Source: Thelocarpon superellum (taxonomy: Eukaryota). From it: a DNA stretch of 35,719 nt. This document shows, one piece after another, positions 1-35,719 of the stretch (the stretch's first letter is position 1; every line of letters starts with the position of its first letter). The stretch lies in the NCBI GenBank assembly GCA_026025795.1, contig JAPEUG010000154.1, positions 1 to 35,719 on the forward strand, given 5' to 3'. The notes under the pieces were generated by a model, which did not search any database, was not told where the DNA came from, and worked only from the letters and a program-made list of their open reading frames with translations. Made by a program: the position numbers and the translations under genes.

Positions 1-155
1 CGTCTCAAGTCAAGGGTCTACCCAAAAGTATCTGATGGTAAGAGCATGCGTTGACCGGTGTCGTCCAGTTTCCATGAGCGAAGGCCAAGACCTGTTCTAC
101 CGATCCCGTTGGGCACGAGGTGGCCCTGCGTATTCCGTATGGCTACAGAGGTCAC

Positions 156-319
156 TGATAAGGATGCAGCACCAAGGTGGAAAAGGAAAAGCGGATCCGC
201 AAATCCCCATGCAAATTCGCCGGAATTGCATGGTTGAGAATGTCAGGTTGCGCGCCAGCCTGACAGAGCTGACGTCTTTCCCCAACTTGTGGCATGTGTC
301 TCATTATCTATCCCTATCT
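156..319. promoter_or_regulatory. Putative GATA (AreA/NIT2-type HGATAR) sites upstream of the Amt remnant
   Basis: TGATAA at 156-161 (+), AGATAA at 304-309 (-) and AGATAG at 314-319 (-), 170-330 nt upstream of the Amt ATG at 486. Fungal mep genes are known AreA/NIT2 targets. The motif is short, so chance occurrence is possible. Confidence 0.35.
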
Positions 320-485
320 CTCGGCCTCTCAAGCTGCCAAGCTTGCAGGTGACGTCAGGCTAGTCCGCAATGGTACACAAGGCCTTCTTACAGACGGATT
401 ACTCAAGTCTATGTTCACTTGTTTCTCTGAAATTGCTCCTGTTGCAAGAGTGCGAGACAGCTTCGCGGCCGCCATCACAGTCGCA

Positions 486-834
486 ATGTCCTACGCAAGC
501 ACGGGACATCCGTCCCAGCTCAATGGATCGCCGGGAGATGAAGGTGACTTCAGTACGTACGACCCAAGACGGGTGACGAATCCGCTGAGCAGAAGATGCA
601 GCAACGACGAATCTGAACCAATGGTTTCAGGCGCGGGACCAGGCGTATGTCGTGGTGTCGTCGGCCATGGTGCTGGTCATGATCCCTGGCCTAGGCTTTT
701 TCAATTCCGGTCTCGCACAACGCCAATCGGCTCTCAGCATGATCTGGGCGTGCATGGGTTCCTTCACCGTCATCACCTTCCAATGGTACCCGTGGGGGTA
801 CTCCCTCGCCTTTAGTCAGTCCAGCACGTGCGGC
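486..834 (+). pseudogene. Truncated ammonium transporter (Amt/Mep family), N-terminal fragment only
   Basis: Exon 486-552, intron 553-601 (GTACGT...GCTGAG...TGCAG), exon from 602 in frame. Translation: MSYASTGHPSQLNGSPGDEGDFTTTNLNQWFQARDQAYVVVSSAMVLVMIPGLGFFNSGLAQRQSALSMIWACMGSFTVITFQWYPWGYSLAFSQS. This matches the fungal Mep N-terminus (GDxAY...M.PGLGF.YSGL.RRKSAL...FQW.FWGYSLAF). Similarity ends near 834; the frame continues through unrelated sequence to TAA at 1003-1005. The remaining ~9 TM helices are absent from the window. Confidence 0.85.
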
Positions 835-1077
835 GAGTTCGCGAATGACTACGAGGAGGTTCAAATTGACGGACGAGAATTTCATTCATTCAGTCGTTTC
901 GTCGTTATGTTATCTGTGTCTGTCTCGGGGTCTGTATACACAATAGATGAGAGAGCAAGCAACCTTTCCTTCCTTCCGTCCGTCCTTCCATCCTCCACCA
1001 TGTAACAAACACCATCCTGATGAATAATCGATGCAAGAAAGATCACCCGGAAAATGTCCAGGACGACCAGCAAGACC

Positions 1078-1109
1078 ATGTCAATGTCAATGTCAATGTC
1101 AATGTCAAT
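1078..1109. repeat. (ATGTCA)5 hexanucleotide microsatellite just past the leashin stop codon
   Basis: Five perfect ATGTCA units read directly from the sequence. Confidence 0.9.
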
Positions 1110-1112
1110 CTC

Positions 1113-4100
1113 TCAAACCACATTGCTCACGTCCATACTGGACGCCGTGATGCTCTGCATGGAGCGATTGTCAAGAGACATGGCGTCGCCCGAGAGGACG
1201 CGGACGACTTTGCGCGGGTTGGTGGGCTGCGCGACGAGCACCTGCGCGGGACAGACGACGATTTCGTCGTCGCCGACGCCGTCGTCGTCGCCTTTCTTGA
1301 CGACCAAGGGGAACAAGACCATGCGCACGATGGCGCCGGCGGCTTCCAGGTCCTCGTTGGACGTCGCGTCGCCGCTCCGTTCGTTCATCAGGGCGGCGTT
1401 GAAGGAGACTTGGCGTGCCAGCTGGCCGTCCGTGGTATATTCGGGCTGTAGCGGCGGCAGCATCATGAACTCGGCCCGTTGCGTGCGCATCTCGATCGAC
1501 AGGTCGATGGCGTTGCGCATCACCTTGCGCAGGGTCTCCTGGATCTGGGGAATGAGGTTGGCGGGCGGTGGGAGGAGGGCTGAGAGCGTGCGCAGGACCT
1601 CGCCCACGACCGCTTCCGTGTCTTGTTCGCGCTGGGTGGCGAAGGCTTGGCGGCGCGAGAGCAGCGTCAGGGTCGTGGCCCGCCACTGATGCACGGCCGT
1701 GGCCGGGCCGACCTCGGACAGCAGCTTCTCGAGCGACTTGAGCTTCTGTCGCTGCTCGCGGTCCATGCCGAAGAGATAGCGCGTGAAGACGAACTCCCAC
1801 ACCATGGTCATGACCACGGACATGAAGACGTCGCGTCGCTTGATCCGGTCGGCCAGATAGGTGTCCACGTCGGACCCGTCCAGGATGGCGTTGTCCAGCC
1901 GCTCGAAGATCTTGTCGTCGCGCACCTCGTCCGCCAGCCGGCAGCCGCGCATGTCGGAGAACTTGGAGAAGCGCAGGACCCACTGCTGTACCTGCTGGCA
2001 CAGCTGCTGGCAGGCATTCTCAAAGTAGTCCTCGTCGCGCACCAGCAGGAAATTCTCGCGCGGCTTGCTGGCGAGGATCTGTTGTTGCAGCGAGCGGACT
2101 TGCGCCCGCGTCGCGTCCAGCTCCTCCCGCAGCCGGCTCACCTCGGCCTTCTTGTCCGCGAGGGCCAGGTCCACTTCTTGCCGCACCACCTCCTCCATCT
2201 CGGCCGACATCGACCCTCGTTGTCGCAGGTCGACCAGCGCCCGCGTCGTTTCCTCCAAGGCCCGATGCTTGTGGTCATGCTCCGTCCGTAGCGAGGCCAC
2301 TTGATCCCCGTGGGCCGCCGCCGTCGCCGCCAGGCCCTCGTTCAGCTCCGTCAGGCGTGCGAGCTCGGCATGCAGCCGATCGAGCGTTTCGCGGAGCTGC
2401 ACGATCTCCGTGTCCTTGTCGCGTATGTGTTGGTCGCGGGCGGCGATGGCGTGGGACTCGGGCATCGCGCCACTGCGGCTCTGTGCATAGACGGCATCAT
2501 ACAGGCCCTTCTCCGCCTTGAGTTTCTCCTCTTGCAGTTGTCGATTGTCCGATGCGAGCTGTTCGAGTCGGGTCTCCATGTCCATGATCTGCATGCTCTG
2601 GCGCCGTCGCATGCTCGGTGGACGCGTCTGCGACCGGGGCGACCCAGGCACATCACCGACTCCCTCCTGTACACGGGTCAGCAACGCCATGTCATCGTGA
2701 GAAGGAGGGCGACGTACAAAGACCTCGCCCATGTCGCGCGGTCGGCCTTTGCCTTTGTCCGTGACAGGGTCGTAGGTGGAGGAGGAGGCGACGGAGGCGG
2801 CGTGGTGGAGGTCGGAGAGGCTGACGCCCGCTGAAGGATTGGCGAGGTCGGCGACGCTCGCCTTCGCTTGGCGCCGTTTACTCGCCGCCCTAAGGTCGCC
2901 ACTAAGGCTGCGGTTGACCCGGCGGAGCGAGGAGACGCTGCCACTGTCGCTGCCGCTGTGTTGGCCTGGTGCACCATTCGAGCGAGCACTGACGCCGCTG
3001 AGCGGACTTGGTTGGTCTCGTACGTCTCCAAGATCGCGTCGGTCACGTAGGTCTCGGTCGGGCGTGTGCAGTGAAAGCCGGGGCCCTCGACTCAACGAGC
3101 GACCGGTGCCGTCACGTGACTGACTCCGAGCGCTCATCCGGTCCATGTCCACGGTCTCCTCTCGGTCATTGACCGAGGGCCAGGGGAGCCGAGACATGAG
3201 CTCGTCACTGGAGACGACCTGGTCGTCATCGTACCTCGATCGGTCACTGTGACCACGACTGTGGTCCCGGGATGGTGTGTCGTCTGCCAGTTGCTCCGGA
3301 ATCGTCATGAGTCGCTGGCGCTCCGATCCGAGCGGCGACCGAGTGGATACAGGCACATCGCTGTTGATTCCGATCGGCCCACCGAACAACGACGGTCGAG
3401 TCTGGGAGTCATGGTCGCGTTCGCGGCTCTGAGGAACAATCGGTCTCTCGCCGTCACCATTTTCTACTGCCCGCGACGCCCCGTACGGGCTGCCTTGGCC
3501 GTCCCGGTGCGACGGCGATGAGTCAAACAGGTATGAGTTTCGGTCTTTCGACGTCGATGCGACCGGAGAGGGCGCGGGCTGGTCGTCTGATGACCGCCTC
3601 GAATCTGTCGCTCGGTCGGTGGAGGCACGGTGGGGCAGAACCTCCACTGGTCGGCCATCCGCCCCGTATCGGACATCGTCGTGGCTGCCGCGTGAGACGG
3701 ACAATTCGTAGGAAGGGTCCACCTCTACCGAGACGTTGAGGGGCCGATGGCCTGGTGAGCCGACCAACGACGGGCTGGGGGATGGACTGTCGGCCAATTT
3801 CGACGCCGTCTCGTGGTTGTCTGACAACGCGATCGGTCGGTCATCTTGGGGCCCGGACTCACGAGCCGCAACATGCTGAGAAACGTCTCCTCGGGCGTCG
3901 CTAGGAGACCTACACCGGTCAACCGGATCGTCATAGCCGCTATCGCGAACCGAGCGACGTAGAGAGCCCTGCTGCGAGAGCAGCGGAGAGTCGGCAACAA
4001 TCATGCCGCTGTCCCGAACGCCACCTTCACTCTCCACTTCCTGAGAGTCTTGAGATCGACGCTGGCGTCCCGAGTGGACTGCCTGGGCCAGGGCTTGACC

Positions 4101-4722
4101 AGCCACGGCGCCGACCACGATTTGGCCGAGGCCCTTCGGGCTAAGACCCATCACGTCCGTGACCGATGGGGATTGGTCCAGTCTTTCGGGCGTGCTCGAC
4201 CGTGCTCGTCGCTCGGCTTCCTCTGGTGCCTCTCGTGGTCGCTCGTGTCTGCGAGGCGCAAAGTCGAACTGCTCACCAAAGATGCTATGATCCGCCTCAA
4301 CGGTGTCCGGGACAGGCATCTCCTCCTCGACAAAGGAACCCGGGATGGGACGTGTGGGCGGTTCTTCGTCGACGAGTCGCGGGGCGTTTCCCCGTTTGTC
4401 AATCCGGGATGTATCTCGTGCATCGAGAGATTCCACCTTCATGTCGGTCTCCATCGCCTCCGGTGTTAAGGCACGAGACGTCTCTTTGCGACCATGCTTT
4501 CCCTTCTTGCCCTTTTTCTTTTTCGGAATCTCTTGGAATTCAGATGCTTCTTCCTGGGCTTCGGCGGCCGAGTCGTTGGTAGGGGATTTCTCGACGGGCG
4601 CGACGATCGTGAGGGAGGGCGCCCGATCAGCGGAATCATCATCGTCGATGAGATCGGCCGCATCGATGTCCTCTGCTTCTCGGGCTTTCGATATAGGATC
4701 CGGTACCTCCGACACATCGGGT

Positions 4723-4782
<60 letters not shown>

Positions 4783-7700
4783 ACCGGAACCAAGTCCTCG
4801 GTCTTTTGCGTCTTCTTCTTCTTGCCTTTACCCTTGGCCGGAGACATCCAGTCATTCTCGGGCTCTTGCATCTCGGCAGGCTCCTCCGTGATGTCGCGAC
4901 GATCGGTAATGTTGTCCGAGGGGAAGGCCTTCGCTGCGACGGCTTCTGCCGGCACGATCTCTTCGGTTTCGGGGTCCTCTTTGATGCTTGATCGATTCTT
5001 CTTGCCTTTCTTCTTCCTGTCCTTGGACCGCTTGAGAAGATACGCGTCCGATGCGACTGGCTCGGTGTCGTCCTTGGCCTCACCCACAGCCACGGCTTCC
5101 TTGTCATTCGTGACCTCTTCGCTGATAGCCCGCTCTGATAGCCGTTCATTGGCTGGATGGTCGGCAACGACTTGATCTTGATCGTTCTCTGTCGCGTAAA
5201 CCGAAGCTTCCCTGAAATGCGGCATCTCTTCTCGGCCCTCGAGGTGCTTGTGCTCTAGAGGCTGCTGGATGTCTTGGTCTTCCGCCTCCACGATTGAATC
5301 CTCCACGTGTTTGGGGCGCTCGAGCGGGTCAGGGTCAGCGAGGGTGGAAGACCCGTCGGCAAAGGGCACCTGTTTGTTCTTTTTGCCCTTCTTGCCTTTC
5401 TTCTTATTCCCGGATATCGCGTAGTCAGGCTCGTTATTTGCAGGCGGTTCGCTCAAGGCCGTCGCTTCGTCCTGCTTCGACGGAGGCACAGATGGTGTGT
5501 CGACGAGCGGCGTAGGGTTGGTGGATGGTACGTCGTCCGTGAGGTCGCGCATCTGGTCCCGAGTAACGTCCTGCTCTGCGGCCAGGGCATCGGCGACCTC
5601 GGGGTGCTCAGTTGCAGTCGGGCGAGGCCCATCTCGAAGCTCTTCTTTCGGCTGAAGCACGAAATGGCTGGGTTCGTCGTTGACAAGTCCATCGTCGACG
5701 ATAGCACGAGGAGAAACTGTAGCGGTCTCCTGTAGATCCGGAACATCTATTGTCTCGTCAGGAGTTGACGACGATGGCGTTTCGTTCCAATCCAGCAGCC
5801 GCTGGCCCTTCTTGCCCTTCTTCTTCTTGCCGGGAGATGGATCCACTTGCCGCTCGGCGCCGACGACGGCACCGACGCTGGCACCGAGTATCTCGTTCTT
5901 AGAGACTGGACCGGATCCCTCGCTGGAATCTGGGATGTCGCTGAGGGTCGTCTTCTTCCTGCTTTTCTTCTCCTTTTTGCGATCCTTCTTCGACTTGCCT
6001 ACCGAGGCCGTCCAATCGTCGTCGGGCGGAGCGTCGCCGTCGACGGCCGCATCCTGCTCGTCGGTTCCATCTTTCACCGGTGTCAGTTTCGCTTTGAAGT
6101 CGTTGCCGAGGTCTTTGCCGATGCTCCGTGATATGGAAAGGTCATCGCCCTCCTTAATGGGGCTTTGAATTTCTTCGGCCACAGGTTCGCTGGGTAGGTT
6201 TCGCTCGGGGGGTACATCGTCCTCTTGGATCATTCCCTTTTTCTTGTCTTTGTTCTTGCCTTTCTTGCCTTTCTTGCTGACGAAGGTCGGTTCCAAAGAC
6301 AGCTGAGCTTCCTCCGCGGCCTTGTTACTAGGTGGGGGTACGTTCTGACCAATGCTCAGGTCGGCCGACACCTCCAAAGCTTCTGGCGAGCCGATAGACG
6401 TAGGGCCAATATCATCCTGCTGTTTCGTTCGCCGGTTGGGAAAGAGATCGCTGACTGTATGCACTAGTCGCGAGGGAGGATGCGGTGGAGTGCTGGATGC
6501 CATGGTCTCCTTAGCTGCGTCTTCCTCGCGACGGGTATCCTTGACCTCCTTCGCGCGAGAATCGACGGGCAGAGGGAAGGATGCAGCGCGTGGGGTAGAC
6601 TGGGCTGAGTCGAGCAGGTCCAAGGATGGGCGGTCGATGTCACGAAGAGAAGAGGTGTCGACCGTAGGCCTGGTTTGTGGCGACACATCCGAGTCGGCGA
6701 AGACAGGACTGTGCACATCCACACCCTGCATTGGAGGACCATCTTCGGCCTCATCGTGCATCGATGGACTCCGCGAGGTTGAGTGGCTCGACGGCAGGGA
6801 CGGATATTCTTCTTCTGCCGGCACCGACTCTTGCTTCGACGCGTGGCGCTCAACCAGATACAGCGGTCGATACTCCTTCGTCGGCGCGAATTCGGTCGAG
6901 GCCGACTTGTTATGCCGCGTGCGTGAGATCACGGGAAGGATAGGAGAACTCAGGGATGGCGATCGCGCAGCTCCAGTTGTCAAGGGCGGTCGACGGAAAT
7001 GGAGCGGGATGGCCGTGGGCGAAGCGCCTTTGGGAGGGCTCATCATCGGATGAGCACCATCCGGGGACGCAATCATGGAGAGACTCCGAGCCTTGGGTGG
7101 CGTGTCCATCGTCGGCGCCAAGGTCGGCGAATCTGGAGGACTTATGGGCAGCAAAGGGAGGTCGTCCGCATTCACCATTGGAGAGAGCGAATGAGACGTG
7201 GCCGGCCACGGGGGCAGTGGCGCCGCTGCGGAGACGAGCGCGCTGTAATTCCAGAGCGGCTGATCGCGTCGAAAATCAGGAGTGCTATGGGGGCGGGAAG
7301 CAGCATTGGAGAGCGCCATAAACGCACGGCCGGCGCTGCGGTCTTGCGCCGTGCTCAGTGCCCACGATGGCGAGGACTGGGCCGGTTCACCAAGCTGCGG
7401 CCCAGGGTTAGGGTCGGTCAGACTCGGAGCCTGTCAGAGTGTCAGCCACGCGGCTCTGCAGGATGTCTCGAGTACCTGGAGAGGCTTGGTACCTTGATCT
7501 CGTGCTCGCGGGTGATCGTACCTGAATCTGGCTCCTCGTCTTCCCCGTCGCGGCGCCGTTCCTGTAAGTCTCGCGATGAGATGAGGTCTTCGGCAGGGAC
7601 ATCGTCGGCGTAGGTTGACCGCTTGCTCTTCTTGGATTTCTTCTTCTTCTTGGGCGTGTCAAAGTCCTCCACGATCGTTTCGGAGGTAGCATTTCCCTCG

Positions 7701-10700
7701 AGATCGCGAGGCAGCTCCACCGCGGCGTTGTCTTCGAGGTCCACTGCGGTACCACGCTTATTCTTAGACTTTTTCCCCCTCTTCTTGGGGCTCTCGTAGT
7801 CGTCCATCGGAGCCGTGGCCTCGTCCTGATCAATCTCATCGAGCGTGGAATTCCGCTTGCTCCGGCGAGACGCCTTGTCATCCATCGGCTCAAGATCCTC
7901 GTCCGCTGTGCCCTTGCGCGATAATCTCTTGGACTTCTTGCCCTTGGACTTCCGCGCACCGGCCCGATCATCGTCCTTGACCTGCGTTGCAGCCTCCGTT
8001 GCGCCCACGGGTACATCCGCGGGAGGATCGCTCGAAAGATCCTCAGTGGCGTCCACATAATCATCAGGGCTCTCGGACTTCTGCATCGAGTCGCGCTTGG
8101 ATGAGCCCGACCTTTTGCTCGAGACCCGGCTGATGTCGGTGAATCCATCGGTCTCCTCCCGGGCCGCGACAACTCGCGATTCGGTGGGGCCGGCGGGGGC
8201 GTCCTTCTCCGTCTCCTCCTTGGCGGATGGCATGTCTCGGGCGTCCTTGGGCTCGCTCGAACGTTTAGCTCCTTTCATCGCCGCGCTGACCAAGGCACCA
8301 AAGCCGAAGCCTGCCAATCCCGCCGCCGCCGACCGCGACTTCTTGGGAGAGCGCTTCTCTTCGTCCGCGGGCTCGTCGTTCTGGGAGCCATGGGTCGTAA
8401 CCTCTCTCAGGGAGGAAGATGCATCCGCACAGGACTCGGGCTCTGGCCCGGATGGGCCTGCGAGCTCTTGGACAGCGGAGTCTTCGGGCTGTGGATCGGT
8501 TGCTTTTCGCCGCTTTCTCCGCTCTTTCTTGGTGATGATGGTCCCCATGCCAGAGTCAGCCGGATCGCTGCCAGATCCGTCCCGGGAGTCGCCCTCAATG
8601 TCACCTGGACTGGCTAGAGACGGTTCGCCGTCTGATCCAGGCGGCGAGTCCCTACGCTGGTAGGACGGGTCATCGAGGACGATGGACGGGTCGAATCCGG
8701 TATCTTGGAGACCGGCGGCCAGAGTAGCGGCAAAATCCACGTCATTCCCTAAATCCTTTGCTGAGTCTGGGTCGCGCGGCTGGGGGTCGGTGGCCGTCTC
8801 AGCTGATCGTGCGGTCGGCGCCGAAGTATGTACCTCGTCGACTGGGTCTCGCACTTGGTCCTCAGGTTCTGCCGTGGTCTGCTCGGAGGCCTCGGGAGTT
8901 CTTTGCGACTCGGTAGGCGCTTTGGTCGGCAGGAGAGCGGGGGAAGCGGGCACCGGCGTCGGGGAGATTAGATTGAGTCGGGGAACGGTCCACGGCAACG
9001 ACATGAGGCCGGGACGCGATCCGCCAGGGCCATAAGTAGAGCCATAGCTCGATGGATATGGCGCGTCGCGAGACGAACCGGGAGGGGCGACCTCGATGAT
9101 CTGAGGGACTTCATCGGTGAAGAGATCGTCATCGAAGACGGCAGTCGTGGGCTGGCTCGGCTTGGACGATCTGTTGCGCAGCTCGGCAGGCGTGAAGAAA
9201 TCAGCCATTGACTGCTGCTCTTCCGAATATTTGTCCAGCACCGATGGGACACCAGCGGCGTCTCGGGCCGCGATCTTGGAGGCCGCCTGACGCGCGATCT
9301 CCTGTTGCCGTTGGATGTCGCCTCGCAGTCCGGTGACGTGGTCTCGCTCGTCCTGCTGGACGTCGTACAGCGCTTGATATTGTGGTTCCGCTGGCTCTGT
9401 CTCTCGCCGCTTGGGTCGGTTGCGGTCCGGCGCGTGGTTCGCAGCCGCAACAACACCCGTCGCCATGGCCGCACCGGCCACCCCGGCCACCGCCGGACCG
9501 AACCATGACGATTCAGTCTTGTCGTCTCTGGCAGTTGCAGGACCATCGGACTGTCGACGCTGGGCGCGTGAGCGTTCGCGTACTTTCTCTCGCGCAGCCT
9601 TCTCCTCGGCCTCTCGTCGTTTGAGTCGGTCTCGTCGGCTTTCATTGTCTGGCACGGCACGGCGCTCCGCCTCGTCCTTTTCTCGCTGTTCCTTGGTGAG
9701 GTTGAAGCGCACTCCTGTGGATTGTTCCAGCGTGGCGGACCTCCGTCGCGTCTCCTTAACGGGTCTACCGTCGCCGTTGTCGTGTGAGATCGAAGACTTC
9801 CGCGGACGACCTCCTTCACGGATCTCGGCGGAAACATTTCCAGTCGCCTCTAGCGGATAGCCGGGGGGTCCCGACGTAGCGACGTATGAGAGATCAACTG
9901 GCACCTGGGTGGTGTAGACGGAGGAGTATACCGGGGCGTAGGGCTGGGGGTGTTGCAGGGGAAGCGGAGTCGGACGAGCGGAAACGTAGGGCGGCGGCGG
10001 GCCGGACTCTATTGTCTCATGGCGGGCGACATCGAATCGATTCGGGTCGGCGGTGGGTGCGGGATAGACCTCCTGTAGGGATGGCAAGCTGCCAGTACTG
10101 CCTTGGGCCGTCTGACTAGGACGCCCATAACGATCAGCCACGACGGCGCTTATTGCCGCCCCCGCCGCACCTGCCACGGCGGGTCCAACGTGCGACTCAG
10201 CATGGGCTGGTCGTGGGATTGTGGGCGTGGGCGGCGCAGGAGCGGTGTCCGTCCTCTTGGACCGGCTGCTTCCCCAGCGCCAGCCCCACTTGTCGGTACC
10301 AGACGAAGCATCCGAGGCCAGCGACTCCTGGCTGGCTAGTTTGACCGCACTTTCATTGGCGTAAAAGGACCCAAAGGCTAGATCTGAGTGTGCAACGGAG
10401 GACCCATCATCGTCCGTGGCCGACTCCCATGCCTCCTCCTCCACGACGGATGCGGCGGACGCGGGGCCGCCACTCCGCCGTGGGCTCGATCGCTCAGCGT
10501 GAGAATGCGACGGTCTAGTCTCTCTGACGGCCATCAGCTCGGGTCGTCGTTTCTCGCGCGAGCCCTTGGAGGACTGGCTAGCAGCCAAGGCGAGGGCGGC
10601 TGCGCCCAAGCCAAGCATGGCCGCTTCCTCTTTCCGCCGGCCGCTATCTTTGGTCGTACTGGCGCGCTTCTTGCCTTTGGCCGATCGGCGGTCAATGTCC

Positions 10701-12961
10701 GAAGAGGAAGAGTCGTTGCCCCAATTGAACAGGCCTCCCTTGCTCTCCTTGGTGCGAGATTTGCGGTGCGTCTTCTTTGGTGGCGTCCCGAACAAGCCGC
10801 CCATGACCCCCGTGTCGGACTCTCGCCGTGAGGTGGACGAGCGGTGGCCTGGGCTACGTTCTCGGCTGTCACGGTGTTTCTTTCGGACAACCTCGCCCGT
10901 GGGCGATCGGGACTTGGTTCGATGGCGCTCGCGAGAGGCCATGATGGCCGCGCCGCTGACGGTGCCTGCTGCCGCCGCCATGACTCCGTGAGATCGTTCT
11001 TGGGAGCTCGAACGACGACGTTGATGCTGCTGGCGATGATCACGATGGTGATGCCTCTCATCATGGTATGTCGCCGACGTAGTGGCGTGACGATGCTTGC
11101 CCGACGTACCGTCGTAATGCTTCAAGCTGACATCAGAGCTTTTCCGCGTGACCCCATGCGACGTGTAGCTCTTCTCGTCGAGAGAACCGTGCAAGGAGGT
11201 GGTGGAAGTCCGGCCCAAGCGAGCGGTGTACTTGTCGTCGGCATCGCGATTGTGCCACAAAGACTGGCCGACTTTCGCGATGCCATAGCCCGTGAGCCCA
11301 CCCGCCATCCACGATGTCGCGTTGCGGCGCTTGCCGGTACTACCATCCGAACCATATCGGGTGTCCTTATCGACGCGCTGGGAGCTTCGGTAGTGATGCA
11401 CGCGTGGGGCATCGCGCGGAGTCGTGCCGGGGGCGAAGCAGTGCCGGCAGACGCCAATGGCTTCCGTGTACTCCTCAAACTTTGCGACGCCCTCGCGGTC
11501 CCGGAAGTAGTCAACAAGCTTGTCGAGCGGGCCTTGATTACGATGCTGATGTTGTTGCTGGTGAGATGATGTCTCGTGATTCACATAGGCAACCGCCGCG
11601 CCCGTGCCCAACGCGCCGGCCAAATAGAGCCCTGCATTCGCTGGCAGGCCGTGACCACCGATGGGTGCCTGCGCGGGGCCGGTAGCATTCGGCGTCACGG
11701 CGGGCGTCACGTACGGTGGCCCGTCGGCTGGCACCATGGGTTGTGGGGGTGCGGCAGTAGACCCGACCGAATAGTATGCGGAGCCCTGATCGGAGTCGGG
11801 ACGGGGTTGGCCGTGGCCTTGGCCTTGGCCTTGGCCTTGGCCTTGGCCTTGGCCTTGGCCTTGGCCTTGGCCTTGACCTTGGCCATGATGTCCCGCCATG
11901 TACCCGGCCGCGCCTGCGAGCGCAGCAGCACCAGCCGCGGCACCCAAGGTCGATACGATGGGAGCTGAGGCGGAATGGTATGAGGCGGTTGATGCCGTTG
12001 CGGTTGCCATGGACGATGCAGCTCCGGAGACTTTGCCCGGCTTGCTCGGTTTGGATGTCTTGGATGGTTTTGAAGGCTTCGACGGTTTGGGGGGTCTGCC
12101 AGTTACAATGGGTGCGTCAGGATTAGGGTCATTGAAGAAACTGGCGGCCGCACCGACGGCGCCGACGGCGGATGGTTCGACCGGGGGATTGGGTTCGGCG
12201 GAGGCCGGTTGCAGGTGAGGTTCGGCGCCCACGATGAGCGTAGGATCATCCGTCCGCACGCCGGGTTGATTAAGGACCGACTCGCCCTGGTCTCCGTAAT
12301 AATCCGCGGCCAAGCCAGGGCCTCCTTCGTTGACGCTCAACGGAGGCCTGTAGGGCTCGGCGGACTCGGTGGGGAACTGGCCGGGGAACTGGTCGGGCAC
12401 GTGCGACGACGGCTGGCCGGGTGCTGGCGGGGGCGGGACAGCACCGGGAATGGTGGCATCGTACTGCCCGGGGAATTGGGTGAAGCCTTGGGCGCCGACT
12501 TGGTTTTCATATTCCTCCGCGCGAGGTGTATCGGCCGTAGCGGATCGTCTCTTCTTTTCATGGGTAGAGCGGCGACGCTTGAAGTCATCGGCGGCGCCCC
12601 TTACATCCTCGTCGGCGCCGTCTCGGCTGGCGATGGGGGGATCGGTGGCGGATCGATGCGGGCGAGGCCTGTCGTCGTTGTCGTGCTTGGAGCGCCGGTC
12701 CCCGCTTCGGGAGCGGTGTCGGTCGCGACTCCGTGAGCGATCTCGGTCTCGATCTCGATCACGTCGATCTTTCTTGTCCTTATCCTTGTCCTTCTCCTTC
12801 TCCTTCTCGCGCTTCCGACCGTCGCTGGTGCGCGAACGGGACTCGATCGTCTCGGAGGCATCGGGGGAGATGGCCCTGCGCGACGAGCTCGACGCGTGCG
12901 CCTTGCGAGACGAGGCCGCGGTGGACGGCGGCTCCGACGACTTGGTGATCTTGGACCACAT
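1113..12961 (-). CDS. lah: Leashin-like Woronin body tether ('involucrin repeat protein'), ~3911 aa, 3 exons (12961-7493, 7430-2718, 2666-1113)
   Basis: N-terminal conserved blocks GLAADYYGD, GPLDKLVDYFRDREGVAKFEEYTEAIGVCRHCF and WGWRWG. Long acidic, disordered middle with repeated poly-Lys motifs and EYRPLYLVERH. C-terminal coiled coil plus the conserved domain DEDYFENACQQLCQQVQQWVLRFSKFSD...EYTTDGQLARQVSFNAALMNERSG...LFPLVVKKGDDDGVGDDEIVVCPAQVLV. The phase-0 intron 7431-7492 joins ORF 7442..12961 in frame to ORF 1113..7319. Intron 2667-2717 (GTACGT...CTGAC...TACAG) is in frame. Exon lengths sum to 11736 nt. Confidence 0.8.
4723..4782. repeat. (TCAGGC)10 coding repeat, encodes a (Pro-Glu)n tract in leashin
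   Basis: Ten perfect units; minus-strand translation PEPEPEPE... Confidence 0.95.
7431..7492 (-). other. 62-nt intron joining the two leashin ORFs; contains the in-frame TGA at 7442-7444
   Basis: Minus strand reads AAG|GTACCA...GGCTGAC ACTCTGACAG|GCT. Upstream exon is 5469 nt (1823 codons). The downstream 111 nt are open and in frame with ATG 7319. Confidence 0.8.
11815..11880. repeat. (GGCCTT)10 plus one variant unit, encodes a (Gly-Gln)n tract in leashin
   Basis: Ten perfect units then GACCTT; minus-strand translation GQGQGQ... Confidence 0.95.
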
Positions 12962-13983
12962 GGCCGCGGGTGCCCGTGCGTGTCGCCGTGGGTGAAGTCA
13001 CCGGTGAGCCACAGGTGTCTGGATGATGTCGATCATGGGTGCTGATCGCCAATGGTGGTGGGGGGGACATGAGGTGACATGTTCTCGAACAACACGGCGA
13101 TGGCGACGATGCGAGCGGAGGCGCCCGTGATGAATTGTTTTCCGGTGGCTGGTCGACTAGGGTCTTCTGCGTTGTCGACTCGGTGTCTGGCTCGGGACTG
13201 GGGTGGTGCGGCCGGCTTCAGCTTGACAGGGATCGTCTCGCCTGGGCCCGAGCTCGCCGGGGCGCCCGACCCACGGGCGACCGTTGCCGACGGGGCTCAT
13301 GGTTGCTGGTACTTGTGACATCTGATAATGGGGTACGTTCCAAGGCTCGACCACCAACAGTCGGCACCGGGACATCCTTAGAGACGATGATGGAGCTGTG
13401 TAGTTGATCATCTATCAATCCGTCACCCCTCCTTAGGGGCGGCCTGGTCTCTCGAGACGTCTGCCCTGGCGTACCGCGCTGGCCAACATCGGGTTGGGCT
13501 CCATTCCTTAGGCTATCTGGTCTACCTCGCGACCGGCCATGCGCGTACCATGGCTCGGGGCCGCACACGCGGGTCAAACACCGAGGCAAGGGGACATGGG
13601 AGAATGAAAGACGTGATGCCCACACGTCATTCGCGTTCTCAGCCCGGTCCTTGCAGATCCTCGTGGGAGTGCAGGTCCTATTTATAGTATGTACGGAGTA
13701 CTCCAGACCAACTACCTACTGTACGTGTCACGCACGAAGGCGATGCGGGCAGTGAGGTAGAGTTCAACCAAATGACATTACAGGTGTAAGGTACGTGCGG
13801 GTAATGTGCGCTCAAGAGACGAATGCTAGAATGGTCGGTTACCTCAGCGTGGCCAACCCAGCCGGGAGCCCGGCGACCGATGCCGCGCAGGGTCGCGACG
13901 TCGTCCACACCCCAAGACAGAGGGGAGCCGTAGCTTGTCCACGATCACGGATCATGACCATAAGCAGTCGTCCCATCGCCCGA

Positions 13984-15832
13984 CTATTTCCTGAAACGCT
14001 CCGACAATTTTCGGAAGAAGCCGGACTTCCGCTTGTCGTCCTTGCTAGTCTCCCCGGTCGAAGAGCCGCCAAAGAATCCGCTGCGCCGCTTCTCCTTCTT
14101 CGTCGTGCTGCTCTCGCTGGGCGCGTCCGTTGCGGGGGCCGGGGTGGACGCCGTCTCCGTCGTGCTCTCCGCCACGCCGGTTGTGACCGGTGAAGTCTCC
14201 GTCGCGGCCGTAGCGGCGGGGTCCGACGCCGTCGGCGCGGACTCGCCCGTGCTCTCGTCAACCTTCACCTCTTTCAAGAGCTCGCCCTCAACCTGCTGCT
14301 TCTCTGCTACCGCTTCGGCGTTCGCGGCCGCTTCGGGCGCGCGATGGGCTTCTCCCAGCGATTCTTGCACGACCTCGGGCACGCCGGGCATCGCCGATTC
14401 GCCATTGGTCGCAGCGGCCGGGGCGGGTGTCACCTCGCCCAGCAGCTCTTGTTCCATCGCGCCTTTCTCCTTCAGCATCTCAACCGATGAGCCTGCTTCG
14501 GGCCCGACGTGAGCCTTGGCCTGGCTACGCTTAACAACGTCGGGGAGGCCAGAGGCCGTGCTGGGCTCTTCGAGAGGCACCTGGTTGGCCAGCCCCGCTG
14601 TAGTCGACGACGGCCCGATCGACGAAATGGTGGGGTCAACGCCGTCGGCTCCGGTGATGGGCAGGCTCGACTCTGGAATCAAGTTCTTGCTCACGGGCGG
14701 GAGCTCCATCGCGTCGGCGGCAGCGCCGGCTTTCCCCGGCACTGGAGCCACGGGGCCGGGCGTCACCAAGGGCGCCCCGGTCAGGGCGGAGCTACCCTTC
14801 TCGTACGACTCTTGATCCGTCGTGGCGGTCGACGCGACCGTGTTGGTCGTCAATTCGCTCGAGTCCGGCACGGGTTCGCCGGGCTTCAGATGGATCGGAT
14901 TGCCAGCACCCGCCGTGGCAGGGATGGGTGCGACCCCAAACGTCTGTGGTTCTCCGTTGGCCTCTCTGGGTAGCGAGCCATCTTCGGCGACGGTCGAGGT
15001 CGTGGTATTGCTGGTCAAGGTGCTTGGATTTGGGACCGCGGCGCCGGGCGGCAGGTGGACGGGGTTCCCAGGTCCATCGGTGGCGGGAATAGGTGCGACG
15101 GATAGCTCGGATGGCTCTTGCTGCGGAGTCACGGGGAAGTTCCCGGGCATATCCGTCGCCCCGCTGGCTTCCTTACTGCCTTCGAGCGGCACTTTGCTGG
15201 CCAGTTGCGCCGTTGTCGACTCGGGCGTGACGTTGGACATGATGGCGGCCGCGGGTGTGGTGGCGTGGCCGTGCGGTTTGACGATGTTTTCGGGTTTCAG
15301 CACGTTGTTGACGTTATTCTCGCTATCCGTCTCTTGCGGAGCCGTGTGGTCCGTCGTCCAGGTGCCGTCCACAACAAACTAGAGCGCGCGAGGCATCAGC
15401 ACGCTGTGGAACCAAGACACCCAGCATCACGCCCGGAGCGGGGTAGAGGGGCCATAGACGTGAGACCGCCACGCCACTTTCCAGCAGGATCTGCACGGAC
15501 CTTGTAGTAGATGGAATGATCGACCTTGGTTAAGTGTACGACCTTCTCGAAACCGTCGCCGACCTTCTCCAGCTGGACTGTCTTGCCCCAGTCGTCAAAG
15601 GTGCCAGTGACAAAGACCTCGCTGGCAGGGTGTTGCCTACGTCACACGTCCACCAGTCAGCAGTGTGTCCCGATTTGTCACAAGTGCTGGCTGCGTGAGC
15701 CCGGCGGTGAGAGTGGCGCATGCCGCTTCTACCGAGCAGGGCCGCGACACGCGCTGTCGGCCATCGCCCATGGCCCATCAGAGCAGATCAAGAGGGAGCA
15801 GCGGCTTACCATTTGAACAGAAAGGTACCCAT
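13984..15832 (-). CDS. Crp1/Mdg1-like protein with N-terminal AMPK-beta glycogen-binding (CBM48-like) domain, ~517 aa, 3 exons (15832-15810, 15636-15501, 15378-13984)
   Basis: Spliced N-terminus MGTFLFKWQHPASEVFVTGTFDDWGKTVQLEKVGDGFEKVVHLTKVDHSIYYKFVVDGTWTTDHTAPQETDSENNVNNVL is a typical E-set/AMPK-beta CBM. Introns GTAAGC..TAG (15637-15809) and GTCCGT..TAG (15379-15500) keep frame. Basic C-terminal tail KKEKRRSGFF...KRKSGFFRKLSERFRK. A second ATG lies one codon upstream at 15835. Confidence 0.88.
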
Positions 15833-16010
15833 CATAGAAGTTTCGCGGTGGGTCACGCAGATGGAGGGAACGACCCAACAGAGACACGACCGGGACTAGA
15901 GAGGCACAAGGAGGTGCGGAGCCGCCGGGTGGTGGATAGGCGAGCGCAGGTTGACCCCACGGGCGTGTTGATCTGGCCCGTGCCGAGAGCGCGGCTGGAT
16001 CGCAATGGCG

Positions 16011-16033
16011 TGCGTCGTGCGTCGTGCGTCGTG

Positions 16034-16067
<34 letters not shown>
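16011..16067. repeat. (TGCGTCG)3 followed by (CTG)11, i.e. (CAG)11 on the sense strand of the Crp1-like gene
   Basis: Read directly: heptamer units 16011-16031, CTG units 16035-16067, about 200 nt upstream of ATG 15832. Confidence 0.9.
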
Positions 16068-16070
<3 letters not shown>

Positions 16071-19000
16071 TTGTTGCTCTTGCTCCGTTCTGCTACCTCT
16101 GCTGCGTGATCTAGCGCGTTCGCCAGAAACACAGCTCGATCGTGCTACGGACGCGGTGAGTGATTGCGGTAAGTTAGACAATTACTCGCTCTCGTCGTAC
16201 TCGTGATTATCTCGAGCGATACTCGAGTCTCGACAACTCGCTATTGGCACTGCAGGCAACGTCCGGCCGTTGTTGGCTACGGCGGAGAGCGTGGTTGTGG
16301 CCGGCCAGATGCCCAAGCTAACAAGCCACCCGACCACGCAAGGGTAGCTAGAGGGAATCGATTGTTCAGGTGTCAGCACCGCTCAAATGCCGAAGCACCC
16401 TAAGACAGGCGGAGAGAGATGATGCCCTAGAACGAAGGCACGATAGGGTGCCCCAAGAGGCTCAGGCCGGGCGATGATTGGTTGGTCTAGGGTAATCCCT
16501 CCACACGGCGTGCCACTACGTCGACAGTGCAGGCCCGACCAGGACGCTGGCCACGGCGTCGGCCAGTAGCGGGGACGGCGCCCGGAGGTCAAGTCCTCAT
16601 AGGCCGACGCTGGTGCACCGAAAGGCGAAAGGGCCTCTTCGTGCCACCACGCGCACGACTTGGCCCATCCCAAGCGACTGGTGCCAAGACCGGAGGCTCC
16701 CCCATCCGCCTTTCACAAGCGAGCGTGAAGCTTTCCGCCAGCTCTGGATCGAGCGGTCGTGACCCGAGGATACGACACTGCGAGGACGCGCGAGGATGCA
16801 AGCACTTTGGAGTCGGGACGGAATAAGATGGGTGACTACGAATGGCGTGGGTCGAGTCGCGGACTCTGACCGGTGATCTTGTAGCCAAGCCACGCTTCAC
16901 GCGAGACCAAAATAACTCATGAAGAAGACGGCTGATATGCATCGCCAAGCTTGAGCATAAGCTTGAGCGTCGGCGCCGATCGCTGCACACGGCTGGGCTG
17001 GTCGAGGGAAAATCTCCGTGACGTGCCTGACCATGGCGTCCATGTCAATCGTCGGTGGCTTCGGTGATCGTCGCGGCCTTGCCTTGTTCCTACCCTCGGC
17101 TGCGAGCGGAGACGGGTTCAGGGGAGAGGGGGCGCGCCCAACGCTCGACTCCCACTACGGCGCCGTATCACGGCCCGACGTAAAAACCGGGTGCGACGCC
17201 GAGCTCCCTACCAGCATCGCAACCGGTCGGTGCGCGGGTACTGCCGTGAACGAGGTGGAATCCTTGACGGTTTGGTGACATTTTCAGACCGCGGCTAGTC
17301 TGCCGGGCTCCGTCGTCGGCCCAGCATTGTATCGCATGGGCACCTCGCACCACCTCGACGCCGTGGAGCCATCACTCCTCCTGCGCCCTCTCGCCGTCGG
17401 CCGACGAGGCCATCACATGGAGTTGGGCAAGCGTAGTACGCATGAGGAATCATAGTCGTCCCGGGCTCGCTGCACGTCACCGTCGACTATGGCGAGCCGA
17501 GATGAGATGTCCGGGGGAAAGGGGGGCGGGCCTCGTTGTCTTGCAGCATGCAGGTCGACGGAGCAGTAAACGACCGACTAGGATGACGGATGGACCGACG
17601 GGCAGCGACAGGCCAGCTCTCCGACGTCGGTACTACCGACGCCGCCACTGTCTTGGTAGACATCGCGTGGCATGCTGGCCGAAGGTCATGAACGTAGTGA
17701 AGGGGTCGGCTTACCGCGAGCACGCGCCCTGTAACCGGTGTTGGGCCATACGGAAACCGGCCGACGGTCAGGGAACCAGCCGCGGAGGAGAGGGAAGGCT
17801 TTGGGCGGTGGGTGGTGGACCCTTGCATGCCGCACACGCAGCAGCCAGCGCCGGCCAGCGCAGCGAGCAGCGCGACTACTGTGCGACCGTGGCGAGCCAA
17901 AGCCCTGCTTACCGACCCAGGCTGGGTCTAAGGCATCAGTGCACAAGCCTTGTGGCAAGCGACAAGAAGGTTAAGGGAGGCTTCCACGAGCCTTCGCTCA
18001 AGCTTCTAGAAAGAGCAAGGCCAGCCCAGGGCCGCGAGACCCCACGAGCAAGGCCAGCCGCCCGCCTAGAGGGTTATGCCGGTGCATGACCCCACCAATC
18101 GCGACGGTGCCCACACCCCAAACCACGCTTCTAGTCCACCCTCGACCGCCTTCTGTGCCCTTTGTCCGCGTCCGTGGCCAAGTACCCGCTACGAACAGCG
18201 CGCCGGCATCGTCTGGCCCTATCGCTCCGTCGTGGCGGCGGAGGTGGGTAGCGGTACTTGCACCGGCTTAGAGACGCGGCCAGGGCTGCCACTGCCACTG
18301 CCGCCGTTGCTGCTGCTGCTGCTGCCACTTGACCCTGCTGCTCCGCGCCGGCCACGCTTGTCTGACGCCGTGCACCTTGAGCGTCCGCGCTCCCGGCGCT
18401 GGCCCTCCGTCCCCTCTCCTTCCGCCCTCCCTTCTCCTGGTCGCATCACCCACCTCCCTCACGTAAAAGACGGCAAGCGATCGCCGGGGCCGTTGACCAT
18501 CCACGATCGCGTAACGAGGTCAGGCCCGACATCCGACCGGGCTCATCGTGCAGCGGCAAGAGGAGCGGTCACCGTCGCGCCGCCCTCGCTCCCTCCCTCC
18601 CCCTTGCCCTTGCCCTTCTTCCTCTCTTGCGCGCCTACGCCTCCGTAGGTGCGCGCTGCGACTCGCGACCGGTGCCGCCGACGAACCCGCGGCTTCCGTG
18701 GCGTCGCTGCACCTGCCCGCCGCCGTCATCTGCGGCCGGGCTGCACATCATCGCGAAGGCTCCCGCGCGCGAACGAGCACGCCGACCTGGTCGGCCATCG
18801 GCCATCGCCCGTCACCTGTCGCTCTCGCCCACCTGCGGCGCCTGCCAGCGTGCAATTGGTCGGCCGTTACGGCGAGGGTCCCCTAAAAACTCTCGACCGA
18901 GCAGTTCGACGACTGGAACGGGTGGTTTGTGCTCTGGGCTTGTCACACGATCCTTCCCCCCCATTCCACTCCATTCCTCTCCATTGCGCTCCGTTGCTCT

Positions 19001-19097
19001 CGGTCTCCTCCGTCCTGTCACATCCTTCGCTTTACTCTCCCACGAGCTTCTTGCCCCCTCTATATCCGTTTTCGACCGGCCTCGTGCCTCCCTACCC

Positions 19098-20345
19098 ATG
19101 GCGGAGTCGACGTTCCCCGGCGCGGCCGGCGCCAGCAGCAATCCCTTCGGTGACGGTGGTACCTCGGGCACGGCGGCTCATCTCGGCGGCACACGCAGTG
19201 CGATGCAACGTGTCATGGAAGAAGATGAGCATGACGCGGTCGCCTCACCTACGTCGCCGGTCTTCAAGTTGGGAGGCCCGCACGGCTCCGCGTCATCGCC
19301 CGGTCCCGTCGCGGCAGGCCCGGGCTCCTCCCCGTCCGCGTCCACGCCCCCCTCGTCCTTCAGCCCCACGTCGGCGTCGTCGCAAGGCTTCCCATCCAAT
19401 TACAGCATGGGCCGGCGGACGTCGGTATCGGCAGAGTCGATGAATCCGACGACATCGATGAGCGACACCTGGACCCCTCCCTTCCACCCCAAGAGCCAGG
19501 AGCAGCTGTCACGGCTGCAGTCGGCCGTGGCTGGCAACTTTCTGTTCTCACACCTCGACGAGGAGCAGACGTCGCAGGTGCTGGGGGCGCTGGTGGAGAA
19601 GCCGATTCCAACCAAGGACATCAAGGTCATCACCCAGGGCGATGTGGGGGACTACTTCTACGTGGTGGAGAAGGGCACGTTCCGCGTCTACGTCCATCCG
19701 TCGGGTGCCTTTCAGCCCGGGCCCGAGGGCATCGGCCAGCACGTCGGCACGATTGGCACGGGCGGGTCGTTTGGCGAGCTGGCGCTGATGTACAACGCGC
19801 CGCGCGCCGCCACCGTCATCTCCACCGAGGCCGGCTCGTGCCTGTGGGCGCTGGACCGCGTGACGTTTCGCCGCATCTTGATGGACTCGACCTTCCAGCG
19901 TCGTCGAATGTACGAAAACTTCCTCGAGGAGGTGCCGCTGCTGTCAAGCCTCACGCCCTATGAGCGGTCCAAGATCGCGGATGCGCTCGACGCACAAAAG
20001 TTCCCGCCCGGCTCGACCATCATCCAGGAAGGTGACCCAGGTGAGGCTTTCTTCATCCTCGAGAGCGGCGAGGCCGACGTATACAAGCGGGGGATCGCAC
20101 GGCCGGTGATGTCGTACAAGAAAGGCGACTACTTTGGCGAGCTGGCCCTCCTCAACAATGCGCCCCGGGCTGCGAGCGTGGTCAGCAAGACGGAGGTCAA
20201 GCTGGCAACGCTGGGTAAGGACGGCTTCCAGCGGTTGTTGGGGCCCGTGGAGGGTATCATGCGTCGGAACGATCCGACCAAACGCGGCATCAAGTCCGAT
20301 GAAGAGGCGGCGGCAGTGGAGGACAAGGGCCCCGGAGAAGCATGA
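19098..20345 (+). CDS. pkaR: cAMP-dependent protein kinase regulatory subunit, 415 aa, single exon
   Basis: Inhibitor/autophosphorylation site RRTSVSAES. Two cNMP-binding domains with phosphate-binding cassettes FGELALMYNAPRAATV and FGELALLNNAPRAASV. The first ATG in the frame is 19098 (MAESTFPG...); the ORF-track start at 18627 is a TTG. Confidence 0.96.
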   Translation: MAESTFPGAAGASSNPFGDGGTSGTAAHLGGTRSAMQRVMEEDEHDAVASPTSPVFKLGGPHGSASSPGPVAAGPGSSPSASTPPSSFSPTSASSQGFPSNYSMGRRTSVSAESMNPTTSMSDTWTPPFHPKSQEQLSRLQSAVAGNFLFSHLDEEQTSQVLGALVEKPIPTKDIKVITQGDVGDYFYVVEKGTFRVYVHPSGAFQPGPEGIGQHVGTIGTGGSFGELALMYNAPRAATVISTEAGSCLWALDRVTFRRILMDSTFQRRRMYENFLEEVPLLSSLTPYERSKIADALDAQKFPPGSTIIQEGDPGEAFFILESGEADVYKRGIARPVMSYKKGDYFGELALLNNAPRAASVVSKTEVKLATLGKDGFQRLLGPVEGIMRRNDPTKRGIKSDEEAAAVEDKGPGEA

Positions 20346-20811
20346 GTTGGACGGCGATGGGGGCCGGTTGCTTGATGATGTGCCGACGATGCCATGTTTA
20401 CCAGTAGGAGGATGGATGCCATGGATAATGAGCTTCGGGCCGACGACCACACACGACCCACGATCGTCATGTCTCTTGTGTCCCCGCGGCCCGCTGGTGA
20501 TGCCTTTCTTCGTCCTACGTCCGTTTCCCTGTTACCTCGATCCCGTATCCGACACCTCACTCTCTCCTACCCTCTAGACCTGGTCATCTCTTTTCTTTGT
20601 CTCCTCATTGCGCCGGCTCATACATGGGTATGTTTCGCGTCGTACATTATTGAACCAGATACGGTCCCTCCCGACGGAGAAAGGCGCCGTCCCTCCACAT
20701 GCGCTCTTGAATCATCGCCGCCACCGCGTGCGCCCGAAGAAGTTCTGCCAGACGCTCCGTAGTCACTTGCGTAGGCAAACCCGGGCATGGTCAGCGTGAG
20801 ATGGTCCCGAC

Positions 20812-21495
20812 TCAGTCTCTCGCCGCCTGTTCCCGTCTCCGGTCCAAGATCTCCTGTCTCACGGCCTCCGCGGCCAACTCGGCTTCAATCACTTTGCCCA
20901 CACCCTCGCGCCACGACTGGTTCAAAGCCTCCAGCTCGCCCCGCACACTCTCCTGGCCCGCCTTGCGCGCCTTATTCACCTGCTCCGTCTGCTCGCGGCG
21001 CGCCACCAGCTCACTTTCCAATGCCCGCAGGACGTCTTCGAGCTGGGCGTTTGCAATCAGCCAGGCGTTCTTGCCGAATTCTTCCAACAGGGCGAGGTTG
21101 GTGAGGCGGATCGAGAGATGTGTTGACGATGCGTAGCTCTTCTGGAGTACCTCGCGCCACCGCTGGGCCTCGTCGCCAGCGGACGTTTCCGTGGGGGCGT
21201 CCAGCGCTTCGTACCGCGACAGGTCGACACCCCCTTCCCGCGGCCGATTCTCCGCTTGCCGGGAGATTTCTTGCTGGATCAGATCGGAGAACTGGATCGC
21301 GGGCGCTTCGGGGATGGAAGGGTGGAGGGTAGTCGCGTGGGTCAGTTCGGCATTGATGGCTTGATTCGCGCCCTCACGTGCTGCTGGGCTCAGGTCGGGG
21401 TCGATGTCTGGAAGCTGGGGTCAGTCGATACGTCGACGGGACGGTTAGTGGATCTTACATGGTAATGAGTCGTGAGACTCTTGTATCAGCGGCAT
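20812..21495 (-). CDS. spf27: Pre-mRNA splicing factor SPF27/BCAS2/Cwf7 (Prp19 complex), 210 aa, 2 exons (21495-21459, 21407-20812)
   Basis: Spliced MPLIQESHDSLPYID...GGVDLSRYEA...RLTNLALLEEFGKNAWLIANAQLEDVLRALESEL...VNKARK...W...V has the BCAS2 family motifs. The 51-nt intron GTAAGA..CAG (21408-21458) keeps frame. Confidence 0.92.
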
Positions 21496-21775
21496 GATGT
21501 AAGGGTTTGTGATGAGCGAGCATGAGGTGGAGGACTCCAGACGTCGACGTTATCCTTCGCATCGAAAGATCCTCTGGCGTGGTTCCTTGCGGCTTCGTCT
21601 CGGAAGATGCCGATGTCGGCTGCCGTAGGAATCACAACCAAATTGTAGAATGTACGCATAGCTGCTACTACTAGTTACTAACATAATTAACTACTTACCA
21701 GTTATGTTATTAGTAGTGTAGAAATCAGAGCTGAATGTCTAATCTACACATAGTCAGGATAGTGATAGGAGTGTG

Positions 21776-21847
21776 CACGTGACCAGATCACGTGCGCGCT
21801 CCTACAGTAGTAGCTATTAGCGAGGGGTCCCCAGCAGCGCACGTGAC
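21776..21847. promoter_or_regulatory. Cluster of three RTCACGTG E-box (bHLH, Cbf1-type) motifs in the divergent promoter
   Basis: CACGTGAC 21776-21783, ATCACGTG 21787-21794 and CACGTGAC 21840-21847, between spf27 (ATG 21495, minus) and the microprotein (ATG 22105, plus). Confidence 0.5.
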
Positions 21848-22104
21848 ACAGTCAAATTTGTGCCCGTACAATAATCGTATTGTTTCACGCACCTGCGTCA
21901 TCGGTGACGCCAGGACCTGCCCGAGACCCGCCGGCTTGCATTCCAGGGAAAAGAGTACCAGTACGAAAGAGTACTGACATGAGGTCTCATATCCGATGCA
22001 CTCCGGAGAATATAGATGGTCATCTCCAACCATCACTACAAACCTATTAGTACATACCCTGGTACAGCCGTTCGCTTCTAACCTCCTATCTCGTGTCTCG
22101 CACC

Positions 22105-22514
22105 ATGGACTGCCTCCCCATCCCCTTCATCTGCTTCCAGTGCGGCACAGACCAGAACCCATGCCACTGTAAGGTCGTCGGCCCGACTGTGGGGTTTGCC
22201 GTGGCGATCGTGAGCGCCGTATGCTCCCCTTCCGCATGAGTCCCTTCTTTACGCGACGAATCCCGCAGCTGCTGCACTCGCTGGATACTAAGGTGCCACG
22301 AACAGATCATCTGCTGGCCAGGCTCATTACTGTGCGGTTGTTGCTTGAAGCAACCAGGAAAAGAGTGAGTTGGTTGTCACAGATAACTCTCGCCTCGGTC
22401 TCCCAGAGGACATCCTCGACTAGGGAAGGGCTGGGCTAACCATGAAGCGCCAATAGTGCACTTGGATACCCGGCACAGTGTAGTGGGCAAGTGTCAGACG
22501 CGATACCATTTTGA
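22105..22514 (+). CDS. Cys-rich single-pass membrane microprotein, 76 aa, 3 exons (22105-22218, 22306-22364, 22457-22514); not in the ORF track
   Basis: Strong start context CACCATGG. Introns GTATGC...TACTAAG...AACAG and GTGAGT...GCTAAC...AATAG are canonical and frame-consistent (231 nt total). Product MDCLPIPFICFQCGTDQNPCHCKVVGPTVGFAVAIVSAIICWPGSLLCGCCLKQPGKDALGYPAQCSGQVSDAIPF has 10 Cys and a central hydrophobic segment. Confidence 0.85.
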
Positions 22515-23039
22515 TGGATGAAGCGCGTGTACCGCGAGCAGTGACATGACCTTTGGTAATGTGCTCTTGTGAAAATTCGTGTTAGGTTTGACATTGGACA
22601 CCTTCTCTGCCTCTCCTTGGGCATTTGAAAATACTGCATGAATGAAAAAGTATGACCACATCGTCATAACAATGAGTCCGGTTGAGTGATTGCGTGGTGC
22701 CAAGGTGTGTCCCTGTGAAATGTTGCAGTGAAAGTGACCCTGTGACGATGTGCCATGAACGCGAGGATCGCATGCGACGTGCCCTTGTGTGCCCTCGTGT
22801 GCCCTTGTATAACGCTCTGAAGGGGGCTTCCAATTCAATCCTGCATCAGTGGTCATGATAACAGGCGGGATGATGCTCGGTGCAGGATCATTTGTCGTCA
22901 AATGAGGGTATCAGGATCTCGTGGGATGTCTGGTTGGTCGACTCCAATCGTTCCCTTTTCGGACCCAACCCCCCTTCATCATATCGACATTCACCACGTT
23001 CATTGTGTTCCAAGGTCGACGCCCACCACAATTGACCCA

Positions 23040-24585
23040 ATGGCTCGTCCAAATTCCTCTGTCTGCTCTTTTCTCTACACATTCAGCCCTCCACCAGTGC
23101 GTATGCCTTTACGCTCGCCGCCACAATCAACCCTCTTCGGACGCGTGCCGTTCTCTTCAAAGCATAGCAAAGTCCATTCTTCGAGCATCAGACGACACCC
23201 CCGTCCTTATTCAAGCCAGATCTCTTCCTTCAGACGAGAGCGGTCACCCCAACGAGGGACTTCGGACGAAAGATGCGGCCTCCACCCAAACCCAAGTCCC
23301 CCATCGCCACGCGTCAACAACGACGCCCCTTCCCGCCGTTGAAATACGACAAACGCCTCTTGCTTCAGGTCGACGAACTCCTGAAGGAGGCGTCCTTTGT
23401 CGACACCAGCCGCAGCCTCACACAGGAAGATGTGAGCCGCTCGCAGCTGGGCATGTCCAAGGAGCAGCAGGACTGGGTGTACGCACATCTGCAGCTCTGC
23501 CGAGCGCCCCAGATCCAGACCCAGCGCCGTGTCGATGGCTACATTAAGCATCTCGAGTACATGTGTGTTGATCCGGCTGCCTTGTGGAAAGACACGGACG
23601 GCCAAGACACGCTCATGTCTGATGGAGAGCTCGGACATCTCCTCGATGACTTTTATGATCCGCCAAAGTCAACGGAGCAAGCACAGGGCGTGGTGAGTGG
23701 GGAGCAGACCACGCCATCTCCGCCATGCACCCCACCATCTCGGACATTCTCCGCGTCCCCGCAACACACGGTACCTCAGCCGCCCACATCATCTCCACGC
23801 CTTTCATCCTCCTCTCGGCGTCCGGCGTCGCAGCAGCACCCAGTCCCTCAGCAGAGCCCGCAACCTCGATCAGCCCAACCTCGTCCTCCTCCGCGGGCGT
23901 TGGCCCCAAAGCACACCCATGCGCAGATTACGCCTCGGTCTCTCTCCTCGTCCGCTACGTCAAAGCGGTCTCCGACGGGCCCCACGATCACCGGCGTTGA
24001 CCCAAACAACGGCCACAGCCCAGAAGAGGAGCGATATGCCCTGCTATCTCTGAGTCGTAGCGAGGAGCCCCTCAATCAGCGACGGTCGAACCGAGAAGTG
24101 ATTCCCAACACCATCAACGTGTTCATGGTACCTCGGACGCCGCCCCAGGCAAGCCTGACGCCCCCGACCCCACACGCGGCCCACCCATCCGTAGTGATCG
24201 AAGAGCTACTAGTGGGCGAGCAGGTCTTCAGCGCGGCCGACATGACGGTCGGGAGGCCCCTTTGAGCACTCACACATTCCTCCCCGCTCTTCGTCCCATC
24301 AGACCCCAGTCACCCCGCATCTCATCCCATCTCAAAAGGCCGCCAGGCTAATCGCTCGTTACACGTACGCAGGAGATCCCGGTCCTATCACGGAGCCGCA
24401 CCCCGTCGCCGAAGAAGTACGCTCGCGTGCTCTCCGCCGCCCCTGCCCCCGCCGCCCAATCCCCGCGCTTCGACTACACGCGGCACTCCTTCGATCCTGT
24501 GTCGCCTTCGCCCGCGCCGGGCCCCCTTCTTCCCCGTCCTGCTCGCTCTTTGCCCCCTGCCGCTGCTCCCCGCCGGCGTCGGTGA
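23040..24585 (+). CDS. Hypothetical Pro/Ser-rich protein, ~449 aa, proposed exons 23040-23096, 23168-24247, 24373-24585
   Basis: The core ORF 23273..24265 has a globular-looking segment (LKYDKRLLLQVDELL...LGHLLDDFYD) followed by a low-complexity tail. Phase-0 introns GTGCGT..TAG (23097-23167, weak branch point) and GTCGGG..GCTAAT..CAG (24248-24372) extend it in frame. No family recognised. Confidence 0.5.
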
Positions 24586-24961
24586 GGAGGTTTGGTGGTC
24601 AGAGGGGTGTGGGGGAATTTGCGGGTGGGTTCTCTGCTGTCGATTTGTTTCTCTCTTGCGTGTGTTTCTCCTCTGCCCCCGGCGGCTCTCTTTGCGTATG
24701 TTGATCCTCTCCTTCCCATCGTCTCCTATGTTCATACGCGTCTTTCTTCTCTTTGTTTCTTCTCCTTGTCTCCCTTCTACGATGCCGATTAGATGAGCAG
24801 ATCCCGAGGGCGCAGATTCCGAGCTTGATGGCGATATTTCTATTGCTTTGCGCAGATAATGGAGATGATCATCATATGTGGAGTTCTCCCCTCAACTCTA
24901 TGTAGAACTTTGCTATGCAAGGATATGCTATGCCACGCTACGTCATTGATGATCCCAGATA

Positions 24962-27032
24962 TCACGGCTCCTTGGTCACGCCCTCACTCCGCTGCGCCTG
25001 CCGGGCCCGCTTTCCCGCCAAGCGCTCCTTGTCGCGCTGCATGCTCTGAATCAAGGCCGACCGCAGGCGAATACGATGGCCGTACTTGTAGAAGACAAAG
25101 GGGATGGGAATCAACATCACTTCCAGCAGTCCCAACAGCGTTCCTGCCCATTGAGGACCGAGGTTGCTGTAGAGTGCGCTGCCTGCTAGCGGGAGGAGGC
25201 CCCCCATGAGACTGGGCCGGGGAGGTGATTAGCTGGGTTTTGGAAAGATGCAGGCGGCAAGGCATACCTTCGTACCACTGTGCTACCTGCTAAGGCACTA
25301 GCCGCGTAGATACCATATGAGTTGGCCAGATAATTAGTAGCGTAGATGAAGATGATGGTATTTCCGGCTCCAAACTGAAGGAGGGTGTCAGTCCCACCGT
25401 GGAGCAAGAGAGGTGTAGGAAGTAGACAAATCACGCACCGGCACACCTGCCAACACACACCAGATCCAGTGCAGGTCTGCGGGCACGCAAGTCCAGGCAA
25501 ACCAGATCTCTCCCAGAGGGCTAAGGATCGCGGCCACGCAGATCACGGAGACCATGGCTTCCGGTGGTACTCTGCCTGTCTCCGGGTCGATCTTATGACC
25601 ATTGATGAGGCGGCGAATCAGCGGCTCCAGCCCAATAGCGAGGAAGGATCCAACGCCTATGCCGAGAAAGGAGAGACCGGCCAATCCAGGGGTCCATCCA
25701 CGTATTTGTGAAAAGACAATCGGATATGCCACAAAGCACAGGTACAAGATGCCGTAGACCACACCAATGTACAGGCACCAGAATTGGCTTTCCATCACGT
25801 TAGTCAACAGTCATCTACCCCCGGTTCTTCTTTTCTCGTCATCTTACCAGATTGGCTCAGTAAAGGTCATGACAAATGGACGAGACAAGTACAGTTTCAA
25901 GAGTGGCCACAAGTCCAGCTTGTCGTCATATCGAGAGTGCCATCGATTGTCTCCGGTCTCTTGCCGACGGCGCTTGGCCTTTCGACGAAGTATCGCGGGG
26001 GAGTATGTCTCGCGTACGCAGACAAGAGAGATCCAGGCCGTGCCCGCCACAATTAGCACCAGCCAATTCGTCCAGCGCCATCCAAGATATTGCACGACGA
26101 AGCCGCCGATGACGGGTCCCCAGATGGGTCCCAACATGGGGCCCATGGACCACATGGAGAACGCGAAGGCGCGGTATTCATCATTCACGATATCGGCGAC
26201 ACTGCCAGGCGCATTGGCTGATACGGTGGTCAAATCAGCCGTTGTTCTCAGATCACGTTTCGTTCACTCACCTATCATGACCGATCCCGCAAGTCCCCTA
26301 GCAGATCATTAGCCATAGCAAGAGACCTTGACAAGAAGTTCAGGTACCCGACAAATCGCCATGCCAAGATCTGGGCGATGGAAGTTGCCAAGGCACATGG
26401 TAAGAGCAACACGGTAAAGATGAACATGCTGATGATGTATACAGGTCGTCGCCCGTAAACCTCGCTGAGTGGGGCGCACACGACGGCGCCGATTGCCAGA
26501 CCCATCAAATACGTGGTGAGACCCAATGTGGAGATGATTTCTGACTGGATATGAAATTCCTCATTGAGCTGGGGGATCCCGCTCGTATATGATGTTGAAT
26601 AGAGGACGCTACTTCCAACGTCAATCGTCCGAGCCGCGCCGCTGACAAGGCCTGACGTGGGGAGACTCGGGGGCAAACGTACACGACCCAGGTGGAAAAC
26701 GACATGAGGAATACAATCACGCCGCGGAACCAGACGGACCAATTGTGGGGATTCATCGGATCATCCTCGCCTTCCCAGTCCACCTCAAAGGCGGGGTCCG
26801 TGGCATTCGTTCGGACGGACGTCGCTTGACGGGACACCTCAGGATATAACAGGCCGGACGGTGGGCCGGACAAGCCCTTCTCAGCATCTCCGATCCGGTC
26901 ATCTTGCGTGTGTATTGAAGCAGTGCGGGGGCTCGCTTGGTGAGAGGTCGACGGAGATGTCGCTGAAGGCGAGTTGAGTAGATCATTGGGAGATCGGTCC
27001 GATTGCATCATGGGGGGTCGCGTTGCTGTCAT
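24962..27032 (-). CDS. MFS drug:H+ antiporter (DHA1, Tpo/Flr/Mdr1-like), ~570 aa, 7 exons (27032-26683, 26608-26348, 26297-26272, 26217-25848, 25787-25439, 25374-25268, 25211-24962)
   Basis: Motifs VDWEGEDDPMNPHNW, APLSEVYGRRPVY (motif A), GPMLGPIWGPVIGG (motif C), LGWRWTNW, ETYSPAIL, LSRPFVMTFTEPI, YAASALAG, IPIPFVFYKYGHRIR. All six introns are GT-AG and the exons sum to 1713 nt. The start could instead be ATG 27011. Confidence 0.93.
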
Positions 27033-28797
27033 CCACACTGGCACGCTCGATGGTGATGTTCCCGGCACAAGACAGCTTCACGTTCGTAAGGTGGATGATG
27101 TCGGCACATCTAGATGCATTCGAAGTCTCTAGGTCGCCGTGGACGATGGACGAAACCAAGGCGGGTCGAACAATGCGGAGGCGAAAGAATGAAACAGGCG
27201 GCAAAAGGAGGTCATGAATGGGGCGTGAAGAAGAGAAAAACGTGGAAGACGGGCTGCTGTCGCATTATGGGCCGCCAGAAAATGACGGCGATCACTGTCA
27301 TGGCTTTCCACGGCCTGACGAAGCCGCTTCTAAGCGGGGCGCCTGTCGTTTCACCGCCACCTTAGTCACGTCGACGTCAAGATGCACCGTGGGAGGGTGG
27401 GAAGGGAGCGCTAAGAGCGTGTACCGGTGCGGGTGTGGGTGCAAGTGCAAAGGCGGGTGCAGGGTGCAAGGAGCACGGCGTGCGGGGTGGTTGAAGGTGG
27501 TGGGAGAAGCTTCGAATGGGCCCATGGGGGGCAGCGGACCACGTCTAGGCCCTCCGCAGTCCCTGTAGACATACCTAATGGGAGCGGCGTCGTCCCCATT
27601 ATCGCGGCCGCATACCCGAGCACGACCCCACGACGCTGGGTGGGCCGCACTTGCACCCACCGCTCCCTCCAAGATCTCCCAGCAGACAGGTCGATGACGG
27701 ACCTTTCAAGCATTATGCAGGTTCGACGACTTGACAGCTCCCGACCCGGCCGATCATCTACCCTCCTGCGCGGCCAACCCCGCCAGAAAGGGCATCTTTG
27801 TGTACCCTACTTCCTCGTCGGGGCTTCACGCCATCTGTAGGCAAGCTGTATGCTCTACCCTGCATCCTGTATCCTGTACCTTGTACGCGCGAGCTTTACG
27901 TGCATGCGCGTGCAGACCTGAGGTGAAACCGGGAGTCTCGCATCGCTACGGTTTATCTGTGCGTGGGTGGCGAGGAGAAGTCTTCATCCAAATGACTGGA
28001 TCCTCACCATCCTCCAAGTCTCACCTACCTAGGCCTAGGGAGTCAGTCACGGCGGATGGAGACGAAAAGCTGACAAGCCCTGTGTGACGCGTGGGGGGAA
28101 GATTGTCGTCCGACGGACAGAAGACTTTCATCCTCGTCTACGAGAACTATCCGACCGGGATCGTACCAGCGGTTAGCGAGTGATCCGCCTATCATGGGCC
28201 CTCTCGTCCCTCCTCCGTCATCGCAAACGAGCTTGGCCCATCACCTGCCAGAAGGAGAGCGTGTCCGAGCTCGCCGGGTCAAGCGAGGGTGACCGGTCCG
28301 CGACTCGACCGTGAGATGATCAGTGCCAAGGTCCCGACAAGCCCTCCCGACGCCCCGAAGGTCCGTCCCGCATGGGGACCGATGATTAATTGCCAGCCTC
28401 GTAGCCCGGCGGTCCATGGTCCCATCCAGCAGCTGCGCACGCGCCACGCCGCCAGACACGCCATAGCCATCACAACATGCAGCTGTCCGCCGTGTCGCTA
28501 CGGCCGGAGGCGACGGTAGAGGCAGTTGAGCTTCCAGAAGCTCCGTCTTGGAACAAGATCCCGCTCAACCACGTCGGTCCACCCGCGTCTGGTCTGCCCG
28601 GCCGTCAACCTCGGCCAGCGTAGCCTCATTGGTGGAGCTCTACCCGTTCATCACCATCTCACGATGGAACCATGAAACCAGACGGACCGTGGCCATGTCC
28701 CACCGGAGGTCATGCCAGGCTGGTGCCTCCGAGGGCGGGGCCGAGGCGTTGCACCCTCAGCGAGCATCCAAGAGCACCATCGAGAAGGGTTCCGGGA

Positions 28798-28803
28798 TAT
28801 AAA
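28798..28803 (+). promoter_or_regulatory. Probable TATA box of the carboxypeptidase gene
   Basis: TATAAA about 80 nt upstream of ATG 28879, in otherwise GC-rich DNA. Confidence 0.5.
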
Positions 28804-28878
28804 GTGAGTGATGGCCGGGAGGAAGGAGTCGGTCTGGTCCTTGGACAATCATCGTCATCCGTCATCCTACCCTCCACC

Positions 28879-30482
28879 ATGCGTGCCTCTTCCATGCTCG
28901 CCGCGGCCACGGCCATGACGGGGCTGGCCACCGCCGCCCCTCACGCCGCCAACCTCAAAGACAAGCGCTCCTTTGAGGTCGACCATGGTGTCAACTACAC
29001 CGTCTTCGAGCACGCCGCGACGGGCGCGTCGATGAAGTTTGTCACCAACTCGGGCATCTGTGAGACCACGCCCGGCGTCAATCAATACTCGGGCTACCTC
29101 TCCGTCGGGGACAACGAGAACATGTTCTTCTGGTTCTTCGAGGCCCGCAACAGCCCAACCACGGCCCCGTTGGCCACCTGGTTCAACGGTGGGCCGGGAT
29201 GCTCGAGCATGATCGGCTTGTTCCAGGAGAATGGGCCGTGCCACTTTGTCAATGGTGAATCCACGCCCAGTCTGAACCCTTATAGCTGGAACGAGTACGC
29301 CAATATGCTGTACATCGATCAACCCATCGGCGTGGGCTTCTCCTACGGCTCCAACCCCGCTAGCTCCACAGCCACCGCTGCGCCGCTGGTCTGGGCGCTC
29401 CTGCAGGCCTTCTATGCCCAGTTCCCGCAGTACGAGAGCCGTGAGTTCGGTCTCTTCACGGAGTCCTACGGCGGACAGTAAGTGCTCTATCTTGAAGTGG
29501 TAAGAGGCAGGAACTGACGATCAACGCAGCTACGGACCCGGCTTTGCGAGCTACCTCGAAACGCAGAACGCGGCCGTCGATGCCGGCACGGTCAAGGGCG
29601 AGAAAGTCGACCTGATCGCGTTGGGCATCAACGATGGCTGGTTCGACCCGGTCCTTCAGTACAAGGCCTACATCGACTACAGCGCCAACAACTCCTTCTC
29701 GGGTCAGATCTCGGCGTCGGATGCGTCGTCGTACATGGACAGCTACAGCAACGACTGTGTCCCCGCGCTGCAGGCGTGCCAAAGCTCCGGCTCCGATCAG
29801 GACTGCTCCAACGCCCAGCAGACGTGCTATAGCGAGATCGAAGGCGCCCTCACCCAAGTCGGTGATTTTGACGTCTATGACGTCCGCGCGCCCAGCAATG
29901 ATCCCAATCCGCCTGAGACCTACTCCAGCTATCTGTCGTCGTCATCCGTCATGAAGGCCATTGGAGCCCAGTCCAGCTACACCGAATGCAGCAACCCGGT
30001 GGGCAACCAGTTCTCCGAAACGGGCGATAGTAAGCTTTGGTCCCCACGTCGGTCCTCCCTTGCCTGGCTCACATTCCGCTAGACTCGCGCACCTACCTCC
30101 CTGCCTTGAGCAGCGTTGTGCAGTCGGGCGTACGAACGGTCGTGTGGGCCGGCGACGTCGACTGGATCTGCAACTGGTACGGCAACCAGGCGGTGGCCAA
30201 CGCGGTTGATTATCCCGGCCACTCCACATTCGAGAGCACCGACCTGGCTCCGTACAGCGTCAACGGCAAGCAAGGCGGCACTTTTAAGACGGTGGATAAC
30301 TTCAGCTTCCTCCGGGTCTTCCAAGCCGGTCACGAAATTCCCTTTTACGGTGAGTACTTGACATGAGCTTCATCTCGCTGCTGCCCACAGGACAAGTCTA
30401 ATCATGGCGCCATACAGCTCCTGAGGTCGCTCTCCAAGTCTTTACGCAGACGATGAAGAAGCAGCCTCTTGCCTCGACGTGA
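28879..30482 (+). CDS. Secreted serine carboxypeptidase (peptidase S10, carboxypeptidase S1-like), 476 aa, 4 exons (28879-29477, 29530-30029, 30083-30349, 30418-30482)
   Basis: Signal peptide MRASSMLAAATAMTGLATA and a Kex2-type KR site. Motifs CETTPGVNQYSGY, WFNGGPGCSSM, YIDQPIGVGFSY, catalytic Ser TESYGGHYGP, WAGDVDWICN (Asp) and AGHEIPFY (His). Three GT-AG introns; exons sum to 1431 nt. Confidence 0.95.
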
Positions 30483-31085
30483 GCAACAAACGTATTATCA
30501 TGACAGGAAGAGGACCGTGGCTGCATTTCATATCTTCCTCTTCTCACTCCGTCCATGTCCCTGGTCTGTCTCGATCTACGGTTTTGTCCATGTGTAAAGC
30601 CAAGTGGAAGGCAGAGGAGCACAATGTGTGTGAGCGCACTGAGGTACGAACGGAACATGTATATTCTTGTGATTCACGGAGCGGAACGGGGATGGAGGGA
30701 GGGAAGGAACGCGTCATTGTATCTATGGTATATTCTCTAGTACTCCCGTGCTCCTGTCTCTGTTTCCTCGCCATGCGATTATTGTGCAAATGTCCCTTTC
30801 ACATCTCATCAGTCATGTTTATACTCACGCAAAATGCCAATACGCTTGAAATGATGCATGAACATGCGAAATTCAGAGACACCGGGGGCCAAAGAACACG
30901 GAAATGGAAGTCATCGCTAAGTATCCTTAGCCATGATCAAATGTCAAATGAAGTCAATTCAAATCAGCGCTAACTCCCTTCCACCAAAACAGTACAAGGG
31001 AGGTATCTAGCTAAAGCGACCACGATCTAGATCGAACTTTGGGACGGGTGCCGATATGCACAACCACTTCTTCCAAGGACAGCTG

Positions 31086-32241
31086 TTAGAATTTATGGTG
31101 CGGAGAATGGAGATCGCGCTGCGGGTAGGGACGCAGGAGGTGCGCGTTGTTCAGATCCTGAGCCTCCGGGTCATTTTTCTCTTTGGGCACCGCTTTGTAC
31201 GTATTTGGGAGGCGGCCTTCGAGACCTCGTCGTGCTCGTACTGTTGCGCTGCATGTCAGTGCGTGACGGGGGAATGGGGGGCTGGAGAGGGAAGATAAGA
31301 GAACGAGGGACGTACGCATGAAGACGATGACGAATTCGACCACCACCGGTAGCCAGATGAGCACGCTGACAAGCTGACCAAACTGCCAGTCTTGCGACGC
31401 TAGGAGTCCGTGGACTTCCTGGTCCAGTTGTTGTTCGGGTACGAAGTGGTGGTGGACCAGGACGTAGAGGATGAGCTGAACAACGTGAAGGAGGAGAAGA
31501 AGGTAGGGAAGGGTTGTTCTGACGCTGCGGCCGAGCCGTGTCATGCCACCGGACGATTTCATGGTGGTATGAAGGAAGAGGAAGGTGTAGCTCAAAATGG
31601 AGACAGTAATCCAGAACAGGACACAGATTCCAATATAGCTGCTCTTCATCGCACCCAGGTGGTCCACGAAAAAAGGCACGCATTGATCGAGTGGGTATGT
31701 TGTTGCGAGCATGGCCTTGCCGGTGAAGGCAGTGACGGCGATAGACAAAAGGACGGAGAAGAGCAGGAGCGTCAGTCGATATTGCCGCCGTCGCATGTGC
31801 TCCCACGCGGAGCCTAGGGCTCCAAGGGTGATGGCAATGGACAAAAAGGCCGTGAAGCAGATCATCAATGCGTTGTAGGTGAGCCCGATTCCCCGACTGA
31901 GCTGGAAGAGCGCAGCAATCTGCCATGATAACGCCAGGAAGCCAGCCGTGTCGAATAGAATCAGAGACGATGCGGTAAAGCTGGCTCGCCATCGTTACAA
32001 GGTCGCCGAGGGCTGACCGCTGGAGCGGCGGTACCTGGCCTCATAGAAGGCGTCGAAGCCTACATGGAAGAAGACTAAGGCCGTCCCAAAGACGTACGAA
32101 GCGAGCACCTGTATCGTCCAACGTGTCAGTTAGGTCCGTCATTCGTGGCAAGGGGAAGGCACATACTCCAATCCCGGAAATATCGGGAATGTCGATTCCC
32201 CCGAGCTTGACGCAGCTCGAAGGACTAGGAGTGAACCCCAT
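31086..32241 (-). pseudogene. Fungal multi-pass membrane protein (PDIxGIGV ... WxFGQ type) with an in-frame TAA; either a pseudogene or rescued by a cryptic intron
   Basis: Exon 32241-32167 (MGFTPSPSSCVKLGGIDIPDISGIG), intron GTATGT..CTGAC..CAG (32109-32166), then VLASYVFGTALVFF...SATL*RWRASFTASSLILFDTAGFLALSWQIAAL...DWQFGQLVSVLIWLPVVVEF. TAA at 31995-31997 is in frame with ORF 31086..31868. A further intron is likely at 31241-31315. Confidence 0.6.
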
Positions 32242-33314
32242 TGAATGGCGTGGGTTCGCTTTGGATGTTCTGGGAGCAAACCCATCCGACGAGAGGGACG
32301 TGGCCGTCGGTGGGGGCCCCTTATCAATGGCATCATGTCGCCATGAATGACTCGATGCCGTCCGGTCGGATCAAACCGCGACCGGCGAAGGAAGTAGGAA
32401 GATCCGGCCATGAGAGGAAATGAGGCAAGGTCTACGTAAGCAAAGAGTCGATGAGCTGAAGAGGTGGGACGGCTTGAAGGGACGCCCGGAACGCTTCCAG
32501 TCCGGTGTGGCAAACAAGAGACCCTACCGGCTCGATGCTTGTTGGGGGGTTTTTAAATCTGCGAGGACGACTCGAAAATAGGTTATTGTGCTGCCTGGCG
32601 GAGACTTGCAATGCCGGCGTCGAGCAGTGGTTGGTGGACTAATCAGTACCTGCATCGTCAAAAGTAGGCTAGTTTTCACCAACCCTGCCGGTCCCTCTCG
32701 AAGGTCTGGACCGCTCAGCCTCGTTGGAGAGGAAGAGGCGTGGGCGGAGCCGCTCTGTGGCTGGTCCGGACGAGGCACAGGTGGACTATCGATTGTAGAC
32801 GATGCTCGGACCCGGCAAAAGGGAGACCTCGCCAGTGATTAGTGGGACCCTGTACGCATCCGTTGTTACTAAGTGATCATCTATGTGGACTCCAATCAGG
32901 TCCAAATTCGCTCGTGGCATTGAACGTGGAGCAGAGTCAATTCCGTATGTCCCGAGCCTCATAGTAGTGTCGGGACCAGAGCCTACCCCAAGGCCGAGCA
33001 CTTGGCAGTTACCAGGTTCGAACGCAATAATCCCGGGAGGTGCAACAGCATCGGTTCCCTGTCGATGGTTGAGAGTGATCGTGTGTCCTACCGTGAATCA
33101 TGAGTGTTGGCCGACTTTGGGCGAGCCCCAGAGCAAACTACTTCGGATGATTGGTAATACTCAAGGCTGGCATCAAGTGAATGAATGACCGCGAGCCACC
33201 CTTTACGTGTCGTAGACGTTTGCACAATATCATCTCCGTCAGCCCTCTTCGATTGGTGGGCGAAGCAGGATCATCATTCGGACTTTTCTAGCTTTCCAAG
33301 AAGCTCTCCACGCC

Positions 33315-34040
33315 ATGACGCATTTTAAGATCCAGATTGTGTCGGATACTGTCTGTCCGTGGGTAGGAATACCCGGCTAGAGGTAGAATGAGAGACGGAC
33401 CTCAGGCTGATCCCGCACGGCGTGGTAGTGTTACATAGGAAGTAAACGGCTGGTCAAAGGCATTGCCGCCTACCAGGAGGCACACCCTGGCTCTCATGAC
33501 ACCTTCTCCACCACGTGGAAGCCCTTTTACCTGAACCCGGAGTCGCCAAAGGAGAGTGTCGATAAGCGCGCTCTCTACGCTGCCAAATTTGGTGAGGCGC
33601 GGGCAAAGGCGGCGTTTGAACGGCTGTCGGCCCTTGGCAAGGTCGAGGGCATCAACTTCAAGTTCGGCGGCAAGACGGGCAACACCCGCGATAGTCATCG
33701 CTTGATCCAGCTCGGCAAAACCAAGAATGCGGACACGCAGAACAGGGTCGTGCACGAGCTCTTCCACGCCTACTTTGAGAAGGAGCAAGATATCACCGCC
33801 CACCCGGTCTTATTGGAGGCCGGGGTGAAGGCCGGACTCGAGGCCGGTGAGGTCCAGGACTGGCTGAACAGCGAACGTGGCGGGCCCGACGTGGACGCCG
33901 AGGTGCGGCAGGCGCAGCGGAAGCATATCACGGGGGTGCCCCACTTCATCATCCAAGACACGCACGAGATCGGAGGGGCGCAGGACCCAGCGACCTTCCA
34001 GCAGGTCTTTGAAAAGATACGCGCCTCCTCACCAGCCTGA
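33315..34040 (+). CDS. DsbA/FrnE-like thioredoxin-fold oxidoreductase, 219 aa, 2 exons (33315-33362, 33429-34040)
   Basis: Spliced MTHFKIQIVSDTVCPWCYIGSKRL...WKPFYLNP...GINFKFGGKTGNTRDSHRLI...AYFE...ITGVPHFII...GAQDP has the CPWC active site and the cis-Pro GVP loop. Intron GTAGGA..GCTGAT..TAG (33363-33428). Confidence 0.93.
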
Positions 34041-35719
34041 GTGGTGGTGCAAATCGGAGAGAAGCGGGTATAGAGCGCAGTGCTTGATCGAATTCGTGTA
34101 GGCTGTGACCCCTCCTTATCTTTCCTTGTGGGTCAATGGCGGGCTTAGTGCCCGGGATGAGCTGCCGATCTTAGAGTTGAGCACGACATCGGTGCTGCCA
34201 GAGCGGTGACAGAAGAGCAACATGACTCGCGCGCGTTGGCCACCGCCATGCACCGCGTCTCTCTTCACCAACTGAAGGGAAGCGCGGCCGGGCGACAGGC
34301 GAACGGGCGGAGATGATGGAGTTCACGACGTGTCTAGCTATGCGACTTGGTCGAAAACCAGCTAGGGCGATGCAGAACTGTGTGCGCGCGCCATCGGTTG
34401 CATCTATTCAGTCTCCATCCCGACCCCACATGGGCCATGTCGGAGCTGCAGCAAGCCTGGTGACGACGCCGCCGGCCCCCTTCCCCACAGCGGCGGCGCC
34501 GCTCGGTGACGCTCATTCGTCGCTCGTGGTCGCGGGGAGGGACAACAGACTGGTCCATGTCCCTCCAAGAGCGAGAGATGCGAGGTCATGCTTCCGGACT
34601 TGGGATCAGTTGACGATACTTAGCCCCGGCGCTACGTCGCTTTGTGGCCGGAGATGCATCAGCCTTGCGATCCCGTGAACGGAGCCATCTACGACGCCCA
34701 CTTGAACACGAGTAGTAGTATCTATCATACCACTAGCGGTGGCAGAGCTGGCAGCAGGTGCTGGCTCTCAGGCGAGAGGATTCGGTCCGAGGCGAAAGCA
34801 CGACGACTGCGCGACCAGTGCCAAGCCGTCAACGCGTCCGCGTGTGAAACGGCGTACGAGGGCTCGTCAGGCGCTCTCTCGCTCTCGCTCGCGCTCTCGC
34901 CCTCGCCGTTTTCTTGCCGAGTAAAACTTTTGGAGGAGGCGAACTCTTGACGCGTCGGCCGAGGATGCGCGACCGGCTGAAGCAATCTCGAAAGATGTTC
35001 TTACGTGACGGGCTTACGATCGCCTATTGGCGAGGGCCGCTGGGGGGCCAGAATGTGCCGGGCAGCATCCTCGTCCTCGTACCATAGGGGACCAGGGAGA
35101 AGCTGAAGGCTGGGCAGAGCGGAATTTCTTTTGCCCGCCGCGGCCGCAGGGGCCGTCGCGTCCAGGCGATAGGAAAAGCGGTGAGAGACCGGAAGACCAA
35201 GGCGAAAGCAGTCTGGGCCGGACGGGCCTGCCGCCGCGATGGCGAGGATGCTAGCGTTGCGGCGACAAGGCCCGCTGCGCGGAAGGGCAATGTTGGACCA
35301 GCACGCACGGCCGAGGCATCGCTGATTGGCCGGACTTCCATCCTGGGACCTGCTGCTAGACCGCCTCGAGCGTTAGCGCCTCCCGTCTTCGCCGGGGCAG
35401 GATTACCGAGCGCTCTGCCCCGGCGAAGACGGGAGGCGCTAACGCTCGAGGCGGTCTAGCAGCAGGTCCCAGGATAATTGATCCGCCTACCCCCTACCCT
35501 TAGGCCAACCCTACGGGCACGAGTGATGGCGGCGGCCCCTGTGATTCGGCGCTGGGCGCTGGGCGCTGGGGCCCTGAGCTGGACGCAGGACCCGCAGGGT
35601 GCGGCCGTGGCCCTCGGTCGGATGAGCGCCAGCGCCGGCGACCAGCGACAGGTCAGCCGGGGCGCGAGCGCGGGGGGCGAAAGCGACAGACTTTCTCTCA
35701 TCGACGAGTCAGGTACCGC

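What the first reader, a model, noticed from the sequence alone, without database searches (positions are those of the whole stretch)
22105..22514. Hidden three-exon, 76-aa cysteine-rich membrane microprotein resembling a small land-plant protein family
Seen: no exon is long enough for the ORF track, but a strong start context, two canonical introns and exact frame closure give MDCLPIPFICFQCGTDQNPCHCKVVGPTVGFAVAIVSAIICWPGSLLCGCCLKQPGKDALGYPAQCSGQVSDAIPF. It has an N-terminal CxxC-x6-CxC cluster (possible metal site), one hydrophobic helix, a juxtamembrane CGCC (possible palmitoylation) and a C-terminal AIPF. An alternative acceptor (AAG, 22447) would add 3 aa in frame. From memory and unverified: poorly characterised ~70-aa plant proteins share CxxCGT..NPCRCKVVGPTLGF...WP and end in AIP(I/F). 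Inference: an under-annotated plant-fungal microprotein family, either ancient or horizontally transferred, possibly acting in metal or stress handling like CYSTM-type peptides.
Basis: partly seen in the sequence, partly recalled or inferred. Interest (0 to 1): 0.78.

Follow-up and report, generated by a model that had tools for sequence, protein, structure and literature searches.

The report
Fungal relative of plant salt-stress microprotein
This is a real 76-amino-acid membrane protein gene of a filamentous fungus whose relatives in plants carry the name 'little protein 1' (linked to salt and drought stress in rice and mosses), so a protein studied only in plants appears to be an old, unnamed family shared with fungi and green algae.

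Summary
The three-exon gene is real. It ranks first of 4,829 splice models against homologues, aligns without gaps at 57/76 identity to an Aureobasidium protein, shares its two intron positions with 51 and 49 of 52 related loci and shows purifying selection in every exon. Relatives occur across Pezizomycotina, in Saitoella, three chytrids, green algae and land plants; there is no Pfam family and no fold match. Plant members are labelled 'Little protein 1' or 'Cold-regulated protein'; papers equate little protein 1 with rice SALP1, a membrane protein that raises salt tolerance. That link is by name only: I saw no OsSALP1 sequence. A four-cysteine metal site is doubtful: two of the cysteines become bulky hydrophobic residues in 14 and 21 of 155 homologues. 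Recent plant-to-fungus transfer is disfavoured; an ancient one is unresolved. Most likely it is a lipid-anchored membrane microprotein acting in osmotic or drying stress. It is a new member of a thinly studied family. I found no fungal or algal member in print, but the gene is already annotated as hypothetical in many fungi.

The parts
22105..22218 (+). Exon 1, codons 1-38: cysteine hairpin region, invariant GPT motif and first half of the hydrophobic helix
   Evidence: pN 0.12 vs pS 0.83 against 49 loci
22219..22305 (+). Intron 1, 87 nt, phase 0, GTATGC..CAG
   Evidence: same position in 51 of 52 modelled loci
22306..22364 (+). Exon 2, codons 39-58 (part): end of the hydrophobic helix with WP kink, juxtamembrane CGCC
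   Evidence: pN 0.23 vs pS 0.85
22365..22456 (+). Intron 2, 92 nt, phase 2, GTGAGT..CTAAC(22436)..TAG; minor in-frame AAG acceptor at 22447
   Evidence: same position in 49 of 52 modelled loci
22457..22514 (+). Exon 3, codons 58-76 and TGA: amphipathic helix and free C-terminal hydrophobic-Pro-hydrophobic end
   Evidence: pN 0.43 vs pS 0.77
21497..22104 (.). Intergenic stretch shared head-to-head with the SPF27/BCAS2 gene; three CACGTG sites at 21776, 21789, 21840 (not conserved)
20812..21496 (-). Neighbour: SPF27/BCAS2 gene (context; start codon read by eye)
   Evidence: Pfam BCAS2 E 2.8e-55; same arrangement in L041, L042
19098..20345 (+). Neighbour: protein with cyclic-nucleotide-binding domains, PKA regulatory subunit-like (context)
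   Evidence: Pfam cNMP_binding E 8.3e-37; near the orthologue in 10 of 80 loci

Best explanation
The gene is the single-copy fungal member of the 'little protein 1' / SALP1 family: a membrane microprotein with a cysteine-bearing beta-hairpin (9-25), one kinked hydrophobic helix (about 26-47), a membrane-interface anchor (CGCC in fungi, aromatic plus basic residues in land plants), an amphipathic helix (54-73) and a free hydrophobic-Pro-hydrophobic C-terminus. Shown here: gene structure, selection, family membership by sequence, hydrophobic and amphipathic pattern. Inferred: the CGCC is S-acylated and faces the cytosol; the C-terminal helix lies on the bilayer; the protein has no catalytic role and works as a small accessory or stabilising subunit in the plasma or secretory membrane that helps the cell through osmotic, salt or drying stress, in the manner of (but unrelated to) Pmp3/RCI2 proteolipids. 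The family is old and was inherited vertically within Ascomycota, with losses elsewhere.
For: Hydrophobic 19-residue window of KD 2.1 in the window protein and a mean of 1.95-2.5 in every group. Amphipathic moment of residues 56-73 above shuffles in Pezizomycotina (0.33 vs 0.19) and land plants (0.34 vs 0.24). At least two Cys at 48-51 in 61 of 61 Pezizomycotina and 0 of 63 land plants, which have 2.0 aromatic and 5.0 basic residues there instead: an exchange of one membrane anchor for another. Invariant columns are G26, P27, P43, P63, P75, i.e. structural. Penultimate Pro flanked by hydrophobic residues in 154 of 154 ends (one ends in Cys). AlphaFold model, pLDDT 71: hairpin plus two helices. 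UniRef names 'Little protein 1' on five plant members, including a 74-aa Oryza meyeriana protein. PMC8558194 (passage): little protein 1 (SALP1) is at the plasma membrane, possibly osmoregulatory, triplicated and up-regulated in a drying moss. PMC12819948 (passage): OsSALP1 improves salt tolerance through OsP5CS and proline. PMC5054160 (table): Physcomitrella little protein 1 up in drought. Tree: window protein within Pezizomycotina (95/87), then Saitoella (98/87), then the chytrid Caulochytrium (96/84).
Against: No expression, localisation, acylation or phenotype was observed for any fungal member. The tie to OsSALP1 is by name: neither the Os01g0644200 sequence nor the primary paper could be seen. 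Plant stress induction need not carry over to fungi; the fungal gene is single-copy and strongly conserved, as a housekeeping subunit would be. Both flanks of the helix are basic, so topology is not fixed. The model is only moderately confident (pTM 0.48). Land plants differ at telling places (Glu41 inside the helix, no CGCC). Two of three chytrid proteins fall outside the fungal group in the best trees.
Confidence: 0.5

Rival explanations
1. Constitutive small subunit or trafficking adaptor of a conserved membrane complex; plant stress induction is a later use.
For: Single copy in this genome; C10-G30 nearly invariant in Pezizomycotina; strictly placed hydrophobic C-terminus, which resembles carboxy-terminal export or PDZ-type signals (own knowledge); a two-stranded hairpin is unlikely to be stable alone (inference).
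Against: No named hit from budding yeasts, Basidiomycota, Mucoromycota or animals among the rows listed, which is hard to square with a core complex; tandem copies and stress names in plants.
Confidence: 0.25
2. Metal-binding or metal-sensing peptide using CxxC-x6-CxC as a four-cysteine site.
For: All four Cys are kept in 124 of 155 homologues, including 62 of 63 land plants; C10 and C20 are lost in only 3 and 1. Ten Cys in the window protein. A faint BRI3 match for two Saitoella proteins (E 0.011).
Against: C13 is replaced in 14 and C22 in 21 of 155, almost always by V, I, L, F or M and never by His, Asp or Ser; they are lost separately and in several lineages, and Saitoella lacks both. No CYSTM, LITAF or zinc-finger family among 144 members at E <= 1.
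Confidence: 0.15
3. The plant-fungus distribution comes from an ancient horizontal transfer between early green algae and early fungi rather than from descent with many losses.
For: Named hits are confined to Viridiplantae and fungi. Ascomycota plus Streptophyta (p-AU 0.43) and Ascomycota plus two trebouxiophytes (0.39) are not rejected. Chytrids do not form one group with Ascomycota in the best trees.
Against: All fungi as one clade is not rejected either (p-AU 0.14; 0.43). Recent transfer is disfavoured: window with streptophytes p 0.023, Pezizomycotina with seed plants p 0.025, though a similar test on the quick tree gave 0.14 and none is corrected for several tests. 76 columns have little power, and 70-aa multi-exon genes are often missed in annotation, so gaps in range may be false. 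This rival concerns origin and is compatible with any of the functions above.
Confidence: 0.3
4. Not a gene: chance splice sites in intergenic DNA.
For: Many splice combinations give an open frame.
Against: Ungapped 75% identity to a 76-aa protein, shared intron positions, pN below pS in 49 of 49 comparisons per exon, shared neighbours.
Confidence: 0.01

Closest known systems
Plant 'Little protein 1' / OsSALP1 (Os01g0644200) / 'Cold-regulated protein' family
   Same: Length 70-77 aa, CxxCGT..NPCxCKVVGPTxGF, hydrophobic helix with WP, G56, P63 and IP[IF] end; 27/73 identity to the Oryza meyeriana protein so named, 33/75 to Carpinus and Vitis.
   Different: Fungal form has Cys41 and CGCC where land plants have Glu41 and aromatic/basic residues; single copy against tandem copies in plants; no fungal function known. 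The tie of the UniRef name to OsSALP1 rests on names in papers, not on a sequence.
Unnamed 76-79 aa hypothetical proteins of Pezizomycotina (e.g. Aureobasidium pullulans D6D13_04510, Aspergillus niger ANI_1_520144)
   Same: Orthologues: up to 57/76 identity, same introns, shared neighbours.
   Different: Nothing of substance; many database models are mis-spliced or carry unrelated names.
Pmp3/RCI2 plasma-membrane proteolipids (PF01679)
   Same: Small hydrophobic proteins of plants and fungi tied to salt and cold stress (own knowledge); a functional analogy only.
   Different: No Pfam match; Pmp3 has two hydrophobic helices and no cysteine hairpin (own knowledge).
CYSTM (PF12734) and LITAF/BRI3-type cysteine-rich membrane modules
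   Same: Cysteine-rich segment beside one hydrophobic helix, likely acylated (own knowledge).
   Different: No CYSTM or LITAF match; the cysteine module is not terminal; there is no second HxCxxC knuckle.

Membership tests
Little protein 1 / SALP1 family | Full-length similarity to proteins that UniRef names 'Little protein 1' | tested here: met
   Scores 134-156 vs shuffled maxima 20-32 for three named proteins; profile E 3e-16 to 6e-16 for angiosperm members
Little protein 1 / SALP1 family | Shared signature C10, G14, N18, P19, C20, K23, G26-P27-T28, G30, A38, P43, P63, P75 | tested here: met
   All present in the window protein; weighted conservation 0.91-1.0 over 155 sequences
Little protein 1 / SALP1 family | One hydrophobic membrane segment in a ~75-aa chain | tested here: met
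   29 uncharged residues from position 24, KD 2.1; helix 29-47 in the model of the closest homologue
Little protein 1 / SALP1 family | Alignment to the OsSALP1 (Os01g0644200) sequence itself | not testable with these tools
   No O. sativa record with that id appeared; primary paper not held; link by names
Little protein 1 / SALP1 family | Plasma-membrane location and induction by salt or drying | not testable with these tools
   Reported for plants in passages of PMC8558194, PMC5054160, PMC12819948; needs experiments for the fungal gene
Land-plant subfamily of little protein 1 | Glu41 in the helix and aromatic/polybasic juxtamembrane segment | tested here: not met
   Glu41 in 62 of 63 land plants, Cys41 in 60 of 61 Pezizomycotina and the window protein
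CYSTM (PF12734) | Pfam match; C-terminal cysteine-rich transmembrane module after a Pro/Gln/Tyr-rich N-terminus (definition recalled) | tested here: not met
   0 of 144 members match at E <= 1; 25 further residues follow the CGCC
LITAF zinc module (PF10601) | Two CxxC knuckles flanking the hydrophobic helix (definition recalled) | tested here: not met
   No second knuckle in the alignment; 0 of 144 match; one automatic UniRef label on a mis-started Baudoinia model
Pmp3/RCI2 (PF01679) | Pfam match; two hydrophobic helices (definition recalled) | tested here: not met
   0 of 144 match; second helix is amphipathic
Four-cysteine zinc site | Four ligands kept, or replaced by His/Asp | tested here: not met
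   31 of 155 lack at least one; replacements are hydrophobic. Metal binding itself was not measured.
Any solved fold | Structural match to a PDB chain | tested here: inconclusive
   Foldseek best E 6.5; VIA-align best Z 4.2 at rmsd 5.4 over 54 residues; model pLDDT 71

The most novel reading that the evidence does not exclude
The SALP1 microprotein is not a plant invention but an unrecognised membrane regulator shared only by green plants and fungi, passed between early algae and early fungi, with a fold not yet solved; the fungal gene performs the same osmotic-stress job and can replace the plant one.
Probability: 0.2. Interest if true: 0.7.

Novelty: new member of a known kind. Interest (0 to 1): 0.42.

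Why it matters
Rice SALP1 is cited as a salt-tolerance gene, yet the passages I read give no molecular mechanism. A single-copy orthologue in laboratory moulds and two copies in Chlamydomonas make the mechanism testable by clean deletion, tagging and cross-kingdom complementation, which tandem copies in plants make harder. The family has no Pfam entry and is often mis-spliced in fungal annotations, so defining it would also repair many gene models. The gene itself is ordinary among filamentous ascomycetes.

Tried and rejected
No RNA holder listed for window 21900-22800, so no junction reads were examined. Pfam: nothing above cut-off for exons, 7 fungal homologues or 144 members. PDB by sequence: 0 matches at E <= 10. 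Fold searches gave no clear match. Atlas: exon 1 alone gave no usable hit; a full-length homologue gave Ascomycota and Streptophyta clusters without a family. Viral contigs: 0 of 16 pattern matches confirmed; prokaryote genomes: 0 of 8; both searches find only relatives holding the short patterns. CACGTG cluster as a conserved stress element: three sites within 65 nt (chance about 0.001, tested after seeing it), but 5 sites in 29 kb upstream of related loci against 40 in 210 kb elsewhere, so rejected. MFS neighbour as synteny: hits at 32-39% identity lie on the other side, not counted. Database names such as 'polyol transporter 2', 'COP9 subunit 1', 'LITAF domain' on 76-123 aa homologues were judged mislabels. 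Trees could not decide deep origin. A prediction of self-association was not available, so oligomer state is open. Earlier scan findings were not available. Literature: 0 papers for the conserved motif, 0 for six locus ids, four from calls and two derived or recalled; 'little protein 1' 2 listed of 3; SALP1/OsSALP1 as whole words 15 listed of 16, none on a fungal or algal member by title and abstract start. The one supplement asked for (PMC12451249) could not be read; it might tie AT3G03341 to Os01g0644200.

Full report
1. Observation. The window is from a filamentous ascomycete: neighbours are a cyclic-nucleotide-binding protein and SPF27/BCAS2, and the closest homologues are Dothideomycete proteins. 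Frame closure proved little, since 2,506 splice combinations are open and 34 look canonical. Homology is decisive. A search with exon 1 returned 60 of 60 candidates at E <= 1, every named one from Pezizomycotina. There is one copy in the genome.

2. Gene structure and selection. A metagenome scan gave 80 loci. I modelled 56 of them (59 distinct, minus four truncated or near-duplicate, plus L042) with a profile that holds no window sequence; 52 gave a complete model. Of these, 51 have the phase-0 intron after codon 38 and 49 the phase-2 intron in codon 58, as the window does. The four failures were one intronless plant-type gene, two incomplete models and one with an internal stop. The loci are not all independent species. 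Against 49 gap-free models, pN is below pS in 49 of 49 for each exon (0.12/0.83, 0.23/0.85, 0.43/0.77). The order PKA-R-like gene, SPF27, this gene recurs in L041 and L042, and the PKA-R-like gene lies nearby in 10 of 80 loci. The AAG acceptor is probably minor.

3. Range. Profile searches listed 120 of 294, 120 of 228 and 150 of 179 unnamed representatives, of which I looked up 19 more by cluster. Named members come from Dothideo-, Eurotio-, Leotio-, Lecanoro- and some Sordariomycetes, Saitoella (Taphrinomycotina), three chytrid-grade fungi (Caulochytrium, Geranomyces, Gonapodya), chlorophytes (Chlamydomonas, Raphidocelis, Botryococcus, Coccomyxa), Zygnematophyceae, lycophytes, a fern, a conifer and many angiosperms. 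No listed row names a basidiomycete, budding yeast, mucoromycete, animal or other protist. That is a blank among listed rows, many unnamed, for a gene that annotation easily misses; it is not shown absence.

4. Origin. With 69 rows, Pezizomycotina (99/95) and Ascomycota (96/84) are supported groups, and chytrids and chlorophytes are unresolved. With the window protein added it falls inside Pezizomycotina, then Saitoella, then Caulochytrium, in species order. Placing it with streptophytes (p 0.023) or Pezizomycotina with seed plants (p 0.025) is disfavoured, although a similar test on a quick tree gave 0.14. All fungi together (0.14; 0.43), Ascomycota with streptophytes (0.43; 0.51) and Ascomycota with trebouxiophytes (0.39) are all unrejected. 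So inheritance within Ascomycota looks vertical and the deep origin is open. Rows were subsampled by hand from 155.

5. Anatomy. Over 144 sequences the invariant columns are G26, P27, P43, P63 and P75. AlphaFold on that alignment, for the closest homologue, gives a hairpin (9-13, 22-25) and helices 29-47 and 54-73 at pLDDT 71, pTM 0.48; a shallow alignment gave 61. The first helix is hydrophobic in all groups and the second amphipathic. Of the four N-terminal cysteines, C10 and C20 are nearly fixed, while C13 and C22 are replaced in 14 and 21 of 155 sequences, nearly always by bulky hydrophobic residues and never by His, Asp or Ser; 124 of 155 keep all four. This argues against an obligatory four-cysteine metal site, without excluding metal or disulfide use in most members. 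After the helix, all 61 Pezizomycotina proteins have two or more cysteines and none of 63 land-plant proteins does; plants have aromatic and basic residues there. I read this as two ways to grip the cytosolic face of the membrane, which supports S-acylation of CGCC (inference). The chain ends two residues after a hydrophobic position, with Pro next to last, in 154 of 154, suggesting that the free C-terminus is recognised (inference).

6. Comparison with what is known. No Pfam family, PDB sequence or fold matches. UniRef calls plant members 'Little protein 1' (Carpinus, Vitis, Manihot, Turnera, Oryza meyeriana) or 'Cold-regulated protein'. I read passages only, no whole paper. PMC8558194 describes little protein 1 (SALP1) as a plasma-membrane protein possibly acting in osmoregulation, triplicated and up-regulated in a drying moss. 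PMC5054160 lists Physcomitrella little protein 1 as up under drought. PMC12819948 and PMC11122936 say OsSALP1 raises OsP5CS and proline under salt, the former citing Yuan et al. 2016, doi 10.1007/s11105-015-0944-0, which is not held. PMC12757826 gives SALP1 as Os01g0644200; PMC4526543 lists a wheat probe matching it in a salt-stress table. AT3G03341, an id I recalled, is listed as 'Cold-regulated protein' among 11 genes up under ABA, drought and salt in both Arabidopsis and rice (PMC12451249; also PMC5220070); its membership is untested. That Yuan et al. call the protein plant-specific is my recollection, not something I saw. PMC9904508, PMC10669554, PMC11978549, PMC9569586, PMC12205894, PMC10484672 and PMC10179023 added only citations or unrelated uses. 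Searches found no fungal or algal member in print; the library lacks most subscription papers.

7. Mechanism. Most likely (0.5) a lipid-anchored, non-catalytic membrane microprotein that steadies the membrane or tunes a transporter during osmotic or drying stress. Rivals are a constitutive subunit or trafficking adaptor (0.25) and a metal-binding peptide (0.15). It works like a Pmp3/RCI2-type stress proteolipid by analogy only; it is not a member of that family, of CYSTM or of LITAF.

8. Verdict. Observation confirmed; interpretation partly supported. It is a new member of a named but barely studied plant family, common and already annotated as hypothetical in filamentous ascomycetes. What seems new is the family's reach into fungi and green algae and the case against a conserved metal site. 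Interest 0.42.

Noticed in passing
window 1113-12997, - strand: Two very long frames (2,106 and 1,851 aa) separated by a short intron-like gap, probably one ~3,900-aa low-complexity protein with no Pfam match and no internal repeats by BLAST. It recalls Woronin-body tether (leashin/Lah) or 'involucrin repeat' proteins; that name is recalled and untested.
   Followed up: partly
window 21776-21845: Three CACGTG sites within 65 nt between SPF27 and the gene (9 in the whole window; chance about 0.001); absent from the same interval in L041 and L042 and not enriched upstream of other loci.
   Followed up: yes
window 23273-24265, + strand: 330-aa Pro/Ser/Gln-rich frame downstream of the gene with no Pfam match and no hit in the related loci.
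   Followed up: partly
window 13984-15378, - strand: Low-complexity protein with a partial AMPK glycogen-binding module (E 1.6e-4, below cut-off) and a near-exact internal repeat visible in the translation.
   Followed up: no
proteins P0136 and P0236: A divergent branch (Pseudogymnoascus and an unnamed record) lacks C10, C13 and C22 yet keeps the rest of the signature and groups inside Pezizomycotina.
   Followed up: partly
loci L074, L076, L079: These three loci have an intron after codon 49 in place of the usual one in codon 58.
   Followed up: no
proteins P0269, P0287, P0303: Mis-called green-lineage-like models read into an intron just after the CxCK motif, a position not seen among the modelled fungal loci; no intron position shared between plants and fungi was found.
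   Followed up: partly
protein P0308 (Gonapodya): The family sequence is fused in the database model to a 500-residue downstream protein, probably a gene-model merger.
   Followed up: no
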